NCBI RefSeq assembly: GCF_030684315.1
Contig: NC_081362.1
Span: 41,877,744-41,941,743, forward strand
DNA from: Stegostoma tigrinum
Lineage: Eukaryota
Length of the DNA stretch: 64,000 nucleotides
Direction: 5' to 3'
The stretch's first letter is position 1. Each line of letters begins with the position of its first letter. The translations under genes were made by a program, and so were the position numbers. The notes below the pieces were generated by a model that was not told where the DNA came from, searched no databases, and saw only the letters and a list, made by a program, of their open reading frames with translations. Below, in pieces: positions 1 to 64,000 of this stretch.

Positions 1-59
1 AGACCACCCAGTTAATTTTGTGAGCACCCTCTGCCTTCAGTTATGCCATCAGGAGCCAT

Positions 60-360
60 ATATCGCCACCAAAAGCAATACCAGGTTGGGTGGTCATCTG
101 CTTGGTCAAAGGAGAACAACATTTCAAGGACCATCTTAAAGGAGAAAAGAAATGTTGAGAGCTGGAGAGATTTAGGGAGGAAATTCTGGAGTTTTGAGCC
201 TTCACAGCCAAAATCAGTGATGAGTTGATTAAAATTAGGAATGCTCAAGGGGCCACAATTAGATCAGAGTACAGATACTTTGGGTGCTATGGGGCTGGAG
301 GAGGTTACAAAAATAAAGAAGACCAGAGCCATGCAGGGATTATAAATAAGGGTTTAAATT
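60..360 (-). mobile_element. Decayed L2-like LINE 3' fragment
   Basis: CATCTTAAAGGAG...GAGATTTAGGGAGGAAATTC...GGGGCTGGAGGAGGTTACA resembles the antisense 3' end of fish/shark L2 elements; a related decayed copy lies at ~13915-14140. Recognised by eye. Confidence 0.4.
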
Positions 361-579
361 GCTAACTGGCAAAAAAGTGTTAGAACAGAACTCAGATTAC
401 CTTGCCAAGTTGGAACTGTGATTTGAAAACTATCACAGCCAGGAAAAGAAGTTACAAAACAAAAATGAACAATGAGGAGAAAAAAAAGTCAAGAAAATTA
501 ACTTACACAAAATATTTGTTTCAAAGTTATGATTTGATTTGTGTTAATAATTTTAAAGAAAAACAATTCATAAAATTGG

Positions 580-822
580 GTAACTGTGCGGAGTTTGCAC
601 ATTCTCCCCGTGTCTGCGTGGGTTTCCTCTGGGTGCTCTGGTTTCCTCCCACAGTCCAAAGATGTGCAGGCTAGGTGGATTGGCTATGCTAAATTGCCCA
701 TAGTGTTCAGGGGTGTGTGGGTTATAGGGGGATGGGTCTGGGTGGGATGCTCCACAGGGCGGTGTGGACTTGTTGGGCCGAAGGGCCTGTTTCCACACTG
801 TAGGGAATCTAATCTAATCTAA
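580..822 (+). mobile_element. HE1-type SINE (V-SINE superfamily), 5'-truncated
   Basis: Core GGAGTTTGCACATTCTCCCCGTGTCTGCGTGGGTTTCCTCTGGGTGCTCTGGTTTCCTCCCACAGTCCAAAGATGTGCAGG, CR1-like 3' end GGGCCGAAGGGCCTGTTTCCACACTGTA, and (AATCT)n tail. Confidence 0.85.
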
Positions 823-1634
823 TTTTTGTGTGAAATAGATTATAAATGCAAGCAATGATTCATAATCGTGATTTTGTTACCAGTAGAATTTGGTGGTGAT
901 CTTGAAGAGTAAAAACAAATGAAATAAATAGTGTCCTCCTCACTTTGTGGAATGCATGTGGCTCAGAAAGAGCATTTGAGTTTTAACTTTATTGTGAATT
1001 GTAAATGAAAATGTATTCCCCTCAGGTACTGCAGCCACACAGATAAATAAATCAGTTGAAAGTTTCAGAAATTAATTTATTATCCCTGTACTTCTGATTG
1101 TTGTGATATAATAATTTGAAATAATATTATAAGATAATTAAACACGTACAAAATGCACAATGTACAAGCAGTAATGTATTTAAGGAAATACTGGAGCGCA
1201 ATTGCCTGCTATCTCTACAGGTGGCTCAATTCCCAAGTCACCTTTCTGACTCAGATTGACACTGTCTTTAATAACCAGTAGTTGAAGTTATCAGTTTTAT
1301 TTCATTTGCTTCATATTAATGATTCTTTTCCCCATCCATTCAGATGGAATACAATTGTTGCTTCTTTTTCACAACTGACTAATAATCAGAATTAATTACT
1401 ATAGTGTTTTCTTGTAAATTATAAGTTTTACGAATAACTATTTCTTCAAAGACTTTTATTTGAATTTGTACATACATACTACAGTGTGTGTATATTATGA
1501 ATCCCCTTCATAAAGTGCCCCTTCTCCTTTGTCCGACTTGATGGAGGAACCCTTAATATTGCACTTTTCTGTGCACCTGCTCATTGGAAATGGTGACAAT
1601 TTCAAAAAAACTGCCAAAACTATTCATCAAACAT

Positions 1635-1990
1635 GGGCAGCATGGCAGCTCAGTGGTTAGCACTGTTGCCTCACAGGGCCAGGGACCTGGGTCTGATTCC
1701 AGCCTTGGGTGACTGTCTGTGTGGAGTTTGCACATTCTCCCCGGGTCTGTGTGGATTTCCTCTGGGTGCTTTGGTTTTCTCCCACAGTCCAGTGATGTGC
1801 AGGTTAGGTGGATTGGCCGTGCTAAATTGCCCATAGTGCCAAGGAATGTGTAACCTAGGTGGAATAGCCAGGGGAAATGCAGGGTTACAGGAATAGGGTA
1901 TGGGAGGGTGGGTCTGAGTGGGATGCCTTCAGAGGATCGGTGTGGATACAATGGGCAAAATAGCTTGTTTGCACACTGTCAGGATTCTGT
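1635..1990 (+). mobile_element. HE1-type SINE, full length
   Basis: tRNA-like head (GCTCAGTGGTTAGCACTGTTGCCTCACAG...GATTCCAG) followed by the same core and tail as the 580-822 copy. Confidence 0.85.
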
Positions 1991-3158
1991 GAACCTTCTG
2001 TTGAAGTGAAATGAATGGCTTGCTCTCTGTTGTCATAGTCTGTTCAGATCTTGTTCTAAAGACAACTACTGACGTGCAGCCAATGTAGCCTTCCTTGCTG
2101 GGGAGCTACCAGACAAGGTATTATTTTTCCTTAATACCTATAAATGCCATATATAGCACTCTGCAGTCATGGTTCATTTTTGGTCAGCTGTATGTCCAGC
2201 ATCTTACATTAGAAACTTTAACATTTTGTCATGATCCAGATTGATGTTATTACAAGCACGGAATCTGACTTGATAGGGTATTTATGTTTTTTTTAATTTT
2301 AACATGGAGGTCACTCACTGAAACATAGGCACACAAGGCTGCAAATTTTCTTTAACAATAAAACACTTGTTTATTAAGCAAATAAAATGAAACAAATCAA
2401 ATTTTCCAAATTTAGAACACAATTTTAAAGATCTTAAAACAGACAGCAGAACAAAGCCTCATCTATTCCTCAACATCAACACTTTACAGCGATTGCAATC
2501 CTTCTTTAGCAAATCTTTAGGTTTGACTTATCTGTTTCCCCTCAGTTTGGATGAGTGAACTGTGAAGTCTTCTTACCAGAATACACATGAAACTGAAAGT
2601 TTATACTTTCTCAATCTTTTATTAAGCTGCCAACATCTAACCAAATTCTTCTGATCTGGAAGTTTTCACAAGCTAATTGTTTGCACAAAGATTCTTTCCC
2701 TGAACTGTCCCATATTCCGTTCTAGGATAGAAACTCTATTTGCTTCTGATCCCAGTTAGGTCTCCTCCAAAGGTATCTTAAAAACTTTGAATCTCTGGGT
2801 TTTCTATGTTAAAATCAATACTTGATTATTCTAAACCAGAAGCAAACTAATGTGTTTGATGTCTGCATTCCTTTTCTAAAATCCCACAGTATAAACAAGC
2901 TTCCATGAACTGTTCAGAATTTGCTGTCATCTGTTCTCTGACCTATTTTATAAAGCCCTCACAAAAGTAAACAACACTTTACATAGCTTGAAATCAAAAG
3001 TCGAAGGATGATATTTACACACATATATATAATATATCTGAGATAAATCCTACATCATTTAGCACAATTGAAACAGGCGTAGAGCAGATGCAAACTAAGC
3101 CATAATGCAATGTTCATGGAATGAATGCCGATTTCACAGAATCAGGAATTTCTTCTCT

Positions 3159-3309
3159 GAGTTAATGTTTCAGGTCCAGTGACCCTTCCTTAGTTCTGAT
3201 ATGTTAACCCTGTTTTCTCCTCCACAGGTGCTGCCAGGCCTGCTGAGCTTTTCCAGCAACTTTGTTTTTTCTTCCTGATTTACAGTATCCGCAGTTCTTT
3301 TGGTTTTTA
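3159..3309. mobile_element. Penelope-derived inverted-repeat mini-element with degenerate hammerhead core
   Basis: Minus strand reads CTAAGGA-AGGGTC-ACTG-GACCT-GAAAC-ATT-AACTC; plus arm CCACAGGTGCTGCCAGGCCTGCTGAGCTTTTCCAGC...TTTTGGTTTTTA; flanked by the 8-bp direct repeat TCTTCTCT (3151-3158 and 3310-3317). Confidence 0.7.
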
Positions 3310-4329
3310 TCTTCTCTTAGCACTGTTCCCAATAGCCCAGAGATCAGCAATTTAAATGTTCCATTGCAGTACCCCTCCACCTCCAACTTGATTTGTTAGT
3401 TGACCAGAGCGAGAGACGAAGTGGAGTGTAAGTTCTAGGAGAATGGGTTAGGAAAGGGGGAGGGTGAAGCCTAGGGACTTTATGGTAGCTAAGATTCTTT
3501 CGATTGATGGGTAAATGGGGAACCAGGGAATGGAAAACAAACATTCTTACTGGAATAACCAAGGATAAAGGCCAAAGGAAGGTATGTGACCTGACTATAA
3601 TTTGTTTATGGGACTCTTCACCTCATGTGGGTAATGAGTTTGAGTCTAGAGGTAATTTACAAAGGGAATGGGCAATTTTTTCTGAAGGAGGATGCATGAG
3701 TGAATGAGGTTATGATGTGAGAGCCAGCATCAGGATTGATGAACTTCTCCTATCCTGAAATTTCTATAATTATATGAAGGCCCTCATTAATTGAGTCTAA
3801 CCTAAAGGAGGTGTTTGGGAACATTTTTGCTGAACTCAGTTCAGAATGATGTGCCCTCTGAGAATCCCTCAACCTTTCCCCCCCTGTCCTTTGTGCAAAC
3901 ACTTTGTTTGCATCACATCACCACGTAGTGTCACTGGTCTTTATATGTGAAATCCAGGTACTAGCAAAGGGGGAGTTCAGCTCTGACTGATGTAGCTAAT
4001 GCAAAATTGTCACCTTCAAATGAGCTGGACTCCACTGCAGAATCCAAGGTAGTAATAGAGATCATGCCCTTTGAAAGTCCCAGCAGTTGTCAAGCCTGAC
4101 TGCATCTTGTGGAGTGCAGAGGCAATGGTTTCAGTGTAAATATTAATGGTTGTAGTTGGAGTTGCCCAAAATCTCACCTGTTTGTAATAGTGTTGCTACA
4201 GTGTAAATGTTATAATGGAATGAGAGAGTATTCTGTTGTGTTACAGTTGTTATTTATCAATGTAATTTCAGTGTATTGCCACTGGTTACTAATGGAATCA
4301 CATTCTTCTTACTCCTAGCATTTACTCAA

Positions 4330-4740
4330 CCAATCTCTTTCCCAACTTCATTTTCACTCTCCAGGACATCCAGTTCCCTTAGCTTCTATCCTCTGTTTCC
4401 TCGCTTCCTTATCCTCAGTTTCTCTTTTTGCGTTCTTCATCCTTCCTCCCCTCGTCCTCACCTTTGGTTTCCCCACTTCCCCGCCCATAAAATCTTCTTT
4501 TCCCACCTTTCATTTCCTCTCTTGCCCCTCTTCCCTACGCTTAGTTTCCTCTCTTCTCACCCTGATTCCCCTTTCCTACTCTCAGTTTCCTCTCTTCCCT
4601 CTCCTCTATTTACCCTTTTCCATTGGCTCCTCCTCTGCTTGGCATCAGATTCTCCTCTTCTTCTGATTTTTTCTTCCACAGTCTTGATTCCCCTCTTGTT
4701 TATGCTGAGTTTCCCCTTCCTCAGTGCTGCCTCCTCCTGC
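4330..4740. repeat. CT-rich low-complexity tract
   Basis: Strongly pyrimidine-biased + strand; explains the F/L/S/P-rich ORF 4276..4770. Confidence 0.8.
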
Positions 4741-4749
4741 AGATTCAGT

Positions 4750-5755
4750 TTAGAGCTAGGGAGGGGATAGGTCAGTCCAGGGAGGACGGAAAGTCAAGGG
4801 GGCAGGATGAGGTAAGTAGGTGGGAGATGGGGGTGGGACTTGAGGTGTGAGGAGGGGATAGGTGGGAGGAAGGACAGGTTAGGGAGGCGGGGATGAACTG
4901 GGCTGGTTTTAGGATGTGGTAGGGGGAGGGGAGATTTTGAAGCTTGTGAAGCCCACATTGATACCATTGAACTGCAGGGTTCCCAAGCGGAATATGAGTT
5001 GCTGTTCCTTCAACCTTCGGGAGGCATCATTGTGGCACTGCAGGAGGCCCAGATGGACTTGTCATCTGAGGAATGGGAGGGGGAGTTGAAATGGTTCGCG
5101 ACTGGGAGGTGCAGTTGTTTATTGCAAACCAAGTGGAGGTGTTTTATAAAGTGGTCCCCAAGCCTCCGCTTAGTTGCCCTGATGTGGAGGAGGCCACAAC
5201 GTCAACAACGGATGCAGTATGCCACATTAGTAGATGTGCAGGTGAACATCTGCTTGATGTTGAAAGTCATCTTGGGGCCTGGGATGGAGGTGAGGGGGGA
5301 GGGGTAGGGGCAGTTGTAGCAGTTCCTATGGTTGCAGGGAAAAGTGCTGGGTGTGGTGGGGCTGGAGGGGAATGCGGAACGGACAAGGGAGTCATGGAGA
5401 GAGTTGTCGCTCCAGAAAGCAGATGAGGGTGGGAAAGTAAAATGTCTTTGGTGGTGAGGTCTGACACCCTTGACCTGTCCGTCCTCCCTGGACTGACCTA
5501 TCTCCTCCTTAACTCCCCATCTACACTCACCTTTACTGGGTCCATCCCTGCCTCTTTGACCTGTCTCTCTCCTCTCCACCTATCTTCTCCTCTATCCATC
5601 TTCTATCTGCCTTCCCCTCTCTCCCTATTTATTTCAGATCCCCCTTCTCCTCCCCCATTTCTGTAGAAGGGTCTAGGCCCAAAACGTCAGCCTTCCTGCT
5701 CCTCTGATGCTGCTTGGCCTGCTAAATTCATCCAGCTCTGCACCTTGTTATCTCT
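4750..5755 (-). mobile_element. Penelope-like element: GIY-YIG endonuclease fragment plus inverted terminal repeat
   Basis: Minus-strand translation SLHDSLVRS...TFPCNHRNCYNCP...KQMFTCTSTNVAYCIRC*RCGLLHI...TKRRLGDHF...LPVANHFNSPSHS matches the PLE Cys-linker/GIY-YIG region. At ~5460 the element inverts: 5465-5510 is the reverse complement of ~4760-4805 and continues into the terminal repeat ending ACCTTGTTATCTC. Confidence 0.85.
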
Positions 5756-6081
5756 GCCTAACTGGGCTGCCTGATTAACTGTGGCTGTAAACCTACTGTT
5801 TCGCCAAAGTCTGCCCACCATCTACAAGGCACAGTGGTAGTGTGGAATATTTTCTCTTTGCCTGAATTAGTGCAGCTGTAATGTTTGTCAGATTTGACAC
5901 AATATTTAACATCCACTTGTGCCATTGAAACATTCTAAAGCAACTTCAGGTTAACTGTTCACCTGAAGGGCTGTACTTCTACCATTGCATTCATGTTTTA
6001 ACCCAAAATCCTCTGAATACAGCCAAGAGGCCTGAATCACATTGCAGTGTTAGTTGGCTAATGGGAAATTTGTGAAGCACA

Positions 6082-7213
6082 CATGTTACAGAGATGTTTC
6101 TGGTGGATATTTCTACTTTGTTGTGCTGTTGAGGATGTCACCAAATCTAGGAAGCTTTGAAGCTCAGAGGGATGTTTTGATTTGATTGTGGAGAGCGGGA
6201 GTGGGAAGTGTTGGGAACAAACTTGTCTAATCATCTGATCATTTTGTTAGCATTTTCAAAAATAGATTGACTGAGAATCTGCCACCCAAGCTTATCTTGG
6301 AACATCATTGATAGAATGTGATTGTTAGATTGTTTTGGGTAAAAAGCAGAAAAGTTTTGCGTAACAGAAGAATAGGAAAAAATTTAGAAATTTACATGGT
6401 AGGGTCCCAATCAAATTAGTTACTTTACCTAATTTTTTATGGGGAACATACTTCTGCTGCTTTTGCATAAATAGGCCGTTCCTTGAATGGTATGGGTGGT
6501 GCTGGATGGCGGAACTGGGTTTTCTTCTGTTATGCAGGGAGCATGTCCCTTTCTGACATCAAAGCACAACTACAAGGATACCAGGTGTTATGTTATGTGT
6601 CGCTTTGTATGCATTTCGAAGTTTCAGAATCTCAAAACAACCTCTATGCTTGCAAGCCAAAACCCTATAACAGCTGGAAACCAGATGAGAGGTGGCCCCT
6701 GCAAGTTGAACACTTTAATTTCCTCTAAGTTGACCATCCTAGATGGTTTTGGAGCTAATGGAACATCAGGGAGGAGGGCAGGCTGAAGTCAGAGGATTCC
6801 CTGAGGGTGTAGATGTGGTATCTTGCCTATCCACTTATTTTTCCATTCCTTTCTCACTCACTGCTATGCCAACAGCGTAGGATTGTGCACAAAACAATGT
6901 GGCACAAATCACATTGTTAAATAAGTATGCTTGACCTGGCAGTGACTGTGGAGGAAGACAATGCTAGAATCTGCGCAGTTGCACATATTACTTGAACTGA
7001 AATACAGTCTGATTTGGAGCACATGGCGAATTCAGAGGCATGAGAATTAGATTCCCAAGTAACAGATGTCCTTTGGCCAGTACTTGTGTCTCATTTGGGT
7101 GGCTGAAGTGCAGAGAGAAGCTATTTTTGAAAAGAAGGTAACAGTGGGCATGTCTTGAGGAAAGAGTGTTTTTCATGTTCCAGAGATGTTTCCGGTGGAT
7201 ATTTCTACTTTGT
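6082..7213. repeat. 40-bp direct repeat pair, 1092 bp apart
   Basis: CATGTTaCAGAGATGTTTCtGGTGGATATTTCTACTTTGT (6082-6121) vs CATGTTcCAGAGATGTTTCcGGTGGATATTTCTACTTTGT (7174-7213); 38/40 identical. Confidence 0.85.
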
Positions 7214-7879
7214 CAAGAGCTTATTTTCCTGAAGGATTGGCTGATTGTGTTAGGTATGTAGTGTCAAAAGAGCTGTAAATTGAGATAGTGATTTGTCAAC
7301 ATCACAAATCAAAGACAATCTATAACAATTAGAGTGCCTCATAACTTCACATTTAATTTTAAAACAATTTCTGATAATAAAAAACAGCCCTCAATATTGA
7401 GACAGGCATATAATGTTTATTACTTCTCTTCCTACTTCAGATTGTAGCACTTGTTGACTAATTCTTGGTTCTGATGCCAAATTTTGTTGTTTCGATTCTT
7501 TTAATGAGATTTATTTTTGTTTAGTGCCAAAAGCCACTCCTATAACAAAGTGAACCTTGTTCCCTAGAGGTCCTTTACACATCCAATATCCGGTAATGCA
7601 GTGAGGTCAATGGAAACCCTTTAACCATTTTTGACTTACTGAATATATTACAAGCTCTCATATGATCTTCCAAATTTTGGAAAATAGCAGAAGATTACTT
7701 TATCAAGCTATGATTTTGACTATAAATAACCTTAAATAAAGATTTATAATATCACTCTGACTGTGAAGCTCGACAAGGTTTTCCAGCAGTCCTGGGGAGG
7801 ATGTTGTGTGGTTAACCCATTCCAGTCACTTCAGATGCAGGCAGCACAGAAATCTAACCTCAAAAGCCTGGACAGTGCT

Positions 7880-9410
7880 GAAGAAAGTTTAATGTGGGAC
7901 ATGCTCTCCAAAATGGACTCTGGCGAGGGAATCAGCCCAATAAGTGCAGCCTCAATCAACAGGTGGGAATCAAAAAGTTTCCTGATCAGATCTGGAGCCA
8001 GGCAGAGCTACGCATTCTATCCTGCCTTATTTGTGTGCTGTAGAGAGCCTTTTGCTGAGTTCATCAGGAAGAATGTGAGCTTGAGAGGGGTAACTGTACA
8101 AGGTAGCAGAGGCCTGTAGATCAAAACTTCCCAGTACGTGGATGGCATCACTGTTTGCTGCTTGGACCAGCCTTCAGTATGCGGAATCATTTCTAGATGC
8201 GGCCAGTTCGAACTGGCCTCGGGAGCCAAGGTACTTTGAGGCAAGGGTGAGGGCATGTTCATTTGGGATCTGGGCTGATCAATCCTTTATTCCTTTCACC
8301 ATCAGGACAGATTACATGAAGGTACCAGGAATATGGATTGGAGGAGCCCAACTGTTTGCAAAAACTTGGGAGGAGCATTTCACCAAGGTGAGGCAGAGAC
8401 TGGATTCAAAGTTGCGAACACTCCAAATAGTTGAACCATTCCATATGTCCTTTGTGGAGAAATTTATTTAAAAAAACACCTTTGACAACAAGTTTATCAG
8501 GAAATGGTCAGCACATAGTATCCTCAAGACCCTGAGGGAACAGAAGAGAGTGGACCATGTTGCATGGTTCCTTGAGCAGACTATTAAAGCCATTTGGCAG
8601 AGTGCCTCATCACCAGCATTCAAAGAATCCCTCCAGTGTGGAAACAGGCTCTTTGGCCTAATGAGTCTGCACTGACCCTCAGAACATCCCATCCAGACCC
8701 ACACCCTATAACCCACCTAATCTACACATCCCTGAACACTACAGGCAATTTCACATGACTAATCCACCTAGCCTGCACATCTTTGGACTGTGGGAGGAAA
8801 CCAGAGCACGTGGAGGAAACCCAAGCAGACACAGGGGGAAATGTGTGAACTCCCCTTAGACAGTTGCCCAAGGGTAGAATTGAACCCGGATCCCTGGTGC
8901 TGTGAGGCAGCAGTGCTAACCACTGAGCCACTGTGTCACCTCTACAAAAGAGGACTTTCCAATAAGCACCAAGATATCACATGGCTGGTGGTCAGAAGGA
9001 CATTACCTGTGAGATCCTTTATATATGAGTGGGCTCTCTCTGTCACCATATGCTGCTGTCGAAGTGGCTGTGGAGACAGGGTAAAGAATGTCGCACATCT
9101 CCTGCTGTAATGTGCTTTTGCTAAGGAAGCCTGGATCGTGATGCAATGATTTTTGTTGAGGTTCATCCAGGGCAGTTCTGTGTCGCGGGCCTTGTGCTCT
9201 ACGATCTGTTCTTCAGGACGCACACCAAGACAAACATTGACTGCACCTGGAGGACCATCAGCTCAATGAAAGATGCTGTTTGGCCTTTGGTCCAAAACTT
9301 GTTGATCTTTCAGCGCAAGGAATTGACCTTGACCGAATGTTGCAGATTGGCACATTCCAAGGTCCAGAACTACAGGCTGAGGCATGCACTGAAGATTGGG
9401 GCTTTTTCAC
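7880..9410 (+). mobile_element. Decayed Tx1/L1-clade LINE ORF2 fragment, interrupted by a SINE
   Basis: INRWESKSFLIRSGARQSYAFYPALFVCCREPFAEFIRKN...IKTSQYVDG (degenerate SGVRQGCPLSP and YMDD motifs); C-terminal Cys-rich CCRSGCG...VAHLLL*C; multiple stops and frameshifts. Confidence 0.75.
8624..8940 (-). mobile_element. HE1-type SINE nested in the Tx1 LINE
   Basis: Reverse complement of HE1 head (GTGGCTCAGTGGTTAGCACTGCTGCCTCACAGCACCAGGGATCCGGGTTCAATTC), core and tail. Confidence 0.85.
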
Positions 9411-10184
9411 AGAGCATTTGAGAGTTAATCATATTAACATGGGGCGGGAGCAACATGCAGGTTGGGCTGGGTAAGGATGTCAGACTTTAATTTCTAAATC
9501 ATTTCTCATGACCCAGACAGGGTTTTACAAAATCAGTTATAGATTTATGGCACCAAAACCACAATGATAACCAAATCAATTCCATATTTTTATCAATTGA
9601 GTTTAAATACTACAAGCTATTGTGCATTAATCAGAATTTCTGGAATACTAGACCAATGGCATTAGCACTATGCTGCAATCTCCTCTGGCTGTTGATGAAG
9701 ACTCTGATGAAGACTATTTTTACCAAATGAACTGATTGCAGAACAAAGCAAGTCACAGCAACAAAATTCTCAATTGAAGCACATCCATCTTTAATGGGTT
9801 TGACAAATACAATGTAGTGATGCTGGAACTCTTTCCTCTCTCTTTATTTGAATTTGAAAGCTATGGATCTTGTTCATTGAAAATTGTGTATCTCAACTTG
9901 ATTGCTAGTGGAAACAGTAATTAAAATTTAAGTGACTGTTGGTTTCTTACACATTGTCATTAAAATACCTGAGCTTACTTATTACAACTGTGAGCAAAAC
10001 TCCCTCTTCAGCACAGAATTATGCAATACCTATTATGTTTGTTTCATATTTCACATTTTCTTTCACAATGTAATACATTCCAACACAATGGCCTGAGGTT
10101 TTTTTTGGTAGGTTTGGTTTGTAGTTAGGTTTGAGTAGTTAGTAACATTGGATAGAAACTAATGCTGATTCCCATTGAGGTTTG

Positions 10185-10392
10185 TCTAGCTCAGTTGGTT
10201 GCTTGGCTAGAGTGTGATGCAGAATGATAGGGGTTCAACTGCCATTCCACCAATGGTCATTCATGGAGGTCCCTCTCCTTGCCTTGATCCATGCTCATGG
10301 AATGATGCCCGTCAAGCTATAGAAAAGCAATAGTCTCTCACTAATAGAGGGAGTCGCCTATGGTCTTTTGTTGACCATGGCTAGTTACTATA
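10185..10392 (+). mobile_element. Possible old tRNA-derived SINE
   Basis: TAGCTCAGTTGG (A-box-like) and GGGTTCAACTGCC (B-box-like) at the 5' end; family not identified. Confidence 0.3.
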
Positions 10393-10889
10393 CCGACTGC
10401 TGCTCCTGGGAGCAGGAAATGAGGTTGGCAGGGGAAACTTAATTGGATGGAGGTGGAAAGTCTGCTTCCTGACATTGGGATTGAAGTTGCGGATTGGAGG
10501 CAGTTCAGGGCTCCCAGCGGCAAGCTGCAGGAATCTACTTATCATGCAAACTCATTAAAACATGTATTCACTGGATTAAATGGTACTTTTGTGATTAAGT
10601 TGGCAACAAATGAGAAACACATACTTTCAGATTCCTAATTGGTTGCAGCAAGTGAGCTAGCTTTCTTGGTGGATTTGAACTGACAGGAGCAGCTGTATTC
10701 ATAAGGGGTGCTGTTTTAGATTAGGGCTGAAAATGTTGAGCTTGTAAGCTTTCTGTCTGCAGAGGTTAGGCCAGGGCTGACCATAGAAAGAAGAGCACAG
10801 ATTGTCCAGGGAGTTCAGGGTATGGCTGTCTTTTGAAATGTGGGCTGACAGAAGGATTGAATGTCATAAGGAAGCACACTGTGAAACCA

Positions 10890-12440
10890 GAACTCCAAAC
10901 AGAAAATGCTGGAAATACTCAGCAGGTTAGGCAGCATCTGTGGAGTGGGAAACAAGATTGTCATGTCAGGTCGATGAACTAGAAGACAGGAGAGATCAAT
11001 TGACACAAAGTTAGTCTTCCAGGGCCAAAGAGAATATAATTGGGTGAAGACAGTAAAGAATCAAAAGACATGCTTTGTGAGTCATTATGTGAAAGTAAAA
11101 TATGAGGAAAGAAACAAAATATCTGAAGATAAAATAAAGAAAATAGACAGGCAGAATTTACAGCCTGAAACTGTGGAACTCAACATTGAGTCTGGAAGGC
11201 TGCAACACAGTGCTTCCCAAAGGTTTTGCTCTCCTGGCCCCTGTTTTGGTGCTTCCAAAGGTTGCCGAGACTCTAGATCTGTGAGAGCTGGTGGTGGGAT
11301 TGAGAGACCTGTAAAAGTGACAGGGAAGAAAGCTGTTGAATCCACAAGGTTTTTAAGGAAAAGGTACCCACCTTCTGAAAAAGATGTTTTGCTCAGCACT
11401 CATGCCTATACGATTGAGTAGTTAGGGCAGACTGCTATTATAAAGCTGAGTTTTAAAGGAGCCATGCAGCAGGTTGCATGTGGTCAGAGGCCCACAGTAG
11501 CCATTGCTTGGAGGTTATGACCCCAAACTGTGGCTGTCCACTTCATTGAGTTTCACAATCCAAGGTTTGGGACCCATCCCCTGCTGTAAGATCGCTAAGC
11601 AAAAAATGAAATTCTGATCCTCAAGCTAACAGTGAGCTTCACAGGAACAGTGCAGTGGGCCAAGGACATATCAATGTGAGAGCAGAGTGGAGAGTTAAAT
11701 TGACAGGGGTCCTGGAGGATTTGGGTTATGCTTGCAGACTGAATTAAGGTGTTCTGCAAAAAGGTCATCCAATTTGCTTTCAGAGTCCCTGGTACAGAGG
11801 GGATCACATTGTGAGCAGCTAAAACGGTGTGATAACTTGAACAAAATACATGTAAATCGCTACCTCAATTGGAAGTAGTGTTTGGGCATTGGAAAAGGAA
11901 GACAGAGCAAGTAGAAGGGCATGTGTTGCACCTTCTGTGATTGCATTGAAAGGTGCTGTGGGAAGGCAGGGCTGTTAGTGGCTTGGCCAGGATATTATTG
12001 AAGGAAAAGTCCTTTGGAATGCTGAAAGGGGAGGAAAGTGAAGATGTGTTTGGTGACCGCAATGCATTGGAGGTGATGGGAATAGTGGAAAATGATTTGT
12101 TGAACAGAATATCAAGGCTAAATGAGCAGAAAGTACCCACATGGTTTCTGGGAGGGAAGGGAAAGTGTGACAGTAGAAGTGGAAATGTGAAGGACATTGT
12201 TGAAGGTCCTGATGTGACCATGGTAGTGGAAGGAGAGAGAGTGTCTTTGGTTGAGGAGAAAATCAGATCTGTCAGAAATGCTGTTTGGAAGGTCATATCA
12301 TCGGAACAGATGCATAGAAAGTGGGGGCACTGACTGAATGGAATAGAGTCTCTACAGGGTGTAGGGTGTGAGGAAGTGCAGATAATCTGGCTGTGGTAGT
12401 CAGTGGGCTTATAGTAAATGTTGGTTGATAGCTAAGATGA
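10890..12440 (-). mobile_element. Old Penelope-like element remnants
   Basis: Terminal repeat AAACAGAAAATGCTGGAAATACTCAGCAGGTTAGGCAGCATCTG at ~10897-10940; minus translation HSTFQCNHRRCNTCP at ~11920-11960 is homologous to the PLE at 4750-5755. Confidence 0.65.
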
Positions 12441-13714
12441 TTTAATGTAATCTCAGTGAGTGCACATTCCTATGACAGCTAATGACACTTCCACAGATGC
12501 ACTGCCCTGTTACTTTCTCAGCATAGACTGGAGCTTACATACATTACATCCTCATGTTCTGGTCAGCACTGAGGCCTTAAACACAAACTCTTACCCACCA
12601 TACCTCTCTAAGTGCCCATAGATCTGATTCCATTCCTTCACAGGAGCAATGACACCATGCCACTTCCCCTTGCTGAGTGCAGTAAGTCCTTGACCCTTGT
12701 CTGAGATCTCTCTGAGTATTGCTTGAGGACGTCATGCTGGCTTGCCTGGTTGGAGGGGCTGGTACCACTAGCACTGGTAAACAGGACCATCAGCTGTTCC
12801 TGCAGGCAGCATCCTGCACAGACATTTGTTCATTTTGTATAGGGTGACAACAGGTGATGGGGATCAAGAGGAGGGAAGGGGGGCAAGATATTGGGATCCA
12901 GGATGGGGAGGTGGTGACAGCAGATAGCATTTGAAAACCTTGGCTCAGACATCCAGATGGATACTGCTAGCTTGCAGGGATTAGGAGCTGTTTAAATAAG
13001 GCATCATGACCTTTGACCCATGTGGTGATGTCAGGGGCAGCAATTCCCACTGTCAAATGATATACCGGGCCCCATGACACTGAATGTCCAGTTGGCTGGC
13101 CAATGTATGATATTACCTCCCAGTGGAAGTCCTGCTCATCTGTAGCCCTGCCATTGAGGCACTTGTTGCTGTAACAGAAGTTCCCCTATTATCTGTAATT
13201 TAAAGGAAATTTTGTTGAAATGCTGCCTTTGGAGATGTGGAAAACCATCTTAAGCTGATTGTTCATTCTGCTGTTTGTAACTTAGAAGTGTAATTGCATT
13301 CTGACAAACCACTCATTGTGGTTTCTGTTTGTGGGCAGAGTGAGTAATCAGCTTGCACAGAAAGGCCAAAAGTGTTGCTCTTTGAACAGACCATTTTCGA
13401 CCATTGTGGTAGATTCGCTGCCAGAAAGCACAAACTGTGGTCATGGCTTTAAATGACTGCCCGCATACTGCTCTTTATACTATAACTGGATCTGTGAAAC
13501 TCATTCTGCAGTGCAATTAAAACAGGTTGCAGGGCAACGAGAGTCCCAGCATATTTCATTTAAGTCCTCGGGGGATATATACCACAAGAGCTAGAGTTTG
13601 AGTCTTTATAATGCCATAGAACAGTGACCAATGTAGAGCTGGCTGCAAACTTCAGTCAAGTATTGAGCAGAATCTTACGTGGATCTTAAGGATGTGGGCT
13701 GTGGCTGGAATCAG

Positions 13715-13872
13715 GGACAATGTGGGAGAAGACTGGAGCACCCAGAGGAAACCCACAAGGGCATGGGGAGAATGTGCAAACTCCACACAGACAGTGACTG
13801 AAGGCTGGAATTGAACTCAGGTCCCTGGTGCTGTGAGGCAGCAGTGCTAACCACTGAGCCACTGTATTGCCC
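13715..13872 (-). mobile_element. HE1-type SINE, 5' part only
   Basis: Reverse complement of the tRNA-like head and the start of the core. Confidence 0.8.
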
Positions 13873-14139
13873 TAAGATGTCCTTGGATGACAGTTTTAAA
13901 TTAGTAAGATGTCCAGGTCTCACAGTGCTTCAAAGGAATGCTAGCAAGCAATTTTTGACATTGAGCTACTATTGGAGCAGCGAATGAAAACGTTATTCAA
14001 AAAAGGAGCATCTTACCAAGAATGAGGGGAGGTAGAGAGCTTCAGGGAGCAAACTTTAAAGCTTTGGCAACTGACTCAGTCGACCCTAGTAGACCAATAT
14101 AAATTACCAACGTGCCAGAATTGGAGAAGCATGGAAATG

Positions 14140-14399
14140 TCGGAGAGAGTGCCACATTCTCAGTGCTGAGGGAGCGCCACACTGTCAGAGGGTCAGTAGC
14201 TGAGAGACCGCCACACTGTCAGAGGGTCAGTGCTGAGGGAGCGCCGCACTGTCGGAGGGTCAGTGCTGAGGGAGCGCCGCACTGTCGGAGGGTCAGTGCT
14301 GAGGGAGTGGGCACTGTCGGAGGGTCAGTGCTGAAGAAATGCCGCTCTGTGGAAGGGTCAGTGCTGAGGGAGTGGGCACTGTCGGAGGGTCTGTACTGA
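14140..14399 (+). repeat. 33-bp minisatellite, ~8 units
   Basis: Unit CAGTGCTGAGGGAGCGCCGCACTGTCGGAGGGT, starting at 14161, 14194, 14228, 14261, 14294, 14326 and 14359. Confidence 0.9.
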
Positions 14400-14489
14400 C
14401 TGATTTCAAAATTTATTCAACAAGTTTCAAACCTTAAGACATTTTACTGTAACGAATAAATGTGCAGCAAAATTGACAAAACTGAAGAG

Positions 14490-14800
14490 AGTATTACAGG
14501 GGCGGGAGGGGTCTTTGATGATGTTGGCAGCCTTTTCGTGGCAATGAGACATGTAGATGGTGTCCCTGGATGGCAGATTGGCTTCCATGATGGTCTGAAC
14601 TGTTACACAACTTTCAGTAGTTTCTTACAGTCCTGGCCAGAGCAGTTGCCGTACCAGGCCGTGATGCACCCAGATAGATTGCTTCCTATGGTGCATCGAT
14701 AAAAGTTGGTGAGTGTCCTTATGGCCATGCCGAATTTCCCAAGCCTCCTGAGGATGAAAAGGTGTTGTTGTGGCTTCTTAACCATTGCATCTACCTGGGA
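14490..14800 (-). mobile_element. Rex1/Babar-type LINE 3' fragment
   Basis: KKPQQHLFILRRLGKFGM...LTNFYRCTIGSNLSGCITAWYGNCSGQDCKKLLKVV is characteristic of the Rex1 ORF C-terminal region. Confidence 0.75.
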
Positions 14801-15272
14801 GTTCAGATTGTTGGTGAGGAGATTTGCCAGGATGTTGCCTGGTATGGAGGGAAGGTCTTACGAGGAAAGGCTGAGGGACTTGAGGCTGTTTTCATCAGAG
14901 AGAAGAAGGTTGAGAGGTGACTTAATTGAAACATATAAAATAATCAGAGGGTCAGATAGGGTGGATAGGGAGAGCCTTTTTCCTAGGATGGTGATGGTGA
15001 GCACGAGGGGGCATAGCTTTAAATTGAGGGGTGAAAGATATAGGACAGATGTCAGAGGTAGTTTCTTTACTCAGAGTAGTAAGGGTGTGGAACTCTTTGC
15101 CTGCAATGGTAGTAGATTCGCCAACTTTAGGTACATTTAAGTCATCATTGGACAAGCATATGGACGTACATGGAATAGTGTAGGTTAGATGGGCTTCAGA
15201 TTGGTGTGACAGGTCGGCACAACATCGAGGGCCGAAGGGCCTGTACTGTGCTGTCATGTTCTATGTTCTATG
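14800..15272 (+). mobile_element. CR1 (HER1-type) LINE 3' fragment
   Basis: RRFARMLPGMEGRSYEERLRDLRLFSSERRRLRGDLIETYKI...TRGHSFKLRGERYRTDVRGSFFTQ; (TATGTTC)n tail; very similar to the 3' part of the copy at 26997-28862. Confidence 0.9.
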
Positions 15273-17440
15273 TAATCATGTGAGAAGCCCCACAAGGTCT
15301 TTTGTGATGTTAGGAGCAACCAGTAGCCTTTTCCAATGGAGCTCCAAATGTTGATACAAGCTTTGCGGTAGAGAGTGGCAAGAGGCTTATTATTGATGGG
15401 GATTTTTACTTGTCATCACCCTCATTAACTGCAAATCTTGCCTCACTGGTATGTAGCTTCTTCTTGTAGAGTAGGATAGACAGACACTTGACTCTGTGAG
15501 TTGAAAGTCAAAGCAGGTACCTTGTCACTCTGGCTTGCTGGTTGCTTCTCTGTACTTCGATCTTTGACATCAAGTACCAATGCTCTGCATCATCATGGCA
15601 CATCTCTGATCGACTTGCACAAGCAACATTGCTGCACTTCAGTGTGGCACTTTGGAGGACACCACCTACTATTATTGTAATGTTGTTATAAGGATGAAAC
15701 TGCGCACATGGGATCAAGCACTGAGCTTATGGAATGGACCAGGCTGCATCTCAGGGCTCCTTGCTTACTCTCTGAATGTTCACTCACTTAGCATCTACTT
15801 GCATTCTCTCAGCATCCCCTACCTTGCTTTGCCATGCCATTTAGTGCATTGATCCCTCAGGCAGAGCTTAAAATTCCACTGTCTTTATTCTTCTGTCTTG
15901 ACTTAACATACATTGACATACAGCTTGTTTTGCTGGGCATTAGTCCTCAGTCAAGAGGATGGACAACTTGTTATACAGCACAGTGCTATGTCAATCTCAT
16001 GTGCCAGCTGTGTAGTGGAACATTGCACGTGCTGTAAGTGAATATCCATGCCTCAAGGGGAGCTGTCCTCACTGAAGGCAGAAAGGCCTCTGCCGTCAGG
16101 GGCTCCTAGCACAGGATGTCAAGGCCAGATCAGCCCAGGAGTTGGCTTTGGTACGATGTCCAGTCTAGGCGCATATGGTCATGGCGTCTGTATCTCTACA
16201 GTCCAGGAAGTGGGTCAGAATGTCCTGGGGGACCATTTACTGAAAGTCATGAGGGAGGAAACTTATCGAGGCCTGGTGTGTGTGGGAGGCAGACTGGTGA
16301 ACTTAATCTTGGGTAGTGGGGTCTGAAGGCTGGGGTGCAAAGGTTTGTTGGAGTAGGGGGTTTCGGCTCCATATGTTAAGGGGAGATGATACAACATGGG
16401 TAGGAAAAGGGTCATGTAGGAGGTTTGGGGAGTCAATCATCACCAGTGAGCAGAAACCTGACTTCCTGGGGGTTGTTTGGGGTGGGGGAATAGTGCATTA
16501 CCACACATGGCATCAAATGCCAGCTCAGTTGCCTGGTGCTGGGAAGGAGGCAAGTGGCATATAGAGAATCTGATAGAGGTGGGATGAAGTTGGTGGGGCT
16601 TGGGGAGGTGTGATGCCTCTGGAGTTGAAAGGTAGAGCTACCTGGAAGTGGAGTATTGATACTTGGAAGTGGAATATTGATATTTGGGGCTCATCTAGAT
16701 GCAGAGTCTGGAAGTAAGGAGCAGCATCAGTTGTCTTCAATTATTGCGTAAATCGCAAGTTTGCAATGGAAATGAAAACAGTTGCAACCACAACTGGAAT
16801 GGGGCAGCTGCGTGCATCGCTCTGTGAGTAAGGAAGCTGCAAGTTCCAGCAATGTGAGGCCTGTCGAGTGGAAACAGCATTGGATACAGACTCATACCCT
16901 GTGACATAGAATCCCTGGCAACCTTTATGCATTCCTGGCACCTCCCTGCCCCAAGGATTTCAGACCATTTCTTACTAGATTCAGACTGACCCAATTAGCG
17001 TCTGTGATCCAATAGCAATGCCTGTGTCCCTGGTAAGAGAGCCAGGTTGCCTGTCAGTCAGCCATTGCCAACACACAGGTCACTTTACACCTTGGATCAT
17101 GTAGGAATAAGGATGGGTGGCTTCTTTGTTTGTCAGCTGCAGTTGTTCCTATATAGAGACTTGAAGGAACAGGCTATATTGAACAGTGCACATAGAATTA
17201 CAAATGTGAGCATTTATGATCAATGAAATGTCACTTGTGCCATCAACGTGCTCTCAGAATGTATTGTTCTTCCTTCCCCTCCCACTGTGTCTTAGTGCAG
17301 TCCCAGCTTCTGCAGCTGGGCTAGAGGCATCCTGCCCCAAGCTGGAGCCTGTTGGCCTGGAGCTATGGTTGGTCAACCCCAGGGAAGTTTTTCTAGAGGG
17401 GTCACGTTCCCTGAATTCCTCCTGCTTAGAGGCAGGTGCC

Positions 17441-17539
17441 TCTCTGATGAAGGGTCTAGGCCTGAAACATCAGCTTTAGTGCTCCTCTGATGGTGTTTGA
17501 CCTGCTGTGTTCATCTAGCTTCACACTTTATTATCTTGC
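17441..17539 (+). mobile_element. Isolated Penelope terminal repeat with hammerhead-like core
   Basis: CTGATGA-A-GGG-TCTAGG-CCT-GAAAC-ATC-AGC (from 17444), then GCTCCTCTGATG...CCTGCTGTGTTCATCTAGC...TTATCT; same family as 5661-5755. Confidence 0.75.
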
Positions 17540-18349
17540 ATCCTCCTTGGTGACAGAATTGTGGATGGCAGGCTGGGTGGAGGTAGAAGGCCCAGCCTCC
17601 TCTGGAGTGTCCTGAGAGGGGATTTCTAAAGGGGGCCAACATGTGGTTGTTCCTCCAGCTGAGTGCGTACTGACACCGCCCTGTTTCCTCATGAGGAAGG
17701 GACATCTGCACAGAGTCTCTGAACTCCCCGTGACCATGCCCTTCCTGCAGAGGATCAGTAGCTAGGACGATGGAGACAGGTCCATTTGCACATCCAGCAG
17801 GCTCTGAGAGTGCTAGGCCTGGATTTCCATGACAGCCACCTGTCCATAGAGGCAGCCAGACGCTTGCACGCCTGAGGCAACAGGGTCCACATCTCATCTC
17901 TGCAGGCCTGTGTCTGCTTGTGCATGTTGATGGTGTCCCAACATTATGGGATCCTCTCCTGCCTGGTATCTGGCTTCTCTCTGAGGTGCTGGTGTCTTGA
18001 GCCATTTCTTACTCGATGAGCTGCATGAGATGTGACAGTGACATGCTCACCAGCAGATAGTCGCAACTCCAATCTAGTCACAGCATGCACCAAGGCATCA
18101 AAATCTGAGCATAGGAGGCAGCCTTTCGCTTGCTTCCTCTGAGTGCTCCGTACTCAGCTCTGGGGTAGTGCCAGCGGGACTATGCTGGCTCACCATGCTC
18201 TTGTCCCGCAAGTCCATGGACAGGCTGCTGCAAGACATTTAAAAAAAGGGAGTCACAGCTAAGGTTCGAAGATGTGTCAAGTGAGAATGGAGTTGACAGT
18301 GGCTTCATGTGAGATTCACACTGCGGAGAACATGGTTTCTTAATTGACT

Positions 18350-19000
18350 GGCAGAATATGAACATCCTTGCATCTCTGTGAACCCTGTCCTGGTCCTCTC
18401 TGGCCAGTGCCTGGATCTTTCCTTCGTAGACGGTGAAGGGATAGATGGTGGGCCTATTCTGGCACCTACTGTGGGCTGTTTTCACCTAGGCCAAAAGAAA
18501 AGGGGGGATTGAGTGAAATGAAAGTGGGTGACAAAACTCAAGTCAGTGCTGGTGCAGGCAGGTCAGGAGGGATGGGGTGGGAAGAGGTTGAATGAAGTGG
18601 GGTAATGTGAGCGATCCCAAATGAGTCAGTCGGCAGTGCAGAGGCATGTAGGGTTGATGGGGGTGGTTTTGGGGTAGGTGACAGTGACTGAGGGAAGACA
18701 CTGCAGGCAATAGTGAGAGTTGTGGAACATGAGCCTTTCTGACATGTGGGTGCAGCAGCAGAAGTAGGGTGATTGTGAAGTAGCAGAGAGATGATGGTCA
18801 CTTTCACCCTGGCAGACAGGGGAAGGTCGCTGACCTTCTTCATGCATTGTTTGGGTGTTTTGCTGGATGGTGAAAGTGGCATACTCAGGGTAGTGCCCCC
18901 AGACTAAACTGGTAGGCTCTGAGAATGTGGTATGCTTTGTTGGACCTGCGGGTAGAGGATGGACCACCACGGCCAATCCCTCCCAGATCTGTGCTGGCAA
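18350..19000 (-). pseudogene. Decayed Myb/SANT-like gene of PIF/Harbinger type
   Basis: Minus translation KQCMKKVSDLPLSAR resembles QCRKKVNDL..SAR of Harbinger Myb proteins; followed by an apparent intron (~18810-18488, polypyrimidine...CCTAG acceptor) and KTAHSR...PTIYPFTVYEGKIQALAREDQDR. Frameshifted. Confidence 0.5.
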
Positions 19001-20272
19001 ATTGTGACACTGATTTCCCCTTACAGCCAGGACCTCATGAAGTGTGTGCAACCAGTGCTCATCTGGATGCCAGACGCCACTGCCAGGGATGCTGGAATAT
19101 CCAGGCAGTGGCAAGCAATGTACCCTTTAATTTGCCTACTGTCTGCACTGGCTTCCGTGTGTGGCAGTGACTTCCAGAAACAGAAACTATAACCATGGTT
19201 GGTACAGTGGTGCTGATCACTGTTCATGGAACATCAGAGCAGCTTCATGCATACTCAGCAACATAACAAGACGGAATGTTGTTGTCGAGTACTTTAGGCT
19301 GTGCCAAGTAGGAGAATGGGTCTATTTCTAGTTGTGGATGTTGCAGTGTTGATATGGCTTGGTATTTAATGCAACTTTAGGATGATAGTGTGAGAAAACT
19401 CATTAGGCTTTATAGACACAAGCTCTCCATGAAACACAAATTGACACTTAGCCAAAATATCATAAGATTCAGCCCTTTGTTTTATATTTGTGAAGTTAGC
19501 CTTGATTAAGTTCTTACTTTAGCGGCACTATTGATGATTATAACATCACTATTTATTTATGTATTTGTAATGTATTTTTACCTGATTACATTTGAGAGGC
19601 TAGTGCATCTTCAACCCCTTCAAATAATCGGGCCTATGTCACTGTATGTGTCTGTCACTGTTTGTATTCTTGCGCAGCTACCTCTGCAGATTGAGGAAGA
19701 CTTCCCCTATTTTCCTTTGCCTGAAGGCATGCATCTCCTGAGGTCCTAGCTACCATTTCTATGTGCTATTTTCAGTTCAAGTTCAGTTAATGAAAATGAC
19801 TTTATAACACTCATTCTGTCCTCAATACCTAATATCCCATCCTTGCATCCAAGGCCCCAAAGGTTCAATCCCAAAGGTTATATCACCAATATAATCTTCA
19901 CCTTAATTCCAGACATTATTCCTTCTCTCTGATCTGTATTCAGTTCATGGCATTTCTCTTTGACTGCATGTCTCAGGCGCCACGTCCTAACAGGTATTTC
20001 TATGAACTACCAATAAGAAAGACTGACAGTTTGTCCTCTTTTCCTCATAACTATTGGTTTGACCTATAAGATTGGAAACATTTCTTTCTGATTCATGTTA
20101 ACTCGTCCTCTGATTGTAATAAATGTTTTATCATATATCTGCATGGCTCCATTCCAGGCTATACCCTGTCACTTGGCTCCAGTTTGTTTAACTTATTGCT
20201 ATGAAGCAAAAACAATAATTGTTGAAAACTTAAATGTCTGCTAACATTTGTGGGAAGATCAGATAAGTTTGA

Positions 20273-20922
20273 ATAAAAACCAAAATGACTGTGCACACTG
20301 AAAATCAGAAACAAAAACAGAATTTGCTGGAAAAGCTCAGCAGGTCTGGCAGCATCTGTGGACAGAAACCAGAGTTAACATTTTGGGTCCAGTGTTCGTT
20401 CCTCAGAGCTGACGGTAGCTAGACTCTTCAGCACATCACAGTTTCCTGGCCAACATCTTTGTCTCAGGCTTGCTGCAGGGCTCCAGTGAAGTTCAGCGTA
20501 AGCTGGAAGAACAGCACTGTTTGGGAACGCTACAGCCTTCTAGATGCCATATCGAGTTCAACAATTTTGGAGCTTGAGGCAACTTCTCTCGTATCCTTAC
20601 CCCAACCCCCACACACCAGGCCTTGTTGCCAATGGTCTGTTATTATACACAACCTATTGTTAGCCACTAATTGTCCCTATTCATTCTCCCATGCCAATCG
20701 TTATCAAATCCATTGTGTGTCCAACCGTTATTCTCTCTCTTTGTGTTCTATCGTTACCTATCATTTACTTATTATCCCCTCCTCCCACCCTAGTTTCTGC
20801 GTAAAAAAAATTTTCCTAGTTTCCCTCAGTTCTGAGGAAGGGTCACTGAAACTCTAACTTTGATTTTTCTCCACAGATGCTACCAGACATGCTGAGTTTT
20901 TCCAGCAATTTCTGTTTTTGTT
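20273..20922. mobile_element. Penelope-derived element with inverted terminal arms and TSD
   Basis: Left arm TAAAAACCAAAA...GCTGGAAAAGCTCAGCAGGTCTGGCAGCATCTG; right arm is its reverse complement; PLE 3' sequence between them; flanking duplication TCAGATAA(G/A)TTTGA at 20259-20272 and 20923-20936. Confidence 0.75.
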
Positions 20923-20949
20923 TCAGATAAATTTGAGGTTCTCCTATAT

Positions 20950-21600
20950 ACCCTTCTTCAAAAAAAACCTTTTGTCAGTCCACAAGCATTTGACCCTGAG
21001 TTTTCAATTGCCCATCATTTCATTCTCCTCTCTGCTCTCAGGCTGATACCTTTGTTGCAGGCCTGCTGCACTGCTCCAGTGAAGGTCAATCTGAACTTGA
21101 GGAAAAGCATCTCATCTTTCAGTTAAGGAGTTTTCCACCTTCTGGAGTCAATCGAGTTTTCTCATTTTAGATTGCAAATTCTGTTCCCATCCCACTCCTC
21201 TATTTTATTTCCATTTCTTTGTGTTCTTTTTGGTTTCTTTTATTTTTATTTCCAATAATAGGATATCCACATCTTTTGAGTCTTTTTTTTCTTTTTTGCT
21301 TGGGAGACTCACACTTCTGTGATTCAATCTCTTCTGTCTCTCACCCTACCATAGATAGCCCTTTAGTCCTTGTCCCAATCACCATTTGTTCAAAACTTAT
21401 TATATCTCTAACTTTACCCATTTCAAGTTGAAATGTATCAACATGAACTAGTAATTCCGTTTCTCTCACCATAGAATCGTGCTGAGGATTTCCATGATTT
21501 TCTTTGTGCTTTCATTTAAGGGTAAAATATCAAATTGTTTGTTCTCTCCACTTCTTTATTTGTATTTCAGATTTGCAGCATCTGCAATATTTTGCTTAAG
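20950..21600 (+). mobile_element. Older Penelope-like 3' remnant
   Basis: GCCTGCTGCACTGCTCCAGTGAAG...CTTGAGGAAAAGCATCTCATCTTTC (PLE C-terminal LEE.HLIF motif) and decayed terminal repeat ...TTTCAGATTTGCAGCATCTGCA. Confidence 0.5.
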
Positions 21601-22412
21601 TTTTGAAAGACAATGTTTTGGAAATAATCGGCAGCTTTAGTCATTTTTTTCACTGCACCTGAGTGTTGGTGAGAAAAGATCACTGTTGGACCAACACCAG
21701 TTTGTTTCATTTATTCAGATCTACAAGAAGCCAAGGGAAATAGAAGCTTCCTGGAATCCTTCAATAATTTTTTTTAAGATACTGCAGCCTGAATTAAGAT
21801 TTGAAGTTTTATATTTTTTGTTCCGTTTAAATGTACAAAATCCTTCCAAATTCTCCATGGTTCTCTATGGTTAGCTAACCAACACAAATATTTAACATGT
21901 TTGCAGATTTTTACCAATGTTGATCTAAACCAAATTTTAGGAGATAGGAGAATGTCTGAAGGCCAACTCTCTGACTCTCTGCTGTGATTCAGTTGACAAC
22001 AATGAATATTTACCTTCTGAAGGAGGAAAGAAAACAGACAGTGCTTTGATATATTTGTATGCACAGTTCTGCTGCTTACTAGCTCTTATCTTTTCAATTC
22101 TACCTCTCTGGGTACAATTATCACATCCTCATAATACCTCCATGTATTTCAGAACCAACTAAATGTCTTTTAAATGCAGTAACCATTATGGGTGTAAACC
22201 AACAGCCAATTCCTCACACTGAGTCCATAAAAAAATGGCAAATGAGATAAATAATCATCTGGTTTCTCCAATTGTTGTTTTAACTCTGCTCGCATTCATT
22301 ATTTCTCTTTTATCATGTAATTTAAACCCACTCTGAGTTTGTTATTATGACAGACTGGTGGAGGTGAAGGCAGGGTCAAGAACTTTCTTCAGACTCAGAC
22401 TTCAAAGCAACC

Positions 22413-23166
22413 TGTTGTCTGTGCTTTGGACACTTCAAACAGTTTATGTATTAAAACACTTGCCCCAAATGCTGGTGTTAGTGATGCAGATGACTCAGTT
22501 CAACTTGATTTTATTAACAAAATACTCTTCACTAAAAATACTACGTGAGCATTTCCCAAATTCCCACAATATTTACTCTCGATCTAGCTCTATTTTTCTG
22601 AGAGAAGTCATGACCAGTAACAATCTACCTGCTTGAGCTGGATGATTGGAATCTCCTTCCTCTCCAGTGTAGGGCTAGCTTTCTTACAATAAGGTGGCTC
22701 TTGCAGGTCAGAGCAGATCTTTTTCTGGGTCTTCTGCCTTAAGTCTTGCTGCAGGTTTTCCCTGCGAGTCATCACTAAGTCTTTGCTGAGTCTTCATTGA
22801 TCCTTCCTCACAACTTCCAGAATGTTCTAGACCTTTTGGCCAATGGGGTCATTTGCTAGGTTCAAATCATCCAATGGAGTCACACTAATACCTTTCACTG
22901 TTGCCATTCCCAGAGGCATAAGTACACATCCTTAGGTACTCAAGTTGCCAGAACATCTGATCGACAATACACTACCCTCAGCTGGTTGTAATTTGTACCC
23001 CTTGAACCTTTGTAACCTCTTTGACCTTGAGTTGCACTGTTCTCTGTAACTAATAACTCCTGCCCACTGCTTAATTTAGTTTGACCAATTTTCTATCAGG
23101 CATGATTTCTCTAGCTATGGATCAATTTAGAATGTCCAATTTTGGGCCCATGGTTGCTTCACCACA
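22413..23166 (-). repeat. 3' LTR of the provirus
   Basis: Alignable along its length to 29734-30519 (e.g. TGTTGTCyGTGCwTTGGAC, TTTTATTAACAAAA, TTAGAATGTCCAATTTTG, CCATGGTTGCTT); minus-strand AATAAA at ~22510; purine tract CAGGAGAGAC (23416-23425, minus) abuts the duplicated LTR start beyond the Penelope insertion. Confidence 0.8.
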
Positions 23167-23401
23167 TAAAAACCAAAAGAACTGTGGTTGCTGTAAATCA
23201 GGACCAAAAACAAAGATGCTGGAAAAGCTCAGCAGGTCTGGCAGTATCTGTGGAGGAGAAAACAGAATTAACGTTTCCGGCCCCGTGGCCCTTCCTCAGA
23301 ACTGTTCTGAGGAAGAGTCACCGGGCCTGAAATGTTAACTCTTGTTTTCTTCCCCACAGACGCTGCCAGACCTGCTGAGCTTTTCCAGCAACTTTGTTTT
23401 T
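23167..23401. mobile_element. Palindromic Penelope-derived mini-element with two hammerhead cores, inserted at the LTR/PPT junction
   Basis: Arms of ~100 bp (23205-23302 and 23304-23402) are imperfect reverse complements centred on 23303; TSD GTTGCTTCACCA at 23153-23164 and 23402-23413. Confidence 0.8.
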
Positions 23402-23439
23402 GTTGCTTCACCATAGTCTCTCCTGTGGATTCCTGTACA

Positions 23440-24200
23440 TTTTCTAAAAGACCTTTCACAGTTTTCTTGTGGCAGAGGGTTTCAACCTCAGGCTCTGTCA
23501 AGTCCAGTCCTCTCATGAGGCGTCTGCTCATTAGAACCTGAGGGGGTGTTCAATCCATTTGAACTGAAGGGGAGTCCCTTATGACCATGAGGACAAAGGG
23601 TAAAACTATGTTCTTACTGTTTTGCTGGATGATCTTTTGCAGCGTCCCTTTGAGGATTTTCTTCATCCTTTCTACAAGCCCAATGGATTGAGGATGGAAG
23701 GTGACATGGAACCTTTGGCTGGCACTAAATATATCCATCACTTCATGCATTACCTAGGCTATGAAATGGGTTCCCTGGTCTGAATCTATACCACAGAGAA
23801 GCCCCCATCTAGTGAAAACACGCTGAGTTAAGATGTTTACTGCAACTTTAGTGGTGTCCGTTCAAGTGGGGATCATCTCTATCTGTTTGCTAAAAATGTC
23901 AATGACGACTAGGATATATTTATATCCCTTTTACAGGATGATAGGGGCCAATGTTGTCCATTTCAAGAACAGCCCACAGTCCTGCTACTGGCCTGATATG
24001 CCTTAACTCTCCTTTATTGGCAAACTTGTTTATATTAACATGGGCACAGTTAATACAATTCTTGGTGTAATGTTATATGTTGTTTCCCATTCCTGGCCAT
24101 CAACACAATCCCACAATTTTGTCAGTTGTGGCTTCTATGGCTCGATGATTCTGGACTCACAGTATTCATAAATCACTTGATTTCAATCATGGACTGCTAG
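23440..24200 (-). pseudogene. Retroviral-type integrase remnant
   Basis: YILVVIDIFSK...VFTRWGF...IDSDQGTHF...FHPQSIGLVERMKKILKGTL...LPFVLMVIR; stops and frameshifts. Confidence 0.85.
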
Positions 24201-24499
24201 CATGTATGCCTATCTTTGAGAACAAATCTGAACTGAGTACTTAACCTGTTCTCCCATGTGCTTTACAAGATGGGTATCATTCCCTCCTGTATTTGCTTTA
24301 GCTCAGCATCACAACTCTCAGCCTTTCCCAGATCTTTGACCTTGGTTTGGTCAACAGTGGTGGTATCTATTTGTTCTGGAATGGGGGGGCTGCCACGTTT
24401 CTCCTTTGTGGGCATCATGCTGAGCCAATTCATCTGTCCATATGTTCCCAGCTGGGGAGGAACTAGCTTTAGTGATGCCATATTTGTGTAATTGAGCGT

Positions 24500-26250
24500 T
24501 TTGGAGAATAAATTTGAACAAGGGTGTATACGGCAATGGTTTCCTGTCTGCTTAGATGAATCCTCTACCTTCCCACAGTGACAGGAAGTGATTTCAACTG
24601 TTGCAGACATACGTGCTGTCTGAGTATCTGTCTGCTAGTGGAGGAATATTTTTCAGGGTGGCTGACCATGCAGGTGCCAGCTGCTAGCTCGGCAGCCTGA
24701 GTGCTCATTTTGTTGGGAAACTTTGGCACTAGCTGTATCAGAGGTTCCCCTCTGTGATCCTCCAAGTATACATCACATCCTCCACTGAAGCACATCTGTC
24801 TGTAATATTCTTCTGGGGATCCTCTCATTTGTTCCCAGGTTCCCTTGCATCTTCCTCACAGTTTATTTTGACACAGCTAATCCCTTGGGAACTTCCGTTG
24901 CCACTATCTGGCACTCATGGGATTCTCCTCCGTAACTCATATTCTTGGTGAGGAAGGTAGGCACTGTGGTACCTTTGTCTGTAATGTTGCGACCCTATAA
25001 CCATAGGCTCTGACAGTATCCCTTTAAACCCAGAAAGGGACACAATGAGCTCACACCCCTGGGGGAGGGGCAAACGGATTATGGCCTTGATGCACTGTTT
25101 AATGCTTCCCCTGGGCTGTTACAGTTTCTAAGTATGAGAGCTGGATCTTCACGAATTGTGCTTCCTTGGGGTTAACTTTCAGTCCTGAGGGTGAATAGTT
25201 CCTTTTACACTGTTGACTAAATGTTTGGTCCTTGTACCTGTCCACATTCCATACCAAGCAGTCTGGTCAGGAAACCTTCTCTAACCCTTTCGTCAGTCTC
25301 TGATAAAATATTGATGGAGAATTTGAATACCCTGAGACAAGCAGGTACAGCAGTGTACTGTTTACTCTGAAATGTGAAGATGTTTTTGTATTGTCAGTAT
25401 TGGTGGAAGGAGGCCAGAACAAAATCCATAACTAATGTCTAGTATGGCGAAAAATATTTTGCTCATGAGGCGTGCCTCATCATGGTTTCAGGGCTAGTCA
25501 CTACTGTTGGTGCAGTGATTGTGGTTGTTTTATTGAGTTCCCTGTAATCAATGGTGAGCTGTCAAGAGCCGTCTGGTTTCTTAACTGGCCATATTAATGA
25601 GTTATTAATTGACATCAATGCTACAGGGTCTAGGACTTCTTGTTTTAACAAGCTGCTAATGACCTTGGCCACGTTCCCCTCTGCCTGCTTGGGGAAAGTG
25701 TATCGTTTTTGTGGCTTTGGATCCTGTCCGTCTATCATTACCTCACCATCTATAGGAACCGCAGTCGTGTTTGTTACTGATGAACACATGCTTCTGCTCT
25801 GTGAGAGTTGCCTGTGCTGCTGAGTCCTCTGTCATTCCAGAGCATCTAATCCACTACTTCCCCATGGAACATATTCCCTGTGTGTCTGTGCCTGGTGTAA
25901 TCTTCACTGGGGCCTCATCAAGCTCGGGCATTTGCCAAATATAGCAATTGCCTGGGTGAAAAGACAAATTACACTTCCTCATAAGATCCCAAGCCTAAAA
26001 TGTGCTCAGGACCCACATGGAGATTAACCAGCACAGCTGGGTGATGGCAGACTGTGTCTCCCAGTTTGAATTCTGTAGGTTCTGTCTCCACTCTCTCCTA
26101 AAGGTATCCAGTGAATCTGTTCAGAAGAATTTTCTTAATGGGTTGTTGTTGTCAAAATCTTGGGATGTGTTAAGTGTCATTCCAGATCACTCTGCATCCC
26201 TCGAAAACTCAACAGGGCAGCCTTCTACATCTCCACCCACCAGGAACCGT
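24500..26250 (-). pseudogene. Retroviral-type protease/RT/RNase H remnant
   Basis: PQKRYTFPKQAE...NNSLIWPVKKPDGS*QLTIDYRELNKT; FAILDISYGFC; RNase H STQAAELAA and YSDSTYV; possible degenerate protease GDVEGCPVEF near 26200-26240. Confidence 0.8.
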
Positions 26251-26481
26251 CCCACACTCTCCCATCTGGCACTGCCCACCACTGAGGAGAGAGGAGTGGC
26301 TCTGAGACACTTTGGGAAGTGTATCCAACCAGGGATACAAGGAGTTAGACGGTGGGATTTCCTCTACTTAATTTGGCTACGGTTTCCCCCCTACCAAATT
26401 ATCTGTTATTTGTTCCTCTGGTCCTTCCAGCAGCATAGACAGGGGTCTTAAGCCTTGTTCCTGCAGTGGCTCTAATCACCT

Positions 26482-26523
26482 GCAGTCCCCAACAAAGTGG
26501 CCTGTATGCCCACAAGTATACCA
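26482..26523 (-). other. Gag nucleocapsid CCHC zinc knuckle (first Cys mutated to Trp)
   Basis: Minus translation W-Y-T-C-G-H-T-G-H-F-V-G-D-C has CX2CX4HX4C spacing, with TGG in place of TGY. Confidence 0.7.
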
Positions 26524-26996
26524 TTTGCCTTGCAGCGATGGCAGCTGCCTCAGATTTCCCCGCTGCTGATGCCCATCTCTAACTATCAGATTGGCATATA
26601 CAGGTGGATGTCTCTGTTAATAACTCCCCTTGTTTTGATTGCCCCCCTGATTCCTCCACGTGGGACTGGGGTTTGGGGCTTTTACTGAGTGCATTTTCCC
26701 CTTGCCTGATCTGGGGGACTTTGATTCAAGAATGTCCTTTTCTCCCAAGCCAAGCCATCCTCCTTATCACCCACAGTTCTGCCTCATTGTTAGGTGAGGA
26801 TCATGTCTGGGTCCAATTTACTGTGTTTTGCAGCATCAGTGCAGTCTGATTTGCGTTATTCAAGACTTCTGAAAACTGTGACCGTTGGTGCCTGGCAAAA
26901 GCAGTTGGGTGCTTTCCCGTTCACTGCCTATACTTATTTAATCCCCTCCATATTGTCTTGCCTATTATGTCCTACAGCAGCTGGAATTGCCATTTC

Positions 26997-28862
26997 CATA
27001 GAACATAGAACATAGAACATTACAACACAGTACAGGCCCTTCGGCCCTCAATGTTGTGCCGACCTGTCATACCGATCTCAAGCCCATCTAATCTACACTA
27101 TTCCATGTACGTCCATATCCTTATCCAATGATGACTTAAATGTACCTAAAGTTGGCGAATCTACTACCGTTGCAGGCAAAGCGTTCCATTCCCTTATTAC
27201 TCTCTGAGTAAAGAAACTACCTCTGACATCTGTCCTATATCTTTCACCCTTTAATTTAAAGCTATGCCCCCTCGTGCTCGCTGTTACCGTCCTAGGAAAA
27301 AGGCTCTCCCTATCCACCCTATCTAACCCTCTGATTATTTTATATGTTTCAATTAAGTCACCTCTCAACCTTCTTCTCTCTAATGAAAACAGCCTCAAGT
27401 CCCTCAGCCTTTCCTCGTAAGACCTTCCCTCCATACCAGGTAACATCCTAGTAAATCTCCTCTGCACCCTTTTCAAAGCTTCCACATTCTTTTTATAATG
27501 CGGTGACCAGAACTGTACACAATACTCCAAGTGCGGCCGCACCAGAGTTTTGTACAGCTGTAGCATAACCTCATGGTTCCGGAACTCGATCCCTCTATTA
27601 ATAAAAGCTAAAACACTGCATGCCTTCTTAACAACCCTGTCAACCTGGGTGGCAACTTTCAAGGATATGTGTACATGGACACCGAGATCTCTCTGCTCAT
27701 CTACACTACTAAGAATCTTACCATTAGCCCTGTACTTTGCCTTCCGGTTGCTCCTACCAAAGTGCATCACCTCACACTTGTCTGCATTAAACTTCATTTG
27801 CCACCTCTCAGCCCAGCTCTGCAGGTTATCTATGTCTCTATGCAACCTACAGCATCCTTCGTCACTATCCACAACTCCACCAACCTTAGCGTCGTCTGCA
27901 AATTTACTAACCCATCCTTCTACGCCCTCATCCAGGTCATTTATAAAAATGACAAACAGCAGTGGACCCAACACCGACCCTTGCGGTACACCACTAGTAA
28001 CTGGAATCCAGGATGAACATTTCCCATCAACTACCACCTTCTGTCTTCTTTTAGTAAGCCAATTTCCGATCTAAACTGCTATATCTCCCACAATTCCATT
28101 CCTCTACATTTTGTACAATAGCCTATTGTGGGGAATCTTATCGAATGCCTTGCTGAAATCCATATACACCACATCAACCGGTTTACTCTCATCTACCTGT
28201 TTGGTCACCTTCACAAAGAACTCAATAAGGTTTGTGAGGCACGATCTTCCCTTCACAAAACTGTGCTGACTATCCCTAATCAATTTATTCTTTTCTAGAT
28301 GATTATAAATCCTATCCCTTATAACCTTTTCCAACACGTTACCAACAACTGAGGTAAGGCTCACTGGTCTATAATTACCAGGATTGTCTCTACTCCCCTT
28401 CTTGAACAGGGGAACCACATTTGCTATCCTCCAGTCATCTGGCACTATTCCTATAGACAATGACGAGTTAAAGATCAATGCCAAAAGCTTGGCAATCTCC
28501 TCCCTGGCTTCCCAGAGGATCCTAGGATAAATCCCATCCGGCCCAGGGGACTTATCTATCTTCACCCTGTGTAGGATTTCTAATACGTCTTCCTTGTGAA
28601 CCTCAATCCCACCTAGTCTAGTAGCCTATGTCTGAGTATTCTCCTCGACAACATTGTCATTTTCTGGAGTGAATACTGTTGAAAAATATTCATTTAGCAC
28701 TTCCCCTATCTCATCTGACTCCACACACAATTTACCACTACTATCTTTGACTGGGCCTAATCTTACTTGCGTCATTCTTTTATTCCTTAAATACCTATAG
28801 ACAGCCTTAGGGTTTACCCTGATCCTATCCACCAACAACTTCTCATGTCTCCTCCTGGCTTT
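26997..28862 (-). mobile_element. Young CR1 (HER1-type) LINE, 5'-truncated, inserted in gag
   Basis: ORF2 pieces KSPGPDGIYP...PGNYRPVSLTS...YMDFSKAFD...GVPQGSVLGPLLFVIFINDL...FADD...; only a few stops; (TATGTTC)n tail at 26997-27020. Confidence 0.95.
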
Positions 28863-29714
28863 TCTTGTTCAGATCACCAACAGTTTTCAGGCTGTGCCCC
28901 AATCACTGACCGTACGCTGCTCCGCCTGGTACGGTCTGTTGCACTGTCTGAAACTGCCCCAAGTGTACCACGTTTGCCTGGTTCCTCTGGTCCTGCTCTG
29001 CTGCTTTGACTCTTATTTCCTGCGGGTCCTGCTTCACTTTCTCCAGCTCCTTACTTAGCTCCACCTTCTCCCATTCTCTACATTGCAGCTGCTCCGTACA
29101 GTCTTGCTAAGGTTTAAAATGAACTTCCTTTCAGTCTTCCACATCACAGCCCAGCATTTCTGTCCTGTTGGTCCTGAATCAGATATTTACTCACTGCAAT
29201 GGTGGCCATTCTGAGGCCTTTGTACTCTGCACTGTGCCATTTCTCCTCATGCTCCCTTCTAATTTACTGATCTCTCTCTCTCTCTCTCTCTCTCTTTCAT
29301 GGGTCCTTGATCCTATATTAGCTGCATTTTCACTTCTCTGTGACTCTGGGTCCCTGACCCTTTTCTCTTTCTGTTATCTTGTATGTCCCTGACCTTAATA
29401 TCTGGCTTCTCACTTGTAATCAGCTTCCTTGCCTCTGTTTTCTGTGAGTCCCCTACAATGTACTAACCATGCCAGATTTCCTTGACCATTGTTCCCTAGC
29501 TCTGTACTAACTTTGTCTGTTTGTACTCCTCACATTATGAATGTTTGGCTTATGGCCTGATCACTGGTCGGAAACCTTCAACCTCTTTCACCCATTTGAA
29601 TTCTGGTTGTCATGTGGGGCAGCTGCCCTCTTAATTACACTCAGGCTGGATGTATGACAGTTCAAGGTTGGTCGGTTTTGACTCCGGAAGTTGGACAAAT
29701 ACTTCTAGCTGAAG

Positions 29715-29732
29715 GCCAATCCATGGATGCCA
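29715..29732 (-). other. Primer-binding site, tRNA-Asn-like
   Basis: Minus strand TGGCATCCATGGATTGGC, 1 nt after the LTR end; 14/18 match to TGGCGTCCCTGGGTGGGC, the complement of the vertebrate tRNA-Asn(GUU) 3' end as recalled. Confidence 0.65.
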
Positions 29733-29733
29733 A

Positions 29734-30519
29734 TGTTGTCCGTGCATTGGACCCTTTGAACAGTTTCTGTGTTAAAAATACCTTACCTGAGCATTCTTAT
29801 TAGTGAGGCAGAACTAAGGGGCACAAAATTTGGTTTGTTGTGCAACTTAGTTTTATTAACAAAAACATTGCTCATTAAACATTGCCCCCCCAAATTCCTA
29901 TAAATATTTAGTCTCTACCCAGCTCTATCCATCTGAGAAAAGATATAACTTGTAACAATCCACATGTTTGAGCTGGGCTGTTGAAATATCCTTCCGCTAG
30001 ATATAAGGTTGGCTCTCCTCCAGGAAGATAGGACACATGGGCCAGGGCAGATTTTCTCCTGGGTCTTCTCAAATCACTGAATGGCTTTCCACCTCAAGTC
30101 CTGCTGTGAGTCTTACCTGCATGTGTAAGCTAAGCTTTCATTGATTTCCCCACGCCGCACCACCCCCCACCACCTTACACAGGCCCTTCGAAATGTTCTG
30201 TGGCCAATGGGGTTATGAACTGGGTTCAAATCATCCAATGGTGTGGCCATGCCAAGAGATGTAAACTGCATATACACGGATAGTAAAGGTGCCATAACAT
30301 CTGATTGACACTTCTCCAATACATAACCCTCAGGCTGATTGTAACTGGTTTTCCTTCAACTTTTGTAACCTCTTCGATCTTGAATTCCTTCATTCTCTGT
30401 AGTCGTTAGCAGTTGGCTGCAGTTTGATTTCGTTTGGTCAGTTTTTGGTCAGGCCTGATTTCTCTGGCTGTGGGTCAAATTAGAATGTCCAATTTTGTGT
30501 CCATGGTTGCTTGACAACA
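29734..30519 (-). repeat. 5' LTR of the provirus
   Basis: Bounded by the perfect terminal inverted repeat TGTTGTC...GACAACA; homologous to 22413-23166; followed on the minus strand by the PBS. Confidence 0.85.
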
Positions 30520-31239
30520 CAATGCTATTTATTATATGTTAATACCAATTGCTGCTATACATGGGAATCATTAGACATAACAAGCATTGACTTATTGTTA
30601 CATTACATGAACTATCTTCTTCATGCAGTCATGCCCATGTTAGAGTCTGATCTTGTACTGAGTTCCAAACAACACTGTGGAAGCCTTCTTCCAGAAAGTT
30701 CTAACTCTGCCCACTCTATGGCATTTATACTCAGTGGGATCATTGCAAGGTTGCTCCAGGATCTTGACACTGTTACACAACACCCACAGACAATCCTCTT
30801 TCCCTGTCATAAATATTGCTTAACAGTTGTGTAGTTTCTCAACTTAGTCATGTAATTTTTTAAATTTTCCATACATTTTTCCTTATCCCTCCTAACCCTC
30901 CCCAAGTCTTAGACTTGATGCTTCTGTTGTAATAGGTAAATTAGGAAAGTCTATGACCTGCTAATGAAGTACGTGAGATAAAGTTAGTGATTTTGTTTGC
31001 TCTCTGCCGGCTTCTATTAGATCAGAGATTCAATTCATCTGATTGAAAGAACTTGCGGTGATGTAACTTCAGGACTGCGGCAGAATTGTGAAGTGATTAC
31101 AATTCTTCTGCTCCACTATCCTTGTTGGATGCAATTGTTAACTTCCCTGGAAAAAATGAAGTAATCCATTGATGTGTGTTGTTCTCTTGTATTGTTAATC
31201 TATACATTAAGGTATTGTTCCAAGGCATAAGTACACATA

Positions 31240-31470
31240 ATAAAAACAGAAAGTGCTGAAGAAAGCAACAGGTCTGGCAGCATCTGTGGAGAGAAACAGA
31301 GTTAACACTTAAAATCCAATAAGACTCTTCTTTACAGGTCCAAATAATTGTGTTCTGGAGAAGCTGAACTTGAAATGTTAATTCTGTTTCTCTTTCAATA
31401 GATGCTGCCTGAGCCTCCATAGCATTTTCTATTTCCATTTCAGATTTTCAGGTTCCATGGTATTTTGCTT
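31240..31470. mobile_element. Older palindromic Penelope-derived mini-element
   Basis: AAAAACAGAAAGTGCTG...CAGGTCTGGCAGCATCTG...GAGTTAACA, then GTTCTGGAGAAG...CTTGAAATGTTAATTCTG...AGATGCTGCC. Confidence 0.65.
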
Positions 31471-31986
31471 TTACATTAATATACATGTTGACTTGTGAAT
31501 GATTTAATTTATTGCTTAGTTTTTCAGGTTATAGCATATCTCCGAGAAGTGGCTTATTTTTGTTACAATGAGTAGTCAGTGGAAGGCTGAACAATTTTGC
31601 CCTTGCTGATGTGGGCTTTTGGAACCTCAGCAGTGACAAGATGCAGAAGCATTAGATTGCTTTGGAATTTGTGCTGATGGTATGTCACATGTGGTATATT
31701 GTTCAGATGAGAGGTCTGTTACCCCTGTCTGTGCTTTAAGGAGACAGCATGCTTTGTAGAATGTTTCGCATTCAATTGAACTTTTGCATAAATTGCTTCT
31801 TGAACAACTTCCTAGATTCTGCATCCACTGCAGCTTGGACTGCTTATTCTAGAGTGAGATCTTCTTTTGCTTCCCCTAGGAAAAATAAAATAGTCCATTT
31901 TTGTGTTGTTCTTTTTCATGTTAAGCTTGTTCTCTTGCAGTGTTAACCTATTCTTCAAGGTTTTGTTCAAAGATATGAATATACAC

Positions 31987-32200
31987 AACAAAAACAGAAA
32001 GTGAAAAAAATCCTGCAGGTCTGGCAACATCTATGGACAGAAATAGAGTTAACGCTTCAAGTCCAACATGACTCTTCTTTGGAGCTCCAAATAATTGAGT
32101 CTGGAGAAGTCTCATACTGGACTCTGTTTCTCTCTCCACAGATGCTGCCAAACCTCTCGAGTCTCTATACCATTTTCTATTTGCATTTCAGATTTTGAGG
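31987..32200. mobile_element. Older palindromic Penelope-derived mini-element
   Basis: Same inverted arm arrangement; the minus-strand stem II variant reads GAGTC-ATGTTG-GACTT. Confidence 0.65.
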
Positions 32201-33634
32201 TTCCAAGTTTTTTGATTTCTTCTTTTGATTTAAGAAGTCCAGTGATTTGTATAAGAAGCTAATAACATTGCTGTTGCAAATGAGCTGTTGTTGTGATTTT
32301 CCCAGTTGCATGGTTCAGATTATTTCATTACCAACTTGAATTACTGTCTAGAGACACTCCTGGAGGTTATACGCATTATTGAGGCATGATTTCACCAGTG
32401 CCTTATTTGCTTTTGAATTAAACTATTATCAAAACAGGCCATGAAGTTATCAAATGGCACTTTGTTCCAAACTGATCTGTTGTCTTTACAGCACGTGATC
32501 TGACACTTTTCTTTCATATACAGAGAAGTGTGCTAACCAATTCTGTATTTAATTTGGTTTCCAGTGCTGATACATTTTGTAAACTTACGAATTGTGCTTT
32601 CCACAAATGTTAATTTGTTGACCTATCAAATGAAACAAAAATTTGAATTTTTCTGGTGGAAAGATCTGTATCAATTTTTTTTTGCATTGGTTGATTGTTG
32701 ATAGGCCCTTGAACTTATTAATTAATTCCTTCATTTGGAAAATGAATATTATGATTTTGATCTTTTTGTGCTACACTCATTTTGTTACCTTGGTATATTT
32801 GTCGATTAAAGCTGTTGAACCTTTATTTTGTAATGAATATTGTTGTTGTACTAAAACTGAAAGTTGTGAAAGTTTGTGCTGTTTTCAATGATGATTTCAA
32901 TAAATTTCAGTTTGTCTTTTACAATTTGGCTTCTTCATAGAGGTGAATTGAAAATATTCCCTTTTAAAGTGTCTGAAGGATTTCTGAAAGGTCTGTAGGT
33001 AGAAACTTAGCAAAATGGCTTCAATCTGATTTGAAAGTGTTTTGTTTATATCAAAGATAACTTCTGTGACATCGTTGGCTCTGAATTTTTACTGAGTCTG
33101 AGGTATTTTGGAGTGAATTCAAGACCACATGATCAGGCTTGCAAAATTTTTTTTATCTTCTTTTCATATTTTATTTAATAAAGTTGATAAAATTACTTAT
33201 TTGTTGAATAAAACTTTGAATTTGTCATTCAAATCATGGAAATGACAGAGACATTATTATCTTTACTGATGCTTTGAAAAACAACAGCAACTTTTACTAT
33301 TGATTTTTTTTTCCTTTTGCAATTGTGTTCTTTAAACTGAAAGATCATCTTAAATTGCTATTGTTAAATTTGTCAACATAAATTTATTAACCCTCTGTAG
33401 AAATCTTGACTTGACTTTGCAGCCTTGTTTTTCACATGGAAATTAGAATTTTTTTGTCCCTTCCATGAAGAGATCAAATGTACTTTGGATGCCTGAGAAT
33501 TTGTCTCTTTACACATGCATTCAATTTGGATTTGTTCCCTTATCTGTTAGTGAATTTTTGTACTGTCATTGTCTTCTTAAAAGCTTGTTTCCTTTATTGC
33601 TGCCTATAACTGGCTTTTTGGCACTTTTGAAGAA

Positions 33635-33720
33635 ATTCTGAGGTAGAATCATTGGACTTGAAACATTGACTTTGTTTCTGTCTGCACAGCTGATGACAGT
33701 CCTGCTGAGTTTCACCACGC
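33635..33720 (+). mobile_element. Decayed Penelope terminal repeat
   Basis: TTCTGAGGTAGAATCATTGGACTTGAAACATTGACT...CCTGCTGAGTTT. Confidence 0.5.
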
Positions 33721-34939
33721 CTTTTGATCTAATATTTGGTGCTTACAGTATTCTGATGGTTTCTCTGAAGGAAATTTTTGTTCAGGGATGCTTCCTTTAT
33801 AGCAGTTGCTGAGCTCTGAAACTTTTTTTCCTTGGAGCTCCTACCAGCCTTAAAGCTGTAACAACAATTTATTGAAAAAAAATTAAAAATACCTCACTTC
33901 TCTAGACAATCTTGGGTTTCTTTCAAGATCTTCACTGTTGCCACAATTTCCTAGGCAATGCATCCCATAGTTCTATCTTCTATCGTGTGGCTTGATGCCA
34001 TACTATGAATTTGGCAATATGTCAGAATGATCAAAGAAAAGGCAAAGAACTGCCTATGGGCTTAGACTACAAAGTAAAATTATTAATTATACATTAATAA
34101 TAAACATTGCTATGCATGGCAATTATAAGTATACAAGTCTCTGACTTAAAGTTACATTAAGTGAGTGTTAATCGACCTTCTTCTCATGTACGTGTTGCAG
34201 TCTGGTTTTGTTTAGTGTCGAGTCCCAGACTAGATTGTCTTAGTCTTCTTCCGGAGTGTTCTAACTTAGCCTATCTTGTGCTCTCAAATGTGGCTCTCAA
34301 GCCCTATATGAGCTTTAAGGTGTGTGTTAAAATCTCCCTCAAAGACCAAACTTTTGCTCTTCTAATATTTCTTCATGTGGTTAGGCATCGAATATCGTTT
34401 TAGCACACTTCTATAAATCTCTTTCGGACATTCTACTACGTTTTGAACACTATAAAATGCAATTTGGCATTGTTGCTGATGTTGTCAAAGGCCTGAAGAA
34501 AAATGTAGAAATAGTTGTCAATTCCAGCCAAGTGATGAAAATACTTGATCTTTATCAAGTCATCAATTGCTTAGATCAGCAAACGGCCTTGCTTTGTTTA
34601 ATTAAAGGTTCTGCAAATAAGATTCACTCAGCCTAAGTATATCCGAAATTGTGAATTGTTTTGCTGCTGACTTGTCAGGGAACCTATGTATATTTGAAAG
34701 ATACGTTTTCATTCCTAATTGTCTTTTCCTAATTGTCAAAAATACTTGTAAGACCTTCCTTTGTGTTGGTAAGCACTTTAAAGCAAACATGGAAGTTTCC
34801 TTTATAAAAGCTTATTTTCACAGAAAGCTCATCAGTTGGGGCATGTAGAACACTATGTGTATCCAAATTCATGTGCAGGCTTCACACTGCACAACTTTGG
34901 TCCAAAGTAAAATTTAAGACCTAGACAACAGATGGGAAT

Positions 34940-37900
34940 TTATTGTATAAGTTAATGGCTCTGAAAAAGTTAATGTTGATGACTGAATTAAGCTCCATCT
35001 AATCTAATGATGTCATACAATCTTCGGTGGGGAAGTTGGAGAATAGCTCTAATCTTAAAGGAGACAGATATGTGGTCTATGTCGCTCAGTGATCTTAGTA
35101 ATAATACCTAATTGGCTAATGTAACTTGTACATAATTGCTGTCATAAAAATGCTTAATCTTGTGAAGACGTGAGCATCTTCTAACCAATGGTTATTCTTG
35201 CATACTGTGAACCAAATATTAAATTCAGTCAAGGCAAGATGAATGGTGGCAGAAACCTTTTACCATAAATATCACACATTCATCAAAAGTGAGAGTCATT
35301 GCTTAATACCAGAGGGTACAGTGGCAAAAAATCCATTAGGCCCAAGTGAAGGAATTATATAAAATTAAATGAGTTTACAACCTTACAGACTTGATGGGTA
35401 TTTTAGCTTTAGGAAGTATTCCTGCAGACAATCAGCAGTTGCAAGCTCTTTAACCAACAAGCAGTAGGAACTCATGAAAAACCAAAAAGAAAGAAACTGC
35501 ACTCCAGACTAAAAATATTAATTCAGACCTGATATGACAAGAAGCAGAATGCTGTAGAGACAGCTTAAAGACTAGTTATACCTGCCAGTTATATATTTCA
35601 TCAAGAAGTGAGGATCTGTTGGAGCATTTCCAATCAGGCAATCAGACAGAAAGCGAAGGTATCAAAATCTCATGAGTAAAGTTAAAAATCCCTATTGGGC
35701 AAGGGGGAAACCTTTAAATTATTTGTACAAAATACAGGCTGAGAAGGCTAGAAATACAAATAGGGCTTTTACAGTTCATCAATAACATTACTGCCATAGT
35801 AAATGGATATCAAGAGGAACAGATAGAGTAGGAAAATCAAGGGTCATTGGTGTTTTATATGGAAGTCCTAGTAGCAGGAATGTTGCAAAGTGAAACTTAG
35901 AACATAAAAGCAATCATTTAGAAGCTAAAGCCAGCAGCCTAACAGAGGAAGGTAGTTGTAAGAACTTTGAGTGTGATTAAGCAGGTGATCCATAATTTAA
36001 ACTGTGATTCTGCCATGAAAAATGCATTAACACCTCAGGCATTAGGCTTTATTTGGAGAAAAAAAGCTGCATTTTTTATTAGGCCAAGAAGGGTGGGAAA
36101 TCATCCTTTTTGACTATGACAAGATGTGAAATCTCCATTTTGACTGCAAAAACCCAGGAAAACCCCCAGTAAGCAATACGATGATGCAAAATTACTATTT
36201 AACAGAATTAAACTCCTTAGAGAAAGAAAATAAAATTGCTATTTACAGAAGTGAATAGCAATTACATCTGCAGATTGAGACACTGCAAAATTAAAGATTT
36301 AAAGAAGAAAATAAATAATTACAGGAGGAAGCCATGGTGGAAGAAATAGTATTACCTGCAAAATTAAATATTAGAGCTGAACCGAATAGAATACAGAATT
36401 AGACATCTTGGAGAAAACAGTCCTTAAGATGCTTGAAGCTTGAATATTAAATCACAAGCAGGCAAAGTAAATATACTGCATTCAGTAGCAATTACCAAAA
36501 CATAACTAAAGTTGCAAATATATTCTGAAGATCTTCAAGCTTTTAACATTTGCTTATGACAATAAAATATATTCTATTCTATTTACTTTAATATGAATAA
36601 AAATCTTAAGAAAGCAAGATTTAACAGAACAATACCGCATTCAAGGGTATCCATAAAAGATTCATTATGTGATCCCTACAGATTAGTGGAAATATAGTTA
36701 TGGAGCTTTGAAAACAGCGTTCATAAGAGACAAAATTGATATTGGATTTATTGATGCACTTTAGCAGATTTATTTCTGTACAAAGATTGATTTTGGAGAA
36801 AACTATTCAAATTGTGCTAGAAACAGAAACCAGGAAGAAGAACAGTCAAATCCTGACAAGAGAAGGACTATCTTATCATGGGAGAGCAAAGAGTGCTGGA
36901 TAATGGATAATGTATACATAATTCAAAATGAAGAAACCTCATTCTTGAGCAAGATTGCAGATTTTTCCTTCAATTTTCTTCAAAGGTGAAAATGTTGAAT
37001 AGTGCAGGAATAAAAGTGCTTTTAAGAAAAGTTGCCCTAAATTCTTTACAGAATGAGGGAAATGAAGTGCTGAGTATGGCTTCACACTAAAGAAGGATGC
37101 TAAACTTTGTCTCTGTGTATCCAGAAACATTCTCTCAAGAATCAAGTTTAGAAGCAACTTGAGGAAATGATCAGAAAGGGCATTAGTTCCCACATGACAC
37201 AGCCAAATGGTGTTCAGCCGTAGTCACTGTACTCAAATCTACAGTCTATCAGAATATGTATTGATGCAACAGAGCTCAATGAGGCTACAGCAAGGTAGAA
37301 CCATCCAGTTGTACTATCCAGATGCCTTTAGATAACAACAAAAATATATGGTATCTTTATCATTCCATTTGGAAGATTTTGTTTCAATTGACTGCCATTT
37401 GGGATCCATTCACTTGTTGTGAAATGTTATTGATAAGAATGGATTTGTGCCAGACCCACAGAATATTAAGGCTATTAAGCAGTTTTCCAACTGGAAATCA
37501 TTTCATGATTTGTCAAGATTTCTAGACATTGCAAAATAGCTGGTGAAGTTTTGCCTCGCTAGGCAATTACAACTGAAACTTGAGTCAACAAGGATGGTGC
37601 AGGAACTCGTTTCATGAAGACGCTTTCCAAAAATCAAGGACATGCTGACATCCTGGCCCGTACAGTCCAAATAAATATCTTAGCTCAAAATGCCCAAGCT
37701 CAAGGCATAGGAGTAGTGCTCTTTCAGGAGATGGACATTAGAATCTGATGTATTAAGTCTCCGGAGCATTGTCAGACATGGAGACACATTACACAATTAC
37801 AGGGAAGCAGGCTTTCTTGGTCACATGGGCATGTGAAAGATTTTCAAAGTATATCTTTCGCTTCAAAGTGCTGATAGAAATGGATCATAAATATTGACCT

Positions 37901-39770
37901 CCCCATTTGATGAAAAAGTGTTTGGAAATTTGGCTCCATGAATACAGAGATTCTGATTCTAGTTTTGCTTTGGGAGGTATTGGAAACAAAACATGTCGGT
38001 GAAGCTGCAGCTGGTGGTAGATGCATAACCGCCTTACAACATGTGGGGAGGGATTCGTTAATGAGATTGAATGATGTGCTCAGGTCATAGTGGTACTGTG
38101 GTCAGCAACCCAAAATATGCTCAATCAAACAAAAGAAGGACTGGTAATGTGTGGGCATTCATTGATATTGAATTGAAGGTTGACAGACCATAGGCCCATT
38201 GGGCTGGTTATTAACATTGGTTATTAATAATTGGTTATTAATCTCCACAACTCCCTCATCTGCTCCACACTCCCCGCTAGCCCCACCACCCTGGCACTTT
38301 TCCCTGCAACCGTTGTGTTCCTCCAGCTCCACACTGTGTTATCTCTGATCCAGCATTACTACCTCCAGGTTGGTTTTTAAGCCCTGTTTTGAGCATCAAC
38401 AGTGTTTCACAATTGCAGACGACTTGCTGGCGTTTGATTAAAGGTTGGTCATTCCAGCTTGCATGGAAAGATATTCTAGATTTTTGGAGATTACCCAGTA
38501 CAATGCCATGTTTTTGTTGTCTGTGTAAGGTTCACAAAAGAGATGGAGGACCTCATTGGTGACTGTGAAATTTACAGTATTCATAGGGCTAAGCACAGAA
38601 TGACTGATCCCCACTACCAGCCCCAATAGGCTGTGGGGATAAGTGGGAAACTGTTTACATGAACAAACCCATTCTTGTTGGATAGAGGTGAAAAAGTTAT
38701 ATATCACATCAGAAGCTGTTATCAAGGCTTTGCATGAAATATTCACCACACATGGAATCTCTGATGAGCTTGTGTCAGATATTAGATGATTTATTAATGA
38801 GTTACATCCAGTTTTCAGCCAGTTCCTGGGCTTGAACATGTACCAAGTTCACTGTGATAGCCACAGCTGAATGGAGAAGTTGAACATGGGGTTCAGATAG
38901 TTGAATTCCTTTTATAGAAAAATGTTGACTTTTCTATAGCCCTGTTAAACTATTGGTTCACCCCACTCCATCATGACTTATCACCAGCAGAATTACTGCT
39001 GGGTAGAAAACCAAATGGTCAACTTCATAGTTGAGTCTACCAACTATAAGAATGTTCGTAAGAAGGAATAGTCTCACTAGGAGCAGAAAGCTATTCATTA
39101 TAATAAGCTATCAGCATGCATCATGGTTTAAAAGGTCATTCATGAGGCAGTCTTACGGCAGCAATTATATCTTGTCCATACAGCTGAGGAAGGTTTATGG
39201 AGGAATGACAGACAGGAACCTATTCCCTTACAAAGAAACTGTTCATCAATGATTGATTGAGGAAAACCCAATGAGCAACATCATAATAAGGACATTCTGC
39301 AGACGATGCAAAGTTAAGATCAGAATTAACAATATGATCAGACTCAAGGTCAATAGTCCTCAAGCAAAAGACCTAACACTATTTCAAGTCTGATGACTGG
39401 TTAAGTGGGTGAAATCAGAGACTGGAAGGGAGATGGGATAGTGGTAATTGTAATGATATACATAAATATATAAATATTAACAACAAGGGGAAAAGGCTGA
39501 GGGGAGATTTTTTTACAAGGTAGTTTTTCTGTAAGGGTTAATATTAGGATCTGCATTCAGCTCCACTCAGTCTAATGATGACATACAGTCTTGGGTAGGG
39601 AAATCAGTAGAATAACTTGGGGTCTTGTATCATCTATGTGTTCCAACAGTCTTACTAACAATATCTCACTAGCTAATGTAAGTTAATTGCAGTCATAAAA
39701 TGTATTAGATCTTGTTAAGACAAAGGCTTCTTCTTGTTAAGACTCTCTTGTAGCTATTCCTCTGGCACGG
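34940..39770 (+). mobile_element. Highly decayed Ty3/Gypsy LTR retrotransposon
   Basis: RNase H KQAFLVTWACERFSKY...EMDHK (~37800-37895); integrase ITSEAVIKALHEIFTTHGISDELVSD (38703-38780) and PQLNGEVE...ALLNYWFTPL...SPAELLLGRK (38861-39010); PPT GGAAGGGAGA at ~39424-39433; related LTR segments ~34960-35180 and ~39530-39735 (shared TCTAATGATG.CATACA.TCTT, GCTAATGTAA, GTCATAAAA). LTR ends are approximate. Confidence 0.75.
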
Positions 39771-40162
39771 TGAAGCAAATTTCCCCTTAGACCAAATCTA
39801 GAGGAACAGTTGCATCATCCTCTTATCAACTGCCACAGAAATGGAACTGTGAATTGAATGAAGTTCTACATTCTAGTGAAATATGTTGTTTGCTCTTCCT
39901 TTTGCACCCTTAGTTGCTTACTAAATAATACCAAGCTGAAATATATTGTCTGTCAAAGTTTATTTGACCATCAGCTAAAGAGGTTTTACTGCTACTTTTT
40001 CTGGTATTTTAATAGTGAATTGCATTATTGTTCATCACAGCAAGTACTTCCCCACCATCCCTATTATTTCAAACTCATAGGAAGTTTAAGCACTGAAAGG
40101 TGTTAGGCAGTACCAAATTTTAGCATTCACCATATAGGAATTCTCAGACATAGCACATTATA

Positions 40163-40260
40163 TCTCTGATGAAGGGTCTGGGCCCGAGGCATCGGCTTTT
40201 GTGCTCCTGAGATGCTGCTGGGCCTGCTGTATTCATCCAGCCTCACATTTCGTTATCTTA
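40163..40260 (+). mobile_element. Isolated Penelope terminal repeat with mutated hammerhead core
   Basis: CTGATGA-A-GGG-TCTGGG-CCC-GAGGC-ATC, then GCTCCTGAGATGCTGCTGGGCCTGCTGTATTCATCCAGC. Confidence 0.75.
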
Positions 40261-40864
40261 TATCTCTGTCCATTCATTTTTAATATTTATCTTAAATGGG
40301 CTACAGTTCACCATCCTCAAGAATTTTACTTCCATCCACTTTGTTCTAGAACAGGAAGTTACCCCTCCTGTCTTTGATACTTTGCTTGGTTTGCTATAAT
40401 TTAAGGGTTGCTTTTTGATAGTAGTTGATCCTTTGGTAATTAACATTTATACACCATCATGTTGCTAATTAAGGCTGTTTAACCCAATTGGCTAGATGGT
40501 TATCAGGTGGTTTAGAATAATGCAAATGATATGTGTTTAGTTCCTGTTCTGATTGAGATTAACACAAACCCTGCTTTCGCATCCTACTCCTGACAGTGGA
40601 AAACTGTGGCAAACCACCATTGACAAACAGCATTGAGAAAACAGCTCAAGATGTAGCATAAGCAGACAAGAGCCAAAGCAACCTTCAGACAGAACACACA
40701 TGACATGTGTTCTACTGTCTTGGCCATTCAGTGCAAGTTTCTATAACATGCTCTTGTGTTGATACTTTTATGTATTTTTTTAAGCCTAATGAGAGTTTTT
40801 TTTTGCTGTGGTTATCCTGCAGTTTATGAATTGTTGTGTGAAGATTTCAGATGTACATTAATAT

Positions 40865-41206
40865 GGAATGGCACAGTGGTTTGCACTGCTGTCTCACAGC
40901 ACTAGGGACGTGGGTTCAATCCCAAACTCCAGTGACTGTCTGTTTGGACTTTGCATATTCTCCCCATGTCTGTGTGGGTTTCTTTTGGGTGCTCTGGTTT
41001 CCTTCCACAGCCAAAGATTGCAGGTTAGTTGGATTGGTCATGCTAAATTGCCCAATGGGTCCAGAGATTTGTAGGTTATGTGGATTAGCCATGGGAAATG
41101 CAGAGTGATAGGGTGGTGGGTAAGTCTGGATAGGATGCTCTTTGGAGAGTTGGTGTGGACTTGTTGGGCCAAATGGCCTGTTTCCACACACAGCAGGGAT
41201 TCTATA
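40865..41206 (+). mobile_element. HE1-type SINE
   Basis: tRNA-like head, core and GGCCTGTTTCCACAC...GGGATTCTA tail. Confidence 0.85.
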
Positions 41207-41286
41207 TTAAAAACAAAAAGAGGGATTGAAGCCCAAGAATCAAGCTGTTGGGATGCGACTAATTTCAGTCAGTCATTTCACATTGC

Positions 41287-41392
41287 AGTTCTGAGGAAGG
41301 GTCACTGGACCTGAAGCATTAACTCTAGGTTTTTTTCCTTGACAGATGCTGCCAGACCTGCTGACCTTTTCCAGCAACTTTGTTTTTATTCA
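41287..41392 (+). mobile_element. Penelope terminal repeat with hammerhead-like core
   Basis: AGTT-CTGAGGA-A-GGGTC-ACTG-GACCT-GAAG-CATT-AACT, then CAGATGCTGCCAGACCTGCTGA. Confidence 0.75.
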
Positions 41393-41529
41393 CACAGCCT
41401 ATTGTAATATTCCAGTATGAACTCACATTTTGAAAACATATAGATTTTGTGTCTTGTATCCTGGTGAATTGAGAAATTTATTTTTCAATGTTTTTAGGGT
41501 TATAGCATGCATTATATATTAGCCTTGAA

Positions 41530-42790
41530 TATACTACTGATCTAACATTTCAATCCCTCCATGGTAAAGAATTCCACAAATTCGCTGTCCACTAAAAGAA
41601 GAAATTCCCCCTCATCTCTGTCTCAGATAGGTGAGACGTTACTTTGAGATTATGCACTCTGATCCTTAACTATCTCTCAAGGGGAGATAACTTCACTTCA
41701 TCTGTTCCATCAAGACCCCACAGAATCTAGTATGTTTCAATAAAGTCATCTCTCATTCTTCATACTCTCTCTCAATCTCTCCTTGTATGACAATCCCTCC
41801 ATATTCAGAACCAACTGAGTGAAACTTCTCTGGATTACTTCCAATGCCAGTGTATGTTACCTCGGATTAGGGGAACAAACTGTTCATTCTTTTTTCAGGT
41901 GTGATTTATTTATGAAGACTCCCAAATTCCTGTGTGCTGCAACTTTCTGCAGTGTTTCTCTATTCAAGTAATATTCAGATTCTCTTCTTCTTCTTCTTCC
42001 CAATGTGCATAGTCTCCCATTTTCCCTGATTGTGTCCCATCTGTCAAGTTTTTGCCCCCTTGCTTAACCTGCAAACTCTTCTTCACTACTTACTTTCCCA
42101 ACCACTTTTGTGTCATCCACAAACTTGGTGATAGTATGTTCACTTCCCTCATTCAAGTCATTAATATCTATTATAAATATTTGTGACTGCAGCACTGATA
42201 TTGCCATTCCGAAAACATCCCCATTAACCAACTCTCTGTCATATCAATTCACCAATCCATTATACATGCTAATATACTGCCCAAATACCATGCATTATTA
42301 TCTTATTAAGTAGCCTAATGTGTAGTACCCTATCAAATGCCTTCCGGAAATCCAAATATAATATCATAGAAACAGGCTCTTTGGCCCAACAAGTCCACAC
42401 TGATCCTCAGAGAATCCCACCCAGACCCATCCCCCTATAACCCACCTAATCTACACATCCCTGAACACTATGGGCAATTTACCACAGCCAATCCACCTAG
42501 CCTACACAGCTTTGGACTGTGGGAGGAAACTGGAGCATCCGGAGGAAACCCACGCTAACACAGGGAGAATGTGCAAACTCTACAGAGACAGTCGCCTGAT
42601 GGTGGAATTGAACCTGGGTCCCTGGTGCTATAAGGCCACCGTGAGCCACCGTGCATCCACTGCTTTCCCTTTATCTATTCTGCTTGTTATCTCCTCAAAT
42701 GAATTCTAATACATTTGTTAGGTTTATTTTTTCCATCAAGAAGTCATCCTAATTTTTCCTGATTGCATGATGTATTTCCAAAATCTGTCA
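41530..42790 (-). mobile_element. Old CR1 LINE fragment interrupted by a SINE
   Basis: Decayed antisense CR1 ORF2 (GTGTCATCCACAAACTTG around the F.DD motif; ATCAAATGCCTTCCGGAAATCCAAATA = YLDFRKAFD on minus). Confidence 0.65.
42365..42654 (-). mobile_element. HE1-type SINE
   Basis: Reverse complement of the HE1 tail and core, with partial head. Confidence 0.8.
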
Positions 42791-42859
42791 AAAGGAGTGT
42801 GAATATCTGCAGCACATCTTATAGTTGGTACACACTATCCATTAGCACAGATAGTGGCT

Positions 42860-45430
42860 TCAATGGTGAAAGGAATTAATTTTGACCAAGGCAGATGGGG
42901 TGCCAATTAAGTGAGTGGCTTTGTCCTGGAACGGTGTCCAGCATCTCCTAGCATCTGACCACCCTTGCAGCCATATTATTTAAATGGCTGGTCCAGTTCA
43001 TTTTCTAGTCAATGGTAACTCCCAGATAATGAGGGTTTCAGTGACTGTAATGCCAACGAGTGTCAAGGGGTGATGTTTATATTCTCCCTTGCCATCACTT
43101 GCCCTTTAGAAGGTGATGGTGAAGCATCTTCTTGAGTCACTGCAGTCTATGTGATGTAGGTACACCTGAAGTGCTTTTTATGGAGGGACATTGATGATTT
43201 TGACACAACAATGAAAGAATGGTGATATAGTTTCCACGTCAGAATGATATGCAATTTTAGGGGGAACTTGTAGACAGTGGTGAACAAATGTGTGAAAAAT
43301 TGCTGTTGAAGGACATTTGCTGAGATATTGCTAAAAATTGTATAATTGGTATGTAATGCTGCCTTTTTGCATCAGTATGGAAGGAATAAATGCTTCACAT
43401 GTTGGGTGTATAGCTGATCATATAATTTGCTTTGTCCTGTTTGATGTCAAACTTACCAAATGCTGAAGAACTGATGGTTGGATTATCTCTTGTTACCATG
43501 AACATCTACTAGCAATTATGTGGTGCAAATGCTACTTGTCATTTATCACCCTGACCCTGAATTTTGCATGTGAACACCATTGGATGAGTTGCATTGGTGC
43601 TGAATATTGTGCAATCATTAGTGAGCATTTCCATGTCTGATCATATAATGGAAGGAAAGTCATGGATGAAGCAGCTGAAGATTGTTAGGTCGAGAACACT
43701 AATATGAGGAACTCCTTCAATAATATCCCAAGGTTGAGATACCTGGCCTCAAACAATCACAAACGGTGTCCTTTGTACTTAGTGTGAATCCAACCAGTGG
43801 AGAATGTTAAGTAGTTTTCTATTGACTTCAGTTTTGCTATAGCTCCCTAATGCTAATACAGTGAGTAGTTTATTGCTGAGTAAATACCACTGATGGCACT
43901 ATGGATGACATCTTCTATTACTTTCCCCTGGTTTAATTTCTTTGGCATCTTGTGAATTCGATGTACCTGGACAATTTTCTACTATGTGAGATGACTGTCC
44001 GTATTGTACCATATTGAAAGAGCTTTACTACAGTTATAGTTAGTTCTGGAGCATATGTCATCAACATTTCAACTGGTTTGTTGTCAGATCCATAACTTCT
44101 ACTGTATTTTGTGTGCTTCGCTATTTCTTGATATCCTGTGGAGTGAACCACATTGTCTGGGGACTAGTATCACTGATGCTGGGGACCTTAGGAGGTAATT
44201 GAGATGGATCATCCTCTCAGGATTTCTAGTTTAAGATGATTGTAAATGTTTCAACCTGGCCTTTTTACACTCCAAACTTGGCGTCATTGGGGTTGAGGAA
44301 CTTTCTGGAGGCTCCTCTTCTAGTTAGTTATTTAAATATCCATCACCAGTCACCATTGGATATGGCAGGATTACAGAGTTTTGATCTGATCTATTGGTTG
44401 TGGGATTGCTCAGCACTCTCTATGGAATGCTGCTGCTGCTGTATAAAATGCATGTGGTCCTTTTGTTGTAGCTTCACCAGGTTGGCTCACTTTTAGGTAC
44501 GCATGAATGTATTCCTGGCAAGCTTCCCTATTTTCTTTATTCTGTTATAGTTGAACTATCATTTGATGGTAATGATAGTGTGCTGCATATACTGGGTCAT
44601 GAGGTTATAGGTTGTGGTGGAATGCAATTTCATTGTTACTGATGGTCTACAGATTTCATGAGTGCCTACTTTTGAGCTGTTAGGTCTGTTCTGAGTCTAT
44701 CCCATTTAGCCCAATGGCATAGCCATACAACAAAGATGAAAGGTGTCTTGCGAAGATGGGACTTCATCTCGACCAGAAATGTTCACTGGTAACTCCCACC
44801 AGAATGGATGGATGGACCTTCTGTGATAGATTAGAGAGAATGAGATCATAGAATTTTATCCCTCTTGTTCATTTTCTTACAAACTGCTGCAGGTATAGTC
44901 TGGCAGATAAATCTCTCAGGACTTGCCCAGGTCAACCAGTAAAAGTATTACTGAGCCACTCTTGTTGGGAGCATTGAGATCCCCCAACCAAAGTATATTC
45001 TGTTTCTGCACTGCCCTCGTTTCCAAGTGATGTTCAGTGTGAAACATCACTGCTTCTGCAGCTGAGAGGTTAGGATGCATAGAGGCAGAAGGGATGTGTT
45101 GTAACCAGGAGGAGGTTTCCTTGCCCACTGTTTGGTCTGATGCTATCTGACTTCATGGTATGTAGAGTCAATGTTAGGGATACCCAGGAACATTCCCTCT
45201 CAATGACAGAGCACTGTATTGTATCATCTCCTCAGGTGAGTTTGTCCTGCTTGTGACGTAACCAGGCTGTTTAGGAATGAGTCTGGGATGGTAGCTGAAA
45301 TGTATGATTCTACACATATGACTTTTGTGAGCTGTTGCTTGATTGGTCTGTCAGACAATTTTCTAACTCTCTCAATATTGGCACATTCCCTACATCAATG
45401 AAAAATACTCTGCAGGGTCAATGTAGCTGG
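42860..45430 (-). mobile_element. Old CR1-group LINE ORF2 remnant (endonuclease and RT)
   Basis: Minus: QNILWLGDLNA (APE domain, ~44970-45010) and degenerate VP..SVL.LTIFSCFIHDFPSII...TND (RT, ~43600-43715). Confidence 0.6.
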
Positions 45431-48400
45431 CTTTGCCTTTGCCATATCCATTACTTAGGTCAGAGTCATCTGTTTCACGTTTTTGTTTTACTCTTTCATA
45501 GCAGTGGTTTGCTAGGTCACTTCAGAGTCAGCTTCATTCCTGTCAGTCTGGCTACATACTGGTCGAAATGGATAAAACAGGTCTCCTGTACAATGACATC
45601 AGTAAACAAGATGAACAACCTAACATTTTAATCCAGGTTTATTTAATTTACTGATTTAAATACCCTACCTGCTGCAGTGTGATTTTAAACTCAGGCCTCT
45701 ACAGCATTAATCCAGACCACTGTATTACTCAAATGCAACCACAAACATCAACTCTAATTCTCTCTCACCAAATATTTCCAGACTCCTGAGCACTTCCAGC
45801 ATTTTCAGTTCTGGAATACCACTTCAGTAAAATCAAATGTGCTACAATTCTTGAGAACCCAAGTTGATTCAGTATTAGTCATCATTCCAGTACATGTGCC
45901 ATCCGCTTTATTTCCTGTTGTAGAAATAATAGTCCCTATTCTATGCCAGCCTTCTCTGAGGTTAAGGATATTTGTCAATATAACTAATATTTCTACTGTA
46001 CAAATCGATACAGGAGTCCTTATAAATACTGAAGTTCTACACCCATTTTAATTCAGAAAGCACTCATACCCAGGTTTTCTCTTGAACTTGTTGCAGAAAT
46101 ACGTTGCAGTAACAAAGGTTTTGAACTTTGTGTTTGGATTGTTTGGCAATTTGTTTAAATCGTTTCTAATATTGTCCTGGTGTCATTCTTTTTGAGCTTC
46201 ATATATCTTGATTAGTTCCTTGGTCAGTGTGCGGCATGCAAAAAGCGGTGAGTTGATCAGGCAAATCATTATAACCTGATGTTTGCATCGCTTGGGAAAA
46301 CATTTGGAACTTTAATTCTTTGAACTTCGAATAGAAATAGTTTTTGTAATCTCATACATTTACAGTAAAACTCATTTATTTTAAATCATTTGTTTCTTCA
46401 GTTGAGCTGAAAGCGTTTCTCATTATAGTTTCCTCATCCTTATTATTGAATCGGTAATTGATGATTATTACCAACTTGGTAAGAATTTGATTCGACATGA
46501 GATAATCGAAATTGTAATCGTGAGTTACAATTTTCACAACTCCTTCGAACATTTGAAGCACATGAACTTTTGTGATACCATTACTATAGAGATCTTCAAT
46601 ATTTTATTGTGATCTGATTGTTTTAGCAACAGACCTCCCGTCGATTGGCGTTTGACCAGGAGTCTAACGCATTGTGGTTGATGTGTGCTTCTGTGACCTG
46701 ATTGTGTGGTTATGGGTACAGTATGAATGTATAGTGCTGCCTTTGCCCTGTTGATGGCGCGCGTTCATTACAAACTGCTGGACAGTGCAGCACCTCTGAC
46801 AAAGAAATACAAACTCCCCTTTTCCCTCTGCCAATCTGCTCACCGCTGAAAAGCGTGCTTGTGCCTTATCTGAGTTGATCTAAAGCATAACTTATTCAAT
46901 TTATCTGCATAAAATTGAAATTGATCTTTATCGTTCGCTGTCTCCTATTCTCTTTGATCTGCAATATTCCTGATTAGCAACTAAGCACGAAACCCTTTCA
47001 AAACTAATCCTATATTGGGTATAACCCTTCTTAAAAACAGGTACTCAAAGAAAATAAACAATTTCAATAATCAGCAAACTTTTGTTTTAAACTACATTCA
47101 GTATTAAATATTTTCGGATACTACAGAGGAATAGAACTAAGTTTAAGTCTTATAGACCGAACATATGCGTATGTATATGTGCACATAAATTGTAGTTATT
47201 AACAGAAATGTTATCATTGTATCTCTGCTAATATACATAATAACGTAAATCATTGGAGGTTCATTTAAAATACAATGTAGCCGATGCAGAATATTAATTT
47301 ACGTGTTTCTATTTTAACCTCAGCGCTGCAAAACCACGCTTGATTTTTTTTTGAGAAGTTGCTTCGGTTGATTTTTATTTGTCCGTTCTCTACATTCCAA
47401 AGGTGAAGGATTTGGGTTTAAGTTGCGGGATCTTCAGCCAATTCCCACCCGAGACATGTCGAAGAACGGCCAAGCTTCCGAAACAAAATCCCACTTTTCA
47501 CGCGTGAGATAAATTTGTGGTCCCATGTGTGTGATCACAGCCTCCTCATTTGTCATCATAACAACCGTTTAGTGTAAAATTAACAACAACTTAACTACAC
47601 CAGTTATAAACAAGATCATGCATTACGATAGATTGATGGACAGTGGGCAGCAATAATCAGCCAAGTATAGTATGAAACAAACGATAAAAAAGTAAAATAC
47701 ATCGTGTTTAATTGACTTTTCACATGCCCGGCTCTGCAATGTCAGTTAAATATAAGAGGTGTAAATGCCTGAGCAATAAGAAATAATGTATCTGTTAATT
47801 TCTACGTATATTTTGTTTGATGATCCTAAATTCATTATTTTAAACTTAAGCAACATTCACACATTGGTTTCTGCATTTTGCACAATGCAACAGGGTTGTA
47901 TATCTATGTAAAACTTATATATATATATGTATTTCCATACGTTTAATTTATAACTTGTGGCTATGTATAACATAACTTACTACTCACTTTTAGGTTTTGC
48001 AAATAATAGCATTCTACACATTAATATTCTTTCGCTGTGTAATACATTTAAGTGATGTGGAAGAAATATATGAAATTTACTTTCATTAATTACACAACAG
48101 TATTCCCGACTTAAAATGTTTCAAATGTAATACGGTTTATCGTTAGGGAGGGTAGGAGAGAACGTGTAACGTATTCCTCCGTCTTCCTTCCAAATCCCGT
48201 CAACAAGCACATTACAAACGAATTAAAGGAAATGGACAAAACGTAAGATTTATTCAGACTTTTTTTGGTCAAGTAATCCGTTTTGATTACCGCTAATGCT
48301 TGCCAACACGCGGATCATAGACCCACCCGTTCCACAGTATGATAGTACCCAGTGCGAAATCCTCACATTAATATTCATTGTCAGCCGCCGATTTAAACCT

Positions 48401-51400
48401 GTGCTGATGATTGAATTGCTAGATCTGACGATTGTGTTTAAAAAAATATATTCTGCCGTAGATGGGACTTTAAGTTAATATTTCTTTGACTTTAAGCCAT
48501 TGAATTTCTAACAAAAAGCAAATAACACAGTAAATGCCTTTTATTCAGTTATTGTTTTATAATTTATGTGGGCATCACCAATGATCTGCTTACATATACA
48601 TTAGAAAACAACAGCGCATTATATAACATCACAACGCAACTGACGAAAGATGGTTGACCATCAGGTGCGGACAGGTGGGCTGTATAGAACACTCCTGAAG
48701 AATTCAAGTTTTTTTTAATTAAATGAGTTTAGGAGCTTTGGTTATTTGGAACGATTCCAATGCCTTCTGTAGCGGTTAGCGGGTGTATACAATTAATTTA
48801 GATTCTGATTGTAAATGAAACAGTCTCCTTACTGCGCTACACCCAAAATATTGTTTGCCAGACTGTGTTTCAGGTGTTACATCTTTATATAACAATGTAA
48901 AGAGGCTCTAACAAATATCCAGTTTTCTTTTTGTCTTACAATGGCCGGGTCCATAATTCGTTTATTGCGTATATATAGAAAATGGCTGGAAATACTTGCT
49001 TCCACGTTTTGACCCAGCATTCCAAATAGCAGGAATATGTTTTCAAACAAGTACCGCAATTCAAAGTTAACCTCCTACGTAAAGTGGTAGCTGGCCGTTG
49101 AAAATATGCAGTTAGTGTTAGTAACTATGTTTTTTTTGTGTGTGGCAGTGCACGACTATAATTCAACTCTAACAACAGGCTGGCTGAGTGCAGTCCCCCT
49201 GAAAGGGTCGATGCAGGGCTTGGCAAACGTAACCTCTTGGCTCTATGCGCCGTCCATCTGTCTGCACTTGAGTCCAGACAGATTCAATAGGTCCTTGTAT
49301 GCTCCTGTCTGGCCGCAAAAAGGTGAAATGGTCTGCATTAAGTCTAACTCAACATTCAAGTGTTTACCATAGTAGTGACCGTTGGATTAAAATAAACTCA
49401 AATGATGTGCAAGAGAGGCTTCTCCCGTGATGTATAGAGATTTCAGAATTATAAACGCAAAATAATTGAGACTGTCTTAAATGAAAAATTCAACCCATAC
49501 CTACAGAAATTATGGGCCAACAAAACATCTGTAAAATAAATTATCATGGAGGAAATAACAAATGATAGGATGTTCTTATACATTAAAAGAAAGTAAAATC
49601 GTTTTGAAATCCACCCAAATTAAGTGGATTAAGAAGGTCAATTAGATTTGACATTTTTTTTCAAAAGTGACCGAAGTTGCACAACTTTAAATTGAGGCAA
49701 AAACAAATGGCTCCTCGCAGGAAATTATACACATAAACGTTAAAAATAGGTCCAATTAAGTAGAGAGACGTTAGACGTTAGGTTACTGGAAAGACAGCTA
49801 TGTGCTGGAGACTGCACAAGATCAGCTGATGAGTAATGTACAAGTCGCTATATCTTTGCAAAATAAATAGCCGCGAGAAAATATCTAAATGACACATATA
49901 GAGCAGCTTTGGTATTTGGGTCTAATCCTTTAGACAATTTAAGGGAAACAAATGAGAAAAAATATGTTTGGTACAACTGGTTGTAAGGTTTCTTTAAGGA
50001 AGATGTAGTTTGCAATGGATGATTTCTAGGTTTTGGTAGTGGAGACCAAAATGCTCAATATATATCTAAGCTAATGAAAGGTACTTGTTTTCATGTCATT
50101 TGGTGGAAGCCAAAATCCAGTTTTACTAGTTTTTTTCACACCTGGACGGCAAGGCGGGGGAGGGGAGAGGGAACGCAATACAAATCCAGCTACAGACAAA
50201 ACAATCTTTGTTGTGCTACTACCTCTCGGTTGCCTGTCTCATCTTGAACAAAGGCAATGAATATTATAGCACCAGATCCATATGTATAACAGAGCACACA
50301 GCATGCATGCCACCAATTACGTTTGGATTGTACAGCAGGGGCATTTCAAACGCTACACTTTCTCACTCAATTTTGTATGCCAAGACACAGATCTTTTGTT
50401 CGCGATTAGTTTTGGTACAAAGCCTACACGATTTGCACTTCTGAATATAGTGCAAACGTCATCTGAACGCTTTCTGCTCAAGTGCCTCCTAATATGTGGG
50501 ATGGAATATGGAAGCTTGTAATTGACACTCATTTTTACTGGCAAGCGCTGGCACGTCTTCAAGACTGTGCAGACAATACTGAAAACATCGCTAAGTTCGC
50601 CTTTTTCAATGGGTGCTGCGACGAACCTGTGCAATAAAGCTCGCTGGAACTGTGGTAAAGAGAAAATATTTGAAGGAAAGTGGTTTCGTCTTGCAAATAG
50701 ATCCGTCTTGTCAACAGACAGACTTCAAACAGTGCAGCCACTTTAATATAGTGGAAGTCACATGCCACAACTGTCCACTGCGTTCAAATGCTTCTTCAAA
50801 TTTATTGTCCCTTATATTAAAACGCGCTTCGAAGTTAAACGTCACAGGGTGATCAATTAGTTACTCAACAATTAGTTGTTGCATTGCAAACCAAAAACTC
50901 TGACTTTATCTTCCTGACAACTGAATTAAACTTCCGAATTATGCAAGCTGTTGACCACTGACCGCAGAAGCTATGTAGATTATGCGAAACATTTGATTAC
51001 AATCAGCAACAACAAGGCGCTGATCACCGAGCAAAGGTTGGCGGCGGCGCTAGGGGTACTCCTGCAAGTCCCGGACAGAAAACAAAGGTTATATATATAT
51101 ATATATATATATAAAGTACATTTGCTGAATGATCTAAGAGACGGGGGGTAAAAATAATGACAAAGCAGCAGAAGGATTTGATTTATTTTGCGAATGGATC
51201 GAGACTGCTAATGTCTGATCATTTACATATTGAAATGCGACCAAGCGGACACTCAATTTTCCTGCCCATGTTTTGCACATGGCTCTCTCGATTTTCAAGC
51301 AGCCAGGTTACCTCGCAACGCCCCTTGAGGAGGTCAGGCGGTCGATTCCGCGTTGATCAATTTTGACTGCAAGGCATCAACATTATGAAAAACACCCTGG

Positions 51401-54399
51401 CACCAGATGGAGCGAGGTCTAGGTAAAGGTCAAGGTTAGCTCAGCCTGCTATTGAATCGGCTGCGTGATAGATCGTTGACTCGCTTTGCTCGGAGGCACC
51501 CATAGGGGTTTCTGAGAATAAAAGGAGTCACAAGTGAAACGCTCCGATGCTGCTCTGAATGCTAAAATAATTATTCGGATGCATTAAAAACGAGTAGCCA
51601 AATTCTTCCATAAGAAAACACACGCGCAGATAGGTGCTGGGAACATTTTATTAAGCATATCAGTCTGACTTCGAATACCCAACTCCAGTCATTGACTACA
51701 TTACTTAAAGTTAGTCACTGAGCTAATCAAAAGATGGAATTAATTCCTTCATTACGGATTTGTCCATGAAGTGGTCGTGAAATTACCGAATGCGTCGATA
51801 CTCCCTCCACCCCACCCCCCAACTCCCTCTCCTCAGTCTCTTCCAGGCACTCGATCGGATCTCTCCGTGCTGGGTCCGAGTTTCACTGGGCAGACATTAC
51901 ACACAAAAGTTACTCATGTATCCGCGCCGGTAGTTTTAATCAGGAAAGAGTGGAGGAGAGGCGCGCGGCGGCGGCGGGCAGGGGGTGAATGTATGTGTTT
52001 GTGTGTTGGGAGGAGGGGGGCGGGCGGTGGGTGTCTGTACATTTTTATTTGACTGCGACTTGGCAATAATTGGATTCGCGAACTCACTTCATAACTACTG
52101 GACAAGATGGTAGATAAAAGGCGACCAGGTTAGCAGCCAGCTTCCAGATGCAGATTAGATCAGAAATAATTTTGCATTAGAAGTGGGGGAGGTCTGCTGG
52201 AAGGAACTTGGCTCTGGCAGTTCGGCAGCGCTTTGCCCTCGCTCCCTATAAATTTACCGAACCCTTTTCCTGTAGAAAACCGCACGGTTCGAAAACAAAA
52301 CAACCTACAGTCATTTGGAATCCTTGCAGATGGGAAATGTACTTTTACCGTTTTAACAGAAGTGCCATCCACCTCGGGTTAAGAGTTATAAAACCATTTT
52401 GTTTTACATCCATGACTTTAAGTAACCTAACTTCCTCGTGTGAGACGGACGGTACAGCTGCAACCGCAGATCTTATCTGATCGTTGAGTGTTAAGAGTAA
52501 AAATAGTTAACCCTTCAACCACTTGCTACAGCTGGTGAAAAGAAAAAAATGGCGCAGTTTCTGTTAACATATCGCACCATTGATCGCAATGAGTTCAATT
52601 TCACTTCTGCCTGAAATCTTTTGCTAGCCATATTCACGTCTAGGGCCCTCCAGCTAAAAGTATTTATACTCCACAAAAAAAAGCACCATCATACACACAA
52701 GGTTACGTCTGGGGAGCACAATACTTATACTTCATGGAAACAATGACTTAAAACGCCTCTGAAATCTTCCATATTCTACGGTTCCTGTTGCATCAGTACA
52801 AATTTATAGTACAGCACAAGTTTTAAAAACAAGATTCTTCAAGCTACCTATTCCGATAGTTATCTCGCTGAAGTCTGCAATCATGCACTCGAGAGACAAA
52901 ATTCTTTCTTATTTACGATTTTCTAATTGCAAAGCATGTTACACGATTTTTTTCTAGTTTGTTGTGCAGATTTTATTTTAAATAAACATGGAAGGGCAGA
53001 TTTATAAAAAAACTGTTATGTTATATTGATTGACTAGACTTTCAGCCATCACATTTAATCAAACCATCCAAGTATCACCAAGGGCAACAGAATTATCATA
53101 AAATCATTTTCCTTTAAAAAAATCGTGTGCTTGAAATGTTATTACATTTTTTAAAATAAAACGGTCGATGCAGGTGCAAAATCTTCAAAGGTTACTCGAA
53201 AACTCCTTTTCTCACCTCGCATAAATGAACAGGGCCGTATGTGTATCTTGAAATGAGAAGCAGCATTGCTATTTTAAACATAATTTGCATTCAACTCCAA
53301 TACCTGCAACTAAAGTACCTGCAAATCCATTGAAAAACGAGAATGAACTGTGTGAAGATCAATTATCAAGCCGTTCTCGGTTTAACATACTGTATAGAAG
53401 AGCGACACAAAGGGTAGAAAAATAATAGGATTAACATTTTCACTTCATATTATATATTCACGTTACTTCAAGCATTTCCACGGTCTTGTGAATTATCCGC
53501 CAATAAGTAACTGAAAACAGCAGAGATGCGAATAACAGGTAACGCTAAGGAAATAGATAGTCGAGGACACTTCCTTTTATTCCACAAACTAAACATAATA
53601 TAACGTTATGTTTATAAAGCACATAAGCACAGAAAGAGTCAGCAACCTTCAGGAGCAGTTGCTTTTGTCATAGAAAGTGAAAGAAGGCAGTAGACATGAT
53701 TTATGATTTTAATTTAAAATAATATACAAATGTAAATATCTACGCTCTATCCAGCTGTTTGGATTCACGTGTACGCTATCGAATTTCAGTGGGCTGCAAA
53801 TTCTAATACTCATTTGGGTATTTACACCATAAAATACTTTACAAACCTTGTTTATTCCCCCTATCACCACTACACATAATTAACTTTATGAATAATGTCA
53901 ACCTTTTCGGACGTGGTTGGCAATCATAACGGGGACACAAAAACAAACGCGGAGTGCATGTGCGTTCCCCTTCCTGATGTCCTGCACGGGTTGTCCAGCG
54001 CAAATGTCTCATCACTTGCCCAGTTCTGGCCAGCAAGCGTTGCGCCCATGAGTTGCCAGCAGTTTGGGCTGGCACAGAAAGAGAGAGAGAGAGAGTTGGG
54101 AGCGGTGTGGAGGGGAGCGCGGTTGGAGTGGCTTTCAGAGAGAGAAGGCGGTGGTGTGTGTGTGAAGGGGAAGGGGGTGGTGGTGTGTAGATGGTGGTGG
54201 TGGTGTGGGGGGGGGGGGGGTGGTGGGAGCGGTTGCAGCGGTAGGCGGATGATGGATTGATTGGAAGCTGCTGGAAGCTGCGCCTATTGGATGCCTGGGA
54301 CTGAGAGTGAGTGTGAGTGTGTGTTAGTGAGACTCTGTGTGAGCAGTGGGGTTTGTCCGGCCCCGTGTCCCTGGGTATGTATCATTGGCTTGCTCTCTC

Positions 54400-54609
54400 C
54401 TCTCGCCCTGCCCAGCCACCTCCTGACGTTCAAGTTCGCGGGCACGTCACGTACGCACTTGAACTTGGTCGTTTTAAAGCCATGACGGCTATCCCACAAT
54501 CCATCTCCATCCGCCATCTTTGTATTATTTCTAATTTATTTTATGTCAAGCCATTGATGAAGATATTTTCTCTGGAGTCTCCTTCTTCCCGCTCCCGATG
54601 TGACCGAGC
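54400..54609 (+). other. BCL11A: BCL11A 5' UTR (exon 1, non-coding part; TSS approximate)
   Basis: Blocks CCTGACGTTCAAGTTCGC, GCACTTGAACTTG, GCCATGACGGCT, CCATCTTTGTATTATTTCTAATTTATTTT and GATGAAGATATTTTCTCTGGAGTCTCCTTCTT match my recollection of the mammalian BCL11A leader. Confidence 0.75.
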
Positions 54610-54664
54610 ATGTCTCGCCGCAAGCAAGGCAACCCTCAGCACTTGAGTAAACGGGAATTTTCAC
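54610..54664 (+). CDS. BCL11A: BCL11A coding exon 1 (NuRD/RBBP4-binding N-terminal motif)
   Basis: ATG at 54610 gives MSRRKQGNPQHLSKREFS plus 1 nt, then GTGAGT donor at 54665; 55 coding nt, phase 1. Confidence 0.95.
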
Positions 54665-57600
54665 GTGAGTAGCTTTCAAATTTTTTTTTGTTCCACTTTT
54701 TTTGGGAAAAAAACATATTTAAAAATAAAGCGCTCCGTTGAAAGTGCAGGGAAGAAGAAGAAAGATCTTCCCCGGCGGCCCCCCCGCAACCCACCCCTCT
54801 CTCTGGTGAGGTGCCGGCAGCAGCAGCGGCGCCGGGGCTCGATCGGTCAGCGCTTTGACCGGACTCCTGACAGCAAGTGGCCGGACTGAGGGGCAGAGCA
54901 GCTGCAGGGATCTGAGCCTCCCAAGTGTCCGGCTCCAGATCCGCTCAAATTCTCTTATCCACCTTTCCCCCCTCCGTCACCTCCATACACAAACAAAAAT
55001 CCTCCACATGCCAAGGAGGGTGGGGGGTGGAAAACAACAGAAGAAATCAGAATAAACTCCTCAGGAGGTGAGGGGCAACGAAACTGTAAGGAAGAAACTC
55101 AACAAGAGTCCAAAAAAAGTGCCGATACCCCTCCCGCCCCCTCCTCTCCGGACACTCGGCGCTGGCTTTGCAGCTTTGATCGCGCCGCCCCTCAAAGGGC
55201 ATCAGTCCCCGAGCCCCATCCGTCTTCCACCCCCCCCCACCTCCCCCGCCAAAAAAATTTAAACTTATTCCCTCTCCTTCCTCCTTCCTTCGGAAGCCGG
55301 GAAATCGTCTCATACTCGCTCGCAAGTTTAATTCACCGCTTAACTTCTCCCGCTTTCCCTCCTCTTACTATTTTTTGGAAGATTTTCAAAAAAAATCTGG
55401 AAGTAGATTGTGATTGGGAAAAATCTCGTGCTTGAATGTTTACAACAAGCTGCAGCTCCGCGTGTGCGGAAACCTCATGGAAAAAAAACCCAGCGCCGAC
55501 GCTCTCACATTTTGCAGCGTTTCGCAAATCCCCTCCCAGAACTATTAAGTCTAATTAATAATTTTGTTTTGAAGAGTCACAAACTCCGCTGTAAACCCCG
55601 GGTGTTAGCGTTGCTGTCCTCGGGCAGACACGCGGAACTCTCGGGGCTGACCGAGCTGCGGGTGTCAGTCAGTCCGGGCGCGCACACGTGCGATCCGCCA
55701 GATCGGGGAGAGGGGGGAAGAGATCCTGAGGAGTGGGAGGCCGGAGAGTGGGAGCCCGGGCGTAGACGGAACACGGGGATAGAGATCCTGGAACTGGGGG
55801 AGAGGAAGCCCGGGTAGAGGGACCCCGGAGCGAGGTGGGATCGGTATAACTGAATGAGAGATCTTGGAGACGGGTGGTGGGGGTTGGCGGAGGTATGTTG
55901 CTGGAGAAAGAGAGAGCCCGGAGCTGGACGGAGAGATTCGGGAGTCCGGGGGGGGGGGTGGAGGAGGGCGGCGGGAAGGTCGGGGTGGGGGGTGATGTGG
56001 GTGGTGAGGTAGAGACGCCAGAGTTTTTGGATACACTAGTCAGAGAGAGAGAGAGAGAGAGAGAGATATCCCGGAGCCGTGGGGGTGGGGAGAAATAGAT
56101 GGGGAGGGAGAGAGAGAGAGAGACCCGGCAGCACAAGAGAAGGGGAGAGCGGGAGATCTATGGGCGGTGGGGGAGAGAGAGAGAGCGAGAGCCTGGGGAA
56201 CGACAACCCGGTGGACGGAGTTGGGAGAGAGTCCAGCTCCCGGCACCGAGATCCCGTGGGGCAGGGGAGTCCGGGTCCCGGACTCCGTTCCCACACACGT
56301 TCGGAAGGAAGTTATTAACAGCCCCACCCCACCCCCCGGAATGTTAAGCACACTGTTTGGGGAGAGGGAGTTTTTAGCTTTGGTTTTTGTGAAAATGAGA
56401 CTTTGTTCCTGTTGGGGGAAAGCCGCAGGTTTGTTGTCAGATTTTCCAGTGTTGCCGTCATCTCTGAGATTGCGATCGGCCAGTTCCTGGGCTTTCACAT
56501 TGAAATCCAACAGAGCGAGCAAACTGGCGAGAATTGAAAAGAAATACCTGGCGAATAAAGTATAGTTAAAACTGTAGTGTGGGAGTTTCTTTCGCGTTTA
56601 AAACCCGTTTTTCATAATTCAGTGATTGTGGGAAAATGTATTTATAAGCCAGACAGTGGAGGAAAAATAAGGCGATTCGTCTTGTCGATAGAAATCGCGG
56701 ACTTTTGGCTTTCTGAATATTTTCTGTTTTGCCAAGTCCCCGTTGAATCGTCTCAATGTAGAATATTGGGTCTAAACGGAAGATGTATCAAGGTTGTTTA
56801 AAGTGTGCGTGAGGGACTGAAGGGAGAGGGGTCGATGCTGCGCGCTTGTGTCGCTAGGAGGCAGAGTAACATCAAAAACAAGCCCAGGCTGCAACCTGCG
56901 CAAACTTCCAACACCATTTCCTAGCGACTGCTCTCAGATCTTCCTCCTTGTCCTCCCCCGCCGACCAAAAAAAGCAAATTAAACGAAACCGACCCCATCC
57001 CAAACACACTCTGCTTTACTGGCTGTTTTCCATCCGATATTCTTCCAGGTAAAAGGGCTAAGTCTGATGCCGAGCTTCACCTGCACGAGGGCTCGACGCA
57101 TCGGAATTATTGTTGAAGTTCGTTGAGTTCAGGCATTATTCTAAACAAAAGCAATCAATTAAAAAAACTAAATAATAACACAGCTTACCCCTTCCCCGTT
57201 AAAAAGCTTGGAGAAAAAGGAAACAATTTTTAAAAAAATCAGTTCAGTTAATGATACAGAAGCAAAGTTTGTTCAATAACAGCAGCTAGTTGTTTGCTCT
57301 AAAGAATATTTTGCTTTGACCCACGTGTGTGTGATGATTGCATTTTTTAAAATTTTGGGAAATGCTTTGGAATAAAACAAGGCGAACCTAAATAAATGAG
57401 TGGGAGCTTCGGCGATCAAGTGAGTGTTAGTTTGTCCAAATCCACTGCTCCCGGTCTCATAACACTTCCAAATATCTCACTCCGCGCATCATATCTTCCG
57501 CAACTTTATTGCCGTTTGCTAAACTCCCCTCGAACCGACATTTCCTGATACTATTGCGAAGTGACAGTTGTATGGAATTCAGATGAGGCTTCCAACAATT

Positions 57601-59711
57601 TGCAAGCTCGTCCAAAGGTATATACGGGCACAGCTATTCATATAGGAAAAAACATCGTGTTTGGATACATTTTGACAGCTGAAATTCGAGATTTTATTCG
57701 GAAGGTATTAATGTACACACTTTCCCTTCGCGGGCTTGGAGCTAAACGGAGCCGCGTTAAAGCCGCTTGCCTCTACTGTATCTCTGAATTTCTCCCTTGT
57801 TCTGTTTCAGTAATATCGATTTCAAATAACCGAAAGCGGTTCTAAAGTTTGTTACAGTAAATAATACATTTGATCACGAGTTGAAACAGCGTACTTTCCA
57901 CTTTTAGATTGTTTAAGAACGACAAACGATTTCTTAACTGTTTCTGAAGCTTATGTTGAAGCATCAGATCAGTGGTACGATATCAGCTCAATACAGGTAG
58001 CAGTAGAATATGTCTTCAAATGCATCAAACAAGATTCGTAAATGTTGAAGCATCATACATTGTGGCAATAAAACTGCTAATTTAGTGAAAGGGTAGCCCG
58101 CACATTCAGTGTAATTGTTTTTGTATATGCCCACGTATTCTTAATGTTCTATATGAATTTGAAATGGTGACAATGTCAAAGTGCATCTGGCTAATCATTT
58201 GGATTGTATGTCTTACTTTACTGATTCGTGATTTTAAAATTAAAAGCAGAATCACTATATTTGAGCCTTGTCATCTGTATACTTCTTTCTTGGGGTGTAG
58301 TTATCTGTTTAATGTAAATTCAAATCTGTGTATCATTTGAAAACATAACAGAAGACAATGGCTTTGAAGGCTGTTTTCTAATTAGTCTTGGAATCTCAAA
58401 ATGCCACCAATTTTACAAAAAAAAACTTGTCCACTTTCCTTCACCTTTCACACTTTATTCACTAAACTTGAAAATTAAGCTGCCAAGATTATTCAACGAT
58501 AGCCACATCTAATATTTGCCATAAAATGCCAGTGAAGTTCCATTCAATTGTCTGTATTCTTCTAAATATATTCCATTGAAATCAAACATGATTTTGCACA
58601 TTGTACTTAATTTTTTTTGATGGCATGTATTTAATGTCTTGAATTGTAAGCTTTGTGTCTGAATAATTTGTGACCCTTTTTAATTTTCCTTTTAATAGTG
58701 GATTACCATGTCAAAATTGGTTGCCAAGTGAGAGAGGATGTGTTGCAGGGTATATTCGCATTTAATCTAATTAGGAATCATGAAAGGGATACCATAAGGT
58801 GGTTGGCATTCTCAATACCAGGGCGCAAATTTGACTGAAACTGATCAAAATTTCTATGGCTGAAATGATAAACTTTGGTAGTCTGTTTTGGTTTAATTTA
58901 AAATTATTTGTCATTCTTATTGATTCAGGTAATTAAAAATAATTTGTTTTCTGTGGAAAAGGCTTTGTGTGGTGTAAAGGCATGACAGCTTTTTCAGTCC
59001 TGTTAATGTTTATGGCAAAATATTAATAAATTAATATTTTTGAGTTTCGTCCCACTCAGTGCAGATAAAATAGGTATTTGGTACTCACCATGAACATTTT
59101 AACAAAAGCAGCAAAGAATGCAATATCTTCTATCACAAAGCCCATCCTTGGCATGTAAAACAACAAAATGTAAAGCCACCAGCTGTTTAGAACTAAGATT
59201 GAATTAATCAAGCTAGTTCCTCAGTGCCAAACAAACCCCATTTTTCTACAACATTCTAAGAAAAACATCAAAAATAATTATAAGGGGGAGAAAAACAGCT
59301 GAACACTGTCCTTGCTGTAATTCCACTGCACTTTAAATTTCTCAAAGCAATCAGGCCATTGATAAGGGAATGTGGTGCAACATTTATTTGGCCTTCTAGT
59401 AACACGTTCATTTTCACATCCTTTGGTTTTCGCCTTGTGGGTAAAGAGTTAAATCAAATGTTTCTGTTCTTAAAACTGTGCTTTTGTACATAAATTGCTA
59501 TGCGTCGATTAAATTTCGAAGATCTGTACTGATCAATGGGAGAATAATGACTCTTTCCTAAATACAACTTCTCAATTCTATTACTGATACAGGCGTGTGG
59601 GTGGGGGGAAAGTAGAGAAAAGAAAGATTGAAGATATTTGCTGGGTAGAATCACCTGATTTATGTTTTCTTTTTGCTCTTTTTGTTTTGTTTTGTTTTTT
59701 CTCTGCTGTAG
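54665..59711 (+). other. BCL11A: BCL11A intron 1
   Basis: GTGAGT donor; long polypyrimidine tract ~59660-59705 and TGTAG acceptor ending at 59711; splicing joins C+CT (Pro) in frame. Confidence 0.9.
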
Positions 59712-60044
59712 CTGATTCCCTGGAAGCCATTCTTACAGATGAAGAGGAGGAGCATGGCACCTTGGGAGCTCCTGAGGGTGACCACGATCTCCTTACCTGC
59801 GGCCAATGTCAGATGAATTTCCCATTGGGGGACATTCTAATCTTTATTGAGCACAAAAGGAAGCAATGTAATGGTGGCCTCTGCTTGGACAAAGCTGTGG
59901 ATAAGCCTCCGTCACCTTCTCCCAGTGAGCTGAAAAAGGCATCCACACCTGTCGAAGTTGGCATACAGGTCACACCAGATGATGATGATTGCCTGTCTAC
60001 ATCATCCAAAGGAGTTTGCCTGAAACAGGAAAGCACAGCAGCAG
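59712..60044 (+). CDS. BCL11A: BCL11A coding exon 2 (C2HC zinc finger ZnF0); gene continues beyond the window
   Basis: (P)[110 protein letters not shown]; 333 nt, phase 1-1, GTAAAA donor at 60045. [10 protein letters not shown] and DKPPSPSP are BCL11A-type rather than BCL11B-type. Confidence 0.97.
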
Positions 60045-63000
60045 GTAAAAAAAATACACAAATCAAATATCAAAACAACATTTATATGCTTGTATGAGCA
60101 GAAATAAGGGGGAAAAAAATCACAAGCCTTGTTGTATCCTTTCTTTCTCTTGCATGTTTTTGCTTTAATCAGAGTGCTGCTACTATTACTGAGTCTCTAT
60201 CAGCTGTCAGAGTTTGCACTGTAATTAAACACAACCCCATGGCAAAGTGACATAGGTGACCTTGACTTTAAGTTGCCATTTATACTAGCCAGGTCAGAAT
60301 TAAGAGGGCAGTTGCTGAAGTGCACAGACATGCTTATTCGAAAGTTTAGGGGCATATTGGAAATTTCAAAGGTTGGTTTGACAGGAAAGGCCACTCGATG
60401 CACAGTGTCTCCTCAGTGGAATGATAAATGCCTCTTCTATTCTCTGTTTTGTGATCTGGTTCTGACAGATGTGTCTTGATTTTTCTTTCCGGATTGGTTT
60501 CCTTGCTATACTTCACCCTCTTGAACCAATTGCTTGTGGTTTCTGTCTGTGTCTTTTTGTCACTGCATGACTGTCACCTTCTCTACTCCTCTTTTTATTT
60601 GTCACTAATACTCTTTGTGCATCTCTCTTTCCTCCCCTCTCATCTTTCTCATTCTCCTGATGTCAAATTACAAATAATATTTGAATGTTTACAGACATTT
60701 CACAATATTCTTTCTTTTTATGTGATAAAACTTTTGTTCCTTTTTTAATTCTGCTTAGCTGGTTTTATGATTATTGACAGAATATTGATGGCAAAAAATG
60801 CCATTGTAGAAAATAAAACTTTTTTTGTTTTTTAGTTTATACTGAGTACATCTGTTGATAATTTAGTTACAATACTCAGTTCCCTGAATTCTGCTTTGTG
60901 ATGGGATTGAAAATAATAATAAAAAAATCCATTCTTTTCAATGAAATAATTTCATTTTTGGCAAAATGAGACAATTTATACAAAATGTGCATTTTTATTT
61001 CTTGGAAAACGCCTGGCTTTTCCTTTTTAAAGAAAAAGTCTGTATGCACATTAGTTTCTTGACTAACTAAGCCGTATACAGCACTTTTATTATAACAGCT
61101 TATATAGCTTATCAAAGATGCAATAATACTAAATAAAGCTTCAAGATAAAATTACGGTATTTACTTAATTGCATCCAATTATGCAGAAAGATATGATGCA
61201 AATATCTAAATGATGAAAATGCTATATTTATATTGAAAATGTTATTCAGATTTTCACCTCTTTCAGTTCTTTCTTTCACTGTTTAGATAAATTACATTTC
61301 TACCATTTCCATGAAGGTTTAGTGGGTTTCATTATAATTTCAATAAACATGAAGCTACTGTAATGCTGTAGGAAGCAGGCTGGGAAATCCATTTAGGAGA
61401 CAAATAACGCAGTGACCGTTGATATCTGTTGTCTAAGACATGAAGGAAAATGAATACAAATAAAAGGCATGATTAATGAATCAGGAACCTGGCAGAAGGG
61501 GCTTCTAGCCTTTTGAGAGTGGGGGGAAAAAAGCCATGTTATATTGCCAAATATGGAATATTGCTTGAGTGATGCAACGTCCTATTTACATATCGAGGAG
61601 AACAGCTCACAAGACATACTACCCAACCGCCGTAAAACAAATGTGATCTAAATTGTTTAGAATGGACTCTGAAAGCTTGCTGAATGCATAGTAGATTTAA
61701 ATATACTGAACAAGTACAGATATGTGCTAGTACAACATTTCAAACTTACAAATGGGGTATTTTGATACACGTAAGATACTTTATCTGCAAGAAAAGCAGA
61801 AGACAAACAATGTTGCCCTGAGACATGCATTTTCAGGAGTTAAATGGTGGGAGATGTTTCATTCACTGAATTTAAACCGTTTATGCTCTTGAAATGTAAA
61901 TAACAGAAAATTCCATTGCACAATTTTGTGTATATACTCTTTAATAAGCTATATATAAAAATGTAACAATGTGTTTACACATATATGCTAAAGCTCTCTT
62001 TCCTGATATTTTTTCAGCTACATGTATCAAAAAGTTCGAATTGTTCCTCTTGATGAATTTATTATAATTTCAAAACCCACATTCACAAGGTCTGTTGGGT
62101 AATGTTTTCATTTGCAAAATGTAGAAAGATTGTTGGGATTCTGGCCTAGGTGTCAGTTTCAAGCTTGTCCTGTTGTGGACTTGTAAAAAAAGGTGTTCAT
62201 TGCAGTACAATCATGAGCTTTTCATTACACTTAACAGATCGACTGTTAAACATTTTATTTATTGCCTATTTTGATAGTGTTGTGCTTTTAAATGTGTACA
62301 CGTTTATTCTGCAATGACATAGCAAATAAACATTGTGTATCTGTTACTTGAACCTACTTGATCATAGATTGTGGTTAACTTTGATAAATCAGATCAGATG
62401 GGAGTTTTATTGTATTTTCAGCTATCTAAATACTAGAAGCAAGCTAATTCTCTGATGTGGCACATTGTTTGTTAGCCAGGGTAAATCAGCCACTGTCTTA
62501 GGATACCATCTTAGCCAGGGGCATCTGCACTCCATTCCTTTGTTGCAATTAGCTAATTGATGCAATATAAAAATGAGTTTACTTTGCATATTATTCAGTT
62601 TTTAAAAACTTGTCAAAACTGAATTATGTAGTAAAGAATGATTTACATTCTGAATTTTTACATTCCAACTGGCAGGGCTTTGTGAAATAAAGGCATTTAG
62701 TGCCTAGTCGGCCATTTCCTGGCACCAAGCCATCTCCTTCCTAAAAGCTCAAAGCACTGGGCATCTTAAGTATTCTGCTTTTGTGCTCTTTTTTATTGGT
62801 TTCATATTGAACACTGAAGCAGTGCTGACCAGGCCCAATCGCTTCCTCTAATTTTACCAGTTTTTTTCGTAGCCTATTATTGATTTGGCACTGGTGTTTT
62901 GACTTGTTCCTTATTCAGTGTCTCAGAGACACCTGGGCACTGGAAAGAGCAAGGTGCAGGGAGGATGAGGTCAACCCAGATCCCAGCAGGGTTTTAGTGT

Positions 63001-64000
63001 TCTTCATTTGCCTTTACAATCAGAGCTCAATTATCAAGCCTGAATGTGGCCCTCAGGTGTGAGCTCAGATGGGATCATGTAAATGTCCTGTGAGATGTGA
63101 TGCTGTAATATTAATGTTATTCATGAGTGCACTGTAATATTGTTCTGCACTGGAACTGGCAGCTCGGTGTACGATACCTTTTGGGAAATGGGCACAGCCT
63201 TTTTGGTTTTTAAAAAAAGGCAAAAAGAAATCTTCTGAAATGTTTCATGAGCACATGATGAATATTGACTAACAGTAAATAAATATAATTTTCAGCACAT
63301 TGCCCATTTTTTCCCTCCCAAACTGCAAGTTGCTAGCAGTGTTTATCATGCTATCCACATGTATTAGAGCAGAAAGTACCTAAATTGAAACTATGTTTGA
63401 AAGTAATCATTCTGATCATTATTTTATATATTCTGTATGTGTATTTCCCTAAGTTAAGCAACTGTCGTGTGTATTGGCTGGAAAACATGATGCCAATTAG
63501 CTGGGGCTCATTCAGCGTGACGTTAACACATTGTGTAAGAGTCTTAACGCACATTTAACTGGGAAGTTGTGCCATCTTTATGACAGTTTAATGTAGTATC
63601 CAAATAAGTCGATGAATCGTTTCAATAATGAGGAGAATATTATTTGATTATCCAAATAAACAGTTACTGCAGCCTTAATATGTATGCGGAGGCAGGGAGA
63701 GAGTACAAGAGAAGTTGATTTTCTCATTCTGTATTATAAAACAAATAGTTTGTGTTGAATCACCTCTCAAAATCACTTAAATCTTGATGCTAAATGCTAA
63801 TTGAAATAGCTGATTCTTTTTGTGTATATTTGATAATGATGTCGTCCAGCATGGAAAGCCATAATTATTGGGTAACCTGAGAACTTAATTGTTTAGAATT
63901 AGCAGTGGGAAAGATAGAAAGATCAACTTTCTTCAGGATGTTTAAACAATGAAAGGTTATTCCATGAGAAGCTTTTATCCTTAGGAAATTTCCTTATTTT

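Follow-up and report, generated by a model that had tools for sequence, protein, structure and literature searches.

The 64,000-nt stretch of the Stegostoma tigrinum genome analyzed here (the window) contains, around position 23303, a short palindromic element in which two minimal hammerhead motifs lie head to head. The original prediction suggested that this element may be a non-autonomous, retrozyme-like unit with a ribozyme in either transcription direction. The question raised by the locus is whether it belongs to a family that replicates in this form, or whether the palindrome arose when a longer element was inserted. It is very probably a dead, extremely 5'-truncated EN+ Penelope-like element (PLE) insertion, in which two hammerhead-bearing ends are joined head to head between the copies of a 14-nt duplication. 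The features of the locus are as follows.

23153..23166: target-site duplication, left copy (exact over 12 nt, 13 matches in 14 nt)
23167..23401: insert of 235 bp, delimited by the duplication and by paralogous contigs stopping at the host edge
23167..23205, minus strand: PLE "tail" of 39 nt, on the left arm only (arm alignment; tail as defined in excerpts of PMC8557442 and PMC11167929)
23206..23303, minus strand: left arm, the pLTR end of a PLE in minus-strand sense (arm search and alignment)
23266..23303, minus strand: minimal type I hammerhead motif with a GUU triplet; cleavage predicted between 23270 and 23269
23296..23310, no strand: head-to-head junction (center 23303), where the 5' edges of the two hammerhead motifs meet
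23303..23340, plus strand: minimal type I hammerhead motif (manual reading of the core, with pairing)
23303..23401, plus strand: right arm, an untailed pLTR end that stops at a T run (arm alignment)
23402..23415: target-site duplication, right copy (exact over 12 nt, 13 matches in 14 nt)

Insertion limits and the two arms

An exact 12-nt direct repeat, GTTGCTTCACCA, was found at 23153-23164 and 23402-23413, and lengthens to 13 matches in 14 nt (23153-23166 and 23402-23415). Flanking exact repeats of at least 12 nt occurred in 12 of 20,000 random 249-nt spans of the window. Contigs from four public runs (X1, X6, X16, and X18, the last being RNA by guess only) were placed on 23010-23560 at 80% likeness, and in five of the 32 records listed, host-paralogue sequence aligned up to 23164-23166 and then stopped. 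Because the paralogous host contigs end there, the left repeat copy was assigned to the target sequence and the insert to 23167-23401; the stopping points also fit a duplication of 14 nt. The original claim of a ~235-bp insertion with a 12-bp target-site duplication was thus borne out, and such a duplication is a feature of EN+ PLE insertions. No empty-site joint was present among the 15 joints listed of 431. A left-flank paralogue that is 65% identical ends exactly at the duplicated target sequence. The insertion breaks a heavily decayed minus-strand integrase-like frame at about 22500-24700 (also listed with 29840-30515), for which the matches to PDB integrases were weak (best E of 0.029). 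Record 32 of run X6, from a second species, carries the right end of the element together with its flank, with 11 differences in 180 nt and an element side of just 21 letters, below the bridging threshold, hinting that the insertion may be older than the split from that species.

The two arms are identical at 85 of 98 aligned positions and meet at 23303, the point about which they had been proposed to fold back; the 13 positions that differ showed no sign of constraint. Folding of 23165-23401 predicted hairpins of -154.8 and -153.4 kcal/mol for the two strands (z-scores of -19.3 and -18.1), with none of 200 shuffled sequences as stable. The description of the element as palindromic holds for these mirror-image arms and fails for the unit as a whole, as the left arm is longer by 39 nt (23167-23205). 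An inverted, 5'-truncated head-to-head pLTR copy with a 30- to 40-bp tail at one end only, as found in EN+ PLE insertions, is present, the 39-nt tail lying on the left arm. The GTT that forms the 3 nt after the right arm agrees with the element family as well as with the target duplication; in run X1, the match of 1,003 contigs extends to 23404 and is followed by tail sequence. When 14 arms were compared, the two arms of this unit were mutual nearest matches, albeit by a thin margin (87% versus 86% and 85%), and both carry a stem II variant (23281 and 23325) that is absent from 84% and 89% of the X1 depth. Depth of X1 at the junction was 140,375, versus 152,125 and 254,226 in the adjacent bins, which fits crossing and ending contigs alike.

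Using the left arm as an nhmmer query, 17 hits were obtained in the window at E values up to 0.013, including the left arm itself. The contig pieces placed on 23010-23560 numbered 62,541 for X1, 45,106 for X6, 22,248 for X16, and 6,800 for X18, counts of pieces that do not equal copy numbers. At least 431 joint types were recorded, and among the 15 listed several join arms elsewhere, for example at 23255-23351 and 23256-23362. This arm forms the end of a shark-type PLE that is very abundant. An exact-pattern scan for the arm gave no match in metagenome contigs or prokaryote genomes; six matches to the arm pattern in viral contigs were only 17 to 25 nt long and were dismissed as chance, and a junction-pattern scan gave no match. 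In the portions of the published literature surveyed on Penelope in sharks, palindromes, non-autonomous hairpins, and head-to-head units, the shark family is undescribed, though repeat databases may list it and the supplements of PMC4209133 and 10.64898/2026.07.22.740005 may list shark hammerhead families.

Condition of the hammerhead motifs

Both hammerhead strings quoted in the original prediction are present as given, one per strand, and in both arms the core boxes follow the type I order with an extra base after A9. Positions are given here in the general hammerhead numbering. This numbering agrees with that used in PMC4209133. In the minus-arm motif, stem I has four pairs (one a wobble), stem II has four of five pairs with a G-G opposition at 10.1/11.1, and ACGU is intact. 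In the plus-arm motif, stem I has three pairs, stem II has one A-C mismatch and two wobbles, and AUGU replaces ACGU. The palindromic stem III that had been read on both arms therefore stands for the minus arm only, and the four-pair stem I is reduced to three pairs on the plus arm. A G10.1-C11.1 pair and a palindromic 15.2-16.2 are both found in the X1 majority, and each arm here is without one of the two. The X1 majority letters, taken from the 41 of 524 rows listed, restore a five-pair stem II with G10.1-C11.1 as well as the AACU strand of stem I. The core of each arm is off the majority of seven window copies at 5 of 38 positions; both ribozyme copies are decayed.

At the level of the family, the hammerhead motif looks real from the comparison of related copies. 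Among 12 copies from the window, 79.8% of the 99 cells are paired, versus at most 49.0% with the partners slid, and a stem I pair changes from U-A to C-G between two families of window copies. Covariation was weak against shuffles, 25 of 500 of which reached the score. PLE minimal type I hammerhead motifs within a genuine insertion with a target duplication, as had been envisaged, are what the locus contains. A scan of the window with Rfam gave no family at gathering score, and the 17 Rfam matches around the element at E values up to 10 included no hammerhead model. Matches to miRNA models were rejected as hairpin driven, scoring 37.8 and 37.5 bits where the cut-offs are 85 and 100.

Whether either motif could fold in a transcript of the locus was assessed from predicted structures. 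The predicted pairing probability of stem II was about 1e-12, both in the full unit and in a transcript cut off shortly after the ribozyme. Imposing the hammerhead fold on the whole unit was predicted to cost 45.2 and 42.4 kcal/mol. The hairpin between the arms is thus predicted to sequester both hammerheads. As the pair is head to head, each strand has one sense ribozyme. The minimal hammerhead motif is reported to need dimers, and in vitro single minimal motifs remained uncleaved and dimers cleaved weakly, according to the parts of PMC4209133 drawn on here.

Pyrimidine-rich stretches that end in CAG and resemble splice acceptors were observed upstream of the hammerhead 5' edge at 20812-20831 and 20411-20423. 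In Drosophila virilis Penelope, the intron extends up to the 5' end of helix I, as stated in an excerpt of PMC4209133, and a splice acceptor-like stretch of this kind may explain why arms often begin at the hammerhead 5' edge.

Related units and the origin of the palindrome

The pLTR of this arm type could be linked to a PLE open reading frame through other units in the window, chiefly the following.

20273..20922, no strand: sister head-to-head unit, comprising a tailed inverted arm, a 417-nt spacer, an untailed arm, and a 14-nt duplication (1 mismatch)
20419-20574: GIY-YIG C-terminal fragment which, with a 3' UTR, lies in the sister spacer (pairwise match to P0004)

The tail of the sister unit is on its left arm, and its arms share 75 to 80 identical positions in 94 to 97 with those at 23167-23401; they are mutual nearest matches (80 of 95) among the 14 arms, and the unit is of a slightly different subfamily. 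P0004 is a whale-shark protein with RVT_1 and GIY-YIG matches and a CX4CX2C linker, a CX2-5CxxC linker being a motif of Neptune and Nematis in the sections of PMC8557442 consulted. The sister spacer frame is identical to the C terminus of P0004 at 19 of 53 positions (pairwise E of 2e-7; tblastn E of 0.001). Taken alone, the fragment gave no Pfam match, no match among 16 candidates, and three repetitive, unrelated database matches. Linkage of a pLTR to an RT and GIY-YIG frame was found in this sister unit (20419-20574) and in an older family at 4903-5441, and is absent from the copy at 23167-23401. Identity to P0004 is 73 to 88% for the fragments at 4903-5441 and 89% for the frame at 4912-5061. 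For the family of the 23167-23401 unit itself, neither an RT nor a linker was recovered.

A number of further PLE remnants were observed in the window. A second GIY-YIG C-terminal fragment lies at 21018-21164. The older family at 4903-5757 shows the end of a minus-strand open reading frame followed by a plus-strand 3' UTR, a hammerhead with a GUC-type triplet, and a tail-like end, and is possibly another inverted unit. At 40157-40268, a single hammerhead-bearing PLE end of ~100 bp, from this older family too, has an 11- to 12-nt duplication that overlaps both element ends. A distant PLE frame fragment on the minus strand (11584-12446) shares 27 to 30% identity with P0004. Minus-strand RVT_1 fragments are present at 27093-28625 and 14816-15273, with inverted copies of part, 93 to 95% identical, 12 kb away, and a tandem repeat of ~33-nt units occupies 14146-14375.

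In total, five head-to-head units were identified in the window, four of them independent, and the tail was one-sided in all five. The four independent units have four different centers, and the 15-nt center at 23303 occurs once in the window when up to 2 mismatches are permitted. By the test that the original prediction itself had put forward, the sharing of a center among copies, this speaks, within the window, against a replicating, retrozyme-like family. The only pair with a common center, 31242-31470 and 31989-32218, is spaced by ~748 nt and is 77% identical; the upstream flanks align too, with a score of 155.5 versus a shuffled maximum of 112, and the pair was rejected as a re-mobilized palindrome in favor of an old DNA-level tandem duplication that included the upstream flank. 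A unit of the same subfamily at 3159-3310 lacks ~20 nt of its right core and has a left arm reduced to a 39-nt stub; when the tail-primed strand is read, its center coincides with the 2-nt loop of a mini-palindrome at the hammerhead 5' edge. No target duplication was found for 3159-3310, 31242-31470, 31989-32218, or the single arm at 41287.

In a truncated PLE insertion of the kind preferred here, the element endonuclease would make a staggered cut, 14 nt apart, and reverse transcription would be primed from both target ends on the element RNA. One start would lie at the end of the RNA tail and the other 39 nt inward, aided by the 3-nt GTT match; both cDNAs would halt just past the hammerhead, and their ends would join at the self-complementary TCAG-TT-CTGA region at the ribozyme 5' edge. 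This route through two cDNAs is somewhat more probable than not, and is favored because the untailed arm of the sister unit is 417 nt longer than its tailed arm, a difference that is impossible by fold-back of one cDNA. Fold-back self-priming of a single cDNA is a less probable alternative; for the 23167-23401 unit alone, fold-back of the tail-primed cDNA fits equally well. By either route, the mirror arm would be created at insertion. The one-sided tail in five of five units is what would be expected from two RT starts flanking the tail, as described in part of PMC11167929. The hammerheads would then be passengers, since the ~98-bp hairpin predicted for a transcript of the locus would block either fold. 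For arms of the type at 23167-23401, the GIY-YIG link would be carried over from a sister unit of slightly different subfamily.

An unlikely alternative is that the palindrome belongs to a non-autonomous family, the whole unit being transcribed and re-inserted in trans by a PLE protein acting from the tail. Such a family would be a non-coding parasite of the shark PLE, copied as an entire hairpin with a fixed joint at the hammerhead 5' edge and with its ribozymes silenced by the hairpin, comparable to a class I element that resembles a MITE and has long inverted arms. The clean target duplication and intact tail of the unit would suit this reading, as would the report, in an excerpt of PMC3846280, that pLTR sequences alone can mobilize unrelated DNA in trans. 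A similar center also recurs in contigs of two other species: three of the 32 records listed bridge 23303 with at least 31 letters on each side (records 15 and 16 of X16 and record 21 of X18, the latter with 1 gap), with 16 to 24 differences, and four further listed records cross it with fewer letters. Since runs X16 and X18 lack the right flank of this locus, the bridging records place a similar center at other loci. However, the same center could arise repeatedly without replication, because a mini-palindrome lies at the hammerhead 5' edge and 3159-3310 was joined exactly through it; a joining hot spot fixed by sequence predicts just such recurrence. The differing centers of the independent window units, the single occurrence of the exact center, and the origin of the sole common-center pair in an old tandem duplication all count against copying of the whole palindrome, as does the pairing of arms within loci; in addition, RT would be expected to copy poorly through a hairpin of about -154 kcal/mol.

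It is highly improbable that the unit is retrozyme-like, as the original prediction had suggested, with a ribozyme active in either direction and a cleaved or circular RNA. The type I core order on both strands and the family-level pairing and stem I exchange agree with that reading, but the motifs are head to head and not head to tail, so that each strand holds a single minimal motif of the kind left uncleaved in the cited part of PMC4209133. Furthermore, the predicted hairpin would sequester the motifs at a cost of 42 to 45 kcal/mol to open, the pairs of stem II are predicted to be essentially absent in both transcripts considered, the two cores have each drifted, one arm being without G10.1-C11.1 and the other without ACGU, and covariation is weak. 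Two separate insertions, a later DNA rearrangement, or a hairpin kept as a source of host small RNAs are the least probable of all, since, despite the density of arms (~16 other arm hits in 64 kb) and sub-threshold miRNA-model matches that reflect the hairpin, one target duplication encloses the pair of arms, the arms meet to within 1 nt at a shared position of the family sequence, and the differences between them appear unconstrained.

As a single locus, the unit carries little weight, appearing to be one among a great many decayed PLE ends of a shark genome. As a class, such short, countable units preserve a record of both RT starts, of the 14-nt staggered cut, and of how the arms were joined, and a genome-wide census of them could separate the joining of two cDNAs from fold-back self-priming. 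If the palindrome does replicate as a unit, it would represent a new type of non-autonomous retroelement.

Comparison with known systems

The unit has the tested features of an inverted-pLTR PLE insertion, and its layout is a known one. The standard PLE unit in excerpts of PMC8557442 combines an inverted, 5'-truncated copy with a 30- to 40-bp tail that often lies at one end. Passages of PMC3846280 describe this layout as well, together with target duplications and with palindromes where the inverted copies meet, and propose self-priming. With the EN+ PLE units described in these parts of Arkhipova et al. (2013, PMC3846280) and Craig et al. (2021, PMC8557442), the present unit has in common the head-to-head inverted pLTR, the junction palindrome, the 30- to 40-bp tail at one end, the duplication, and heavy 5' truncation. 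It differs in being so truncated that no open reading frame is left, and in a duplication of 14 nt versus the 8 to 10 bp quoted for rotifer copies.

The minimal hammerheads of metazoan PLEs, in the portions of Cervera and de la Pena (2014, PMC4209133) compared here, share with the two motifs a short helix I, an extra nucleotide between 9 and 10.1, a palindromic 15.2-16.2 that is intact here on the minus arm, and occurrence on opposite strands. The opposite-strand pairs described there lie 100 to 700 bp apart, whereas the cores at 23303 abut, and both copies are decayed. Likeness to the Neptune-type shark PLE P0004 consists of the 73 to 88% matches at 4903-5441, the CX4CX2C linker before GIY-YIG, and the match of the sister spacer to its C terminus; the family of the unit is more distant, its decayed frame being 36% identical across 53 aligned positions.

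Non-LTR retrozymes, as characterized in excerpts of Cervera and de la Pena (2020, PMC7229834) and Li et al. (2026, 10.64898/2026.07.22.740005), are likewise short, non-coding, and related to PLE pLTRs, with a type I hammerhead. They are head-to-tail tandems with canonical hammerheads, and with circular RNAs where tested; in contrast, the present unit is a single head-to-head pair of minimal motifs, with one sense motif per strand and no head-to-tail tandem of at least two hammerhead units. A further system for comparison is Poseidon PAc of Anolis (Frangieh et al. 2024, PMC11167929), in which, in the sections available, a hammerhead lies ~100 nt upstream of two RT starts that bound the tail, the PLE protein cuts and extends both DNA strands, and hammerhead mutants insert normally in vitro. 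PAc belongs to another clade, and the formation of inverted units is not shown in those sections; the shared arrangement comprises the position of the hammerhead, the two RT starts bounding the tail, and the cutting and extension of both strands.
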